A stretch of DNA of 64,000 bases, taken from NCBI GenBank assembly GCA_963718525.1, contig OY970355.1, forward strand, positions 1,280,001 to 1,344,000, in the 5' to 3' direction. The notes under the pieces were generated by a model. That model worked only from the letters and a program-made list of their open reading frames with translations. It searched no databases and was not told the DNA's origin. Shown piece by piece: positions 1 to 64,000 of this stretch. Origin of the DNA: Candidatus Dormiibacterota bacterium. GTDB taxonomy: Bacteria; Chloroflexota; Dormibacteria; Aeolococcales; Aeolococcaceae. Positions within the stretch are counted from its first letter, which is position 1. Every line of letters begins with the position of its first letter. Position numbers and translations under genes: made by a program.

Positions 1-114
1 CAGCGCGACCGTGTGTGCGAGGCCACCATATCGGTCGTACAAGGCTTCGATCCCCTCGGGCGAGTGGGCAGAGATCGAGCGGACGATGTCGTCGTCACTA
101 AGGTGCAATCTCAT
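1..114 (-). CDS. ECF (sigma-70 group 4) RNA polymerase sigma factor, N-terminal part, running off the window edge
   Basis: Not in the ORF track. The reverse strand from ATG at 114 (preceded by CGGAGC) reads MRLHLSDDDIVRSISAHSPEGIEALYDRYGGLAHTVAL, the typical 'sDeeLv...aleaLYdrY..la..vAlR' start of ECF region 1.2/2. Confidence 0.7.
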   Translation of the reverse strand, partial: MRLHLSDDDIVRSISAHSPEGIEALYDRYGGLAHTVAL

Positions 115-219
115 GCTCCGACTCGCGCTCGGGGGTTGGGCACCTCTTGGTACGAGCGCAGAGGGTGAGCGGATCACCCGCCGACGCGCCCGCTGGGTGC
201 GGGACCAAGCGGCGTGGTC

Positions 220-1611
220 CTATGAGACCTTGACGCGACTGCCGCGAACCCGCGCAGCGGTGGACTGCAGCAGCACCGGCTCGTCCGGCTGTTCGACGAC
301 GATGGCGGCAGGCGACGGTCTGAGGCTGGTGGCCGCAGGACCCTCGAAGACCACCTTGACGGCGCCGGCGGCAGTGCCCGCCTGGGCGATCGCAAGCGCC
401 GCCGTGTACTCATCCAGCGGGAAGCGATGGGTCACCACGCCGTCGACCGGGAAGCTCGAATCGCTCAACCACTCACGAATGGTGCCGAAGGTGCGCTTAC
501 CGTCCGGTTCGCGGCCGTACGAGGCGGCGCCGCGAACCGTGAGCTCTCTGGCCCAGATGAGCGACCACTCGATCTCGTGCCGTCCCGACCGCCCGCAGAG
601 CACCAGCGTGCCTCCTGCGCGGAGCAGTCGCACCGCGAGGTCGATGCTCAGCTCGGATGCGCGACAGTCGAACACCACGTCAACTCCACCGTCGAGGACC
701 GGGAGACCGCCACCGGCCGGTCGCATCAGGCGCGCTTCCATGTGCTCGGCGGTCTTCTGAAGCATCTGCTCGGACGACCCGTGCCAGACGCGATTGGCGC
801 CGATCGATCGGATCGCCATGAACGCTGCGTTGGGATCCCCGCTGAGCGGACCGCTCTCGCGATGGCGCCGTCCCATGCGAGGGCGGGTCGTGTTCCGAGC
901 GTCGTGGAGCACGATGATGTCGAGGTCGGGGTGCAGCCGCCGGAGCGTTGCCACGATCAGCCGGCTCAGCGCGCCCGATCCGATGACGACCGCGGTGTCG
1001 CCACGACGCGTCCATCGGAGGACCGCGTGAAGCGCTGTCGCCGTCGGCTCGGCGAGGACGCCACGCTGGTCGGAGATGCCGTCCGCGGGGACGAGCATGT
1101 CCTCGTGCACCAGGAAGCCCTCACTCCAGCCGCCACCCGCCTTCTCGCTCGAACCGACCGACCGGCCGGAGCACAGCGACCCGCCGCGATCGGCGTTCTC
1201 GCAGAGATGCGTATCGCCTGAACGGCAGCGGCGGCACTCGGCCAGGCCCTTGTGGGCGCACCGCAGGGTCGGTTCCACGAGGACGCGATCCCCTTCGCGG
1301 GCCCATCGCGTGGAGGAGGCGCGCTCAACGACCCCGACCACCTCGTGGCCGGGAATGAACGAGCCCGCCGCGGCGTAGGCGGTGAGGACGTTCGGCACCG
1401 GGTCGCGGTGCACGAGAGCGAGGTCGGTGCCGCAGATGCCCGCGAGCGCCGGACGGATCAGCACCCAGCCAGGACCCGGGGGAACCGGGGTCCGGACGTC
1501 GCGGACCTCGACCGGCAGCGACGAACCCTGTTGCACGCGACGCCGCCGGCCACGGCCCCGACGACCGGAACCGGTATCGATCAGGCTCAGATCGACGACT
1601 AGCGCCCGCAT
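220..1611 (-). CDS. Zinc-binding alcohol dehydrogenase (MDR superfamily)
   Basis: GICGTD and GHE catalytic Zn motifs, structural Zn C..C..C..C cluster (RCAHKGLAECRRCRSGDTHLC), VTHRFPL C-terminal motif. Start moved to ATG 1611 (MRALVVD). Confidence 0.85.
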   Translation of the reverse strand: MRALVVDLSLIDTGSGRRGRGRRRRVQQGSSLPVEVRDVRTPVPPGPGWVLIRPALAGICGTDLALVHRDPVPNVLTAYAAAGSFIPGHEVVGVVERASSTRWAREGDRVLVEPTLRCAHKGLAECRRCRSGDTHLCENADRGGSLCSGRSVGSSEKAGGGWSEGFLVHEDMLVPADGISDQRGVLAEPTATALHAVLRWTRRGDTAVVIGSGALSRLIVATLRRLHPDLDIIVLHDARNTTRPRMGRRHRESGPLSGDPNAAFMAIRSIGANRVWHGSSEQMLQKTAEHMEARLMRPAGGGLPVLDGGVDVVFDCRASELSIDLAVRLLRAGGTLVLCGRSGRHEIEWSLIWARELTVRGAASYGREPDGKRTFGTIREWLSDSSFPVDGVVTHRFPLDEYTAALAIAQAGTAAGAVKVVFEGPAATSLRPSPAAIVVEQPDEPVLLQSTAARVRGSRVKVS

Positions 1612-1728
1612 CGGGCGTGCCAAAGGGCGGAATGGCCGCAAAGAAGCGCGGCAGTGAACTCTCTCATCGCCTCAAGTTGTGAGGATACCGTTTGATCAGG
1701 CTTGCGGTGCAGCATTGACAATGGTCGG

Positions 1729-2859
1729 ATGACGGACCAGCCGCCGCCCCCGAGCCCACCCCCCGCAGAACTGGGCGCCTCGCAACCCGGTTGGGGGTCG
1801 CCGCCGGGAGGTTGGGGCTCTCCGCCGCCCGGCTGGGGCGGGCCGCCCCCGGGCTGGGGCGCCCAACCGCCGGCCTGGGGATCTCAGTCGCCTGGATGGG
1901 GACCGCCACAGCCGGGCTGGAACCCGGGGCTGATCCCGTCGCAGGTGGGATCGGGACGGTTCCGGTCGATGTCGGTGGGCGAATGGCTCGACGCCACCTT
2001 CACGATGTATCGGCGCAACTTCGCGCTGATCGCCTCGATCAGCGCGGTGGTGCAGATCCCCTACGCGCTGCTCACCTGGCTGCTGTTCGGACTCACTGGA
2101 ATCTCGGCGTTCGTACGCTCGCCGTTCGCTTCGATCAACGCGCAGACCATCACCCCGGCGCAGACCCAGCACCTCCTCAACTCGTACGTCGGGCTGCTCG
2201 CTGTCACCCTCGGCTTGCTCCTGGTCAGCCTCCTGGTGATCGTGCCTCTGGGCGAGGCCGCGACGACGAGAGCGGTGAGCGACCGGTACCTGGATCGCAA
2301 GAGTTCGCTGCTCTCCGCATATCGCGCAGCCTGGAGCCGCCTTGGTGCGCTGATCACCATGATCCTCATTCTCATCGGTGCCTACCTGGGTTCGATCGCC
2401 GTGGTGGTGGCGCTCGTGCTGCTCCTCGGCGCGGTCGGCGCCGGCGGTCTCGGGGGGTTGATCGCACTCGTCGGGTTCATCGCGCTCATACCGGTGCTGG
2501 TCATCGTCTACGTGCGAACGGTTGTCGCCGTCCCCGCGATCGTGCTCGAGCACGCGTCCGGCTGGCACGGCCTGCAGCGCAGCTGGCGATTGGTCAGCGG
2601 TCGCTTCTGGCCGACGTTCGGACGGATGCTCCTGCTTGCGCTGATCGCATCGATCATCTCCTCGGTCGTCGCAGCGATCTTCGAGGTTCCAGGTTCAATC
2701 CTCGACCCCGGCAACGCGTTCGTCTTCGACCAGGTGGCGAGCGCGATCGCGGCTGTGTTCGTCGGCCCGATCACGTATATCGGCGTGACCCTCCTGTACT
2801 ACGACCTCCGCATCCGCAAGGAAGGGTTCGACATCGAGATGCTCGCGCAGTCGCTGTGA
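1729..2859 (+). CDS. Integral membrane protein with Pro/Gly/Trp-rich N-terminus (GDPD-membrane-domain-like family typical of MoxR clusters)
   Basis: MSVGEWLDATFTMYRRNF start of the membrane domain, LQRSWRLVSGRFWPTFG and LLYYDLRIRKEGFDIE signature motifs, several TM helices. Confidence 0.8.
   Translation: MTDQPPPPSPPPAELGASQPGWGSPPGGWGSPPPGWGGPPPGWGAQPPAWGSQSPGWGPPQPGWNPGLIPSQVGSGRFRSMSVGEWLDATFTMYRRNFALIASISAVVQIPYALLTWLLFGLTGISAFVRSPFASINAQTITPAQTQHLLNSYVGLLAVTLGLLLVSLLVIVPLGEAATTRAVSDRYLDRKSSLLSAYRAAWSRLGALITMILILIGAYLGSIAVVVALVLLLGAVGAGGLGGLIALVGFIALIPVLVIVYVRTVVAVPAIVLEHASGWHGLQRSWRLVSGRFWPTFGRMLLLALIASIISSVVAAIFEVPGSILDPGNAFVFDQVASAIAAVFVGPITYIGVTLLYYDLRIRKEGFDIEMLAQSL
1786..1926 (+). 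repeat. Coding tandem repeat: about 7 copies of a 21-bp/7-aa unit (PGWGxPP)
   Basis: Translation PGWGSPP-GGWGSPP-PGWGGPP-PGWGAQP-PAWGSQS-PGWGPPQ-PGWNP. Confidence 0.9.
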
Positions 2860-3797
2860 GGCGCGCGCTCGCTGCGGTCGCCATCTGCGCGGCGCTGGTG
2901 ACGACAGCGGTCGGCGTAGCGGTGCCGGCGGTGGCGGCAGGGCCGTGCGTGACCCTCGAGTTCATCGGGCTGCTCGGGCGTGCGGACAACGCGCTGACCG
3001 CTGCTCCCGCGCAGGCGCCCCCAGCGCTGACAGCGGTGATCCAGGCTGAGGATCTCGCGCCGTCGTCAAGCTCGGAGCTCGCCCCGGTCATCGCCGAGCT
3101 CACGGCGTCGCCACCAGACGTCATCGGCGCCAGGCAGCGAGTCGATCTCATGGTCGGGACCCTCGCGTTGCCGGCTGGGTCAGCGTGCAACGTCGACTCC
3201 CAGGTGGCCCAGAACCTGCTGCACCAGGTGTACGCCTCGTCTGTTTTCGCCGATCTCGACCAGAACCAGCCGCCGTCGATCTTTGAGCGCATCGGTGCGG
3301 CGATCAACTGGATCCTCTCGCATCTCTTCGGGCTGCTCGGACAGGGAGGTTCGATCCTCGTCGGGTTGCTCGTTCTCGCCGCCATCGTTGCGTTCGTCAT
3401 CTACCGGCTGCGCGGCGTCATCGGTGGCCGGCGCGCTGCCTTGACGGAGGAACCCGCCACCGCCGGCGACGACCCGGAGCGCGAGTGGCAGCTCGAACTC
3501 GCGGCGGCGCAGCGCGGCGACTATCGCGAGGCGATTCGACGCGTGTTCCGCTCCGCGCTGCTCGATGTCGGCGATCGTCGCGCCCATCTCGATCGCGCCT
3601 GGACCACGCGCGAGATGCTCGCCACCCTCTCGGCTGATGCGGACCTGCTCGCGGCGGTCGCGCCCGCTGCCGCGTCGTTCGACAAGGCCTGGTATGGCGG
3701 GGCCACAGTCGGTTCCCCGGACTGGGAGATCGCTCGGGTCAGGTGCGAGGCGGTGCGGCGCGTTGCGCGGCACGCCGCGGGGAAGCAGAACGGATGA
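2856..3797 (+). CDS. DUF4129-type membrane protein with N-terminal signal peptide
   Basis: The GTG start overlaps the upstream TGA (GTGA). Signal-like N-terminus, one TM segment, then AAQRGDYREAIRRVF...WTTREML...FDKAWYGG, which matches DUF4129. Confidence 0.75.
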   Translation: MRRALAAVAICAALVTTAVGVAVPAVAAGPCVTLEFIGLLGRADNALTAAPAQAPPALTAVIQAEDLAPSSSSELAPVIAELTASPPDVIGARQRVDLMVGTLALPAGSACNVDSQVAQNLLHQVYASSVFADLDQNQPPSIFERIGAAINWILSHLFGLLGQGGSILVGLLVLAAIVAFVIYRLRGVIGGRRAALTEEPATAGDDPEREWQLELAAAQRGDYREAIRRVFRSALLDVGDRRAHLDRAWTTREMLATLSADADLLAAVAPAAASFDKAWYGGATVGSPDWEIARVRCEAVRRVARHAAGKQNG

Positions 3798-4945
3798 GCA
3801 GACCGCCGCTCTCAGCCATGCTCACGCTGATCGCTGCGCTGGCGATTCTTGCGGTCGTCGCCATCAGCACCGCCATCCCTCCCAACGACCAGCTCAACCC
3901 GTCATCGCGATCGGCGGGAAGCCTGGGGACTCTCGCGCTGTACACGTGGTTCTCGGACCTCGGGCTCGACGTGGGAAGGATCAGCACCACCTTTGATGTC
4001 AGCGGCAGCGACGTGGTGCTCTGCTACGACCCGACGGTCGCGCTCACCAACACCGACGTCGCATCGCTGATGACGTTCCTGCAGTCCGGTGGCGATCTCG
4101 TACTCGTGGTCACACCCGACAGCCTGGCCGCCGCGGCGCCCTTGCTCAACAAGCTCGAGGTCAACCCGTCCGCGTCGATCGGAGCCGGCACTGCGATGGT
4201 CGCGCTCCCGTTCGACAGCACCGATCGCGTCCACGCGGTGCCGGTCGGGAACGGATTGACGCTCGCCGACCAGGCGCCGCTGGTTCCGATGCTGGTGGAG
4301 CGGAACGGGGTTGTCGCCGGGATGGTGCGAGTCGGCGCCGGTCGCGCTTACGTCCTCGGCGACACCGAGCCGCTCTCCAACGACGGGCTGCGTCACGGCA
4401 ACTCCTCATTTCTCGCGCTCAGCCTGCTGCAACGCGCTCGCGGTGGCCGGATCAGCTTTGACGAGTATCACCATGGCGAGGGCGCCCAGACCAACGGCGC
4501 CGGCGCGATCTTCGACGGCCCGGTCGGACTGGCCGCGCTGTTGATCGCCGGGGTCGTGTTGCTGGCCATCGCGTTGAACGGTCGCCGCCTCGGGAAGCCT
4601 GTCCAGGATCGCGGCGAAGCTGCTGTGCCGAGCGCGACGGCGTACGTCACCGCGATGGGACAGCTCTTCGCTCGCAGCCGTCAACGCGGACCGATCGCGG
4701 CGCGCTATGCGGATGAGCTGAAGCGACGGATCGGCGCCGCCACCGGCGTGGACTCGCACCTCGACGACGACGCCTTCACTGCCGCCATCTCCGTGACCAA
4801 CGCACAGTCGGCGCCGGCGCTGGCTTCACTGCTGGCCCATGCTCGCAGGCTGGCATCGGGGCGACCCGAGGAGAGCGAGTTGCTGCGACTCGCCCGCGAT
4901 GTCGACGCCTGCGAACGCCAGTGGAGCGGTGCTCCAGTTGGCTGA
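3794..4945 (+). CDS. DUF4350-type membrane-anchored protein
   Basis: ATGA overlap; SSRSAGSLGTLALYTW, FLQSGGDLV, LSNDGL, ISFDEYHHG, RRLGKP and YVTAMGQLF motifs; position directly before moxR. Confidence 0.75.
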   Translation: MSRPPLSAMLTLIAALAILAVVAISTAIPPNDQLNPSSRSAGSLGTLALYTWFSDLGLDVGRISTTFDVSGSDVVLCYDPTVALTNTDVASLMTFLQSGGDLVLVVTPDSLAAAAPLLNKLEVNPSASIGAGTAMVALPFDSTDRVHAVPVGNGLTLADQAPLVPMLVERNGVVAGMVRVGAGRAYVLGDTEPLSNDGLRHGNSSFLALSLLQRARGGRISFDEYHHGEGAQTNGAGAIFDGPVGLAALLIAGVVLLAIALNGRRLGKPVQDRGEAAVPSATAYVTAMGQLFARSRQRGPIAARYADELKRRIGAATGVDSHLDDDAFTAAISVTNAQSAPALASLLAHARRLASGRPEESELLRLARDVDACERQWSGAPVG

Positions 4946-4967
4946 TCACGAGCGCGGGCAGGGCACA

Positions 4968-5936
4968 ATGCCTCCCGTGGCAACTCAGACCGACGCCGCC
5001 GTTCTGCGCGCGGCCCTGCACGAGACCATGGGTCGTGCCGTCGTCGGTCAGATCCAGGTCATCGACGGGCTGTACATCGCGGTCCTCTGTGGCGGGCACG
5101 TTCTCCTGGAAGGAGTGCCCGGAACCGCCAAGACGCTCATGGCTCGAACCCTGGCTGCAGCCCTGGACGCCCGATTCACGCGCATCCAGTTCACCCCCGA
5201 CCTGCTCCCTTCCGACATCGTCGGGACCAGCGTCTACCGACCAGGCTCTGGCACCTTCGAGTTCCGCGAGGGGCCGATCTTCACCGACACCCTGCTCGCG
5301 GACGAGATCAACCGCGCGCCGGCGAAGACTCAGTCGGCATTGCTTGAGGCGATGGAGGAGCGCCAGGTCACGTCCGACGGGGAGAGTCGCGCGCTCGGCG
5401 ATCGCTTTCTCGTGGTGGCCACCCAGAACCCCGTGGAGTACGAGGGCACGTATCCGCTCCCCGAAGCGCAGCTCGACAGATTCTTCTTCAAGCTCGAGGT
5501 GGGCGTTCCCGAACCGGCGACCGAGATCGTGATGCTTCGGCGCGTCGACAGTGGTTTCAACGCCCACGACCTCGTCGCCGCCGGGGTGACCTCGATCATC
5601 GACGGCGGTACGCTCGCGAGAGTTCGCGCGGACGTCGCCGCGGTGCGGGTGTCCGATGAGGTGCTCGGCTACATCTCGGCAATCGTCACGGCCACTCGCA
5701 CGAGTCCGGATCTCTCGCTTGGAGCCAGTCCGCGAGGATCGATCGCGCTGCTCCAGGCGGGCAAGGCGATGGCTGCCATCCAGGGACGCGATTACGTCGT
5801 TCCCGACGACATCAAGGACGTCTGCATCCCCGCGCTCCGGCACCGGATGATTCGCCGCCCCGAGGCGGAGATCCAGGGCGTGTCCGAGGTTGCGGCAGTG
5901 CAGCGAGCCGTGGGAAGGGTCCCGGTCCCCAGGTGA
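4968..5936 (+). CDS. moxR: MoxR family AAA+ ATPase
   Basis: HVLLEGVPGTAKT Walker A, RIQFTPDLLPSD, LADEINRAPAKTQSALLEAMEE, ATQNPVEYEGTYPLPEAQLDRF, SPRGS. The start may instead be GTG 4977. Confidence 0.95.
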   Translation: MPPVATQTDAAVLRAALHETMGRAVVGQIQVIDGLYIAVLCGGHVLLEGVPGTAKTLMARTLAAALDARFTRIQFTPDLLPSDIVGTSVYRPGSGTFEFREGPIFTDTLLADEINRAPAKTQSALLEAMEERQVTSDGESRALGDRFLVVATQNPVEYEGTYPLPEAQLDRFFFKLEVGVPEPATEIVMLRRVDSGFNAHDLVAAGVTSIIDGGTLARVRADVAAVRVSDEVLGYISAIVTATRTSPDLSLGASPRGSIALLQAGKAMAAIQGRDYVVPDDIKDVCIPALRHRMIRRPEAEIQGVSEVAAVQRAVGRVPVPR

Positions 5937-5946
5937 CCGCGGCGCG

Positions 5947-7236
5947 ATGACGTGGCGTGGCGCCGGTCTCCTCCTGGCGCCGGTCGCGATCATGGCCGCC
6001 GGTGCGGCCGTGCCCGGTCTGTTCATCGCGGGGCTTGTGCTGCTCGCGGCAAGCGTGATCGCCATCGTGGTCGATTCGCGCCGCGCGGCGGGGAAGTCAG
6101 CACTTCGGCTCGACCGCGTGTGCAATGACCTGCTTTCCGTCGGAGTCGCCAACCGCGTGGCGCTCGAGGTCACGGCCCGCTCGGCCGGGGCGGTCGCGAT
6201 CGTTCACGAGCGCGTCCATCCCAGCCTGCATCCGTCGCGCAGCCGATGGAACGTCCGGCTTCCTGCCAGCCTCGAGTACACCGTCACCCCGGTGGCCCGG
6301 GGCGATGTCGTGCTGGGGCCTGCGGTTGTTCGCGTCACCGGCCCGTGGGGAATCGGCTGGCGGCAGACCACCGTCGAGGCGGTTCGCCCGGTGCGAGTGG
6401 ATCCGAACCTGGCGGCCATCGACGTGTACGAGGCGCTGGCGCGCCGCGGTCAGCTCGCCGAGCTGGGGCTTCGCACCATGCGATTGCGCACCGAAGGTAG
6501 CGAATTCGAAAGGGTGCGCGAGGCCTTCCCCGACGATCCGCTTCGCTCCATCAACTGGCGAGCCACGGCGCGGACCGGGCGTCTGATGGCCACCGAGCTG
6601 ATCCCCGAGCGAGCCCAACCGCTGGTGATCTGCCTCGACCACGGCCGGCTGATGGGCATCGGTGCAGGCGAGCTCACCAAGCTGGACCACGCCATCAACG
6701 CTGCCCTCCTCCTCGTCCACGTCGCGCTCCGCAGTGGCGACCGTGCAGGCATGCTCTCGTTCTCCGACACGGTGACCGGGACGCTCCCGCCGCGCGCCGG
6801 CACCGCTCAGCTGCGGCGCTTTCTCGACGCCACACGCCCGATCAAGCCCGGCGAGACCGAGGCCGACTACGACGACGCGCTGGGATATTTCAGCAGGTGG
6901 CAGACGCGGCGATCGCTCGTGGTCATCTTCACCGACGTGCTCGATCCCGACCAGGGGAAAGCGTTGATCCGCCAGTGCGTGCGCCTGCGCAGGCGCCATC
7001 TCCCGTTGGTGGTCACGGTCCGCGACCCAGCGCTCGACCACGCGGCGAATGCCGTGCCGCGCACCGGTGACGACGCGTACGCCCGCGCCGTGGCAGGCGG
7101 ACTCATCGCGGATCGCGACGACACTCTGCGCCTGCTGCGCAGCTCGGGCGTCGAGACCATCGACGCTGACGCGCGAACGCTGTCACCCCGGCTCGTGAAT
7201 CGCTATCTCGACCTCAAACGGCGAGCGCGCCTGTGA
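5947..7236 (+). CDS. DUF58 / VWA-like MoxR partner protein
   Basis: GSEFERVREAFPDDPLRSINWRATAR, CLDHGRLM, KLDHAINAALLL, GDRAG, LVVIFTD, LVNRYLDLK. Confidence 0.9.
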   Translation: MTWRGAGLLLAPVAIMAAGAAVPGLFIAGLVLLAASVIAIVVDSRRAAGKSALRLDRVCNDLLSVGVANRVALEVTARSAGAVAIVHERVHPSLHPSRSRWNVRLPASLEYTVTPVARGDVVLGPAVVRVTGPWGIGWRQTTVEAVRPVRVDPNLAAIDVYEALARRGQLAELGLRTMRLRTEGSEFERVREAFPDDPLRSINWRATARTGRLMATELIPERAQPLVICLDHGRLMGIGAGELTKLDHAINAALLLVHVALRSGDRAGMLSFSDTVTGTLPPRAGTAQLRRFLDATRPIKPGETEADYDDALGYFSRWQTRRSLVVIFTDVLDPDQGKALIRQCVRLRRRHLPLVVTVRDPALDHAANAVPRTGDDAYARAVAGGLIADRDDTLRLLRSSGVETIDADARTLSPRLVNRYLDLKRRARL

Positions 7237-7261
7237 CTCAGGCGGCGCTCGCCGGAGCGGC

Positions 7262-7918
7262 TCAGCGGCTCGTGCCTGCGAAGTTCCGCCGTGTGGCCGG
7301 GTCGAGCAGCATTGCGTACAGGACGATGACCTTGCCGGCGAGGAAAACAATAAGACCAACGGTCCAGAAGCCCGCGCCATGAGTCAAACCGTCAATGACA
7401 TAGAGAAGGCTCAAGATGTCGAGCACGATGATCAGCCAGCGGGCAACGTTGGACGGACGCCCGACGATGATTCCGAGGAAGAGGTCGATCACACCCGTGA
7501 TGATGAAATACACAGCAACAGCAAATAGAAATGCAGCAAGCACGTTGAGTACACCGTTTCCGATTTGACCCAGTGCCTGGTCGTATCCAGGAAGCGATGC
7601 GATGCGGGCGCGTCCGCCAACCAGGAACAGGACACCGAGCGCAGCGAAGCCGACGCCGATGAGAATTCGCGCGATTGCAAACACGATCATGATGATTTGG
7701 GCGATCGTCAGCCAGAAGGTTCGCTTGTGCACCTTGACCACGACCGGCTGCGGCATCGCTTGCGAGACGTACGGCTGAGCCGGCATCTGGCCTGCGTACG
7801 CGCCGCCGGGAGAATACGGTCCCTGCGGTGGCCCGGCGGCCGGGGGTCCAGCCGGCGGTCCGACGCCCGGCGGCTGTGGGGGTAGATTCCCTGGTGGCTG
7901 AGGCGGCAGTGCTGCCAC
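7262..7918 (-). CDS. Hypothetical 4-TM membrane protein with Pro-rich N-terminus
   Basis: AGGAGG RBS 7-8 nt before GTG 7918; PPQPPG N-terminus followed by four hydrophobic helices. Confidence 0.7.
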   Translation of the reverse strand: MAALPPQPPGNLPPQPPGVGPPAGPPAAGPPQGPYSPGGAYAGQMPAQPYVSQAMPQPVVVKVHKRTFWLTIAQIIMIVFAIARILIGVGFAALGVLFLVGGRARIASLPGYDQALGQIGNGVLNVLAAFLFAVAVYFIITGVIDLFLGIIVGRPSNVARWLIIVLDILSLLYVIDGLTHGAGFWTVGLIVFLAGKVIVLYAMLLDPATRRNFAGTSR

Positions 7919-7971
7919 GGTTGGTCTCCTCCTCGTGATGCCCTCCCGTCCGGGGAGACGGTGGCCGGATT

Positions 7972-8604
7972 CTAGACTTTGCGGACCACGAATGTGCTCG
8001 CTATCTTGTCGTGCCAGCCCTGCTTCCGAGGGTCGAAGGCGACCCAGATGAGACCGATGTACAGCGGCACGGCGCTGATGATGTAACCGACAAACCGGCC
8101 GATGGCACGGCCGACGCCGATGTTCCGGCCGGTGGCCGCGTCGACGACATGCAGACCGAGCATTCGCTGACCGAGCGTCCCGCCGAATTGAGACCAGAGA
8201 ATCACGAAGTAGAGGAGCTCGACCCCCAATGAGATCAATTCGAAGTACGTGATGGAGGAGCTGGGGAAGAGGCCCTGGCACGTGATGGCGAGCGACCCGG
8301 ACGCGGTGGCGCTGTTCACGCAGTTGACGTAGGTGCTTATCGCCGAGCTTTCAAGAACAAAGAACAGGATCGCGATCGGCACGACGACGATGATCGAGTC
8401 GATGATCGTGGCGACGAAGCGGATCCAGAAACCCGCGTACCCGATACCAGGCGCGGGGCCAGGATGCAGGTTTGGGTAGTAGGGCGTCGCCGGGTACATC
8501 GGGGCCGCTGCCGGGTACATTGGAGGCGGCGCCGGGGGAGCTTGCCCCCCATCCCATTGACCGGGCGCTTGAGGCGGCGGGAGCGGCGGCCCTCCTGCGG
8601 TCAT
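7972..8604 (-). CDS. RDD family protein
   Basis: YAGFWIRFVATIIDSII, GGTLGQRMLGLHVVD, RKQGWHDKIASTFVV; Pro-rich N-terminus. Confidence 0.9.
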   Translation of the reverse strand: MTAGGPPLPPPQAPGQWDGGQAPPAPPPMYPAAAPMYPATPYYPNLHPGPAPGIGYAGFWIRFVATIIDSIIVVVPIAILFFVLESSAISTYVNCVNSATASGSLAITCQGLFPSSSITYFELISLGVELLYFVILWSQFGGTLGQRMLGLHVVDAATGRNIGVGRAIGRFVGYIISAVPLYIGLIWVAFDPRKQGWHDKIASTFVVRKV

Positions 8605-8660
8605 CGCCCGGACACTAGCAGTCTTCCGTGGTTTGTGACCCTTGCAGCCAAAACGTCACC

Positions 8661-9539
8661 TCACGCGGTTTCGGGCATCGCCTCCATCGCGGCGATGACG
8701 GCGCGCGTGATCTGCGTCGGCGTCGACGCACCCGACGTGACTCCAACTCGTCGAACGCCTCGGAACCACGCCGGGTCGAGGTCGGCGGCCGTGTCGACGA
8801 GATATGCGGGCCGGTGACCCTTCTCCCGGACCACCTGCACGAGTCGCTGACTGTTGCTGCTGCGTTCGCTGCCGACGACCACCACGCAATCAACGTCATC
8901 CGCGGCGAGCACCGCGGCCTCCTGCCGTTCCTGCGTTGCGCGGCATATCTCGTTGTGGACCTCGATGGTGGGAAACCGCTCGACGAGACGCTCGATGATC
9001 GCCTGGGTATCCCACATGCTCAGGGTGGTCTGGCATGTGACCGCCAGGGGCCTTGCGTCGGGCAGATCGAGGGTATCGACCTCCGCGATGCTCTCGATCA
9101 GCGTGGTGTGCTCCGGTGCGATGCCGAGCACACCGGAGGGCTCGGGATGACCGCGTTTGCCGATGTAGATCACGTGATGCCCGCTGGCCACGAGCTCCCG
9201 CACGAGATCGTGTGTCCGGGTGACGTCGCTGCAGGTGGCATCGACGAGGTTGAGCCCACGCGCACGCGCAGCCTCGACGACCGCCGGCGAGATCCCGTGC
9301 GCGGTGAAGATGACAGTCCCTTCGGTGACCTGCTCGAGCGCCTTCATGCGGTCGGGTTCGGCAACGAGCGCGACGCCGGATTCCTCGAGCTCGCGGGTCA
9401 CGTGCTCGTTGTGCACGAGATAGCCGAGCATGGTCACGGGTTCGCTGCCCGCGCGAGCTGCGCCTTCACGTTTTGCGATCCGTATCGCTTCGACAACGCC
9501 GTGACAATAGCCACGCGGGGTGATCCGGACGACGTCCAT
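8661..9539 (-). CDS. ispH: 4-hydroxy-3-methylbut-2-enyl diphosphate reductase
   Basis: PRGYCHGV, LVHNEHV, FTAHG, DATCSDV, GHPE, QTTLS, EICRATQERQ, SSNSQRL, GVTSGASTP; all three Fe-S cysteines are present. Confidence 0.95.
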   Translation of the reverse strand: MDVVRITPRGYCHGVVEAIRIAKREGAARAGSEPVTMLGYLVHNEHVTRELEESGVALVAEPDRMKALEQVTEGTVIFTAHGISPAVVEAARARGLNLVDATCSDVTRTHDLVRELVASGHHVIYIGKRGHPEPSGVLGIAPEHTTLIESIAEVDTLDLPDARPLAVTCQTTLSMWDTQAIIERLVERFPTIEVHNEICRATQERQEAAVLAADDVDCVVVVGSERSSNSQRLVQVVREKGHRPAYLVDTAADLDPAWFRGVRRVGVTSGASTPTQITRAVIAAMEAMPETA

Positions 9540-9549
9540 CGACTCCAGT

Positions 9550-10542
9550 CTACGCGGGGGTTTCCGCAGGACGGTCGAACGCGCGGGCCCGTCGCCCTCG
9601 TGGGCTCCGACCCGCGAGCAGCAGCCAGGAGTAGAGGAGCAATCCAACCGACCCCCCGATCGCCAGCTTGGCCCCGCCCGGTAGCGTGCTCGGTGAGACG
9701 AATGTCTCGAGGATGCCCGCGATGATGAGCAGGCTGGCAGCGCCGAGTACGAGCATCACGGCGCGCACCGCCACTCGCGCGAGCGCTTCGGTGCGGCGGA
9801 GCTGTCCCGGGCGCAGGATGGCGTCACCCAGCATGAGCCCGGTGCCGCCGCTGATCACGATCACGCTGAGCTCGAGAATCCCGTGGGGCACGATCAGTGA
9901 CCAGAACTGATAGTTGTAGCCGCCCAGCTGGACGGCGGCCGCCACTGTGCCGAGCACCCACCCGTTGGTGACCAGAATGAACGCTGTCGGAATGCCGAGC
10001 AGCATCCCCCCCGCGAAGCAGATCAGGGCCACTCGGATGTTGTTCTGAATGATGAAAGCAGCCGCGAACGGTGCGTCCTGCACACCGCTGCCGATCTGGC
10101 CGCGCGCCATCTCGTCAAAGAGTGACGGCGGCACCAGCGACGCACGCAGGTCGGGGCGCACGAAAACAGCGACCCACCCGGCAATGAACCCGATCACCAT
10201 GAGCGCCAGGCTGGCAACGATATAGGGCCACGCCCCCCGAAAGGAACGCGGCAGCGCGGTCGCGAAAAACGGCCCCACCGCTCCCAACCGCCATGGCCTC
10301 CCCCGGTAGAGCAGTGGATGTGCTCGCGCGCATAGCGCGTTGAGGTATTCCGTGATCGGCGCATCGGGGTGATCTCGACGAGCGATCGCCAGATCGCTCG
10401 ATGTCTGGCGGAGCAGGAGCCCGAAGCGCTCGATGTCGCTGGCCGGCTGGTTGCGGAGCCGGCCGCGCTTCGCGGCCTTGATCACTGCCTCGAGCGCTGC
10501 CCAGCGCGTCTGTCGCTCGGCGATGAAGGCGTCGAGGCTCAC
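9550..10542 (-). CDS. Stage II sporulation protein M (SpoIIM/DUF95) family membrane protein
   Basis: FIAERQTRWAALE, SSDLAIAR, YLNALCARAH, IIQNNIRVA, LIVPHGILELS, IAGILETFVSP. GTG overlaps the stop of the RDD gene. Confidence 0.9.
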   Translation of the reverse strand: MSLDAFIAERQTRWAALEAVIKAAKRGRLRNQPASDIERFGLLLRQTSSDLAIARRDHPDAPITEYLNALCARAHPLLYRGRPWRLGAVGPFFATALPRSFRGAWPYIVASLALMVIGFIAGWVAVFVRPDLRASLVPPSLFDEMARGQIGSGVQDAPFAAAFIIQNNIRVALICFAGGMLLGIPTAFILVTNGWVLGTVAAAVQLGGYNYQFWSLIVPHGILELSVIVISGGTGLMLGDAILRPGQLRRTEALARVAVRAVMLVLGAASLLIIAGILETFVSPSTLPGGAKLAIGGSVGLLLYSWLLLAGRSPRGRRARAFDRPAETPA

Positions 10543-11315
10543 GGATGGCGCTGGTCGAGCTGCAGGTACACGCGCTCGATGAAGAGCTCCGGCGGCCACA
10601 GGCGCTCCGGCGCACCGGGTGGAAGCCCGAGGCGGTCGAAGAGGCGCCGCGAGATGTCGGCGGCGAGCTCAGCTCTGAGCTTCTGGCTGAGCCCCGGACG
10701 AGAGAGGAACACTCGAAGCGCGTCGCGTTCGAAACCACCGATGCGGTCGATTCCGTCAATCGGGGGACCGGCGTCGGGGGTTCGAAGAATGATCGGTGGC
10801 GGTGCGACCGCCGCCGCGAGAGTGACCATCGCCCGGTCGCGGACGACGATCGTGCCTGCGCCGAGGTCCCCGAGGCGGCGTGTCTGCGGCTGAAAGAACA
10901 TCACGACAATGCCGATGAGCACGACGACGACGTCAACGATGCGGATGACATTGCGAACTGCGAGCGCACCGAAGTCGGCAGCGGAGCCGTCGACCCGGAT
11001 GACGCGCAAGCCCATGGCGCTCTTGCCCGGAGTCTTGCCCCCTGTCACCGCCTCCGCCACGAAGAAGTATCCAAAGTACACGAATCCTGCGAAGAACCCC
11101 GCGCCGGCGCCCGCGAAGCCGGCGCCTTCGGAGCTGGTGACGAACACGCTGGCGAGGGCTCCGTAGAGGAGGATCGCAACCAGGGTGAGTGGGAGCGCGA
11201 TCAGGTTGTCCAGAATCTGCGCCACGAGACGGCTCCCCAGGCCCGCGACGCCGTATCCCAACGTGACGTTGTCGGACGTCTTGACGCTGATTGTGTCGAG
11301 CTGGCTCGAATCCAC
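10539..11315 (-). CDS. RDD family protein with C-terminal helical extension
   Basis: AGLGSRLVAQILD, GKTPGKSAMGLRVIRVDG, RNVIRIVD, RRLGDLGAGTIVVR. Confidence 0.9.
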   Translation of the reverse strand: MDSSQLDTISVKTSDNVTLGYGVAGLGSRLVAQILDNLIALPLTLVAILLYGALASVFVTSSEGAGFAGAGAGFFAGFVYFGYFFVAEAVTGGKTPGKSAMGLRVIRVDGSAADFGALAVRNVIRIVDVVVVLIGIVVMFFQPQTRRLGDLGAGTIVVRDRAMVTLAAAVAPPPIILRTPDAGPPIDGIDRIGGFERDALRVFLSRPGLSQKLRAELAADISRRLFDRLGLPPGAPERLWPPELFIERVYLQLDQRHP

Positions 11316-11380
11316 CGAATCATCGTCGCACGCTCAACGGCGCCCGCCACCGCCGTCGCGAGACGGTGACCGCGGTTCCG

Positions 11381-11593
11381 TCAGTCGATGACGGCGACTG
11401 TCTGACCCTCCTGCACGACCTCACCCTCGGTGACCAGGATCTGCTTGACGGTACCCGAGGTCGGAGCCGTGATCGGGATCTCCATCTTCATCAACTCGAG
11501 GATCATCAGCGTGTCGTCCTCCTCGACCGCCTGACCAACCTCGACGACGATCTTCCAGAGATTGCCGACCAGTTCGGCCTTGACCTCGGTCAC
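11381..11593 (-). CDS. Stand-alone biotin/lipoyl carrier protein
   Basis: 70 aa with a MKM biotinylation motif (ILELMKMEIPITAP) and a strong GAGGAGG RBS. Confidence 0.9.
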   Translation of the reverse strand: MTEVKAELVGNLWKIVVEVGQAVEEDDTLMILELMKMEIPITAPTSGTVKQILVTEGEVVQEGQTVAVID

Positions 11594-11626
11594 CGTGCCC
11601 TCCTCATACCGGTGGCACGCGCTACG

Positions 11627-12565
11627 TCAGGCAGCGACGCCGATGATCCTGCCGTCGACCCAGCCCGTCCAACCGTTGGAGCAGATCACGCGCGCCCATG
11701 CGCCGCGAACTTCAGCCACCTGAATCGGCAGGCCGGGCGCGAGGTTGGCGACCACGGGACCCGAAGGATCCGGGGCGCCCCAAGCGCGCATTCCCTGCGG
11801 AGGCACGGAGTGACTCGGGCTCCATCCGCCGGCAGGCGCGGGCTGAGGCACCGGCTGCGCCTGCACGGGTTGCGCCTGGTATGGCTGGACCGGCTGAGGC
11901 GTGTAGGTCTGCTGCACCGGCTGTGCCTGCAACGGTTGGGGCGTGAAGCTGGGTGTTGGCAGCGGCTGAGCGACCGGGATCCCGGCGGGCATGGAGCTCG
12001 GCTGCGGAATCGAAGGTTGCTGGAAGGTGGAATCTGTGAAGGAGGGCTCGGGCGTCACCGGAGTGTCCACAACCGACGTCGAGTCAGGCTCGGAATCCGC
12101 GTCAACGGCATCGCTCGCGACCGTCGCGGCCTCGGCGTCAACCGCGGATGCTGTCTCGACGCCACCGATGGCATCGAGCAGGGTGCTGGTGCGCGCCAGC
12201 TCCGCGACCGCCTGGACGAAGGTGTGCTTGCTCAACCCGTCGAGGTACACGTACGTCTGGGCAACCACAGTGGTGTCCAGACCGGAGCGCTCGGCTGCGG
12301 CGGTGACCGAACCGGGGCGCGATGCGATGAGCCGGTTGGCTGCGTCGACGTTGTCGCCGCTGAGGGTCACGCTCCGCCGGATGGTGACGCGATCGGCGCC
12401 CGCCGACTTGACCACGACGAGGTCGACCGGAGCGGAGCTGAGCGTTCCTGCCTTGAGCCCGAACGCGAAGTCCGTGCCAGGCTCGAAGCGGTCGGAGGCA
12501 ATCTCCAGGTCGTCATCCGACGAGCACCAGCCGGTGATGCTCTGCTTGACCTCATCAGGTGTCAT
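11627..12565 (-). CDS. Hypothetical protein: globular N-domain, acidic/Pro-Gln linker, C-terminal SH3-like domain
   Basis: C-terminal LAPGLPIQVAEVRGAWARVICSNGWTGWVDGR is SH3-like; GGAGGAG RBS upstream. Confidence 0.75.
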   Translation of the reverse strand: MTPDEVKQSITGWCSSDDDLEIASDRFEPGTDFAFGLKAGTLSSAPVDLVVVKSAGADRVTIRRSVTLSGDNVDAANRLIASRPGSVTAAAERSGLDTTVVAQTYVYLDGLSKHTFVQAVAELARTSTLLDAIGGVETASAVDAEAATVASDAVDADSEPDSTSVVDTPVTPEPSFTDSTFQQPSIPQPSSMPAGIPVAQPLPTPSFTPQPLQAQPVQQTYTPQPVQPYQAQPVQAQPVPQPAPAGGWSPSHSVPPQGMRAWGAPDPSGPVVANLAPGLPIQVAEVRGAWARVICSNGWTGWVDGRIIGVAA

Positions 12566-12615
12566 GGTTTGATCTCCTCTCCGCGTCCTCGTGGGCTGCG
12601 GCGACTATACGGTGT

Positions 12616-13533
12616 TCACGATGCGCGGGCCGGGCGGGCTGCGGACTCGCCCATCGCGAGCAAGCCGTCCAGCACGTCACCGATTTTATTGAGAGCAAGC
12701 GAGAGGTGGCCCTCCTCGGGGAGGAGGTGCTGCTGCGCTCCGGGGATGTGCGCTGCAAGCCACGCTCCGTGCGCCATCGGCACCATCCGGTCCTCGCCTC
12801 CCTGCCAGACGGCGACGGGGGTCTGGATGGACGAGAGAGAGAACCCCCAGGGGTTCACGAACGCCATGTCGTCATCTCGCCACCCGGCGATGCCGGTCGA
12901 GATGGCTCCGCGGAGACTCGCGGTCATGAACTCGGCGTACCCGCCCGTCAGAGCGGCCTTGTCGACGTCGCTGACCAGGCCCCCAAACGAGGCGGCCACA
13001 TCGGCGGGTTCGACGTCCTGGAGCCCGGCTGCTTCTCGATAGAGGTATGCCTCCAAAGGTTCGCGACCCTGCATGGTTGCGCCGAACTCCTCGAGATTCT
13101 CCGGTCCCATCCCGGCGAACCAGTCGAGCCCGTCGGCGGGCCAGGGCGCCACGCCGGCGAGTGTCGCCGTCGCAATCACGCGGTCCGGCAGCAGCGCCGC
13201 GCAGGCCAGCGCATGCGGCCCACCACCCGACTGGCCTGCGCAGAAGAAGGCTCCGATGTTCAACGAGTTGAGGATGGCCTGCACGTCGGTGGCTACATCG
13301 CTCACCGCGCGGCCCGCCATGGGCGACGAGCGGGCGTAGCCAGGCCGGGAGAAGGTCACGAGGCGCAGATCGCGCTCGGCGAGGGCCGCGACCAGGGGTG
13401 GATAGGCGCCTGCAGCCGAAGGCGTCCCGCTGTGAAAGAGGAAGCAACGGCCGTCTTCGGGTCCCGCGGAAACCACCTGCAACTGCCGGCCGTCCGGCGC
13501 CTGGACCATCTGCGTACGAGCTTCGGAACTCAC
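12616..13533 (-). CDS. Alpha/beta fold hydrolase
   Basis: FHSGTPS, SRPGYARS, nucleophile elbow GQSGGG, WQGGEDRMVP, EGHLS. Confidence 0.9.
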   Translation of the reverse strand: MSSEARTQMVQAPDGRQLQVVSAGPEDGRCFLFHSGTPSAAGAYPPLVAALAERDLRLVTFSRPGYARSSPMAGRAVSDVATDVQAILNSLNIGAFFCAGQSGGGPHALACAALLPDRVIATATLAGVAPWPADGLDWFAGMGPENLEEFGATMQGREPLEAYLYREAAGLQDVEPADVAASFGGLVSDVDKAALTGGYAEFMTASLRGAISTGIAGWRDDDMAFVNPWGFSLSSIQTPVAVWQGGEDRMVPMAHGAWLAAHIPGAQQHLLPEEGHLSLALNKIGDVLDGLLAMGESAARPARAS

Positions 13534-13582
13534 CGTCTCATGGTACCGAGCCGCCCGCGAACGTGACCAGGCACGACGCGTT

Positions 13583-13948
13583 TCAGGGTTCGAGGTCGTA
13601 TGCGGTGGCATGCGAAGGCTGATAGAGCCCGACCTCGCCGCCACCGGGAATACGCATGCGGATGAGGCGTCCGAACCGTGCCTCGGTGATCGGTGCGGAG
13701 AACTCCGCGCCCTTCGCGGTCAGCTCGGCAACGGTCCGATCGATGTCCTCGCACATCAGGAAGAGCTCGTGATAGCCGCCGGGCGATCCCTCGCCGGAGG
13801 GGTGGATGCCGAGCTCGGCCGGAGGAAGCTTGAAGATGAGCCAGCCACCATGGATGTCGACGTTCGGCATCTCGAGCACATCACGAAAGAACGCCCTGGC
13901 CCGGTCCGGGTCGTCGGCATACAGGATGGCGTGGGCGGCGGTGATCAC
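13583..13948 (-). CDS. VOC/glyoxalase family protein
   Basis: HAILYADDPDRARAFFRDVL, GWLIFKLPPAELGIHP, HELFLMC, GLYQPSH. Confidence 0.9.
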   Translation of the reverse strand: MITAAHAILYADDPDRARAFFRDVLEMPNVDIHGGWLIFKLPPAELGIHPSGEGSPGGYHELFLMCEDIDRTVAELTAKGAEFSAPITEARFGRLIRMRIPGGGEVGLYQPSHATAYDLEP

Positions 13949-14013
13949 TGTCGGTCACGCCCTGACGCGATCGAGCGCGCGATCCGCAGGACGAAGACGT
14001 CCTTCTCATGCAT
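13945..14013 (-). pseudogene. Possible frameshifted 5' remnant of a DinB-like/TIGR03086-type gene
   Basis: A 22-codon ORF, MHEKDVFVLRIARSIASGRDRQ. Restoring one base after FVL gives MHEKDVFVLADRALDRV, which resembles the N-terminus of TIGR03086-type proteins as I recall them. Confidence 0.3.
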
Positions 14014-14079
14014 CGCTGCCAGTGTGACGGGCTGACAACGCGTGAGGCATCCGCGATCTCAGCCGATAGGCTGCCGGAG

Positions 14080-15360
14080 GTGAGCGGATCTCTCAGGCCT
14101 GCCCGGCTGATCGTCGCGATCGCGGCGGCTGTGCTGCTCGCCTACGCGGTCATCTGGACCCAGGTCGGCAGCTTCGACATAGGCCGGAGCGATTTCACCG
14201 CGTTCTATGTCGGTGGGACGCTGCTCCGCCAGGGGCATACCGGCGATCTCTACAGCCAGGCGGTGCAGCAGCCACTGCACAGCGCGCTGATCGCCCCCGA
14301 TCCCGAGGCGAATCTTCCGTTCGTCAACACCCCGGTGGCGGCCGCACTCGTGGTACCCGTGACGTTCCTGCCCCTCGACGCCGCGTACCGGCTCTGGTCC
14401 CTCCTCGAGCTCGCCGTCCTGGTGCTCGCCGTCGTGCTGGCGATCCGGAGCGTCGAATGGCCGGACGGGACCGCCCGTGTCTGGAAGGTGGCGGCGGGAG
14501 CGGCTGCACTGGCCGGAGTGGGAACCCTGACGATGTTCGTCCAGGCGCAGTGGACGCCACTGCTCGCTCTTGGCCTGGTCCTGGCCTACCGCTGGTGGAA
14601 GAGCGGCCACCACGCAGTCGGGGCAGCGGTGCTCGTGGTGTCGGCCGGGATCGCCAAACCGCACTTGGCGCTCGGACTGCTGGCGTTCCTCGCCGGTTGG
14701 CGCGATCGCAGGCTGATCGTCGGTGCGCTGGCCGGCGCGGCGGGCCTTGCCGTCGCCTCGCTCGCGCTCGTCGGACCGGCCGGCATGGCGGGATTCGTCG
14801 GCATCCTCGCGTCGTCGACAACGCGGTGGGAGCTCGCGACCATGGTGAGCTTCATCGGGGTGGTCGGATCGCTGTTCGGAAGCGGCCTTGCGGCGCACGC
14901 GATCGGCCTCGTGGCCTCGCTCCTGGCGTGCGCCGCCGCGGTGTGGCTCGGCACGACCGTCCGTCGCGATCCCAGCCGTCTGGAATCGGCGCTCGCCGGC
15001 GCCGTCGTGCTCTCGCTGGTCGCGTCACCCCACGCTTACCCGGACGACCTGGTGATGCTCGCCCCCGCCCTGGTGATCGGCGTTGCGGTCGCGGCGCGAC
15101 GAATGCGATCCGAAGGTGCGAGCTTGACGCTGACGTCACCGCTTGCCCTGGTGTTCGGATGCTGGGCGCTGATCACGGTGGCCGCCTGCGCGGACCTCGT
15201 CGACTCCGCGGTCTTTCCGCCCGGCCAGCTGGCCGGATGGGCACTTTTGGCTGCGGCGGTGCTCGCCTGCATCACGACGGGACGCAGCCGTGTCGTGCAG
15301 AGGCTCCCAGCCTGCGCGTCAGGGGCGTCGGAAGGGCCCAAACTCGTGGCGAGCCGGTAA
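14080..15360 (+). CDS. GT-C fold glycosyltransferase (GT87/DUF2029-like)
   Basis: SDFTAFYVGG, LPFVNTP, AKPHLAL and SPHAYPDDLVML motifs; about 10-11 TM helices. Confidence 0.85.
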   Translation: MSGSLRPARLIVAIAAAVLLAYAVIWTQVGSFDIGRSDFTAFYVGGTLLRQGHTGDLYSQAVQQPLHSALIAPDPEANLPFVNTPVAAALVVPVTFLPLDAAYRLWSLLELAVLVLAVVLAIRSVEWPDGTARVWKVAAGAAALAGVGTLTMFVQAQWTPLLALGLVLAYRWWKSGHHAVGAAVLVVSAGIAKPHLALGLLAFLAGWRDRRLIVGALAGAAGLAVASLALVGPAGMAGFVGILASSTTRWELATMVSFIGVVGSLFGSGLAAHAIGLVASLLACAAAVWLGTTVRRDPSRLESALAGAVVLSLVASPHAYPDDLVMLAPALVIGVAVAARRMRSEGASLTLTSPLALVFGCWALITVAACADLVDSAVFPPGQLAGWALLAAAVLACITTGRSRVVQRLPACASGASEGPKLVASR

Positions 15361-15464
15361 TTCTCTCTATTGTTCGCAGCGGCGCGCGCTCCGAAGAGTA
15401 CGCGCCCCGGATCAAACCAGCGAGTCACCAGGAGCCCGTCGCAACCGCGTAGGTGGGAAGACCG

Positions 15465-16658
15465 ATGCAATTCGAACACGACGTCGTCGTCGTCGGCGGC
15501 TGCGGCCACGTGGGCCTGCCACTTGGTCTTGCCTTCGCGGAAACCGGCCTCGACGTCGTCCTGTATGACACCAATGCGGTCGTCGTCGATGTCGTCAACG
15601 GTGGATCGATGCCCTTCGCCGAAGTGGGAGCGCCTGAGGCGCTCACGCGCGTGATCGCCGCCGGCCGCTTGCACGCAACCACCGACGCTGCCGCGGTCGA
15701 CCGCGGCGAACACATCGTCGTCGTGGTGGGAACGCCGGTCGACCAGTATCTGAGCCCGGATGTCGAGGCCGTCGCTCGGGTGATCACGCCACTGATGGAC
15801 CACCTCGTCGACGGTCAGCTCGTCGTGCTGCGCAGCACCGTCTATCCCGGCGTGACCAGGCGCGTTGCGCGGTTGATCGCCAAGCTCGGGCGCGACATCG
15901 ACGTCAGCTTCTGCCCGGAGCGCATCGCGGAGGGCCACGCTCTGGTGGAGTTGCGCACGCTGCCCCAGATCGTCTCCGGAACCACTCCCCGGGCAATCGC
16001 GCGCGCCGACGCACTCTTCCGGCGGCTCACTCCCGAGATCCTCGAACTGGAACCGGAGGAGGCAGAGCTTGCCAAGCTGTTCACAAACAGCTGGCGATAC
16101 CTCAAGTTCGCCGTGGCCAACCAGCTGTACATGATTGCGAATGACAACGGCCTCGACTACGAACGGATCCGCGGCGCCGTGACCTACCACTACCCGCGCG
16201 CTGCCGACCTGCCCGGGGCGGGACTGACGGCTGGGCCGTGCCTGCTGAAGGACACCATGCAGATCACCGCGTTTGCGGAGAACCGTTTCACGCTGGGTCA
16301 CGCCGCGGTGATGATCAATGAGGGCATCCCGCTCTACGTTCTGGGGAGGCTGGAACAGCGGTTCGACCTCACGACCCTGACGGTCGGCGTCCTGGGCATG
16401 GCGTTCAAAGCCGAGTCCGATGACCCCCGATCCAGCCTGAGCTACAAGATGAAGCGCGTCCTCACGGGCAAGGCTGCGCGCGTGCTCTGCACCGACCCGT
16501 ACGTGGTGGGTGACCCGGACATCGTGCCCTTCGACATCGTTGTCGACGAGTTGGATCTGCTCATCATCGCCGCGCCGCACAAGCAGTATGTCGAGCTGCG
16601 GACCGCGAAACCGGTCGTCGACATCACCAATCTGCTCGGCAACGGGGTCAGGGTGTGA
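15465..16658 (+). CDS. Nucleotide-sugar dehydrogenase (UDP-glucose/UDP-ManNAc dehydrogenase family)
   Basis: GGCGHVGLP, VGTP, LRSTVYPG, FCPERIAEG, AELAKLFTN, GPCLLKD catalytic Cys, GMAFKAESDDPRSS. Confidence 0.92.
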   Translation: MQFEHDVVVVGGCGHVGLPLGLAFAETGLDVVLYDTNAVVVDVVNGGSMPFAEVGAPEALTRVIAAGRLHATTDAAAVDRGEHIVVVVGTPVDQYLSPDVEAVARVITPLMDHLVDGQLVVLRSTVYPGVTRRVARLIAKLGRDIDVSFCPERIAEGHALVELRTLPQIVSGTTPRAIARADALFRRLTPEILELEPEEAELAKLFTNSWRYLKFAVANQLYMIANDNGLDYERIRGAVTYHYPRAADLPGAGLTAGPCLLKDTMQITAFAENRFTLGHAAVMINEGIPLYVLGRLEQRFDLTTLTVGVLGMAFKAESDDPRSSLSYKMKRVLTGKAARVLCTDPYVVGDPDIVPFDIVVDELDLLIIAAPHKQYVELRTAKPVVDITNLLGNGVRV

Positions 16659-17398
16659 ACCCGCGCGTGAGCGTCGTCATTCCCGCGTACAACGAAGGTG
16701 ACGCGGTGGTGGCCTTCCTCGACCGGATCTTCGAGGCGATCACGTTGCCGGCTGAAGTCCTCGTGGTGTACGACACCAGCGAGGACACGACGGTCCCGTT
16801 TCTCGAGACGTACGCACGACGCGAACCACGACTGAGACCAGTCCTGAACACGCTTGGACGCGGCCCGGCGAACGCGATTCGCTTCGGCATCGGCCAGGCG
16901 ACCGCTGACGTGGTGGTTGTGACCATGGCGGATGGCAGCGATGATCCGATGCAGATCGATCAACTCACCCGGCTCGTCGAGCGTGGGGTCGTGGTGGCGT
17001 GTGCGTCGCGGTACATGCGTGGCGGTCAGCAGGTCGGCGGTCCGTGGGTCAAAGGCCGCGTCTCCCGCCTGGCCGGAGTCTCATTGCAACTGATCGCGCA
17101 TGTCGGCACCCACGATGCGACCAACTCTTTCAAGGCATATTCGCGCGCGTTTGTCGAGCGTGTCGGCATCGATTCGGATGCCGGCTTCGAGCTGGGCATC
17201 GAGCTGGTTGCCAAGGCGCGCCGCCTCGGTCTCCCGGTGGCCGAGCTGCCCACCATCTGGCTCGACCGCGCCAACGGCACCTCGAACTTCAAGGTGAAGG
17301 CGTGGATACCGCGCTACCTGCATTGGTATCTCTATGCACTCGGCATCAGCAGACGTGACGGTTCGGACGACGATCACCGGCCGGCGACCGGATCGTGA
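16655..17398 (+). CDS. GT2 glycosyltransferase, polyprenol-phosphate sugar synthase (DPM1-like)
   Basis: SVVIPAYNE, TMADGSDD, ASRYMRGG, HDATNSFKAY. Confidence 0.88.
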   Translation: MNPRVSVVIPAYNEGDAVVAFLDRIFEAITLPAEVLVVYDTSEDTTVPFLETYARREPRLRPVLNTLGRGPANAIRFGIGQATADVVVVTMADGSDDPMQIDQLTRLVERGVVVACASRYMRGGQQVGGPWVKGRVSRLAGVSLQLIAHVGTHDATNSFKAYSRAFVERVGIDSDAGFELGIELVAKARRLGLPVAELPTIWLDRANGTSNFKVKAWIPRYLHWYLYALGISRRDGSDDDHRPATGS

Positions 17399-18420
17399 CC
17401 CGAGTCCTTGTCACCGGCTCGGCCGGCTTCATCGGCGGGTACGTGGTCGAGGAGTTGCTCAGTCGCGGTTATGAGGTCGTGGGCGTCGACAACGAGTCGA
17501 AGTACGGCCCCGTCCTCCGGTCGTTCGATGATCATCCTGCGTACAGGCTCATTCGCGGGGATGCGCGCGACTCGGCCCTAATGAGCGATGCCCTCGTGGG
17601 CTGCGACCACCTGATCGCCGGCGCTGCGATGATCGGTGGGATCTCGTATTTCCACACGTATGCCTACGACCTGCTGGCGACCAACGAGCGCATCCTCGCG
17701 GCGACCTGCGATGCCGCCATTCGCGCGCACCAGGGCGGCACGCTGAGCAAGGTCACCTACCTCAGCTCCTCGATGGTGTTCGAGTCGGCCACCTCGTGGC
17801 CTTCAGCGGAGGGCCAGGAGCTCGAGATTCCGCCTCCCGGGTCGTCGTATGGTTTTCAGAAGCTCGCCGTCGAGTACTTCGCCCGGGCCGCGCACAGTCA
17901 GCATGGGCTGCCGTACACCATCGTCCGGCCATTCAATTGTGTCGGCGTCGGCGAGGGCCGCGCGCTCGGGGACGTCGAGATTCTCAGCGGCAACGTCAAG
18001 CTGGCGATGAGCCACGTCGTGCCCGACCTGGTCCAGAAGGTGCTCAAGGGGCAGGATCCCCTGCACATCCTCGGCGATGGCTCGCAGATACGGCACTACA
18101 CATTTGCGGGCGACCTCGCGAGAGGCATCGTGACCGCGATGGAGAGTACCGCCGCGCTCAATGACGACTTCAACCTCTCAACCGTCGAGTCGACGACGGT
18201 GCTGACGCTTGCAGAGAAGATCTGGCACCGGATCAGGGGCGACGACGTGCCGTTCCGGTACGTCAGCGACACCCCGTTCGCGCATGACGTTCAGCGCCGG
18301 ATTCCCTCGGTGGACAAGGCACAGCGTGTGCTCGGGTTCGAGGCAACGACCACGCTGGATCAGATGCTTGACCACGTCATCCCGTGGATCGGGCAGGCGA
18401 TCACCGCCGGAGCCATCTGA
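17395..18420 (+). CDS. NAD-dependent nucleotide-sugar epimerase/dehydratase (extended SDR)
   Basis: VTGSAGFIG, SSSMVF, YGFQK (YxxxK), RPFNCVG, GDGSQIRHYT. Confidence 0.92.
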   Translation: MTRVLVTGSAGFIGGYVVEELLSRGYEVVGVDNESKYGPVLRSFDDHPAYRLIRGDARDSALMSDALVGCDHLIAGAAMIGGISYFHTYAYDLLATNERILAATCDAAIRAHQGGTLSKVTYLSSSMVFESATSWPSAEGQELEIPPPGSSYGFQKLAVEYFARAAHSQHGLPYTIVRPFNCVGVGEGRALGDVEILSGNVKLAMSHVVPDLVQKVLKGQDPLHILGDGSQIRHYTFAGDLARGIVTAMESTAALNDDFNLSTVESTTVLTLAEKIWHRIRGDDVPFRYVSDTPFAHDVQRRIPSVDKAQRVLGFEATTTLDQMLDHVIPWIGQAITAGAI

Positions 18421-18422
18421 GG

Positions 18423-19055
18423 GTGAGCGCGGCGGTCGTCGGATTCGGACTCGGGTTCTTCGTGGCGCTCCAGCTCGGCCCGATGTCGCTCTTCCTGATC
18501 AGGTCGACCCTTCGCGGTGGTTGGAGGGTCGGAATCGCGATTGGCGCGGGAATCGCCACGGTGGACGCCCTCTACGCCGCTGCCGGCGCGGGCGGCGCGA
18601 CGCCGCTGTTGACCCTGCATCCCCTCCGCCTCGTGCTCGGTCTCGTGGGCGCAGCCGTCCTGATGGCGCTCGGAGTCCGGACGCTGTACGGCGCGCTCCG
18701 GGTGAGGATCGGCGGCGAGGCACCCTTCGAGGTCGCGACGCCTCGGCGCGCGTTTCTCACGGCTCTTGGCGGGACCGCTTCCAACCCTTCCACCATCGTC
18801 TCGTGGGGCGCGATCTTCGCCGCTGCAACCACTGCCGGGCTCGTCCACACGACCGGGGCCGCGATTCTCCTGGTGTGCGGTGCCGGCATCGGCAGTCTGA
18901 CGTGGGTCAGCGTGCTTGCAACGGGGGTTGCCCTGGCCGGTGGGTCCATCGGCACGCGCGCGATCCGCGTCACCGATGGCGTCGCCGGCGCCGGATTGAT
19001 CGGATTCGGGGGGGTGCTCGCTTACCACACGCTGGCCGATCCCGCGAGGAGCTGA
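18423..19055 (+). CDS. LysE family translocator
   Basis: LGPMSLFLIRSTLRGG, GAGIATVDALY and TASNPSTIVSW; 6 TM helices. Confidence 0.85.
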   Translation: MSAAVVGFGLGFFVALQLGPMSLFLIRSTLRGGWRVGIAIGAGIATVDALYAAAGAGGATPLLTLHPLRLVLGLVGAAVLMALGVRTLYGALRVRIGGEAPFEVATPRRAFLTALGGTASNPSTIVSWGAIFAAATTAGLVHTTGAAILLVCGAGIGSLTWVSVLATGVALAGGSIGTRAIRVTDGVAGAGLIGFGGVLAYHTLADPARS

Positions 19056-19160
19056 TCCCGGGCTGCGCCGCCGCCGCCATGCAGCCTCCGACTGCCGGGT
19101 TCGGTCGCGAGTGGGTGACGGCACCAGAGCGCCGGATACGCCCGGGGTACAACGACGTCC

Positions 19161-20540
19161 ATGCCGTCGCCACGCTTCGCGGTCCGGTCCTTGCTCGCGC
19201 CTCCGACGGATGGTGCTGGGGGGCGCATCGCGATCGCCGGCATCGCCGGAATCCTGCTCACCGCGCCGCTTTCAATGCAGCAGGCTGTCGCGCCGTATCC
19301 GGTGCTCAGCTGGCTGCTCACCGGCTGCGGGGCTGTGCTTGCGGTCGCCAGCCTCCGCGCGTCGTGGTCGCCCCGCGCAGCCGTGACGCGTGGCGCGCTC
19401 GGCCTCCTGGTCGTCTTCTGCGCGGTATCCGGGGTGCTCGGCATCTCGCAGACGGTATCGAGCCTCCGGCAATCAGACCAGCAACTGGTCTGCCGCGACG
19501 ACGTGGCTCCAGACACGGTCGTCGGCGGACAGGAGGTGCTCAGCGGCGCTGACCCGTACACGTCGTTCAACCTGCTCACCGCGGAGCGCGCTCTCGGGTG
19601 TCCGAGCTACTCGGTAACCCCCCTGCATTCCGGCATCTTCGCCTCCTTCACCTCGCTCCCGACGGCAGCGCAGATCGACCGCGCCGCGGAGGCGACCCTG
19701 CAGGGAAGCAGCACCGGCGGTTTGCTCGTCGGCTTCAACTACCCGGCCGGGACGGCACTGCTCGGTGTCCTGGGTCCGCATGCGCTGGTGTTCATCTCGC
19801 CTCTGGTGCTGCTGCTCGCGGGGCTTGTCGTCGTGCGGCGGGCGCCGCCGCCCATGCGCCGTCCAATGATTCTCGCGCTCGGCGCGCAGGCGGGCTTGCT
19901 CGGCATCATCGGCGCAGCGCAAGCCGACGCCGTGGTAGCAGCGCTTCTCGTGATCGCGATCAGCAGCCGGCTCGGATGGGCGATGGGCATTGCACTGGGT
20001 GTGGCGTGCGCAATCAAGCAGACCGCGTGGTTCGTTGCCCCCGCGCTCCTCATCCTGGCATTGCGCGGGGGCAGGACTCGCGATCTCAGGTATCCGGCAG
20101 GCGCATTGCTCGGCTTCGCGGCGCTGAACGTTCCGTTCATCGCGGCCGGTCCTTCGGCGTGGATCACCGGCATCCTTCGCCCGCAACTGCAACCGGTGTT
20201 CCCGTTCGGTTTCGGACCCGGTGCGTTCGTACCGGCGGGGAGCAGCGCTGCCCTCGTCTTCTCGGTTCTGATGATCCTGGCCGTCATGGCGGGATGCGTC
20301 TGGTGCGCCGTCGCTCCCCGGCGATGGGCACCCGCGGGGATCATCGTTTCCAGCCTCGGACTGTGGGTCGGTCCGCGCAGCCTCGGCAACTATGTCGCGC
20401 TGCTCGGCGTGATCGCCGTCTGCGCTGTTGCCGGCTCGGCAGTCACACGGTCGGCACCCGTCCGAGCATCGCTTCGAGCAGGGCTGCAGTGGTTTCGTGT
20501 GGTAGCCCCGGCAGGAATCGAACCTGCGCACAAGGTTTAG
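19161..20540 (+). CDS. Polytopic membrane protein, probable GT-C glycosyltransferase
   Basis: GADPY, FNYPAG and AIKQTAW motifs, typical of GT87-like proteins. The last 41 nt overlap tRNA-Arg on the opposite strand. Confidence 0.7.
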   Translation: MPSPRFAVRSLLAPPTDGAGGRIAIAGIAGILLTAPLSMQQAVAPYPVLSWLLTGCGAVLAVASLRASWSPRAAVTRGALGLLVVFCAVSGVLGISQTVSSLRQSDQQLVCRDDVAPDTVVGGQEVLSGADPYTSFNLLTAERALGCPSYSVTPLHSGIFASFTSLPTAAQIDRAAEATLQGSSTGGLLVGFNYPAGTALLGVLGPHALVFISPLVLLLAGLVVVRRAPPPMRRPMILALGAQAGLLGIIGAAQADAVVAALLVIAISSRLGWAMGIALGVACAIKQTAWFVAPALLILALRGGRTRDLRYPAGALLGFAALNVPFIAAGPSAWITGILRPQLQPVFPFGFGPGAFVPAGSSAALVFSVLMILAVMAGCVWCAVAPRRWAPAGIIVSSLGLWVGPRSLGNYVALLGVIAVCAVAGSAVTRSAPVRASLRAGLQWFRVVAPAGIEPAHKV

Positions 20541-20574
20541 GAAACCTCTGCTCTATCCACTGAGCTACGGGGCC
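20500..20574 (-). tRNA. tRNA-Arg (anticodon CCT)
   Basis: Reverse complement GGCCCCGTAGCTCAGTGGATAGAGCAGAGGTTTCCTAAACCTTGTGCGCAGGTTCGATTCCTGCCGGGGCTACCA forms a cloverleaf with loop TT-CCT-AA, a TTCGA T-loop and an encoded CCA. Confidence 0.95.
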
Positions 20575-20756
20575 TCAAGAGGTTTTCCGAACTCAAGGCG
20601 ACTGTGTCCCGCCATTTGTACCACCATCAGACAGCAGTGCTCAGGACGGGTGGACGGGGTGCGGAGACCGGCAGCCGGTCGCGCACGCCATGATTGTGTC
20701 GAGATGTTGCGTCGCCGTCATCGCGCGCCAGCCGGCAGCGCGCAGAGTGGAAGCTC

Positions 20757-21371
20757 GTGAGCGAGATTGAGGTTTCCCCGCCTGACAGCTCCCCAATGGT
20801 TCATTCGACGGCGGATATCGAGCGTGGGGTCACGATCGGGTTGCGCACTCGGATTTGGGCTCGATCACACCTCCGCAGAGGCGCCTCCGTCGGAGATGAT
20901 TGCGTCATTGGCGAGAACGTCCTCATCGATCTCGATGTGCAGATCGGCAGCCGTTGCAAGATTCAGAGCAATGCCCTTCTCTACCACGGCACGGTGCTCG
21001 AGGACGAGGTATTCGTCGGACCGGCCGCATGCTTCACCAATGATCGCTATCCTCGCGCGGCAACCCCGGACGGGCAACTCAAGGACGATTCGGACTGGGT
21101 GGTCTCAGGGGTGATGGTCGAGCGTGGAGCCGCCATTGGCGCGCATGCGGTGGTGGTTGGTGGGGTCCGCCTCGGTGCATGGTCGATGGTCGGCTCCGGG
21201 GCGGTGGTGACACGCAGCGTGCCTGCTCATGCAATCGTCGTGGGCAACCCGGCTCGACGCATCGGATGGGCGTGTCGGTGCGGTCACCCCCTTGACGCAG
21301 CGCTCGTGTGCGCCACCTGTGGTACCCGCCACGCCCTGGTCGGCGACACCGTAACGGTCGTTGTAACTTGA
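20757..21371 (+). CDS. Hexapeptide-repeat (left-handed beta-helix) N-acyltransferase, WbpD-like, with C-terminal Cys-rich ribbon
   Basis: VHSTADIE, VGDDCVIGENV, FVGPAACFTND, VVGNPARRIGWACRCG...CATCG. Confidence 0.85.
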   Translation: MSEIEVSPPDSSPMVHSTADIERGVTIGLRTRIWARSHLRRGASVGDDCVIGENVLIDLDVQIGSRCKIQSNALLYHGTVLEDEVFVGPAACFTNDRYPRAATPDGQLKDDSDWVVSGVMVERGAAIGAHAVVVGGVRLGAWSMVGSGAVVTRSVPAHAIVVGNPARRIGWACRCGHPLDAALVCATCGTRHALVGDTVTVVVT

Positions 21372-21375
21372 CGAG

Positions 21376-21750
21376 GTGACCGCATTGGCCCCTCATGACC
21401 GTTTCGCGCTCAGTTTCGACCTCGAGGCGCGCGACTGGCTGAGCAGGCATCAAAAGGCGTCGCGCCTGTACATCGCATTCATGTCGTCACGAGCGTGCTG
21501 TTCCGGCGCTCAAGTATGTGATGTCCGCGTGCGCGTCGAGGCCACAACGTCGCAACCCGCAATTCGGAGCGCTTCCTGGATCACGCTGGGGTCGGTGCAC
21601 GGATATGAGGTGATGCTGGATTCGCGTCTCGCGGATCGTATGCCCAGCCAGATTCGGTTTACCAAGCGGGGAGTCGGTCCCTTCCAGCGTCTCGATCTCG
21701 ACTTCAGCGGTGAGCAGTGGGCCGACATGCTCTACCCGGTCGCGCGCTGA
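21376..21750 (+). CDS. Hypothetical protein with a vicinal CC motif (HesB/CC-motif-like)
   Basis: 124 aa containing RACCSGAQVC, located 4 nt after the acyltransferase stop. Confidence 0.6.
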   Translation: MTALAPHDRFALSFDLEARDWLSRHQKASRLYIAFMSSRACCSGAQVCDVRVRVEATTSQPAIRSASWITLGSVHGYEVMLDSRLADRMPSQIRFTKRGVGPFQRLDLDFSGEQWADMLYPVAR

Positions 21751-21776
21751 CGCGCGATATCGCGGGAATAAGACCG

Positions 21777-21851
21777 TCGGGAAGGGGAGATTCGAACTCC
21801 CGACCTCACGGTCCCGAACCGTGCACTCTAACCTGGCTGAGCTACTTCCCG
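21777..21851 (-). tRNA. tRNA-Pro (anticodon CGG)
   Basis: Reverse complement CGGGAAGTAGCTCAGCCAGGTTAGAGTGCACGGTTCGGGACCGTGAGGTCGGGAGTTCGAATCTCCCCTTCCCGA with stem CACGG/CCGTG and loop TT-CGG-GA; CCA is not encoded. Confidence 0.95.
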
Positions 21852-21971
21852 GTGCCCGGCCCGGATGATACCACCCGCCTCAACGAGCCCTGGAAACGCG
21901 CCGACATCGTCGCCGCGGGAATCGCATACTGAAGCCATCGCGCGGTGCCGCCGCGCCAGGAGTCCAGGCAT

Positions 21972-22562
21972 ATGGGTCGCATCACCATCGACATGACCAT
22001 CAATGCTCCCGTGACCACAGTGTTCGCATATGTCGACGACTATCGCAACACCACCAGATACATGAAGGACCTGGTCAAGTGGCAACCAACAGGCAAGGTC
22101 ACTCACGGAAAGGGCGCGCGGTTCGATGTCGGCATGAAGGCAGGCCCGACCACGCTCAGCTCTGTCGTCGACATCACCACGTGGACCGAGAACAAGGCGA
22201 TCGGGTGGCGGTCCAATGAAGGTTTCAAACAGATCGGGACATGGGCGTTCGCGCCCAAGGGTGAGAAGACGCAGGTGACGTTCGACATGGAGTACGAGTT
22301 CGGCGGCGGGATCGCCGGCAAGTTGCTGGGCCGCGCGGCCGAACCCATCGTGCGGGGCAATCTGCAGCGATCCGTCGAGACGCTGAAGTTGCACACGGAG
22401 AAGCTCGCCGGACCACGTTCAACGGGGAAAGCGGCACCGAAGGCCACCACAAAACCTGCAACAAAGGCTGCGACGCGGGCCGCCGGAAGCACCACAAAAT
22501 CTGCAACAAAGCCAGGCACACAGCCAAGATCGAGGGCGAAGAAGCCGTCAAGAAACGCTTAG
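21972..22562 (+). CDS. SRPBCC (START/polyketide cyclase) family protein with Lys/Ala/Thr-rich tail
   Basis: INAPVTTVFAYVDDY, GTWAFAP, VTFDMEY; tail AAPKATTKPATKAAT...AKKPSR. Confidence 0.85.
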   Translation: MGRITIDMTINAPVTTVFAYVDDYRNTTRYMKDLVKWQPTGKVTHGKGARFDVGMKAGPTTLSSVVDITTWTENKAIGWRSNEGFKQIGTWAFAPKGEKTQVTFDMEYEFGGGIAGKLLGRAAEPIVRGNLQRSVETLKLHTEKLAGPRSTGKAAPKATTKPATKAATRAAGSTTKSATKPGTQPRSRAKKPSRNA

Positions 22563-22607
22563 AATGAGTTCGTTCCCGGCGCAGCCGCCCGGGCGAGGAG
22601 CGAGAAC

Positions 22608-23525
22608 ATGACGAGCGACAAGACTGCAGCCAACGGACACGAGCCGCATACCGGCGGCGTGCGGGTGAAGCGCGGCCTTGCCGAGATGCTGAAAGGCGGC
22701 GTCATCATGGACGTCGTCACAGCCGAGCAGGCCAGGATCGCCGAGGATGCAGGCGCTGTCGCGGTCATGGCGCTCGAGCGCGTCCCGTCCGACATCCGTC
22801 GCGACGGCGGCGTGGCGCGGATGAGCGACGTCACCCTCATCAAGGAAATCATCGCGGCGGTGACGATTCCGGTGATGGCGAAGGCGCGCATCGGACACTT
22901 CGTCGAGGCGCAGGTGCTGCAATCCCTCGGAGTCGATTACATCGACAAGTCCGAGGTGTTGACTCCGGCTGACGAGGAGCACCACATCGACAAGTGGCAG
23001 TTCGACGTACCGTTCGTCTGCGGAGCGCGGGATCTCGGCGAGGCGCTGCGGCGCATCGGCGAAGGCGCGGCGATGATCCGCACCAAGGGCGAGGCTGGGA
23101 CCGGCAACGTGGTCGAGGCGGTGCGCCACATGCGCGCAGTGCAGGGTGGCATCCGCCGCATCGCCTCGATGCGTCCCGAGGAGTTGATGGCCGAGGCCAA
23201 GCACCTCGGCGCACCCTTCGACCTCGTCCAGGAGATTCATCGCACCGGGAAGCTCCCGGTTGTGAATTTCTCGGCCGGCGGGATCGCCACTCCGGCTGAT
23301 GCGGCGCTGATGATGCAGCTCGGATGCGACGGCAACTTCGTCGGCAGCGGCATCTTCAAGAGCACCGATCCCCCAGCCTATGCGAAGGCAATCGTCGCCG
23401 CGACGACGTACTTCGACAAACCCGAGGTCATTGCCGAGGTGAGCGCCGGCCTGGGCAAGGCGATGCCTGGGCTCGACGTGGCATCGATGCCGGCCGGCGA
23501 GCTGCTCGCAAGCCGGGGCTGGTAG
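22608..23525 (+). CDS. pdxS: Pyridoxal 5'-phosphate synthase, lyase subunit
   Basis: [64 protein letters not shown]. Confidence 0.97.
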
Positions 23526-23622
23526 GGCTCCGCGGTCTGCCCGGCGGCGTACACTAAAGCCGTGCGAATGACGCGAAGCCTGCCCCGCCAGGGACGGAGC
23601 GCGAGCGTCCGCTGAGAGGGAG

Positions 23623-24228
23623 TTGACCATCCTTCGGGTAGGCGTCCTCGCCCTGCAGGGCGACGTCCGGGAACACCTGACGGCACTTCGTGGCTGTGGC
23701 GCGGAGGCTTCCACCGTGCGGACGCCAGCTGAGCTGGATGCTGTCGATGCGCTCGTGCTTCCGGGTGGCGAGTCGACGACGATGAGCCGGCTGCTCCAGG
23801 TGTTCGACCTCGAGATGCCGCTCCGCGAGCGCCTGGCCGCCGGAATGCCCACGCTATCGACGTGCGCCGGGCTGATCCTGATGAGCCGCGACGTGCTCGA
23901 CGGCCGGCCCGATCAGATCGCACTTGGGGTGCTTGATCTCGGCGTCAGGCGCAATGGGTATGGACGGCAGGTCAACTCGTTCGAGGCCGACCTTCCGGTT
24001 GCGCCGCTGGGCGTCGCTCCGTTTCACGCAGTCTTCATCCGAGCGCCCTTGATCGTGCGCACCGGCCCGGAGGCGGAGGTTGTTGCCACCTTCGGCGACA
24101 ACGCCGTTGCGGTCGTGCAGGGACCCCATATCGGTCTCTGCTTCCACCCCGAGATGACCGACGACTCCCGGCTGCATCAGCTGTTCCTGGAGCGCGCGGC
24201 CGCTGCGCTGGAGGTCAACGCCGCGTGA
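23623..24228 (+). CDS. pdxT: Pyridoxal 5'-phosphate synthase, glutaminase subunit
   Basis: GVLALQGDVREH, PGGESTT, TCAGLI, RRNGYGRQVNSFE, FIRAP, FHPE; TTG start with GAGGGAG RBS. Confidence 0.95.
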   Translation: MTILRVGVLALQGDVREHLTALRGCGAEASTVRTPAELDAVDALVLPGGESTTMSRLLQVFDLEMPLRERLAAGMPTLSTCAGLILMSRDVLDGRPDQIALGVLDLGVRRNGYGRQVNSFEADLPVAPLGVAPFHAVFIRAPLIVRTGPEAEVVATFGDNAVAVVQGPHIGLCFHPEMTDDSRLHQLFLERAAAALEVNAA

Positions 24229-25319
24229 TCATCCGCTCGGCATCCTTTCGCGACCTCGCACGGATCGAGCAGCTGTACCGGGAAGCCACTGAGGACGAGC
24301 GCCACGGGGCGCAGATGACCCCTGACAGTCCAGTGCCTCAGGCGACGCTGATGCGCCTGTGGCAGGCGGTCACGAAATCGCTCTCCTCGTTGGTTCCGAT
24401 CACCGATGTTTCGGAGGAGATGCTCGTCGCCGAGGATGCGAAGGAGGGGGTTGTCGGTTTCGTGCAGGTGCAGTCGCTGTCGGTGCGACCGCGCTCGTGG
24501 CAGATCCTCAACCTGTGCACGTCGACGACAGCGCACGGCCACTTCGCGCGGGCCGAGCTGCTCGACGGAGTGCGCAACCGAGGTCTCGAGCACGGTGTGC
24601 AGCGCGTCCACGTGCGTCTGCCCCTCGACCATCCACTGCTCCCCGTCTTTCTCGAGCACGGATTCACGCAGTTCGCCACCGAGCAGATCCTCTATCGCGA
24701 CCAGGCGGCGGCCGACCCCGAACCAGCGGTGAAGTCGGTCCTGATCCGTCCTGCACGGCGAGATGACATCGCTGCGATCTACCTGCTCTACCTGCGCACC
24801 ACGCCTTCGCAGGTCGCCGCCGTCGAGGGGCCGTCGCTCAAGACGTGGCAAGCGGGATACGCGCAGGGCCTCATCGCCGCCCTCGGTCGCGACAGCGTGC
24901 GCCACCTGGTCGTCGAACGTCCCGGCATCGTTGCGTGGGCGGCGATCAGGCAGCCGACAGCGGCACAGCCGGCGGGTCTCAGCATGATGTGTGAGGGCCA
25001 TGATCCCGCGTTGCGTGACGCAATCATCGACGCGGTGCTCGCAGAGCTGCCGTCAGGACCCGCTTCCTGCGTGCTCCGCCACTATGACTCCGAGCTCATC
25101 CGTGCGCTGCAGCAACGCGGATTCGCGGTGTACGGCACGCAGCTGCTGCTGATCAGTGAGCTTGGTGAAAAGGTGCGCATCAACGCGCCGACGCGGCGCA
25201 AGAAGCCGGTCCTCGTGCACGCCGGGATCGCCCGCAGCGTTCCGTCACCAAGCCCGTCGGTTCCACTCCGCGTCTTGTCAACGACCACACCGAGGAGACA
25301 GAGATCGTCGCTCAGATGA
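24225..25319 (+). CDS. Hypothetical protein, probable tandem GNAT-fold
   Basis: Two GNAT-like starts ([17 protein letters not shown]; [17 protein letters not shown]) and FLEHGF / LQQRGF motif-B-like ends; GTGA-coupled to pdxT. Confidence 0.6.
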
Positions 25320-26980
25320 TGCCCTACGGATCCTCGTGGGAAGAGGAGCTCAACCTGCTGTTCGCAGCGCTCCCGCCCCGCATCGCCGCCGCCGCGCAAC
25401 GTCTCTCGCAGGGACGGGGCGACCTCCTCGAGGTGGTGCTCGACCTCGGCCGTGAGCCCGAGGCGAGGTTCACCGACGGTGAGGCGATCCTCAACTCCGC
25501 CAACGTCGGCAACGCCGAGATCGACTACGTGACCGAGCACGTCGGCCTCTTCGGTGATGACAACCGGGCGGGCATCGAGCGCACGTTGCACCGGATCAGC
25601 GCGATTCGCAACCGCAAGGGGAACATCGTGGGACTGACCTGCCGGGTGGGCCGCGCGGTCACCGGAACCATTGACATCATCAAGGACATGGTCATCAGCG
25701 GCCAGTCGATCCTGCTGCTCGGACCTCCGGGTATCGGCAAGACGACGATGCTGCGCGAATGCGCGCGCGTGCTCAGTGACGAGTGCGGCAAGCGCGTGGT
25801 CATCGTCGACACGTCGAACGAGATCGCCGGCGATGGGGACATCCCGCACCCGGGCATCGGGCGTTCGCGCCGGATGCAGGTTCGGACACCGGCGCTCCAG
25901 CACGCGGTGATGATCGAGGCGGTCGAGAACCACATGCCGCAATGCATCGTCATCGACGAGATCGGCACCGAGCTCGAGGCGGTCGCGGCCCGGACGATCG
26001 CCGAGCGTGGCGTGCAACTGGTAGGTACGGCCCACGGGTCCAACATCGATTCCCTGCTCGTGAACCCGACGCTCAACGATCTCCTTGGCGGGATCCAGAC
26101 GGTGACGCTGTCGGACGAAGAGGCGCGCCGCCGCGGCACGCAGAAGTCGGTGCTCGAGCGCAAGTCTCCGCCGACGTTCGACGTGCTCATCGAGATCCAG
26201 GAGCGCGACCGGGTGGTCGTGCACGCGCCGCTCGCGGAGACGGTCGACGAGGCGCTGCGCGGCCGGGTTCGCCCTCCGCAATTGCGAACCCGCGACGACA
26301 CCGGCGCAATCGTCAGCCGGGTCGACACGAGCGCGGCAGCGACGCGTCCATCGCCGTTCGAGCCGGCACCCTTCCCAGGCGGCGGACGTGGTGGGAGGCG
26401 CACTCGCGAGCGACGGCGGCGCTTCGATGTCGACGAGTACATCGCCGGGCAGCAGCGCCGCGAACGGGAGTGGGAGCCACCCGCTCCGTCGGTTCGACCG
26501 GGTCCGCCGCTCTCGATCTTTCCCTACGGGGTCTCGCGCAGTTATCTCGAGCAGTCACTTCGGGAGATGCGTCTGCCCGTTCGCATCCAGCATCACGTCG
26601 ACGATGCCGACCTCGTGCTGACCTTGAAGAACTACTACCGCCGCCACGATTCGCCGGTACGCGCCGCGGAGTCCTCGGGCATCCCGATCCATGTGCTCCG
26701 CAGCAACACGGTTGCGCAGATTAAGGGTGCGCTCGCTCGTGTGTACGGCGTTGATGCTCCTGTGGAGACCGACACCGCCGATGACACCGAGCCGGCGATG
26801 CAGGATGTGCTCGAGGGGATCGAGCAGATGCAACGAACCGGTAACGACGTCGAGCTCACCCCGCAGAATGCGTACGTGCGCAGGCTCCAGCACCAGCTCG
26901 TGGAACAGCACGCGCTCACGGCACGCAGCACCGGTGACGAACCCAACCGAAAACTCGTCATACTTCGACCTTCGGAATGA
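25316..26980 (+). CDS. AAA ATPase with C-terminal R3H domain (SpoIIIAA/Ycf45-like)
   Basis: [59 protein letters not shown]; R3H motif [11 protein letters not shown]...[10 protein letters not shown]. Confidence 0.9.
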
Positions 26981-27024
26981 GCCGTTCGGGCAAGGGGCCC
27001 GACGGCGGGGGAGTAGTGATCCGT

Positions 27025-27732
27025 ATGAGCGCATGGCGCGGTTTTTTCATCTCGTTCGAAGGACTTGATGGTGCGGGGAAGAGCACTCAGGTAGCAGCCC
27101 TTGCGGGTGCGCTGCGTCAGCAGGGCCACGACGTCGTGACGGTACGACCGGACGAGACGCCGCTCGGCGAGATCCTGCACAGCTTCGTGCTGCAGCACCA
27201 GCGAGGGCCGGCGCTCGAAGCCTGGGCTGAGGCGCTCCTGTTCACGGCCGAACGCGTGCAGCTGCTGCACGAAACCATTCTGCCCGCGCTGCGCCGCGGC
27301 GCTGTGGTGATCGCCGACCGCTATGCCGATTCGACGATCGCGTACCAGGGCGGCGGACGAGGGATCCCGACCGCAGACCTGCTCCGGCTTCACGCGGCCG
27401 CATGCGGTGACGTCTGGCCGGATCTCACCATCTACCTTGCAATCCCCGCATCGTCGGCGGCGCAGCGGCAGCGAGCGCAGCAGTTGCCGCTCGATCGCTT
27501 CGAGGTCGCACCCGAGACGTTCCACGCGGCAGTCGAGGCCGGGTTCGAACAGTTGGCTGCGCAGCATCCACGCAGATTCGTGCGCATCGACGCGACCCGA
27601 CCCGCGATCCTGGTGTCCCGCGATGTGGAGAAGGTCATCGTGCAGCGACTTCCGGCGCCGGCACCTGTGTCGCCCGCAAGGAATTCCGGCGGTTTCGAGT
27701 CCAGCCCCTACGGGAGCGCACCGGTCGGCTGA
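27025..27732 (+). CDS. tmk: Thymidylate kinase
   Basis: FISFEGLDGAGKST, EALLFTAER, VIADRYADSTIAYQGGGRG, PDLTIYL. Confidence 0.93.
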   Translation: MSAWRGFFISFEGLDGAGKSTQVAALAGALRQQGHDVVTVRPDETPLGEILHSFVLQHQRGPALEAWAEALLFTAERVQLLHETILPALRRGAVVIADRYADSTIAYQGGGRGIPTADLLRLHAAACGDVWPDLTIYLAIPASSAAQRQRAQQLPLDRFEVAPETFHAAVEAGFEQLAAQHPRRFVRIDATRPAILVSRDVEKVIVQRLPAPAPVSPARNSGGFESSPYGSAPVG

Positions 27733-28382
27733 TCGCGACCTGGTTCGCCACCTCCGGTGCTGAGTACCACCTCCGCTGCCGGCACCACTCGCTCCACACG
27801 GCTCCCTGCGAGATGGACTCGCACTCCCGGGACCCCGGGAGCGCCCGGATCCCATCCGAGCGAGTGGAGTTCGCGAGCGTCACCCCATGTGCGTGCCATG
27901 CGCTGCTGACGGCCATCGGTGAACGTCATGGTCCCCGGCCGCGTCGCGAACCCGAACCCGACCTCGCCTCCTGTGGTGAGAAATGCCTGCAGGCCGGTCA
28001 GCGGCGTGGCGTCGTCGAAGAGGTCCTCGGCGCTTTCGAGCGCAGCCGCGAGGCTCGGCATGCCACCGGACTTCGCGGCCTCGCGGACCCCGGCTCGTTT
28101 CGCAACCTGCTGCGCGCGCTCGCGGCGGCGCCGCTCGGTGGCTAGCTCGGTCGCCCGAATGCGGATCTCACGCAGGTGCTGTTCGTATGGGGCCATGGCG
28201 GCGAGGGTCGCGCGTTCTGCTGCCTGCAAGTGGCCACCCAGTGCATCCAGGCCGTCGTCGCTCAACTCGTGGAGCGCGTCGGGCTCCACACGATCGCCGA
28301 GCGGGGGAAGCTCCACCTTCGGCACGATAGCGGCCTGCGTGTCCGTCGCGACGGGAGCGGGTCCATTTGCTCTACTACGCAC
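27708..28382 (-). CDS. Hypothetical protein (N-terminal coiled coil, beta-rich C-domain)
   Basis: Fills the gap between tmk and the crotonase with protein-like composition (YEQHLREIRIRATELATERRRRER). Start uncertain. Confidence 0.65.
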   Translation of the reverse strand: MRSRANGPAPVATDTQAAIVPKVELPPLGDRVEPDALHELSDDGLDALGGHLQAAERATLAAMAPYEQHLREIRIRATELATERRRRERAQQVAKRAGVREAAKSGGMPSLAAALESAEDLFDDATPLTGLQAFLTTGGEVGFGFATRPGTMTFTDGRQQRMARTWGDARELHSLGWDPGAPGVPGVRVHLAGSRVERVVPAAEVVLSTGGGEPGRDQPTGALP

Positions 28383-28416
28383 ACCGCCGTCATCGCGTCT
28401 GAGGGAGGCACAGCTC

Positions 28417-29190
28417 GTGGGTCAGGTTCTCCATGACGTCATTCGAGTCGAGCGGGAGGGCGCTGTCCTCACGCTCACCATCGACCACCCCCCGGCGAAT
28501 GCGGTCAACGGCGACGTCGTCAACGGCCTGGCGGAGGGGCTCGCGAGTGCGGAGGCCGACGAAACCATCCGCGCCCTGGTCATCACCGGCAGTGGACCGA
28601 AGTTCTTCTCGGCGGGGGCGGATATCAGTGGGTTTGGCGCCGGCGCTGACGCGATCGGCAAGGCAACCGACCTGACCGTTCGGATCGAGGCGTCGCGACT
28701 CCCGGTGATCGCCGCAGTGAACGGCATCGCGTTCGGAGGCGGCTGCGAGATCACCCTCGCGTGCGACGTGCGAATCGCAGCGCGAACGGCGCGCTTCGGT
28801 CAACCGGAGATCAAGCTCGGCATCATCCCGGGCTGGGGCGGAACCCAGCGGCTGCCGAGGCTGATCGGTACGGCCCGTGCCACCGAACTACTGCTCACCG
28901 GCGATCCGATCGACGCCAATCGTGCTCTCGAAATCGGATTGATCGCTGAGGTTGTCGAACCCGAGGAGCTTCCGGCCGCCGCCCAGCGCTGGGGTGCGCT
29001 GCTCGCCTCGCGAGCCCCACTTGCGCTGGCGGCAACCAAGCGCGCCATGCGTGCCGGCGCTCAACTGCCGATTGCCGACGCGCTCAAGGAAGAGCGGAGC
29101 GAGTTCGTGGCACTGTTCGCCACCGAGGATGCCCAGGAGGGCATCTCGGCGTTCATGCAGAAACGTCAGCCGGAGTGGAAGGCCCGATAG
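28417..29190 (+). CDS. Enoyl-CoA hydratase/crotonase
   Basis: FSAGADI, IAAVNGIAFGGGCEITLACD, FGQPEIKLGIIPGWGGTQRL (both catalytic Glu residues); GGGAGG RBS. Confidence 0.93.
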   Translation: MGQVLHDVIRVEREGAVLTLTIDHPPANAVNGDVVNGLAEGLASAEADETIRALVITGSGPKFFSAGADISGFGAGADAIGKATDLTVRIEASRLPVIAAVNGIAFGGGCEITLACDVRIAARTARFGQPEIKLGIIPGWGGTQRLPRLIGTARATELLLTGDPIDANRALEIGLIAEVVEPEELPAAAQRWGALLASRAPLALAATKRAMRAGAQLPIADALKEERSEFVALFATEDAQEGISAFMQKRQPEWKAR

Positions 29191-31370
29191 TGTCCGCGGC
29201 TGTGACCGCGATCCTCAGCCCGATCGCGCTGGTGCTGCTCGCGGGCGCGTCGCTGGCGGCCAGCGGGCTGCGCTGGCGAAAGCTGCTCGGCGAGATGCGG
29301 CGCACCACGCGTCCCGACAGCCGGCTCGATCACCTCCCGGAGCGGATTCGCGCGTTCTTTGTGTATGTGGTGGCCCAGGGCCGCCTGTTGCGCTGGCCGC
29401 TGGCCGGTGTGCTGCACGCCTTCATCTTCTGGGGCTTCGTAGTGCTGCTCACAGCGATCGCGCAGGGGATCGTGGAGGCGCTCTGGCAGGGATTCCAGTT
29501 CAACCAGCTCCCGGGGAGCGGCGCGATCGCCTTCCTTCAGGACCTGTTCTTCCTGGTCGTGATCTGCGGCATCACCCTCGCGCTGTTCAACCGGGTGGTC
29601 ATCAATCCGACGCGTTTTCGAGGGAGCCACCGCGGTGATGCCATCCTCATCCTCGCGTGGATCGGGGTGCTGCTCGTCTGCATGGAGCTCAACTACGCCA
29701 CGCGCATCGCCGAGGGAGTACCGGAAGCGCTCGGCCAGTGGCGGCCCATCGCCGCCGCGCTCGCAAGCGTGTTCCGGCCGCTCGGCGCTCACAGTGAGGC
29801 GCTGATCGTCGTCCACGGCATCGTTTTCTGGGCGCACCTCACGCTGGTGTTCGGATTCCTCGTCTACCTGGGCTACAGCAAGCACCTTCACATCATCACG
29901 TCGGTCCCCAACGTCTTCTTCAAGAACGAACAACCGAAAGGAGCCTTGCGCAGCCTCGACATCGAGGCCGTGATGAACGCGGTGAGCGAGGCGGATCAGC
30001 ACTTCGGTGTCGGAGCGCTCGAGCAGTTCTCGTGGAAGGACATGCTCGATCTCTACACGTGCACGGAGTGCGGTCGCTGCCAGACACATTGCCCGGCGTA
30101 CAACACCGGCAAGCCGCTGTCCCCGAAAACATTGATCACCGACCTCCGGGACCTCGCATACGAGAACCTCGCGGGTGGATACGCCGCCACCAGGCACGAT
30201 GCCCACATCGCCGCTCCCGGCGATGACGGCGCCGTGATGTGGACGAGTGGCGATCATCACCCGGGTGCCGAGCACGACCTCCCTGGACATTTCCAACCGT
30301 CGTGGCTCTCGCCCGAGCAGGTGGCCGCGGCGGTGCCGTCAGACATGCAGCGGCCTTTGATCGGTGGCACCATCCTCGAGGAGACGCTCTGGTCATGCAC
30401 CACGTGTGGCGCGTGCATGGATCAGTGCCCGGTCCTGATCGAGCATGTTCCCAAGATCATGGACATGCGCCGGCATCTCGTCCTCGACGAGTCGCGCATG
30501 CCGAAGCAGGCGGAATCAGCGCTGCGCAACATCGAGAACGTCGCCAACCCGTATGGCCTTTCGCACCAGTCACGCGCTGACTGGGCCAGGGATCTCGGCG
30601 TTTCGTTCATCGCCGACAAACCTGACGCCGAGTACCTGTACTGGGTCGGCTGTGCCGCATCCTTCGACGAGCGCGCCAGGACGATCGCCGCCGCTCTCTC
30701 CAAGATTCTGCAGGCGGCCGACGTGGATTTCGCCATCCTCGGGACCGAGGAGAAGTGCACTGGTGACCCCGCGCGGCGGATCGGCAATGAGTACCTGTTC
30801 CAGGAGCGCGCAAAGGACAACATCGAGGTGCTCAAGCGGTACAACGTTCGCAAGATCATCGCGTCGTGCCCGCACTGCTTCAACACATTCGCAAACGAGT
30901 ACGCCGATTTCGGCGGCGACTACGAGGTCATCCACCACACCCAGTTGATCGAGCGGCTGCTGAAAGAGGGGCGCATCACCCTGGACGCGGCCAAGGCGCA
31001 GGAGGAGACGATCACATACCACGACTCCTGTTACCTGGGCCGCTGGAACGACATCTTCGCGCCGCCGCGCCAGATCCTCGAACGCATTCCCGGGCTCAAG
31101 GTGGTGGAGATGGCGCGCAGCAAGAGCGAGGGCATGTGCTGTGGTGCCGGCGGCGGCAGGATGTGGATGGAGGAGGGCCAGCCGCGGGTCAACCACCGCA
31201 GGGTTGATCAGGCCGTGGACACGCATGCGACCAAGGTCGCCACCGCATGTCCCTTCTGCCTTGCCATGTTCGACGAGGGCATCTCCGCCAAGCAGATCGG
31301 CGGCACGCTCGCAGTCGACGATGTGGCCGTCTACGTCGCGCGTTCGCTCAAAGACCCGGTCTCGGAATGA
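29190..31370 (+). CDS. Membrane-bound Fe-S oxidoreductase (FadF/HdrD-like, probable ETF:quinone oxidoreductase)
   Basis: N-terminal TM domain with His ligands (LHAFIFWGF, WAH, SKHLH), two 4Fe-4S motifs (CTECGRCQTHCP, CTTCGACMDQCP) and two CCG domains (CTGD..CPHC; HDSC..CCGAGGG..CPFC). Confidence 0.9.
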   Translation: MSAAVTAILSPIALVLLAGASLAASGLRWRKLLGEMRRTTRPDSRLDHLPERIRAFFVYVVAQGRLLRWPLAGVLHAFIFWGFVVLLTAIAQGIVEALWQGFQFNQLPGSGAIAFLQDLFFLVVICGITLALFNRVVINPTRFRGSHRGDAILILAWIGVLLVCMELNYATRIAEGVPEALGQWRPIAAALASVFRPLGAHSEALIVVHGIVFWAHLTLVFGFLVYLGYSKHLHIITSVPNVFFKNEQPKGALRSLDIEAVMNAVSEADQHFGVGALEQFSWKDMLDLYTCTECGRCQTHCPAYNTGKPLSPKTLITDLRDLAYENLAGGYAATRHDAHIAAPGDDGAVMWTSGDHHPGAEHDLPGHFQPSWLSPEQVAAAVPSDMQRPLIGGTILEETLWSCTTCGACMDQCPVLIEHVPKIMDMRRHLVLDESRMPKQAESALRNIENVANPYGLSHQSRADWARDLGVSFIADKPDAEYLYWVGCAASFDERARTIAAALSKILQAADVDFAILGTEEKCTGDPARRIGNEYLFQERAKDNIEVLKRYNVRKIIASCPHCFNTFANEYADFGGDYEVIHHTQLIERLLKEGRITLDAAKAQEETITYHDSCYLGRWNDIFAPPRQILERIPGLKVVEMARSKSEGMCCGAGGGRMWMEEGQPRVNHRRVDQAVDTHATKVATACPFCLAMFDEGISAKQIGGTLAVDDVAVYVARSLKDPVSE

Positions 31371-31685
31371 TGGGGCTGCCCCGATCCGGTCGGGCTACGA
31401 CGATCAGATCGGGCGAGGCAGCCGCTGGTTGTGCAGTGTCTGAAAGCGCGCGCCGCAATCAGCGCATTTGAATCCGGGTTGGTCGTACCCGATCTGACGA
31501 TCACCAAAGGTCAGCGGGACCAGGCGCGTACCCTCGCAGCGCGCGCAGGGAGGATCCAGGGGCAGAACGAGATCACGACCCATGTCAAGAGGATGGCAGG
31601 TCCCGGCAAGTGGCGCACGGGCGGGCGGTCAGGGCACACTTGGCTGTCCCGGCGGCGCCGGGCGACCCATCCAAGGAGGCAGCAC

Positions 31686-32120
31686 GTGGCAGACACCGAC
31701 GTTGTCGACGCATACAGTCCGGAGTGGGCGGAGGCCTTCAAGGCCGAGATCAACAGGTCGCCGGTGTACAAGCAGGCAGCGGCGGGCTGGGAGGGAACCG
31801 TAGGGCTGGTCGTGCTCGCTGAGCCGGACAAGAACTTCCCGGACGATATGGGTGTCTTCCTCGATCTCTGGCATGGCGAAGCGCGCGATGTTCGTGTCGG
31901 CACCCGCGAGGATGCGCAGCAGGCGAAGTTCGTGATCACAGGCGCCTACTCGCGCTGGAAGCAGGTGGCGCAGAAGGAGCTCGACGCAACCAGGGGGATC
32001 ATGCTCGGCCGGCTCAAGCTCAAGGGTGACTTTCCGACCATCGTGCGCTACACCAAGGCGTCGCAGGAGCTCACCAACTGCACCACCCGCGTGCCGGTCA
32101 GGTGGCCGGACGAGACCTGA
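31686..32120 (+). CDS. SCP2 sterol/lipid-binding domain protein
   Basis: AAGGAGG RBS; SPEWAEAFKAEIN, AAAGWEG, LDLWHGEAR, GRLKLKGD. Confidence 0.8.
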   Translation: MADTDVVDAYSPEWAEAFKAEINRSPVYKQAAAGWEGTVGLVVLAEPDKNFPDDMGVFLDLWHGEARDVRVGTREDAQQAKFVITGAYSRWKQVAQKELDATRGIMLGRLKLKGDFPTIVRYTKASQELTNCTTRVPVRWPDET

Positions 32121-32125
32121 CGCCC

Positions 32126-33043
32126 ATGCCCGCATCCCGACGGGACGCCGGCGCTCGCGGCCGGCTGCTCGTCGTCGGCGCCGGGACCATGGGAGCCCAG
32201 ATCGCCCAGCAGGCGGCGCTCAACGGGATCGACGTCTCGCTCGTCGACGTGGACGCCGAGCATCTCCAGCGGGCCATGGCATCGAACCGGCAGCTGCTCG
32301 ACCGGCGAGTTGAGAAAGGCAGGCTGGAACGTGAGGACGCCGAGGCCGCCGCGAGCCGCGTGACGCCGACGACCGACCTCGCCGCGGCGGCTTCCCAGTC
32401 CGCATGGGCGATCGAAGCCGTCGTGGAACTTCCGTCGGTCAAGCGCGAGATCTTCTCCGAGCTGGATGCTCACCTTCCGGCGCGCGCGGGGATCGCCACC
32501 AACTCGAGCAACATCGTGGTGTCTCGTCTCGCCGATGCGACCGCGCGGCCGGAGCTGTGCTGCAACATGCACTTCTTCCACCCCGTGCTGGTGATGGACC
32601 TCTGCGAGGTGGTGCGAGGACCCGAGACCTCCGACGAGACGACGTTGCGAGCCGTGGCGTGGTCGAAGCGCATGGGCAGGACACCGATCGTGGTGGCGAA
32701 GGAGATCGACGGCTTCATCGTGAACCGCGTCCTGGGCGCGGCCTCGCGGGAGGCGTTCTCGCTGCTACAGGGAGGGCTGGCCTCTGCCGAAGACATCGAC
32801 ATCGCGGTACGCAAGGGGCTCAACTGGCCGATGGGCCCGTTCCAGCTGGCCGACTTCTCTGGGCTTGACACCGTCCTGACCATCCGTCGCGATCGCATGG
32901 AGCGCGAGAACGCCCCGGGTGACGTTGCCACCGTCGCCGTCCTCGAGCGGATGGTGCGTGCCGGCCGCCTGGGCCGCAAGACCGGCCGGGGCTTCTACGA
33001 CTACGCGGTCGACCCGCCGGCGCCCCTGCCGCTTCCCGACTGA
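32126..33043 (+). CDS. 3-hydroxyacyl-CoA dehydrogenase
   Basis: VGAGTMG, IEAVVE, ATNSS, MHFFHP, GFIVNR, PMGPFQLADFSGLD, LGRKTGRGFY. Confidence 0.92.
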   Translation: MPASRRDAGARGRLLVVGAGTMGAQIAQQAALNGIDVSLVDVDAEHLQRAMASNRQLLDRRVEKGRLEREDAEAAASRVTPTTDLAAAASQSAWAIEAVVELPSVKREIFSELDAHLPARAGIATNSSNIVVSRLADATARPELCCNMHFFHPVLVMDLCEVVRGPETSDETTLRAVAWSKRMGRTPIVVAKEIDGFIVNRVLGAASREAFSLLQGGLASAEDIDIAVRKGLNWPMGPFQLADFSGLDTVLTIRRDRMERENAPGDVATVAVLERMVRAGRLGRKTGRGFYDYAVDPPAPLPLPD

Positions 33044-34272
33044 GCGAGCACCGCGCGAGCGGGGCTCCCGGAGCGCGTTCTCGTGGCGGGGATCATCAGG
33101 GCCGCGACACCCATGCCCAGCAGCGCGAGGGGCACGAGCCTGCCGGGCGGGGCGGGGGCCGCGTTGCCGGTGTCCATGAGGGTGAAGACGGCGAGGATCG
33201 CCCAGGCCGCGAGCACCCGAATCGTGATCACGCCGGGCCAGGGCGCGACCTCCGAAGCAGCGGCGCGAGCCATGCACCAGGCGAGTACGGGCGCGACGAT
33301 CACGAGATCGTGCGCAAGGAGATGTGGCGACGCGACCAACGAGAGCGCCGTCGCGCCGGCGAGTGACACCTCGAGCGCTCCCGGGTTGCCGCGAGATCGA
33401 ATCCCGAGCAGCGCGCAAGCGGCCAGCGCGACCGCCGACCCGGCGATGCCGATGGCCACCGCCGCGCCGCCGCCTCCCAGCCAGGATGCGATCAGCCCAG
33501 GCATGCCGAGGGTGCTCGCCGCCGGCGTGTTGCCGATGGCGAAGCCCAACGCGGACATGAACCCGGCGATGCCCGCGGGACCCACGAGCCCCAGCGACGC
33601 CGCGGCGGCAATGGCGCAGCCGCACGCGGCACCGGCGAGCGCTCGCCAGTCACGCCGCGCGATGAGCCAGATGCCGAGCCCGAGTGCCAGGTGTGGCTTG
33701 GTCGAGGCAAATGCCAGCGCCATCCAGAAGCCGGCGAGCCCCGGATGCCCCTTCCGCCAGGCTGCGTATGCGGCGGCGAGCCCGAGGGCGGCAACGCCAT
33801 CGATCTGGCCGAGGAGGAGGAACGCGTACGTGCCGCCCCCGGCCGCCGCGACGAGCAATGTTGCGGCGCGGGGCCCACGTCCGAGCTGCAGGGGCCACGG
33901 CCCCGCCCGGATGGCCACCCACACGGCGAGCACGACCAGGAGGAGTTCGATCGCCGACCACACCCGGAAGGCGGTCCCCGGGTCCAGAACCGTGAGCGGG
34001 AGCGCCAGCAGGGCGGCAGTCGGCGGGGTTATGAACGGGAGATTGATGACCGTGCCCGCGGGGAGCAGGGTGAGGTGCCGCGAATGCTCGACCTGCTGGT
34101 CGTACAGCTGGGCTCCGTCACCGCCGCGCAGCAGCAGCGCAGCCACGTACGACGCTGAGAAGTCGGTGCCCCGTTCGCGCACAGGGGTCACCTGGGCCCA
34201 TGCGATCGCGTAGTAGGCGAGGAGGACGGTGCTGACGGCGGCCGCGATGGTGACCGCGCGACTGGTTCTCAC
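33001..34272 (-). CDS. GT-C fold glycosyltransferase (GT87/DUF2029-like), paralog of 14080..15360
   Basis: TDFSASYVA, NLPFITPP, LLGQID, TKPHLAL, SPHLLAHDL. Confidence 0.85.
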   Translation of the reverse strand: MRTSRAVTIAAAVSTVLLAYYAIAWAQVTPVRERGTDFSASYVAALLLRGGDGAQLYDQQVEHSRHLTLLPAGTVINLPFITPPTAALLALPLTVLDPGTAFRVWSAIELLLVVLAVWVAIRAGPWPLQLGRGPRAATLLVAAAGGGTYAFLLLGQIDGVAALGLAAAYAAWRKGHPGLAGFWMALAFASTKPHLALGLGIWLIARRDWRALAGAACGCAIAAAASLGLVGPAGIAGFMSALGFAIGNTPAASTLGMPGLIASWLGGGGAAVAIGIAGSAVALAACALLGIRSRGNPGALEVSLAGATALSLVASPHLLAHDLVIVAPVLAWCMARAAASEVAPWPGVITIRVLAAWAILAVFTLMDTGNAAPAPPGRLVPLALLGMGVAALMIPATRTRSGSPARAVLAQSGSGRGAGGSTA

Positions 34273-34347
34273 GGCATCCGGACGCTAGCATCGAGCTCCC
34301 AGGAGCGAACGCGGCGTTGCCGTATTGCTTCCTATACTCGGCCGACG

Positions 34348-34782
34348 ATGGCGAGCGCATTCACCGGGATCGACCACGTGGGAATCGCCGTCGCCGACCT
34401 GAATCTCGCGGTCGCCGCCTATGAGCGACTTACCGGTTCGGCGCCCGCGCATCGCCAGGTGGTCACGTCCGACGGCATCGAGGCGGTCATGTTCCAGGTG
34501 GGCGAATCGAGGATCGAGCTGCTCGGGAGCACCGGTCCCGATTCGAAGATCGCCGGATTCCTCGCGCGCCGCGGCGGCGGGCTCCATCACGTCGCCTACG
34601 GCGTCGACGACGTCCAGGCAAGCCTCGACCATTTCGCCGAGCTCGGTCTCCAGCTGCTCGACACGTGTCCGCGCCAGGGTGCGGCCGGCAGGCTGGTGGC
34701 GTTTCTGCACCCGTCGGCCGGAGCCGGGGTGCTCACCGAACTGTGTCAGCCGGACCAGGAGAAGAGCGGGTCGCACGCATGA
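34348..34782 (+). CDS. mce: Methylmalonyl-CoA epimerase
   Basis: IDHVGIAV, RIELL, GLHHVAY, VAFLHP..GVLTEL; adjacent to the mutase. Confidence 0.92.
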   Translation: MASAFTGIDHVGIAVADLNLAVAAYERLTGSAPAHRQVVTSDGIEAVMFQVGESRIELLGSTGPDSKIAGFLARRGGGLHHVAYGVDDVQASLDHFAELGLQLLDTCPRQGAAGRLVAFLHPSAGAGVLTELCQPDQEKSGSHA

Positions 34783-36365
34783 GCGACCACCCCGGCGCGG
34801 AGGCCAGTCGCGCCGATACGGAGTTGGGGATCCCGTTGGAACCCTATTACGCCGACCAGCACGACCCCCCGCCTCCACCCGGCGAGTACCCGTACACGCG
34901 GGGAATCCGCGCCGACGGGTACCGGTCGCGGCTCTGGACCATGCGTCAGTACGCGGGCTTCGGAAGCGCTGAGCAGACCAACGAACGGTTCCACTACCTG
35001 CTGCGTGCCGGCCAGAGCGGGCTCTCCGTGGCGTTCGACCTGCCCACGCAAATGGGCTACGACAGCGATGACCCGGTGGCCCACGGGGAGGTCGGCAAGG
35101 TCGGCGTCGCCATCGACTCCCTCGAGGACATGGAGCTGCTCATGCGTGGGATCCCGCAGGACCGCGTGACCACGTCGATGACAATCAACGCGCCCGCGTC
35201 GGTGCTCCTGCTGCTGTATGAGCTCGCGGCCGAACGCAAGGGCATCGACGCGTCCACGCTCGGAGGGACGATCCAGAACGACATCCTCAAGGAATACGCC
35301 GCGCGGGGCACCTACATCTTTCCGCCGAAGCCGTCGATGCGGCTGGTCACCGATACCTTCGCGTACTGCGCAGAGCGTCTGCCGCGCTGGAACACCATCA
35401 GCATCAGCGGCTACCACATACGCGAGGCCGGGGCGACGGCACCACAGGAGATCGGCTTCACGCTGAGCAACGGCGTCGCATACGTGCAGGCCGCGATCGA
35501 TGCCGGCCTCGATGTCGAGGACTTCGCCCCACGACTGAGCTTCTTCTTCAACGTCAGCAACGATTTCTTCGAAGAGGTCGCCAAGTTCCGCGCCGCTCGC
35601 GCGCTCTGGGCGGAGGTGATGCACGACCGCTTCGGCGCCACCGGAGAGCGCAGCCTGCAGCTGCGATTTCATGCGCAGACGAGCGGTGCGACGCTCACGG
35701 CGCAACAACCGCTGAACAACGTGGTGCGGGTCTCGCTGCAGGCGCTCGCGGCAATCTGTGGTGGCGCGCAATCGCTGCACACCAACAGCTATGACGAGGC
35801 CCTCGCGCTGCCGTCGGAACAGGCGGCGGAGATCGCGCTGCGCACCCAGCAGGTCATCGGCTTCGAGACCGGTGCCGCCAACGTCACCGATCCAATTGGT
35901 GGAGCACACCTCGTCGAGGCGCTGACCCACGAGCTCATGGAGGAATCGCGGACGCTCATGAGCCGTGTCGACGAACTTGGAGGTGCGGTGGCGGCGATCG
36001 ACGCCGGCTTCTACCAGCAGCAGATCCAGGAATCGGCCTACCGGCATCAGCGCCTCGTCGAAGCTGGGGAACGCGTCATCGTCGGCGTCAACCGGTTCAC
36101 CGAGACGTCGCAACCGGCGGTGCCGATCCTCCGTGTCGAGGCCGGCCTGGAGACCGAGCAGATCGCGCGGCTGCAGAAGATGCGCGCCGCCCGCTCCACC
36201 ACGGCAGTCACCCGTGCGCTCGATGCGCTGCACGCCGGTGCCGAGGGTAGCGACAATCTGTTGCCGCTGATGCGAACCGCGCTTGACGCCCACGCGACCG
36301 TCGGCGAGGTGTGCGGCACGCTTCGCGAAGTGTTCGGCGTCTATCGTCCGGCGGTCACGGTGTGA
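34779..36365 (+). CDS. Methylmalonyl-CoA mutase, substrate-binding (large) subunit without B12 domain
   Basis: PGEYPYTRG, WTMRQYAGF (Tyr), NDILKEYAARGTY (Arg), [23 protein letters not shown]. Ends without a DXHXXG domain. Confidence 0.92.
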   Translation: MSDHPGAEASRADTELGIPLEPYYADQHDPPPPPGEYPYTRGIRADGYRSRLWTMRQYAGFGSAEQTNERFHYLLRAGQSGLSVAFDLPTQMGYDSDDPVAHGEVGKVGVAIDSLEDMELLMRGIPQDRVTTSMTINAPASVLLLLYELAAERKGIDASTLGGTIQNDILKEYAARGTYIFPPKPSMRLVTDTFAYCAERLPRWNTISISGYHIREAGATAPQEIGFTLSNGVAYVQAAIDAGLDVEDFAPRLSFFFNVSNDFFEEVAKFRAARALWAEVMHDRFGATGERSLQLRFHAQTSGATLTAQQPLNNVVRVSLQALAAICGGAQSLHTNSYDEALALPSEQAAEIALRTQQVIGFETGAANVTDPIGGAHLVEALTHELMEESRTLMSRVDELGGAVAAIDAGFYQQQIQESAYRHQRLVEAGERVIVGVNRFTETSQPAVPILRVEAGLETEQIARLQKMRAARSTTAVTRALDALHAGAEGSDNLLPLMRTALDAHATVGEVCGTLREVFGVYRPAVTV

Positions 36366-36402
36366 GCACGAAGCCCAAGTGGTCCCCTGGTAGCCTGACG
36401 CC

Positions 36403-38064
36403 GTGAGCAGACAGGCGCGCAAGGGCGTCCCTCCGGTCGGCGCCGGCGACGGTGTCAACGCCGCGAGCACTCCCGGCTCCGCCGGCGAGAGCGGAGCGTC
36501 GACGAGCGGGTCGCGTGTTGGCACCGGCAGGAAGATCAACATGCTCCGTAAGCGCAGGTACGACGCCGTCCATCGTGGTGGTGCCGCAGAGCGATCCCAG
36601 CACGCGAAGGGCAAGCTCACCGCGCGCGAGCGCATCGACCGCCTGCTCGATCCCGGTTCCTTCACGGAGCTCGACATGTTCGCCCTTCACCGGACGACCA
36701 ACTTCGACATGGAGGAGCGGAGGATCCGCGGTGATGGCGTGATCACCGGCTGGGGCACGATCGCCGGCCGCCAGATATTCGTGTTCAGTCACGACGCGTC
36801 GGTCTTCGGCGGATCGCTCGGCGAGGTGTTCGCCGAGAAGGTCACCAAGATCATGGATCTGGCGCTGACGACCGGCTGCCCGTGTATCGGCATCAACGAC
36901 TCCGGGGGCGCGCGCATCCAGGAGGGCGTCGTGTCCCTGGCGGGCTATGCCGAGATCTTCTACCGCAACGTCGAATCGAGCGGGGTCATCCCGCAGCTCT
37001 CTTTGATCGCCGGGCCGTGCACAGGCGGCGCGGTGTACTCACCCGCGATGACCGATTTCATCTTCATGGTGCGCAAGGTCGGGTACATGTTCATCACCGG
37101 CCCCGATGTCATCAAGGTCACCACCGGCGAGGAGGTGACCTTCGAGGAACTCGGCGGCTCGGACGTGCACAATCAGCGAAGCGGGGTCGCCCATTTCATC
37201 GCCGACACCGAGGATGAGGCGTTCGGACAGATGCGTGAGCTGCTGTCGTACCTGCCGCCCAACAACCACGAGCGGCCGCCCTACCGGCCCACCCTCGACG
37301 ATCCCCATCGCGAGGATGCCGAGCTGCAGACGATCATCCCTGACAACCCGAATCAGCCCTACGACATGCGCGGTGTGGTCACGCGCATCGTCGACGAGGG
37401 CCGCTTTCTGGAGGTGATGCAGTACCACGCCGAGAACGTCATCTGCGGGTTCGCCAGGCTGGACGGCAACCCGGTCGGCGTCGTCGGCAATCAGCCGCGT
37501 GTCCTCGCGGGGGCGCTCGACATCTCCGCGTCGATCAAGGCGGCGCGCTTCGTGCGCTTCTGCGACGCGTTCAATGTGCCGCTCGTGACCTTCGTCGACG
37601 TGCCCGGCTTCCTCCCCGGGACTGACCAGGAGTACGGCGGCATCATCCGCCACGGTGCCAAGCTGCTCTTCGCGTACTGCGAGGCGACAGTGCCGAAGCT
37701 CACGGTGATCACGCGCAAGGCGTACGGCGGCGCGTATGACGTCATGTGCTCCAAGCACATCCGCGCCGACTACAACGTGGCATGGCCCACTGCGGAGATC
37801 GCCGTGATGGGACCGCAGGGCGCTGTCAGCGTCATCTTCAAGCGCGAGATCGCTCAGGCGGACGACCCCAAGCAGCGCTCAGACGAGCTGATCGAGGACT
37901 ATCGCGAGCAGTTCGCCAATCCGTACTACGCGGCGGAGCGAGGCTATATCGACGACGTGATCGAGCCTCGCCAGACGCGCGCCGCACTCATCGCGGCGCT
38001 GCGAATGGCGCGAGACAAGAAGGTTCGGACGCCGGAACGCAAGCACGGCAACATCCCGCTCTGA
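36403..38064 (+). CDS. pccB: Acyl-CoA (propionyl-CoA) carboxylase, carboxyltransferase beta subunit
   Basis: [55 protein letters not shown]. Confidence 0.9.
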
Positions 38065-38067
38065 CGG

Positions 38068-39345
38068 TCAGCGCGGATTGACGCGCCGTCCACCGGTTCG
38101 CGGTGCGGAATCCTTGAGGCTCGCGGACAGCGGGACGTACGCCTTGGCGTAGGCCCTATCGGTACGGCCCTGGGCGTGGTGGATGGCCGGGACCGCGGCG
38201 CGCACCAGGAGCACCTGGAGTGCGGCCGCGACCGGCACCGCGAGGATCGCGCCAATGAGGCCCTGGATGGCTCCGCCGACCAGGAGGGCGAGGACGACCC
38301 CGAGCGCCGGCAGCGACACGACGCGGTTCATCACCATGGGCACAACCGTGTTCGCGTCGACGAACTGGATCACCATCAGGACGACGAGCACCACGATCGG
38401 GTACTCGGGACTGATGGTGAAGCCGAGCAACACCGCTGGGATCACGCCGATGATGCCGCCCACCATGGGAATCGCAGCAGTGAGGCCGGCGAAGATGCCG
38501 AGGATGACCGGGTCGGGAAGGCGGAGCAGCCAGCACACGAGTTCGACCACGAGTTCAAGCGCGAGGCTGTTGATCGCCACCGCGCGCAGGAAGCCGCCCA
38601 TACGGAATCCCATCTCTCGAAAGATGTCGACGATCAGGTCGTGATGGGCTTCGGGGAACAGGTCGACGGTGAACGACTTGAGGCGGTCGCTGCTCACCAG
38701 CCAGAGGAAGCCGACGACGAGCACGAGCACGAAGTCGACGATGATGCTGAAGATCGTGCCGCCAATTGCCAGCAGGATGTTGCGCGTCGCGTCGATGAAC
38801 GTGCTCACCTGCTGGGCGATGTTGACGTTGAAGTGAAATTGCTGCTCGACCCCGGTGAACCACTTGAGAAAGTCCTTCTGGTACGCGGGAAAGTTGGTGG
38901 CAAGCGACGAAGCCTCACTGACAATCGGCTGCACGAGCAGCAGCACCATGATTGCGATGAACGCGAGCACGGCGATGTAGACGATCAGGATGCCAACCGG
39001 CCGTGGAACGCGGCGGCGGTGCAGGTCGTCGACCAGTGGCCGGATCCCCTCGGCGAACACGATCGCGACGAGCACGACGAGGACGATGCTGATGATCGAC
39101 GCGAGGAAGGCAACCAGTGCGACAACGCCGAGCACGATGAGCGCCGCGGTCACGAGCGTGCGCACGCTGATGACGTTGACGCCCTCGCGACGCGATGTCT
39201 TCGGCGGCTCGGTGGCGACGCGGTCGGAAGCAGCCCCGATGTGAGGTTCAGCCGGCTCTGGCGCCGGACCTTCGTCTGGTTCAGTCCCGACGACGCGCTC
39301 TGCCAACCGGGCCAGCCTACCAGCCTCCGGTTGCGGTTGAGACAT
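38068..39345 (-). CDS. AI-2E (PerM) family transporter
   Basis: IRPLVDDL, LLVQPIVSEA, IPMVGGIIG, QFVDANTVVPMVM, GLIGAILAVPVAA. Confidence 0.88.
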   Translation of the reverse strand: MSQPQPEAGRLARLAERVVGTEPDEGPAPEPAEPHIGAASDRVATEPPKTSRREGVNVISVRTLVTAALIVLGVVALVAFLASIISIVLVVLVAIVFAEGIRPLVDDLHRRRVPRPVGILIVYIAVLAFIAIMVLLLVQPIVSEASSLATNFPAYQKDFLKWFTGVEQQFHFNVNIAQQVSTFIDATRNILLAIGGTIFSIIVDFVLVLVVGFLWLVSSDRLKSFTVDLFPEAHHDLIVDIFREMGFRMGGFLRAVAINSLALELVVELVCWLLRLPDPVILGIFAGLTAAIPMVGGIIGVIPAVLLGFTISPEYPIVVLVVLMVIQFVDANTVVPMVMNRVVSLPALGVVLALLVGGAIQGLIGAILAVPVAAALQVLLVRAAVPAIHHAQGRTDRAYAKAYVPLSASLKDSAPRTGGRRVNPR

Positions 39346-39368
39346 GGGCTTTGCGTACTCTGTCCTGC

Positions 39369-40316
39369 GTGAGCGGCCTCGAGGCGCGTCCCATTGACGG
39401 AGGGGTCCTCCAGGCCTCGGTGGTCGGACTAGGTTGCAACAATTTCGGCCGCGGCGTGGATGCTGAAGGCACGGCGCGTGTGGTCCACGCTGCGCTCGAG
39501 GAGGGGATCACCTTTTTCGACACCGCCGACATCTACGGAGGCGGACAGAGCGAGGAGATGCTTGGCGCTGCGCTCAAGGGGCGTCGCCAGGATGTGGTCA
39601 TCGCGTCCAAATTCGGGCATTCGTCCGGTGGGGCTGGGCGTGGGGGCTCTCGCGAATGGATCCGCGTCGCCGTCGAGAACAGCCTCAGGCGCCTCGGCAC
39701 CGACTGGATCGACCTCTACCAGCTCCATACCCCGGACCCTGCGACGCCGATCGAGGAGACGCTGGCGACGCTGACGGAATTGGTGAGCGAGGGCAAGATC
39801 CGCTGCGCCGGTTCGTCGAACCTGGCGGGATGGCAGATCGCGGACGCCGATTGGATGGCGCGCACCCGAGGACTTACCAGGTTCGTCACCGCGCAGAACG
39901 CGTACAGCCTCCTCGATCGGTGGATCGAGGTGGAGGTGATCCCGGCGTGCGCGCGCTTCGACGTTGGGATGCTCCCGTACAGCCCACTCGCCAACGGCTT
40001 GCTCACGGGCAAGCACCGGCGCGGCCAGCCGCCCGTGCCAGGCAGCCGCCTCGCCTCGGTGCCTGGGGCCAACCCGAGCCGCTGGCTCACCGACGCGAAC
40101 TTCGACATCGTCGAAGCGCTCGAGGGCTATGCGCACGAGCGCGGCATCTCGCTGCTGGAGGTCGCAATCGGGGGTCTCGCCGCGCAACCTCAGGTGGTCT
40201 CGGTCATCGCCGGGGCAACCTCAGTCGAGCAGGTGCGGGCAAATGCACGAGCCGGCCGGTGGCGTCCGAGCGCCGACGACCTGGAGGAGCTCGACCGGAT
40301 CGCGCCTCGTCGATGA
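39369..40316 (+). CDS. Aldo/keto reductase
   Basis: GLGCNNFG, FFDTADIYG, SKFG, SLRRLGTDWIDLYQLH, PYSPLANGLLTGK. Confidence 0.93.
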   Translation: MSGLEARPIDGGVLQASVVGLGCNNFGRGVDAEGTARVVHAALEEGITFFDTADIYGGGQSEEMLGAALKGRRQDVVIASKFGHSSGGAGRGGSREWIRVAVENSLRRLGTDWIDLYQLHTPDPATPIEETLATLTELVSEGKIRCAGSSNLAGWQIADADWMARTRGLTRFVTAQNAYSLLDRWIEVEVIPACARFDVGMLPYSPLANGLLTGKHRRGQPPVPGSRLASVPGANPSRWLTDANFDIVEALEGYAHERGISLLEVAIGGLAAQPQVVSVIAGATSVEQVRANARAGRWRPSADDLEELDRIAPRR

Positions 40317-40347
40317 CCCGGCACGCTTTCTCTAGACTGGCCCGCCG

Positions 40348-41535
40348 ATGAAGCTGCTCGAGTACCAGGCGAAACAGCGCTTTGCTTCAGCCGGCATCGC
40401 GGTCCCGCCGGGCCGGCTGGCGCGAACCCCGGAGGAGGCCGCAGCAGCGGCTCGCGAGCTCGGCCGCGTCGCTGTCAAGGCGCAGGTGCCCATCGGCGGG
40501 AGAGGCAAGGCGGGTGGCATCGCCGTCGTCGACACCCCAGAGGAGGCCCAGCGCGAGGCTGCGCGGATCCTGGCGATGGACATCCGCGGCTACCCGGTGC
40601 GGAGCGTCTGGTGCGAGACCGGTCTCTCCATCGAAGCGGAGCTCTACCTGGGGATCACGCTGGACCGCGATCGCCGCCGCCTGGTGATCATCTTCTCGGC
40701 GGCGGGCGGCATGGAGATCGAGCAGGTCGCCGTCGAGGCTCCTGAGCGCATCGCCAAGCTGTGGCCCGATCCGTTTGCGGGTCCGCAGCCCTTCGAGATC
40801 CGCCGGCTGGCGTTTGCAGGGTTGGCGCATGCGCCGGAGCTGCGCGACCGCGTCCCGAAGTTGGTGAGCACCCTGGTCGGACTCACCACTCGGCTCTACT
40901 CGGTCGCGGTGTCTTTCGATGCGCTGACGTGCGAGATCAACCCGCTGGTGCTCACGCCGGACGGCGCCCTCGTTGCCGCGGACGGAAAGCTCGAGACCGA
41001 TGAGAACGCGGACTACCGGCACGGGGATGTTGCCGAGGAGCTGGCGCGCGATGAGACCGGCGATGACGGCCGCAGCGGCGACGACCCTTTCGAGGTCGAG
41101 GCGCGCAAACGTGGTCTGACCTACGTACACCTCGACGGCGACATCGGCTGCATCGGCAACGGTGCCGGACTCACGATGAACACGCTCGACCTTGTCAAGC
41201 AGCACGGCGGTGAGCCCGCCAACTTCCTCGACATCGGTGGCGGCGCGAACGCGGAACGCGTGCGCAACGCCCTCGAGATGGTGCTCCTCGACCCCAAGGT
41301 GCGCGGCGTGTTCATCAACATCTTCGGGGGGATCACACGTGGTGACGAGGTCGCGCGCGGGATCATCGCGGCGCGCGACCAGCTGCGAATCACCAAGCCA
41401 TTGGTCGTTCGCATGACGGGGACCATGGAAGAAGAGGGTCGGCAGTTACTGGAAGAAGCAGGCATCGTCCCGGCCAAGAGCGCCAGCGAAGCGGCCGAGA
41501 GCATCGTCGCGCTTACCAGGGGGGGCAGCGAATGA
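40348..41535 (+). CDS. sucC: Succinyl-CoA ligase (ADP-forming), beta subunit
   Basis: MKLLEYQAK, VKAQVPIGGRGKAGGI, EINPL, GNGAGL, ANFLDIGGG, NIFGGITRGD. Confidence 0.96.
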   Translation: MKLLEYQAKQRFASAGIAVPPGRLARTPEEAAAAARELGRVAVKAQVPIGGRGKAGGIAVVDTPEEAQREAARILAMDIRGYPVRSVWCETGLSIEAELYLGITLDRDRRRLVIIFSAAGGMEIEQVAVEAPERIAKLWPDPFAGPQPFEIRRLAFAGLAHAPELRDRVPKLVSTLVGLTTRLYSVAVSFDALTCEINPLVLTPDGALVAADGKLETDENADYRHGDVAEELARDETGDDGRSGDDPFEVEARKRGLTYVHLDGDIGCIGNGAGLTMNTLDLVKQHGGEPANFLDIGGGANAERVRNALEMVLLDPKVRGVFINIFGGITRGDEVARGIIAARDQLRITKPLVVRMTGTMEEEGRQLLEEAGIVPAKSASEAAESIVALTRGGSE

Positions 41536-41552
41536 ACTGCGTCTCGCACGGA

Positions 41553-41676
41553 GTGGGGAGGGCATGAACGGAGGAGGGCCGTCTCGCAGCCCGGGCTACC
41601 CCCCCGGGCGAGAGCGAGGGGCGGAACGGCGAAGGCGTTCCGACCCCGTGCCCGCCGTAGTTCATGCCCTCCCCAC
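41553..41676. repeat. Intergenic palindromic element with a perfect 17-bp terminal inverted repeat and two nested hairpins (MIRU/REP/MITE-like)
   Basis: GTGGGGAGGGCATGAAC (41553-41569) pairs with GTTCATGCCCTCCCCAC (41660-41676). Internal stems are GCCCGGG/CCCGGGC and CGGAACG/CGTTCCG. Confidence 0.85.
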
Positions 41677-41694
41677 GCCCACTGAAGCCGTCTC

Positions 41695-42579
41695 ATGAGC
41701 GTCCTTGTCGATCGGTCCAGCCGCGTCGTCATCCAGGGCATCACCGGGCGCGAGGGGAGCTTTCATACGGGGCAGATGCGCGCTTTCGGGACCAACATCG
41801 TCGCGGGGGTATCGCCCGGCAAGGGTGGGAGCGACCAGGATGGGATCCCCATCTTTGACACGGTCGCCGATGCTGCTGCGGCCACTGGCGCGGACGTGTC
41901 GGGGATCTTCGTGCCGCCTGCTTTTGCCGCTGACGCAATCATGGAGTCAGCCGCCGCAGGGATCCGGTTGACGGTGTGCATCACTGAGGGAATCCCCGTG
42001 CTGGACATGATTCGCGCTCGCGAGTTCGTGCTCCGGACAGGCAACCACCTCCTCGGCGCGAACTGCCCGGGAATCGTGACCCCCGAGCAGTGCAAGGTCG
42101 GGATCATCCCCAACCACATCAACACTCCCGGGCCGGTCGGGATCGTCGGGCGCAGCGGCACCCTCACCTACGAGGTGATACAGGGGCTCGGACAGGGAGG
42201 GATGGGCCAGACGACGTCAGTCGGCATCGGCGGAGACCCGGTGATGGGGCTCAGCTTTCCGGATGTGCTCCGTCTCTTCGCCGACGATACGGAGACGCGC
42301 GCCGTGGTGCTCATCGGTGAGATCGGTGGCTCCGACGAGGAGACCGCGGCCGCGTGGATTCGCGACACCGGATTCGACAAGCCGGTGGTGGCGTTCATCT
42401 CCGGTCGAACGGCGCCTCCGGGAAAGCGAATGGGCCACGCGGGCGCGATCATCAGCGGCAACACCGGCAGCGCGCAGAGCAAGATCGACGCGCTCACCGC
42501 TGCTGGCGCGGAGATCGCCGATACGATCGAGGACGTGGTGCGGTTGACGGCGGCGAGGCTGGACGCTCGCTCTCGCTGA
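41695..42579 (+). CDS. sucD: Succinyl-CoA ligase, alpha subunit
   Basis: [48 protein letters not shown] phospho-His. Confidence 0.97.
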
Positions 42580-42642
42580 AGAAGCGTCCAGCGCTTGACG
42601 TGAATCGCATGGATTGAGCCCAGTCCGCCGCGGTACGGTTAG

Positions 42643-43827
42643 GTGCGAGTGAACTTCGATCTCAGTGACGAGCAGCGTCACATTCGCGACGTGGTGCGCG
42701 ACTTCGCCCAGGCGGAGATCGCGCCTGCGGCAGCCCACTACGACGAGACGGGCGAGTTTCCGTACGAGCTCGTCGCGGGGATGGCCCGGCTCGGGCTGTT
42801 CGCGCTGCCCTTCCCTGTCGAGCTCGGGGGCGCCGGCGGCGATTTCATCTCGTACTGCCTCGCCATGGAGGAGATCGCGCGGGCCGACGCGAGCTGCGCC
42901 ATCACGCTCGAGGCAGCCGTTTCGCTGGGAATCTCGCCGCTGGTGAAATTCGGCTCGCGGGAACAGCAGCAGCGCTGGCTCGAGCCCCTGATGGCCGGCG
43001 AACGTCTCTGGGCCTTCGGGCTCACCGAGCCCGATGCCGGATCGGATGCCGCCGCCACCCAGACGCGCGCAGTCCGCGACGGCGATGAATGGGTCATCAA
43101 CGGCCGCAAGGCGTTCATCACCAACGCGGGCACCGACATCAGCGCGGGGGTGACCATCACCGCGGTCACCGGCTCGCACAACGGCCACAAACAGATCAGC
43201 ACGATCGCCGTGGAGCAGGGGACCCCCGGGTACTCGCAGGCTCCCAAATACCGCAAGCTCGGATGGCACGCATCCGACACGCGAGAGCTGATCTTCGAGG
43301 ATTGCCATGTGCCGATCGGCAACGTCGTCGGGTCGCCGGGTCAGGGACTGACTCAATTCCTGCAGATACTCGAGGGCGGTCGCGTCGCGATCGCGGCACT
43401 CTCCGTGGGGGTCGCTCAGGCGTGTCTCGATGCCTCGCTCGCGTACTCCGCGGCGCGGCGCCAGTTCGGAGTTCCGATCGCCACCTTCCAGGCCACCCAA
43501 TTCAAGCTTGCCGACATGGGAACGCAGATCGAGCTGGCGCGGTTGATGACATGGCGGGCCGCCGCCGCGATCGACGCGGGTAAGAGCGCCGCACCCTGGG
43601 CGTCGATGGCGAAGCTGCACGCGTCCGAGGTCGCGACGGCGTGCGCAAACCAGGCTGTGCAGATCCACGGGGGCATGGGATTCATGGAGGAGACGCCGGT
43701 GGCGCGCCTCTATCGCGACGTCAAGATCAATGAGATCGGTGAGGGAACAAGCGAGGTGCAGCGCATCCTGATCGCCCGTCACCTGCTGCGTCCCTTCGAG
43801 GTGCTGGAGGCAGACCGTGCCAACTGA
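42643..43827 (+). CDS. Acyl-CoA dehydrogenase
   Basis: FGLTEPDAGSD, KAFITN, RRQFG, QIHGGMGF, IGEGTSEVQR. Confidence 0.93.
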   Translation: MRVNFDLSDEQRHIRDVVRDFAQAEIAPAAAHYDETGEFPYELVAGMARLGLFALPFPVELGGAGGDFISYCLAMEEIARADASCAITLEAAVSLGISPLVKFGSREQQQRWLEPLMAGERLWAFGLTEPDAGSDAAATQTRAVRDGDEWVINGRKAFITNAGTDISAGVTITAVTGSHNGHKQISTIAVEQGTPGYSQAPKYRKLGWHASDTRELIFEDCHVPIGNVVGSPGQGLTQFLQILEGGRVAIAALSVGVAQACLDASLAYSAARRQFGVPIATFQATQFKLADMGTQIELARLMTWRAAAAIDAGKSAAPWASMAKLHASEVATACANQAVQIHGGMGFMEETPVARLYRDVKINEIGEGTSEVQRILIARHLLRPFEVLEADRAN

Positions 43828-44992
43828 TCCCGTCATCGTCGCTGCGGCGCGGACCCCCTTCGGCAAGCTCGGCGGGCGGCTCGCCTCGGTGCCTGCGGTC
43901 GACCTGGGTGCGCGAGTGATTCGTGAGGTGCTCGAGCGCACCGGCACCGATCCCGCTGAGGTCGATCAGCTGATCATGGGGATGGTGCTCGCGGCCGGAC
44001 AGGGGCAGGTGCCATCGCGCCAGGCCGGGTTGCGCGCCGGCCTCCCTGCGAGCGTCTCGTCGTTCACCGTCAACAAGGTCTGCGCGAGCGCGCTGAAGGC
44101 CGTGAACCTCGGCGCGATGCTGATCCGCTCCGGCGAGGCGGACGTCGTCGTCGCGGGCGGCATGGAGTCGATGTCGCGGTCTCCATACCTGCTCGAAGAT
44201 CAGCGGTTCGGCAGCCGTTTCGGCGATCGCGTGGCGGTCGACAGCATGATCCGTGACGGGCTGTGCTGCCCGGTGGACGGGGTGCTCATGGGTGTCCACG
44301 GGAGTGATGTCGCGTCCGAGCTCGGGGTCCGGCGCGAGGAGCAGGATGCCTGGGCGCTGCGCTCTCAGGTGCGCTACCAGGAGGCGCTCGCGGCAGGGAA
44401 GTTTGCGGAGGAGATCGTGCCGGTGAGTGTCAACGGCTCGAGCGTCGGCGGGGACGAGCAGCCGCGGGCGGACACGACCATCGAGAAGCTCGCCGCCCTG
44501 CGAGGCGCCTTCGGTGACGGCACCACCATCACCGCCGGTAACGCGCCAGGGATGAATGACGGCGCCACAGCGGTGCTCCTGATGAGCGCTGAACGGGCGC
44601 GCGCCGAAGGGCTCGTGCCGCTTGGAACCTGGCTGACGTACGGAGAGTCGGCCGCTGAGCATCCGTACCTGGCGACGGTGCCGGCGCTCGCCATCGAGGC
44701 GGCCCTCGCCAAATCCCGTGGGGAGGTCGACGCCGGCAAGCTCGAGGTGGTCGAGATCAATGAGGCGTTCGCGGCCGTTGCGATCACGAGCACGCGGATG
44801 CTCGAAGTGGATCCGGACCGCGTCAATGTCAACGGCGGCGCGATTGCGGTCGGACACCCGATCGGCGCCAGCGGAGCGCGAATTCTCATGACGCTGCTCT
44901 ACGAGCTGCGACGCCGCGGCGGGGGCTACGGGGCGGCCGGGATCTGCAGCGGCGTCGCGCAGGGCGAGGCCACCCTCGTCCGTGTCGACTGA
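43817..44992 (+). CDS. Acetyl-CoA C-acyltransferase (thiolase)
   Basis: ARTPFG, NKVCAS, GGMESMS, EINEAF, GHPIGASG, GICSG. Confidence 0.93.
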   Translation: MPTDPVIVAAARTPFGKLGGRLASVPAVDLGARVIREVLERTGTDPAEVDQLIMGMVLAAGQGQVPSRQAGLRAGLPASVSSFTVNKVCASALKAVNLGAMLIRSGEADVVVAGGMESMSRSPYLLEDQRFGSRFGDRVAVDSMIRDGLCCPVDGVLMGVHGSDVASELGVRREEQDAWALRSQVRYQEALAAGKFAEEIVPVSVNGSSVGGDEQPRADTTIEKLAALRGAFGDGTTITAGNAPGMNDGATAVLLMSAERARAEGLVPLGTWLTYGESAAEHPYLATVPALAIEAALAKSRGEVDAGKLEVVEINEAFAAVAITSTRMLEVDPDRVNVNGGAIAVGHPIGASGARILMTLLYELRRRGGGYGAAGICSGVAQGEATLVRVD

Positions 44993-46100
44993 CATCGGCG
45001 ACCGCGAGCTCGCCGCCCGCATCGCGAGGTTCGTCGACGACGCCATCGCGCCGATGGCCCCCGCCATGGCTCGCGGCGAAGGTCCGCCACCGAAGGGGAT
45101 TGTCGAAGCAGCGGGCGAAGCCGGTCTCGCCGGCATCCTGACCCCGGAGCGCTTCGGCGGCGCGGGCGGGACTCACGGTGACTTCGTCCGGTTGGTGGAG
45201 GCGGTCGCCCGCGTCGACGCCAGCTGTGCCGTGATCCTCGACGTGCACCTCTCGGTCGGAACCGAGCCGCTCCTCGTTTTTGGCGATGATGATCAGAAGT
45301 CGCGGTACCTCGGCAAGCTTGCTCGCGGCGAGTGGCTCGCGGCCTTTGCGCTGACGGAGGCTGCCGGCGGCAGCGACGCCCTCGCGATGCGCACGCACGC
45401 CGCGCGAGACGGCGACGCCTACGTTCTCGACGGTGTAAAGGCCTTCATCACCGGAGCAGGCGATGCCGATCTCTACATCGTGATGGCGCGCACCGGCGAG
45501 GGCTCACACGGTGTGAGCGCCTTCCTGGTCGAGGCGGCATGGCCGGGTGTCAGCGCCGGGACACCGCTCCGCAAGATGGGTCTCCACGGTTCATGGACCG
45601 CGGAGCTGGTGCTGGATGGCGTGCGCGTTCCGGCCGCCAACCGCCTCGGCGCGGACGGCACCGGCTTCACCGTCGCGATGTCCGCGCTGGACAGCGGGAG
45701 GGTGGGTATCTCGGCACAGGCGGTCGGCATCGCGCAGGGGGCGCTCGATGCCGCTGTCGCCGCCTCGCGCCATCGCCGGGACGCTGGGCTGGATGTCAAC
45801 ACCACTGCGCTGGCTGACATGGACGCTCGCACTGCGGCTGCTCGCCAGCTGACCTGCTACGCGGCAGCCCTGGTGGACGCGGGCCAGCGTGTCACGCTCG
45901 ACGCCGCGATCGCCAAGCTGTACGCCACCGACACCTGCGTCGCGGTGGCGCAGTCCGCCGTGGACGTGTGCGCCCCGGAATCCGGGTTCGACGACCATCC
46001 GGCCGCGATCCGCTTCCGCGACGCCAAGGCATGCCAGATCTATGAAGGCACGAACCAGATCCAGCGCGTGGTCATCGCCCGTCACCTGCTCGGCGACTGA
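44982..46100 (+). CDS. Acyl-CoA dehydrogenase family protein with degenerate C-terminal FAD motifs
   Basis: Retains ALTEAAGGSD, KAFIT and IYEGTNQIQR but lacks RxQFG and QxxGGxG. Confidence 0.85.
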   Translation: MSTDIGDRELAARIARFVDDAIAPMAPAMARGEGPPPKGIVEAAGEAGLAGILTPERFGGAGGTHGDFVRLVEAVARVDASCAVILDVHLSVGTEPLLVFGDDDQKSRYLGKLARGEWLAAFALTEAAGGSDALAMRTHAARDGDAYVLDGVKAFITGAGDADLYIVMARTGEGSHGVSAFLVEAAWPGVSAGTPLRKMGLHGSWTAELVLDGVRVPAANRLGADGTGFTVAMSALDSGRVGISAQAVGIAQGALDAAVAASRHRRDAGLDVNTTALADMDARTAAARQLTCYAAALVDAGQRVTLDAAIAKLYATDTCVAVAQSAVDVCAPESGFDDHPAAIRFRDAKACQIYEGTNQIQRVVIARHLLGD

Positions 46101-46141
46101 CGCCTGCGACTCGCCAGTGGTGGCTTGGTAGCATCACCGGG

Positions 46142-47290
46142 ATGGACGTCCGTCTCAACGACGAGCAGACGATGATCCGCGATACGGTGCGCGACATCGC
46201 TCGCGAGCGCATCGCGCCCCGTGCGGCGGAGATCGATCGCACCGGCGAATTCCCATGGGACGTGGTGGATCTCTTTCGCACGCACGATCTCTTCGCGCTG
46301 CCGTTTCCACCTGACTACGGTGGGCTCTCGGGGAGTGCGCTGACGCTGAACGTCGCCATCGAGGAGATCGCCAAAGTCTGCGCGACCAGCGCGTTGATAC
46401 TCGTCGTTCAGGGGCTCGGCGGCTATCCGCTGATGATCGCCGGGACCGAGGAGCAGAAATCACGGCTGCTTCCCGAGCTTGCGAGCGGTGCCAAGCTCAG
46501 CGCGTACGCGCTCAGCGAGCCCGGCGCCGGCAGCGATCCTGCCGGCATGCAGACTCGCGCCGAGCGACACGGTGACGAGTACGTCATCACCGGTAGCAAG
46601 CTCTGGATCACAGAAGGCGGCGTCGCCGACACCATCACCGTCTTCGCCAAGACCGACCCGAGCCAGCGCGCACAAGGGGTGAGCGCGTTCGTGCTCGAGG
46701 ATGCGCAACACCTCAAGGGGTTCACAGCGAACACTATCCACGGCAAGCTCGGTATTCGGGGCAGCAATACCGCGGAACTGCAGCTCGATGAGGTGGTGGT
46801 CCCCGCCGCGAACCGCCTCGGCGAGGAGGGCGACGGCTTCCGGATCGCGATGCAGGTGCTCGATCGTTCGCGGCCGGGCGTCGCCGCGCAGGCTCTGGGA
46901 ATCGCGCAGGGAGCCCTCGACTACGCTGTCGGGTATGCCAAGGAGCGCAAACAATTCGGCAAGACGATCGCCGAATTCCAGGGAGTCCAGTTCATGGTTG
47001 CGGACATGGAAGCCCAGACCGCGGCGGCTCGGGCGATGGTCTATTGGGCGTCACAGCTCATCGACGACAAGAGCGCGGACGTCGGTCATTTCGCCGCGAT
47101 CGCGAAGCTGCTCGCGGCAGACACTGCGATGAAGGTGACCACGGACGCCGTCCAGATCCTCGGTGGCTATGGGTACGTGAACGAGTATCCGGTCGAACGG
47201 ATGATGCGTGACGCCAAGATCACGCAGATCTATGAGGGAACCAGCCAGATCCAGCGCGTCGTGATCGCCAGGGACCTGTTACGCGGGTAG
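46142..47290 (+). CDS. Acyl-CoA dehydrogenase (short/branched-chain type)
   Basis: YALSEPGAGSD, KLWIT, ERKQFG, QILGGYGY, IYEGTSQIQR. Confidence 0.94.
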   Translation: MDVRLNDEQTMIRDTVRDIARERIAPRAAEIDRTGEFPWDVVDLFRTHDLFALPFPPDYGGLSGSALTLNVAIEEIAKVCATSALILVVQGLGGYPLMIAGTEEQKSRLLPELASGAKLSAYALSEPGAGSDPAGMQTRAERHGDEYVITGSKLWITEGGVADTITVFAKTDPSQRAQGVSAFVLEDAQHLKGFTANTIHGKLGIRGSNTAELQLDEVVVPAANRLGEEGDGFRIAMQVLDRSRPGVAAQALGIAQGALDYAVGYAKERKQFGKTIAEFQGVQFMVADMEAQTAAARAMVYWASQLIDDKSADVGHFAAIAKLLAADTAMKVTTDAVQILGGYGYVNEYPVERMMRDAKITQIYEGTSQIQRVVIARDLLRG

Positions 47291-47301
47291 GCGAGCGCGA
47301 A

Positions 47302-48267
47302 CTACATCGTCAGGACGACTTTTCCACGCGCCTGTCGCCGACCGAGGAGGTTGAGCGCCGCGGGCGCCTCCTCGAGGGGATAGGTCGCTCCGACGATCGG
47401 GGCAACGACACCCGCCTCGATCATGGCGTTGAGCGCCCGTTGGGTGTCGGCGAACAGCGAAGGCTGGACACCGAGAAAGGCACCCCATGCGGCGCCGACG
47501 ATGTCGATGTTGCGCAGCAGCACCCGATTCATCTGCAGATTGGGAATGCGCCCCTCGGTGAATCCGACGACGATCAGGCGTCCCTCTGGTGCCAGACAGC
47601 GAACGCTCTGGTCGAAGCGCTCGCCGCCAACCGGGTCGAGGATCGCGTCGACACCGAGTCCATCGTTCTGAGCACGCAGGGCGGCGACCCAGTCCTCTTC
47701 GGCGTCGAGGACATGGTGGGCGCCCGCCCGTTCGGCGATGTGCATCTTGTCGGGGCCGGCCGCGATCGCGATCACCTCAGCGCCGATTCCCCTCCCCACC
47801 TGGATGGCGGCCGTGCCGACGCCTCCAGCGGCGCCGTGGATGGCGATCCGATCGCCGGGCCGGATCCGGCCTCTGCGTGCCAATGCGAAATACGCGGTGT
47901 GGTAATTCATGATGAATCCCGACGCCGACTCGACACTCAATCCGTCCGGGATTGCCAGGGTGAGCGCCGGTTCGGCCAGCGCCACATCCGCGAAGCCGCC
48001 GAGCACCGTGAACGCCATGACCCGGTCCCCGGCGACGAATCCCGACCCCTCGGGCGCTGAGCGCACGCGCCCGGCCACCTCGACGCCCGGCACGAAGGGC
48101 AGCGGCGGCTTCATCTGGTATTCGCCCCGAGTGAGCAGCAGATCGGGGAAGCTCACGCCCGCGGCGGCAACTTCGATGACGACACGCGTCATGTCCTCCG
48201 GCTCGTCGACCTCGACCAGGTGAAGTCCGGACGGGCCTTCGAGGCCCTGAAGCTGTTGAGCGCGCAT
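47302..48267 (-). CDS. NADPH:quinone oxidoreductase (zeta-crystallin/MDR family)
   Basis: GVSFPDLL, GEYQMKPPLPFVPGVEVAG, HGAAGGVG, GKVVL; GGAGGA RBS. Confidence 0.92.
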   Translation of the reverse strand: MRAQQLQGLEGPSGLHLVEVDEPEDMTRVVIEVAAAGVSFPDLLLTRGEYQMKPPLPFVPGVEVAGRVRSAPEGSGFVAGDRVMAFTVLGGFADVALAEPALTLAIPDGLSVESASGFIMNYHTAYFALARRGRIRPGDRIAIHGAAGGVGTAAIQVGRGIGAEVIAIAAGPDKMHIAERAGAHHVLDAEEDWVAALRAQNDGLGVDAILDPVGGERFDQSVRCLAPEGRLIVVGFTEGRIPNLQMNRVLLRNIDIVGAAWGAFLGVQPSLFADTQRALNAMIEAGVVAPIVGATYPLEEAPAALNLLGRRQARGKVVLTM

Positions 48268-48475
48268 CCAATTCCTCCGTCCCGATGCTGGCCGCTGATG
48301 ATGCCACGTCGGCTCCTGATCAGCCGACCCTGGGGTACCCTGTCGTTCGCGGCGGGTAACCGGGGAGTTGACACGACCGTTCCCCTCAAGGAAGCCCATC
48401 GTGGCGCGCCGGCCCCGCAGCATTCCTGCGGCGGTCAGTACACCCGTTTGCAGAGTCGAGAGCAACACCTCAACC

Positions 48476-49957
48476 ATGGCAACGATCAGCAGATCATCAG
48501 TCCGTCGCAGGCGCCGGTCGCGGTACAACGTTGTACCCGGCTGGATCACACGGAAGCGCGCGATCGTGTCGGTCGTCGTGATGTTCTCGCTGCTGCTCGT
48601 CGCCGGCGGGGTCTACGGTGTGCGGCTCTCGCTCGCGCTGGCCAAGACCTTCCACACCAACCCGATCAGCGCGGTGATCGGCGCGCTGCACGGGGGGAGC
48701 GGCTCGGCAGTTGCTCAGGAGAGCCAGCACTACCAGCGAATCAACATCGTGCTCTACGGGTATGGCGGCACGCAGCACTCCGGCGCATTCCTCACCGATT
48801 CGATCATGGTCATCTCGATCCAGCCAATTCAGGGCCACCCGCCCCAGATCGCTGAGATCTCGATCCCGCGCGACTGGTTTGTGACCATCCCTCTGCGCAA
48901 TGGCCGGTCGACCCAGGACCGGATCAACTTTGCATATGCGGCCGGGATGCTCGGGGAAGGACCGCAGCCGGCGAGCGCGGTGGATGCGGGAGCGGCCGTT
49001 GCCGATCCACTGATCGCCCACCTGCTCGGCATCGGCATCAACTACTTCGTCGGCGTCGACTTCAACGCATTCAAGCAGGCCGTCGACGCCGTGGGTGGGA
49101 TCAACGTCAACGTCACGGCTGGGTTCACGGATCACCTGTACCCCGCCGGCGAATGTGACCTCGGCAACTGCGGCTACGAGACCGTGCATTTCAACGCGGG
49201 CATGCAGCATATGAATGGAGCGACAGCCCTCATCTACGCCCGGTCGCGCCACGGCAACAACGGGCAGGGATCTGACTTTGCCCGTAGCCGCCGCCAGCAG
49301 CAGATCATCGTCGCGCTCAGGTCGCAGATCGAGAGCCTCGGCGGTTTCGGCAAGCTGCCGGACGTGATCAACGCACTCGGCGACAACGTGCTCACCAACC
49401 TGACGATCGGCGACGCTGAATCGCTCTACGGACTGGTGAACGGGGTCAATCCCGCGAGCATCGAACACATCAGCATCGACGACACCAACTTCCTCTACGA
49501 CTGCGGGTATCCGTATCGATGCGGCGGTTACTACCTCTACGCCAACGACAAGAGCTTCACGTCGCTCTCGCACTTCGTCCAGGACGTCTTCCCCCCACAG
49601 GCGGCGCTCGCTGAGGGCGCGCAGGTCACGTTCGTCAACGCAAGTGGCCGGAACAACAATGCAACCACGCGCTGGGCGTCGCTGATGAACATGGTGGGTT
49701 TCGCGACCAAGGCCGGGGGCAAGGCGCCCACCCAGGTCGTGACCCAGGTGATCGACAACAGCGGCGGTAAGGGCGCGGTCGCTGCGCAATGGCTGGCCGC
49801 GTACTTCGGCGTCAGCGTGACCACCGAGCCGGCCCCGACGGCTGTGGCGACCACGCCGCCGGCCACGCCCGCGGCCGTCGCCCCCGGTGGTGTGACCGTC
49901 ATACTCGGCAGCGCCGAAGAGCAAGCGTTCCTCGGTGACCCCGGAGTTGGTCAATAG
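48476..49957 (+). CDS. LCP (LytR-CpsA-Psr) family glycopolymer transferase with LytR C-terminal domain
   Basis: Basic N-terminus plus TM anchor; LTDSIMV, SIPRD, RINFAY, VDAVGGI, ALIYARSRH, SDFARSRRQQ; C-terminal VNASG...VILG. Confidence 0.9.
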   Translation: MATISRSSVRRRRRSRYNVVPGWITRKRAIVSVVVMFSLLLVAGGVYGVRLSLALAKTFHTNPISAVIGALHGGSGSAVAQESQHYQRINIVLYGYGGTQHSGAFLTDSIMVISIQPIQGHPPQIAEISIPRDWFVTIPLRNGRSTQDRINFAYAAGMLGEGPQPASAVDAGAAVADPLIAHLLGIGINYFVGVDFNAFKQAVDAVGGINVNVTAGFTDHLYPAGECDLGNCGYETVHFNAGMQHMNGATALIYARSRHGNNGQGSDFARSRRQQQIIVALRSQIESLGGFGKLPDVINALGDNVLTNLTIGDAESLYGLVNGVNPASIEHISIDDTNFLYDCGYPYRCGGYYLYANDKSFTSLSHFVQDVFPPQAALAEGAQVTFVNASGRNNNATTRWASLMNMVGFATKAGGKAPTQVVTQVIDNSGGKGAVAAQWLAAYFGVSVTTEPAPTAVATTPPATPAAVAPGGVTVILGSAEEQAFLGDPGVGQ

Positions 49958-49979
49958 CCCCGCACACAGTAGGCGAAGA

Positions 49980-51020
49980 GTGGGACAGAGGATTGCCGTC
50001 CTCACGGGCGGCGGTGACGCACCAGGCCTCAACGCGGCAATCCGCGCCATCGGCAGAAAGGCGCTGGCTGCCGGTGACACATTGTTCGGGGTCCGCAACG
50101 GCTGGGCCGGGTTGGTGGGCGACGGCGACGTGATCCCTCTGGAGCGCTCGAGACTCTCTGGCATCCTGCAGCTCGGCGGCACGATGCTCGGCAGCTCGCG
50201 GGTGAACCCGTTGAAGCTCGACCATGGCGTCGAGGAGGTCCTGCATAACATCGAGCGTCTGCGTCTCGACGCGCTCGTGGCCATCGGTGGCGATGACACG
50301 CTCAGCGTCGCCGCGCGATTGGCCGAACAACGTTCGCGGGTGGTGGGCGTGCCCAAGACCATGGACAACGACCTGAGCGTCACCGACTACTGCATCGGCT
50401 TCGACAGCGCCGTGAGCGTGGTCACCGAAGCGCTCGACCGTCTGCACACGACGGCCACATCGCATCACCGGGTGATGGTCTGTGAGGTCATGGGTCGCGA
50501 TACCGGCTGGGTCGCGGTGATGGGTGGGCTCGCGGGGGGTGCGGACATGATCATCATCCCCGAGTTCAGCATCACCGTCGACGAGGTCGTTGCGCATCTC
50601 GAAGTGCGCAGGAGCGCCGGCAGCGACTTCAGCATCATCGTCGTTGCCGAGGGCGTCGAGATGGACGGGTTGCAATCCAAGGACCAGGCGGACGGTGCTC
50701 GGGATGCGTTCGGTCACGTGCAACTCTCACGTCGCGGCGTCGGCGAGAATCTCGCCCGGATCATCGAGGAGCGCACCGGGCACGAAACTCGCGCCACGGT
50801 GCTCGGGCACATCCAGCGTGGCGGGTCGCCGACAGCGTATGACCGCATCTGGGCGACGCGCGTCGGGGCCAAGGCGTACGACCTTGTTGTCGACGGACTC
50901 TTCGGCGAGATGCCTGTCGTGACCAGCGGGACCGTCGACGTCGCGAGCATTGCCGACGTGGTCGCCGAGCAGCGACGCGTCCCGCGCGAGCTGTACGAGC
51001 TCGCCCAGGTTTTCTACTAG
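49980..51020 (+). CDS. pfkA: 6-phosphofructokinase (PfkA family, group III; probably PPi-dependent)
   Basis: LTGGGDAPGLNA, GGTMLGSSR, GGDDT, PKTMDND, EVMGR, LGHIQRGG. Confidence 0.92.
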   Translation: MGQRIAVLTGGGDAPGLNAAIRAIGRKALAAGDTLFGVRNGWAGLVGDGDVIPLERSRLSGILQLGGTMLGSSRVNPLKLDHGVEEVLHNIERLRLDALVAIGGDDTLSVAARLAEQRSRVVGVPKTMDNDLSVTDYCIGFDSAVSVVTEALDRLHTTATSHHRVMVCEVMGRDTGWVAVMGGLAGGADMIIIPEFSITVDEVVAHLEVRRSAGSDFSIIVVAEGVEMDGLQSKDQADGARDAFGHVQLSRRGVGENLARIIEERTGHETRATVLGHIQRGGSPTAYDRIWATRVGAKAYDLVVDGLFGEMPVVTSGTVDVASIADVVAEQRRVPRELYELAQVFY

Positions 51021-51032
51021 CCCCGAAGCACG

Positions 51033-52115
51033 CTAGCGGGACATCACGGGCACGCTGTTCAGCGGTGACCAGCTCGGCGGCGAGGTTGCTGTGAAATCGA
51101 GGTTGGTGGTGACCTGCAACGGCGGCGACGGCGCCGCGGTGAGCGCCCCCTTGATCCACCAGAGCTCGAAATGACCCGTTGCGTCGGCGGTGTTGTAGTA
51201 CACGAGACCGCTCCCGTCGGGAGCCCAGACCGGCGATGCGCACAGGCAGTTGTTGACCACCGTTTGGGGAATCCCCAGCTTCCCGCCGGTGAGCGTCGCC
51301 ACCTCGAGTCTCGTGCTCTGCAAACCCGTTTCCCCGATGCAGATCATCGCGAGCTTGGTGCCGTCAGGTGACAGCGCCGGCTGGCCGCAGTCCTGGGCGG
51401 CTGTCGTGAGCACGGTCGGCCTGACGAGCGGCTTCGGCTGTATCACGATCTCCGAGTAGGCGTTGCCGCCGCTGATCGCGTACTTCGAATACATGACGGC
51501 GCCCCCGGCCATGGGTGTCGGCTCGACGTCGCCACCCGTGAAGGGATTGGAATTGCTGAGCAGGGTGGCGGCGAGCTTTCCATTCAGCGTCCCGGACCAT
51601 ATCGAGAGGTCGACGGCGAGCTGCGACGAGTCCTTTGGCTGGTCGTAGCTGAAGTAGATGGTGTTGCCGTCAGCGCCCATGTGCGGATAGAACATCCAGT
51701 GATTGAGGTACACGGTGTCGAGATGCACGTTGGCGTTGTTGCTGAGCCGGCGGATGATCGACCCCTGGCTGTTCAGCACATAGAGGTTCGAGTATTCCGC
51801 GGCGCGAACCACCGCCACGATGTCCTGGGAGTTCGGCACATATGCGGGTTGCATCCATGACCCCAACGCCGCGGGCAGGTGCAGATCAGTGAAGTACCCA
51901 TCACTGAGCCGGTAGATGTCCCCGTTCTGCGCCAGGTACAGCGTCCCCGGCAGCACGATCTTGGGTCGCGTCGCGGTGGGAATGAACACGCTCGACTCGC
52001 TCGGGATCTTGTGCTTCCGCGACGCGATCAGGCGGTTCACGCCGAAACCGAAGCCTCCCATGAGCGCGAGCAGCAGGATGACCGTGATCGACCGTCTCAT
52101 CGTGGACTCCCTCAC
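51033..52115 (-). CDS. Membrane-anchored TolB/PD40-like beta-propeller protein
   Basis: N-terminal TM helix; repeats such as PALSPDGTKLA, PVWAPDGSGLVY and PPSWSP. Confidence 0.75.
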   Translation of the reverse strand: MRESTMRRSITVILLLALMGGFGFGVNRLIASRKHKIPSESSVFIPTATRPKIVLPGTLYLAQNGDIYRLSDGYFTDLHLPAALGSWMQPAYVPNSQDIVAVVRAAEYSNLYVLNSQGSIIRRLSNNANVHLDTVYLNHWMFYPHMGADGNTIYFSYDQPKDSSQLAVDLSIWSGTLNGKLAATLLSNSNPFTGGDVEPTPMAGGAVMYSKYAISGGNAYSEIVIQPKPLVRPTVLTTAAQDCGQPALSPDGTKLAMICIGETGLQSTRLEVATLTGGKLGIPQTVVNNCLCASPVWAPDGSGLVYYNTADATGHFELWWIKGALTAAPSPPLQVTTNLDFTATSPPSWSPLNSVPVMSR

Positions 52116-53188
52116 ACCGCGGGGAAGTACTGATGCGTCTCAGGAAGGATGAAGTTCCAGTTGGGGAGCAGCACGTCCTCGTTGGCTATGTGACCTGTGT
52201 ACGTGTACGGGGAGGCAAGGATCACCTGGTGCACGTTCTGTAACTGCACGCTGCTTGCGATCGGCAGCAGAGATGCGATCTCGCTGATGCTCATGTCCGT
52301 CGAGAAATCGTTGGCCATCGCGGTCGCGATGTCCGGAAGGTCGGCGATGCCGAGCAGCTTCGCCTTGGCGCGCAGGGCGAGCAGGACCTGCTGCTGGCGC
52401 TGCGAACGGCCGAAGTCGCTGCGCAGATCGCCATGACGCGAGCGCACGTACATGAGCGCCTGCATCCCGTCCATGTGCTGCGGCCCGGGAAGGACCGCCA
52501 CCCGCTCGTACGCATACGGATTCTTGCCGGTAAGGTCGGCGGGATAGAAGTCGTCCATGACCGGGTTGGTGGCCACCACGTCGATGCCCCCCACCTGGTT
52601 GATGAGGTTGACCAGGCCGAGCAAGCCGATCCACGCGTAGTGGTCGATGTGAATGTGGAAATCCTGCTCGACGGTCGCCACCGACGCGCTGGCGCCACCA
52701 TGCAGATAGGCGGCGTCGATCTTCGCGCTGCCCCCGCTCGAGAGCGGGACCCACAGGTCGCGAGGAATCGACTCCATGACGACCTGTCTCGTGAGCGGAT
52801 TGACCCGGGCCAGGATCATCGACTGGGTGAGGACCGTGCCGCCGAATTTGGCGTCGTTGTCCGAGCCGAGCAGCAGCACGGTGAAAGGGTGCCCGGGCGG
52901 CGCCACCGCCGGGGGCGGCGTCGCCGACGCTGACGCCGAGGCTGCGGCCGAGGCCGTTGGCGAAGACTTGGCCGTCGGGAGGTTCCGATCGATGGCGTGC
53001 CCGGTGTCCTGAAACGCTGTCACGATCGCGGGCATGAAGTAGGCAACCGCGCCGATGGCGCCGGACAGCACGAAGCCGAGCGCAATAAGAAACCCGAGAA
53101 GGACCCGGCTGCGCCGCTTACGGGGGCGGCGCAGCGAGGCGCGTTGACGTCTCACCTGAGGCTTTATAACGAACTCGGCTGACGTCAC
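52112..53188 (-). CDS. LCP family protein
   Basis: LLLGSD, LTQSMIL, SIPRDLWV, KIDAAY, ALMYVRSRH, SDFGRSQRQQ. Confidence 0.9.
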   Translation of the reverse strand: MTSAEFVIKPQVRRQRASLRRPRKRRSRVLLGFLIALGFVLSGAIGAVAYFMPAIVTAFQDTGHAIDRNLPTAKSSPTASAAASASASATPPPAVAPPGHPFTVLLLGSDNDAKFGGTVLTQSMILARVNPLTRQVVMESIPRDLWVPLSSGGSAKIDAAYLHGGASASVATVEQDFHIHIDHYAWIGLLGLVNLINQVGGIDVVATNPVMDDFYPADLTGKNPYAYERVAVLPGPQHMDGMQALMYVRSRHGDLRSDFGRSQRQQQVLLALRAKAKLLGIADLPDIATAMANDFSTDMSISEIASLLPIASSVQLQNVHQVILASPYTYTGHIANEDVLLPNWNFILPETHQYFPAV

Positions 53189-53235
53189 GGTTACGGTGAA
53201 GCGGAATCAGCTCGGGCCGCCGGTAGACTCCGGCG

Positions 53236-55840
<2,605 letters not shown>

Positions 55841-55845
<5 letters not shown>

Positions 55846-55870
55846 CCTTTCCTTAACCCCTCCATAAGAG
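55841..55870 (+). promoter_or_regulatory. Pho-box-like direct repeats (11-bp period) upstream of the response regulator
   Basis: TTTGACCT (55841), CTTAACCC (55852) and CATAAGAG (55863), followed by a TAGGCT -10-like hexamer at 55880-55885. Confidence 0.55.
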
Positions 55871-55896
55871 AGAGGCGGCTAGGCTCACCCGGTATC

Positions 55897-56643
<747 letters not shown>

Positions 56644-56702
56644 CTGGCCTGGAGTCGGCCCTGCCTATACTTGCCGCTCCCGCCCGAGTACGGACCAGGG
56701 AG

Positions 56703-58277
56703 ATGGCCGCCGTGGAATCGCCGCTCGCCGTCATCGACATAGGGTCAAACTCGGCCCGAATCGCAGTGCTGAGGCTCGACGGCTCGGGCCAGCTCGACAT
56801 CATCGCCGACGCCCGAACCTCGCTCCAGCTTGCCCGCCACATCAACTCGCGCGGCCGGCTCGAGGCCGCCGCCATCACCGAGGCGATCGCGGCGGTGCGC
56901 GATTTTCGCGCTGTCGCAGCCGCCGCCGGGGCCGAGAGGACTGTCGCCGTCGCCACGGCGGCGATCCGCACCGCTGTCAACCGCGACAGCGTCCTCGCGC
57001 GGTTGGAGGCCGACACCGGCCTGGCCATCAAGGTCATCGATGGCGAGGAGGAGGCGAGATTCGCCTTTCTCGGAGCCGTCCACGGCCTGCCGATCGACAC
57101 CGGCTACCTCATCGACGTCGGCGGTGGAAGCTTCGAGCTCGCGTACTTCGAACGGCGGCGCGCTCTCCGCTGGTGGACCTTCGAGCTTGGCTCCCTGGTC
57201 ACGACCGACCAGTTTCTCGCGAGCGATCCGCCGCGCGCCTCGGAGATGTCAGCCCTGCGCGACCACGTGACCCAGACCCTGCTCGACGCCGGAGTGCCGA
57301 TCCTCCCCGAGGATGGCGGCATGGTCGGGACGGGTGGCACAGTGCGCAACCTCGCCAAGATCCACATGCGGTCGGTCGCCCATCCGATCGCCCGTGTCGA
57401 CGGCTACGTTCTGCAGCGCCGCGAGGTGCGGGATCTGACGTCGCGTCTCACGACCCGGAATCGTGCGGGCCTGCGCACGGTACCGGGTCTCTCCACCGAT
57501 CGCGCCGATTCGATTGCCGGCGGCGCACTCGTCGTGATCGCCGCCATGGAGGCGCTCGGGGCGCGGAGCCTGATGGTTTCCGGGCACGGGCTGCGTGAAG
57601 GGATCGCTCTCGCGGAGCTCAAATTGCCGCTTCCCGAGGTGTGGCAGGTGCGGCGCAGTTCGGTCGCGGCGCTCGCCTCCCGCTTCTCGACCTGGAATGC
57701 GCCCAGGGCCGCGCGCCGGGTCGAGATGGTCCGGGCCATCCTCGGCGTCGCCGATCCGACGATGCCCGCCGAGATGCGTGAGGTGCTCGACCACGCGACC
57801 ACGCTGCTCGACGTCGGTCAGAGCATCAATTACTACGATCGCTGGAGCCATGCAGCCGGAGTGACGGCTTCCGCGGACCTCCAGGGCTTCACGCATCGTG
57901 AGGTGGCCCTCATCGCCACGACGCTCGCCCGGCTTGGCAAGGCACGAAGCAACCTTCCGCGCTACGCGCGCCTCTGCACTCGCGATGACATCAAGCGGAT
58001 CGACAAGCTGGCGGTGATCCTCGAACTTGCCGACGAGCTCGACCGGCGCGTCAACGGCGGGGGGCCCCCGACCTTCCGGTTCGACGAGCGCCGCAACCGG
58101 GTGGTCGTGTCGACCGGGCTCCCGTACACCTGGGAGCCTGAGGACCTGACCAGACGCTTCCGGACCCGCCTGGGCCGAACGCTCAGCCTGCGCCCAGCAG
58201 AGACGGCGGGTGACCGAACGAAAGGCCCGGATTCTCCAAACGGTCGATCGACTGGTAGAGGTCCTCGACGAGCGTGA
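56703..58277 (+). CDS. ppx: Ppx/GppA exopolyphosphatase with C-terminal HD-like domain
   Basis: AVIDIGSNS, ATAAIRTAVN, IDGEEEAR, DVGGGSFE, GTGGTVRNL, GLREG. Confidence 0.9.
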   Translation: MAAVESPLAVIDIGSNSARIAVLRLDGSGQLDIIADARTSLQLARHINSRGRLEAAAITEAIAAVRDFRAVAAAAGAERTVAVATAAIRTAVNRDSVLARLEADTGLAIKVIDGEEEARFAFLGAVHGLPIDTGYLIDVGGGSFELAYFERRRALRWWTFELGSLVTTDQFLASDPPRASEMSALRDHVTQTLLDAGVPILPEDGGMVGTGGTVRNLAKIHMRSVAHPIARVDGYVLQRREVRDLTSRLTTRNRAGLRTVPGLSTDRADSIAGGALVVIAAMEALGARSLMVSGHGLREGIALAELKLPLPEVWQVRRSSVAALASRFSTWNAPRAARRVEMVRAILGVADPTMPAEMREVLDHATTLLDVGQSINYYDRWSHAAGVTASADLQGFTHREVALIATTLARLGKARSNLPRYARLCTRDDIKRIDKLAVILELADELDRRVNGGGPPTFRFDERRNRVVVSTGLPYTWEPEDLTRRFRTRLGRTLSLRPAETAGDRTKGPDSPNGRSTGRGPRRA

Positions 58278-58416
58278 TCAGGATGGGAGGCGCCTCGCAG
58301 GCGAACATGAGGGCCTCGATCGTCGCGACCTGGCGGCGCAGCCCGTCGACCGCGTCGATCCGGTCCCACGGGTCCGATGCGAGTCGTTGCACGCGTTCGA
58401 GTATGCGTTGAGCCAT
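58183..58416 (-). CDS. Small hypothetical helical protein (77 aa)
   Basis: MAQRILERVQRLASDPWDRIDAVDGLRRQVATIEALMF...; strong G/C third-position bias from codon ~14; fills the ppx-phoU gap. Confidence 0.5.
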   Translation of the reverse strand: MAQRILERVQRLASDPWDRIDAVDGLRRQVATIEALMFACEAPPILITLVEDLYQSIDRLENPGLSFGHPPSLLGAG

Positions 58417-58498
58417 TGCCGCAAGGCGATTGTGAAATGGATATGGTGCAGGGCAGATCTGATGGTGGCAGGCTCGACACCCATTACAGTGGGTGGAG

Positions 58499-59173
58499 AT
58501 GAGCGAACCGCTGCTGCACCCCCACCACCCGACGCTCGGCGCTGAGCTAACTCATCTGCGACGCATCGTCGCGGACATGGGGGAGCTCGTCGACGCCGCG
58601 ATCACCCAGGCGACGAGCGGCCTCGCCGAGCGCGACGTGAGCCTGTGCGCACGCGTCATCGCCGACGACGCGCTGGTCAACGACCGTCAGCGCGAGCTGC
58701 GCGAACTGTCGTTCTCGCTGATCGTCAACCAGAGCCCTGAGGCGCGCGAGCTTCGCGAAATCATCGGGCTGCTGAACATGTCCTCGGAGCTCGAGCGCAT
58801 GGGTGACCACTGCGTCAGCATCGCGAAGCTCGCGCGCAACCTCGCCGACCTGCCGCCCTTGGAGACGTACGTCGACGTCCCGAAGATGGCCGCCTACTGC
58901 AGCGATCAGGTTCGGGGGATCCTGGCCGCGATGGTGTCCCGTGACGTGCTCCAGGCGCGCCGTATCGCGGCCGGCGACGACCGGGTCGACCGCATCTATC
59001 ACCGCCTGTTCGACGACCTGATCCAGATGATGACCGAGGACAACACCACCGTTTTCAGAGCAACGAACCTCGTGTTCATCGCTCATCACCTCGAGCGCAT
59101 CGCCGATCGCGTGACCAATATCGCTGAGGATCTCGTGTTCCTCAACTCCGGGGCCATCGAGGAGCTCGGGTGA
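58499..59173 (+). CDS. phoU: Phosphate signalling complex protein PhoU
   Basis: Two repeats, ELERMGDH and HLERIADRVTNIAE; DDRVD. Confidence 0.93.
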   Translation: MSEPLLHPHHPTLGAELTHLRRIVADMGELVDAAITQATSGLAERDVSLCARVIADDALVNDRQRELRELSFSLIVNQSPEARELREIIGLLNMSSELERMGDHCVSIAKLARNLADLPPLETYVDVPKMAAYCSDQVRGILAAMVSRDVLQARRIAAGDDRVDRIYHRLFDDLIQMMTEDNTTVFRATNLVFIAHHLERIADRVTNIAEDLVFLNSGAIEELG

Positions 59174-61287
59174 TGACCGTGTCCGAGCCTGCGGAGGCGC
59201 CCAAGGACGCGCCGCCGCCCGCGCCGGATGCCGCACGGCCGCACGCGGTTGAGCTGGGCAGCCGGCACCGGTACATCAACCGGCACCTGAGCTGGCTCGA
59301 TTTCGACACCCGGGTGCTCGAGCTCGCGGAGGATGCAACCCGCCGCCTGCTCGAGCGTGCGAAGTTTCTGGCCATCTCGAGCAGCAACCTCGACGAGTTC
59401 TTTCAAGTCCGCGTCGGCGGGTTGATCGAGCAGCGTCGCGCGGGTGTCGCTGCGCTGAGCCCCGACGGAATGACCGTCGATGAGCAGCTCTTCGAGATCC
59501 AGCGTCGCTGCGTCGACCTCACCGCCCGGCAGGTGCGCGCGTTCCGGGCCATCGTGGAAGGTCTCGATCAGGACGGGCTGCATTTCTCGAACTACAACGC
59601 GCTCGATCCGGGCGAGCGTGAGTACGTCGATTCCGTGTTCGAGGAGCGGATCTTTCCGGTGCTCACACCGCTCGCGGTGGACCCGGCGCATCCGTTCCCG
59701 TACATCAGCGACCTCTCCCTCAACCTCGCCGTGGTCGTGGGCGCTCCGCGTGGCAGCGAGCAGCGGATCGCCCGCGTCAAGGTCCCCCCGCTGCTGCCCA
59801 GATTCGTGGTCATGCCCGACGGTGAGCGCTTCGTGCCCGTCGAACAGGTCATCGCCGCACACCTGGATCGGCTCTTCCCCGGCATGCGCGTCATCGGCCA
59901 GTACCCGTTCCGGGTGACACGCAACGCCGACCCGGCGCTCGAGGAGGAGGAGGCAGAGGACCTGCGTACCGCCGTGCAGGAATACCTGCGCCGCCGCCGC
60001 CGCTCGCCGCAGGTTGTCCGGCTCGAGATCGACATCACGATGACGGCTGAGGTCAAGGGTCTGCTCATGCGGGAGCTCGAGCTCTCAGCCGAAGACGTCT
60101 ACACCGTGGACGGTCCGCTCGACCTCAGCGGCCTCTGGGGGCTCTACGACCTGAACCGGCCCGATCTCAAGGAGCGGCTCCCCGCCCCGGTGATCCCTCC
60201 CTCCCTCGCCAAGCCTCCCACCGATGACGGCGAGGTGGACATCTTCCGGGTGATCGACGAGGCGGACGTGCTCGTCCAACACCCCTATAAGTCATTCGCG
60301 AGCAGTGTCGAAGCATTCATCGACCAGGCCGTGAGCGACCCCGACGTGCTCGCCATCAAGCAGACGCTGTATCGGACCTCCGGCCCTGACAGCCCGATCG
60401 TCCGCTCGCTCATCCGCGCCGCCGAGTCGGGCAAGCAGGTGGTCGCGCTCGTCGAGTTGACCGCTCGATTCGACGAGGAAGCGAACATCACGTGGGCCGC
60501 CGAGCTCGAGAAGGCCGGTGTGCACGTGGTCTACGGCGTCGTCGGGCTCAAAACCCATGCCAAGGCAACACTGGTGGTCCGGCGCACCGGGACCGGGATC
60601 CGCCGCTACTGGCACATGGGCACCGGGAACTACAACTCTCAAACAGCGCGGCTCTACGAGGACATCGGTCTGCTCTCCTCGGACGCCGATATCGGAGAGG
60701 ACCTGACCGACCTGTTCAACTACCTCACGGGCTACAGCAGGCAGCGGCAGTACCGACGCCTGCTGGTGGCCCCGGTCACGCTGCGCAGCGGGATCGTCGA
60801 ACTGATCCGAACCCAGACACACAGCACCGGCCGAATCATCATCAAGTGCAACCACCTCATCGATCCGGAGGTCATCGAAGCGCTCTATGCGGCGTCGACG
60901 GCAGGCGCGCGCATCGACCTCATCGTACGGAGCTCGTGTGGCGTGCGTCCCGGGATCAAGGGGATGTCGGAGAACATCTGGGTGCGCTCGCTGGTCGGTC
61001 GCTACCTGGAACACTCGCGCATCTACCACTTCGGTGACGACCGCTGGTTCATCGGATCCGCCGACCTGATGGGTCGTAACCTGGATGGTCGGATCGAGAC
61101 TGTGGTGCCGGTGATCGATCCCGGCCTCCAGGCGCGGCTCTCCGAGATCGTCGATGTGCTCCTCGCCGACGACGTGCTTGCCTCGGAGCTTCAGGCCGAT
61201 GGAAGCTGGCGAAAGGTCCCGACCGTGCGCGGGCTCGACGCCCAGGAAGAGCTGCACCGGCTCGCGGTCGAGCGCGCCTCGCGGTGA
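59170..61287 (+). CDS. ppk1: Polyphosphate kinase 1
   Basis: NRHLSWLDF, SSNLDEFFQVRV, HPFPYIS, IKQTLYRTS, ARFDEEANI, LKTHAK phospho-His, GTGNYN, RYLEHSR, SADLMGRNL. Confidence 0.96.
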   Translation: MMTVSEPAEAPKDAPPPAPDAARPHAVELGSRHRYINRHLSWLDFDTRVLELAEDATRRLLERAKFLAISSSNLDEFFQVRVGGLIEQRRAGVAALSPDGMTVDEQLFEIQRRCVDLTARQVRAFRAIVEGLDQDGLHFSNYNALDPGEREYVDSVFEERIFPVLTPLAVDPAHPFPYISDLSLNLAVVVGAPRGSEQRIARVKVPPLLPRFVVMPDGERFVPVEQVIAAHLDRLFPGMRVIGQYPFRVTRNADPALEEEEAEDLRTAVQEYLRRRRRSPQVVRLEIDITMTAEVKGLLMRELELSAEDVYTVDGPLDLSGLWGLYDLNRPDLKERLPAPVIPPSLAKPPTDDGEVDIFRVIDEADVLVQHPYKSFASSVEAFIDQAVSDPDVLAIKQTLYRTSGPDSPIVRSLIRAAESGKQVVALVELTARFDEEANITWAAELEKAGVHVVYGVVGLKTHAKATLVVRRTGTGIRRYWHMGTGNYNSQTARLYEDIGLLSSDADIGEDLTDLFNYLTGYSRQRQYRRLLVAPVTLRSGIVELIRTQTHSTGRIIIKCNHLIDPEVIEALYAASTAGARIDLIVRSSCGVRPGIKGMSENIWVRSLVGRYLEHSRIYHFGDDRWFIGSADLMGRNLDGRIETVVPVIDPGLQARLSEIVDVLLADDVLASELQADGSWRKVPTVRGLDAQEELHRLAVERASR

Positions 61288-62792
61288 CCAGCCCGGCCGG
61301 GAACGAGCCCGGGCGCGGGCTTCGTCTCGAGGTGCCGATCACGTTCTCACCGGTGCCGCTCGACGCCATCGACGCGTCCCTGACGGCGATCTCCGAACCC
61401 GTCCGCAAGCTCCGCACCACGCATTGGGACACTGCGGATCTCCGCCTTGCGCGCTGGGGCGTCGCCCTCGAGCATTCGGGCGAGACTGGTTGGACCCTGC
61501 GTCTGCCGCCGACCAGCGAGGGGATGGCCGCTCCAGACGGGGCCGAGCTGCACTTCGAGGGCAGTTCGGAGCGCGTGCCGGAGCAGGCGTTGCAGCTCGT
61601 CCGCGTCTACGGGCGCCGTGCGCCCCTCGAGCTTGTGGCACGCCTCGTCACCGCGACCGCGGAGGCGACGCTGCTTGACGCAGATGGCGCGGTGGCCGCG
61701 CGCCTGGTCGACAGCACCGTCTCGGTGTATTCAGGCCCGCGCATCACGCAGCGCTTCCGCGAGATCGACCTCGCCAGTGACAGCGGACAGCTCCTCGACG
61801 AGCTCGCGAGCCGGTACCAGGCGGCGGGCGCGCAACCCGCGCGACCTCGGGCGCTCGTCGCTCGAGCCCTCGGGCTGGTGGGCACACCGCCCGCGGAAAT
61901 CGGATCGGTCACCCTTGGCGGCGCGGCGACCGCCGGCGAGGTCGTGAGACGAGCCCTGAGCACGTCGGTCGTCCGGCTCATGCGCCACGACCCCGGCGTG
62001 CGGTTGGGCATCGACGCCGAGGATGTGCACCAGGCGCGCGTCGCCACCCGCCGCCTCCGCAGCGATCTGCGGACGTTCCGGCCACTCCTGGAGCAGACGT
62101 GGGTCGAATCGCTGCGAGACGACCTGCGCTGGATCGGCGGTGAGCTCGGGCGAGTCCGCGATGCGGAAGTCCTCCGCGATCGCCTCCGCACGGCGGCCGC
62201 GGCCCTTCCGGCGGCGGACCGGCACTCGGCCCTGGCGGTCGTCGCGCCGCTGGTCGCTCAGGTGCGCTCCGCGCGCCGCCATCTCGTCATCGCGATGGAC
62301 ACCGAGCGCTACGTCGAGGTGGTCGACCATCTGGTCGCGGCGGCGCGCGCGCCGGTCCTGACCGAGATAGCGGCGTCGCCGGCGCGCGACGTCCTCCCCG
62401 GGCTCGTTCGCAAACCCTGGCGATCGCTCAAGTCCGGTGCGCTCGCGGCTCGAGCGGGCAATGTGCCCGACGAGCAGCTCCACGACCTGCGGATACGGGC
62501 CAAGCGCTGCCGGTACGCAGCCGAAGCGGCCGCGGCAGCCACGGGCAAGAGCGCCGCGAAGTTCGCTCGAGAGGTCGCGGCGCTCCAGGAGATCCTCGGG
62601 GAGCTGCACGACGCCGTCGTTGCCGAGGCGTGGCTGCGTGACCGGTCGGAGGCACCCAGGGTGCACGAGACGGCGCTGTTTGCGGCAGGCGAGCTGGTCG
62701 CCCTCCAGCGCGATGCCGCGGAGCGCGCGCGCATCGGCTGGCCGGCAGTCTGGAAACGTGTCGAGCAAGGCTGGTCGAATGCCTGGCGATGA
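61284..62792 (+). CDS. CYTH-like plus CHAD domain polyphosphate-binding protein
   Basis: HWDTADLRLARWG and FREID (CYTH-like); VHQARVATRRLRS, LGRVRDAEV, LHDLRIRAKRCRY, LQEILGELHD (CHAD). Confidence 0.88.
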   Translation: MTSPAGNEPGRGLRLEVPITFSPVPLDAIDASLTAISEPVRKLRTTHWDTADLRLARWGVALEHSGETGWTLRLPPTSEGMAAPDGAELHFEGSSERVPEQALQLVRVYGRRAPLELVARLVTATAEATLLDADGAVAARLVDSTVSVYSGPRITQRFREIDLASDSGQLLDELASRYQAAGAQPARPRALVARALGLVGTPPAEIGSVTLGGAATAGEVVRRALSTSVVRLMRHDPGVRLGIDAEDVHQARVATRRLRSDLRTFRPLLEQTWVESLRDDLRWIGGELGRVRDAEVLRDRLRTAAAALPAADRHSALAVVAPLVAQVRSARRHLVIAMDTERYVEVVDHLVAAARAPVLTEIAASPARDVLPGLVRKPWRSLKSGALAARAGNVPDEQLHDLRIRAKRCRYAAEAAAAATGKSAAKFAREVAALQEILGELHDAVVAEAWLRDRSEAPRVHETALFAAGELVALQRDAAERARIGWPAVWKRVEQGWSNAWR

Positions 62793-63246
62793 GGCGACGA
62801 GCTACCTCGTCCGGCATGCGAAAGCGGGGTCACGAGAGCGCTGGACGGCTCCGGATCGCGACCGGCCCCTGTCCGACGCCGGCACGATGCAGGCTGCCGC
62901 TCTGGCGAAGCTGCTCGCGCCCAGAACACGCAGCGTCATGTCGAGCCCCTATCTGCGCTGCGTCCAGACCGTCGCTCCCCTGGCGGCGGCCGCTGGCCTT
63001 CGCCTCGAGGAGGAGGAACGTCTTGCGGAGGGTGCCGACCCGGATTGGGCCATCGCCGAGCTCGCGGGGACGCCGGGTGCCGTGCTGTGCACCCATGGGG
63101 ACGTCATGGCGTCGATCGTGATCAGCCTGTCTGATGCCAAGGTGCCGATGGCCGGCGGGACGCAGTGGGCCAAGGCGGGGACCTGGGAGTTCACGATCGC
63201 CGGTGGGCGGATTCGCGGGGGCCGCTACCTGCCGCCGCCGGGCTGA
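62779..63246 (+). CDS. Histidine phosphatase (SixA-like)
   Basis: YLVRHAKAG, DRPLS, SSPYLRCVQT, LCTHGD. Confidence 0.88.
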   Translation: MPGDEATSYLVRHAKAGSRERWTAPDRDRPLSDAGTMQAAALAKLLAPRTRSVMSSPYLRCVQTVAPLAAAAGLRLEEEERLAEGADPDWAIAELAGTPGAVLCTHGDVMASIVISLSDAKVPMAGGTQWAKAGTWEFTIAGGRIRGGRYLPPPG

Positions 63247-64000
63247 GGTTCCAGGGCGACGCCTTCGCGATCGCCGGCGACGCGGATGAGCACGCATGCG
63301 CAGGTCCGGAAGGGTCGCCAAGCTTCCGCGAGTGAGGAGATCTCAGCTGGAGCCGCCGGACCCGCCATCCCGTAGAAGTGCCGGACGTATGAGGGGATAC
63401 GCGGCTCGCCCAGGGTGAGGATATCGGTCGCCCCGGTCGACCGCAGCAGGATCAGGGTGGCGTAGGTCGGGCCGATGCCGGGCAGCTCCTGCAGCTCGGC
63501 CATCGCCTGCTCGGGTGCCAGGGCCAGGAGTTGTCCGCGGTCGAGCTGCCCGTCCAGGGCGGCTCGTGCGATCGCATGGAGCCGCTGGATGCGCTGCGGC
63601 TCGATGCTGGGGAAACCATCGACCGCGAGCAGCGCCCGGGGGGTGGGGAAGGCTTCGAGCTCGCCGCCTGGCAGGCTGAAGACGTGGCCATGGGCGGCCG
63701 ACAGACGCCGCCGAACTGCGGTGGCCTGGGTTCGATGCCTGCGCTGGCTGAGGATCGACCAGGCCGCAGCCTCATACGGCGAATGGAACAGCACCGGCCG
63801 GAGCCCCGGGAACTCCGCCTGGAGACGTCCGATCACAGGATCACGACCTCCAACCGCGGCCCAGGCAGTACCGGACTGATCCAATGACAGCACTCTCCGC
63901 AGCTGGGACAGGACGATGTCGGGCTCGGCTTCACCAAAGATCCGGCAGTGCAATACCCCCTCGGCGTCCTGTGTCACGAAGGCCGCGGCGTGATGCTCGA
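63225..64000 (-). CDS. alkA: DNA-3-methyladenine glycosylase II (AlkA family), 5' end outside the window
   Basis: PGLRPVLFHSPYEAAAWSILSQR, AFPTP, HhH motif LQELPGIGP, AEAWRPFR; frame open to the window end. Confidence 0.85.
   Translation of the reverse strand, partial: EHHAAAFVTQDAEGVLHCRIFGEAEPDIVLSQLRRVLSLDQSGTAWAAVGGRDPVIGRLQAEFPGLRPVLFHSPYEAAAWSILSQRRHRTQATAVRRRLSAAHGHVFSLPGGELEAFPTPRALLAVDGFPSIEPQRIQRLHAIARAALDGQLDRGQLLALAPEQAMAELQELPGIGPTYATLILLRSTGATDILTLGEPRIPSYVRHFYGMAGPAAPAEISSLAEAWRPFRTCACVLIRVAGDREGVALEPQPGGGR

Follow-up and report, generated by a model that had tools for sequence, protein, structure and literature searches.

Mycobacterial MIRUs, the original account of which is said to be that of Supply et al. 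in 1997, are the closest described counterpart of the repeat analyzed here. According to the available excerpt of PMC12548453, they insert at start codons and carry an ORF coupled at -4, which likely spares downstream expression. Excerpts of two further reports give a length of 40-100 bp with about 40-50 copies per genome (PMC3184786), and units of 77 and 53 bp (PMC4213456). By our arithmetic, these two unit lengths equal 3n-4, which is the frame rule of the element that we describe below. It lies in a window of 64 kb (the whole stretch of DNA analyzed) from Candidatus Dormiibacterota. Like a MIRU, as portrayed in the excerpt of PMC12548453, it is short, GC-rich and structured, lies between genes and has an ORF that overlaps its neighbors at -4. 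It works like a mycobacterial MIRU but is not one, and is set apart by host, size and copy number. All 28 further copies come from Ca. Dormiibacterota and not from Mycobacterium (the exact-pattern scan returned no mycobacterial locus), the element forms a three-way junction of ~125 bp rather than a unit of 40-100 bp, and we counted 1-3 exact copies per genome, a lower bound, instead of 40-50 (MIRU values from the excerpt of PMC3184786). Also unlike MIRUs, it is found in both orientations, has an ATG...CAT cassette that can invert, is retained over synonymous distances at saturation, and is relay-less in some copies.

Bacterial MITEs of the Correia, RUP and Nezha types, as far as the excerpt of PMC3184786 covers them, share with the element a length below 200 bp, inverted ends, a stable stem-loop and ORFs fused to host gene ends (here in P0019, P0021 and P0121). 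An earlier note on the same DNA had proposed a MIRU/MITE-like family. Its interspersed nature is borne out by the 28 further copies, but the anatomy differs from that of MITEs, as conservation is lowest in the terminal repeats and highest in the core; moreover, no independent target-site duplication was found, and no cognate IS was present in the scanned flanks. REP, REPIN and BIME sequences, in the excerpts of PMC3733652 and PMC6006769, likewise adjoin the 3' ends of co-directional and convergent genes, supply stop codons and form composite, decayed clusters. Unlike REPs, the element is far longer and low-copy, and by eye there is no terminal GTAG/CGTC foot common to all copies. Unlike REPs with a RAYT (TnpA-REP), it has no flanking Y1 transposase within 10 kb, an unlinked RAYT being possible. 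No description of the element was found in the open-access literature searched (mostly titles and listings, without supplements). The relay principle is already known; new, as far as this literature goes, are the comparative evidence that the frame is selected, the cassette that can invert and the conservation of the core.

In the window, the element separates sucC (succinyl-CoA synthetase beta, 40348-41535, plus strand) from sucD (succinyl-CoA synthetase alpha, 41695-42579, plus strand). The relatives of the sucC ORF are named SucC and place the host in Ca. Dormiibacterota; the sucD orthologue in L031 has CoA_binding and Ligase_CoA domains. The arms of the element are a perfect 17-bp inverted repeat, the left one at 41553-41569 (plus strand, holding an ATGA) and the right one at 41660-41676 (minus strand), with a span of 124 bp. 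ORF1 (11 codons, 41532-41567, plus strand) overlaps the sucC stop with its ATG, and ORF2 (44 codons, 41564-41698, plus strand) overlaps the sucD ATG with its TGA, so that three ATGA overlaps join sucC to sucD. All these coordinates, and the translations given in the earlier note, were reproduced. The three-way junction proposed there was also recovered, with a predicted stability of -103.9 kcal/mol (z = -5.5; none of 200 shuffles was as stable). Its outer helix P1 pairs 41552-41579 with 41650-41677, and the conserved 74-nt core (41577-41650) contains the hairpins P2 (41580-41616, with a C-rich loop) and P3 (41618-41647). The variants of the P3 loop (around 41629-41635 in the window) have three bases each, the last of them A (GAA, AAA, AGA, ACA). 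Loops of this type give DNA hairpins an unusual stability, which would hint at a role as single-stranded DNA. The 102 nt from the arm ATG to the CAT (41564-41665) form a cassette of 34 codons whose relay frame has no stop in either orientation. The tail that follows (41677-41694, plus strand) lacks an SD and varies in length and sequence among relatives, with the frame kept. As the earlier note had claimed, sucD has no SD of its own: the 12 nt upstream of it scored +0.4 kcal/mol against a short anti-SD motif, in a simple pairing test that gave values above 0 for 11 of 56 window genes.

One exact scan of a species-genome collection with two 11-nt core motifs returned 46 loci. Of these, 28 are true further copies, from 21 genomes with 1-3 exact-pattern copies each (one in a 3.2-Mb chromosome), and the other 18 are unrelated chance matches. 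As the pattern is exact over 22 nt of the core, the 28 copies are a lower bound. A second copy in the 64-kb window was not detected by BLAST, pattern, profile or covariance model, and 766,579 bases of fetched DNA contained no further full copy. Plasmid and phage collections gave two and one weak partial matches, respectively (E 0.5 and 0.04), which we took as chance.

The element lies just past gene 3' ends, and the copies fall into five sites. The commonest is sucC-sucD (site A), which is touched by 12 of the 28 copies. Site B precedes a DUF503 gene and follows a 97-aa gene that itself comes behind a ParA-like gene. At site C (four loci), the neighbors are ccdA and a cyclopropane-synthase-like gene in convergent orientation; site D is purS-purQ; and site E is a singleton before a transaldolase-family gene. 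Empty sites were looked for in the fetched flanks, but the neighbor genes of a given site were present there only at loci of that same site. This distribution bears on the idea, raised in the earlier note, of a regulatory RNA (or uORF) that tunes the SucC:SucD ratio. The prominence of sucC-sucD among the sites and the SD-less window sucD would suit such a regulator, but the same core is present at four other, unrelated sites in either orientation, and both orientations are found at sucC-sucD itself. A known RNA, which the earlier note had set against its repeat family, did not turn up either: no Rfam family matched at the gathering threshold, and the matches at E<=10 were at chance level only (E 0.59 or worse). 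We therefore regard a regulator specific for sucCD as extremely unlikely.

Under a strict rule (-4 or -1 overlaps at both ends), the ORF relay was found in 10/10 complete sucC-sucD junctions, including the window, with spacers of 154-262 nt. The ORF relay described in the earlier note is thus kept across deeply diverged genomes, but two chained ORFs are not its design. All nine complete relative junctions have one ORF of 53-88 codons, with a -4 overlap on the sucC stop and a -4 or -1 overlap on the sucD start. The window, the tenth case, has two. Its upstream segment measures 32 nt, versus 30, 33 or 39 nt in the relatives, where it is in frame with the arm ATG, so that in the window ORF1 stops at the arm ATGA and ORF2 restarts there. 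The two-ORF form is a local variant, in which the arm ATGA absorbs a 1-nt shift. A read error is an unlikely cause, since there were no frame switches over 18.9 kb of homologous coding DNA in the window.

The last codons and the stop of the window sucC fall within a segment (41523-41541, plus strand) that also provides the ORF1 ATG and is 74% complementary to 41640-41674 (pair I1). We infer that this segment derives from an element arm, in decayed form; it is also present at the sucC end in relatives. Such an origin would explain why ORF1 and ORF2 both start with ATGAAC, a likeness to which the earlier note had drawn attention. The start is real, but GTCTCGCA, also common to both window ORFs, is absent from that place in the relatives.

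At the other sites, the relay was less regular. Two of three purS-purQ junctions passed the strict rule, and the third (L023) has eight frame switches in its flanks. At the DUF503 site none of eight junctions passed, and six of the eight have an ORF that begins at an overlapping start and stops 4-6 nt before an SD-less start, by a relaxed rule that was set after the data had been seen (the arms there have no ATG). The singleton at site E has no relay, and the convergent site C has no overlapping start. Over all co-directional sites, 12 of 22 junctions obeyed the strict rule; four loci were omitted from these counts and from the alignment below (L007 and L040, at contig ends, and L015 and L017, with arms of two sites). 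L018, L038, L023 and L028 failed both the strict and the relaxed rule. Clearly error-rich flanks were seen in L023 only, and swapping or trimming the core in silico restored the relay in none of the four.

As a control, we considered element-free spacers of 60-400 nt, which were chained in 3/61 cases, or in 9/61 with lenient starts (heuristic gene calls; eight more spacers were excluded for a plausible direct start). Because the junctions are related by descent, Fisher values for the relay overstate its significance. As to the tetranucleotide direct repeat that MIRUs show when empty and filled sites are compared, ATGA or GTGA flanks the spacer in the filled sites, the only ones seen, and coupling itself demands such flanks. 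Good SD sequences (-6.1 or stronger) precede purQ and 4 of 9 relative sucD genes, so these genes could perhaps do without the relay. According to the excerpt of PMC6728339, experiments have established termination-reinitiation at -4/-1 overlaps, with an SD dependence that differs from gene to gene.

Lengths on either side of the core point to selection on the frame. Those from the start to the core (33, 36, 39, 45, 48, 54, 75 and 108) and those from the core to the start (36, 45, 57, 72, 138 and 153) were all 3n, with one exception each. When one ancestral length per site was granted free, 6 of 7 changes on each side were in frame (P ~0.007 each), and random frameshifts in the flanks, made locus by locus, kept the chain in a fraction of 0.14-0.36 of the trials where the cassette was intact. 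Conservation of the frame as a mechanical by-product, due to duplication units of 3n or to one in-frame ancestor and without selection, is very unlikely in our judgment. The flanks are heterogeneous in sequence and in length (eight and six lengths, all 3n with the exceptions just mentioned), the convergent site lacks an overlapping start, and the controls reached only 3-9/61; in favor of a by-product one can cite the fixed 102 nt of the cassette, the scarcity of stops in GC-rich DNA (two of three reverse core frames are open) and the common ancestry of the junctions.

It is the frame and not the peptide that is conserved, as the synonymous share of the cassette variants (20/71, 0.28) is no higher than the 0.29 expected without selection. 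ORF2 matched six predicted proteins, including two CcdA fusions and one fusion with a SucC fragment, and these matches suggested that the interior is conserved. Homologous bridging frames are elsewhere annotated as hypothetical proteins. These annotations, and the reading of the same core frame at three sites, might suggest that the bridging ORF encodes a functional small protein. We find this hardly credible in view of the neutral synonymous share, the lengths of 44 to 88 aa, and the window lineage, which reads the opposite strand and therefore an unrelated peptide. There was also no usable Atlas match, which is weak evidence.

The orientation of the core differs within site A. In 10 of the 12 fetched copies it is antisense to that of the window; the window shares the other orientation with L040, and the two are sisters (support 100/100). 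The ATG...CAT cassette is inverted in the window lineage, with the relay unbroken. The cassette length is constant at 102 nt between arm ATG and CAT, and flipping the cassette in silico kept the relay in 12 of 13 site A and D junctions, a result that is partly automatic, due to the length symmetry and to the frequency of such stop-free frames in GC-rich DNA.

In the clade that carries the element, the tail of SucC is unstable. An arm-like or arm-encoded GRA ends 19 of 74 in-clade SucC proteins, versus 0 of 45 outside (P0077 was omitted from the trees and the tail counts). Two SucC proteins are fused to element frames, P0021 terminating in the tail of ORF2 and P0019 in the frame of ORF1, as seen in protein sequences only; fusions of this kind would keep the coupling. 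LTGDPA in L002 and similar tails might be the displaced native SucC end, but this is no more than a suggestion, as part of the motif is dictated by an SD at that spacing.

In the alignment of 25 copies, 15 of 48 predicted pairs had changes in both partners; 13 of these pairs belong to the outer helix, and 0/500 shuffles scored as high. This covariation of the arms could result from conversion between arms or from selection. Arms diverge three times faster than the core (0.15 within and 0.27 between sites, versus 0.05 and 0.08 for the 52 core positions that the scan pattern left free). Among site A genomes, the mean core distance was 0.058, compared with 0.51 at four-fold sites of sucC (28 pairs), which makes the core about nine-fold more conserved than synonymous sites, in a sample for which the scan itself had selected an exact 22 nt of the core. 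Copies from the same genome have closer cores (0.028 versus 0.077, permutation p = 0.0006; only seven pairs, non-independent and perhaps affected by assembly collapse), and the distribution of core variants disagrees with the sucC tree. Copies within a genome may have exchanged their cores by gene conversion or re-insertion.

In the main rival explanation, the host has domesticated the core as a functional structured RNA or as a signal in single-stranded DNA, for example an mRNA stabilizer, a processing site, an antisense RNA or a protein-binding site, and the relay ORF merely lets it sit in coupled operons. We consider this unlikely. The nine-fold conservation at 1-3 copies per genome is in line with it, as are the variable paired outer helix around an invariant junction, which is a functional-RNA pattern, and the occupation of the same sites across saturated synonymous distances. 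Against it, the element stands in both orientations at sucC-sucD, next to unrelated genes and between convergent ones, and promoter and terminator scans found no consensus. A strand preference was not clear from the pairing (G-U in 13 pair columns on one strand, A-C in 8), nor was it established by the mean MFE of the two strands (-95.6 versus -92.4). Furthermore, decayed and tandem arm copies flank several loci, which is typical of repeat turnover.

Together, the above observations probably reflect a low-copy, once or still mobile structured repeat that is kept at coupled junctions only with a ribosome relay. A repeat of ~125 bp, with covarying outer arms around a conserved two-hairpin core and so far confined to one Ca. 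Dormiibacterota clade, would land just past stop codons. Where the downstream gene depends on incoming ribosomes, a copy would persist only if a stop-free ORF leads from the upstream stop to the downstream start. Ribosomes would then terminate, re-initiate, unwind a structure of roughly -100 kcal/mol and reach the next gene, with the bridging peptide as a presumed by-product. The same frame rule would also have sorted out later duplications, deletions and the one cassette inversion, and core sequence would pass between the copies of a genome. Recognition by an unlinked mobilizing or host protein would conserve the core. A more far-reaching version is possible but doubtful: a self-renewing, translationally invisible element, with a both-strand-open cassette of 34 codons that inverts between the arms and a core held by an unlinked protein or a host function, might re-insert into or convert older copies at a few coupled junctions, and rewrite SucC-type C-termini with the subunit genes still coupled.

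With respect to mobility, a scan of 117 cluster representatives of the 431 flanking ORFs revealed no transposase beside any copy and no Y1 transposase (0/117). No empty site was seen among the fetched flanks either, which keeps the domesticated signal in place as the main rival. The 1-3 exact-pattern copies per genome, and the one copy in a 3.2-Mb chromosome, indicate that present mobility is weak or absent. Given the convergent site and the relay-less singleton, survival of frame-preserving copies fits as well as targeting, and targeting of coupled junctions is unproven. An rve-domain integrase/transposase (L028:3088-4290) lies 5.8 kb from the singleton copy, with no link to the element seen.

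Some loci are composite. L015 (8330-8567) has the left arm and flank of one site and the right arm and flank of another (C with A-type), and in L017 (9969-10104) the arms and flanks also come from two sites (B with sucC); these hybrids are either assembly joins through the repeat or products of inter-copy recombination that rearranged the chromosome. Tandem units of ~36-39 nt, made of an arm and the core start, were found in L011, L014 and L018 (site B) and in L015. In L015, a partial older copy that ends at the P3 loop directly precedes the full copy, and here the element may have inserted into itself. L036 (site D) and L021 (site C) have ~15 nt in common past each arm, and the arm type of L036 is unlike that of the other two purS-purQ copies, suggesting that the mobile unit may reach beyond the inverted repeat or that two insertions struck a single junction.

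The element extends the MIRU-type frame rule to a second phylum, with comparative evidence that the frame and not the peptide is kept where synonymous sites are saturated. It offers natural alleles for termination-reinitiation across a very stable structure (a single ORF, two ORFs, an inverted cassette, a SucC fusion, and re-initiation 4-6 nt downstream without an SD), and poses the question of what keeps the 74 nt of the core almost unchanged when a genome has 1-3 copies of it. In terms of annotation, element frames account for some of the "hypothetical proteins" of the clade and for its unstable SucC C-termini.

Two further observations concern the rest of the window. At 20500-21851, a tRNA-Arg(CCT) and a tRNA-Pro(CGG) on the minus strand enclose ~1.2 kb without a convincing gene, a possible integration remnant. 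On either side of the pccB-sucCD-acyl-CoA dehydrogenase cluster lie two related genes, at 34779-36365 and 53266-55845 (direct repeats D5, D10 and D12). To judge by its orthologue, the first is a methylmalonyl-CoA mutase; the second encodes a longer, fusion-like protein of 859 aa.
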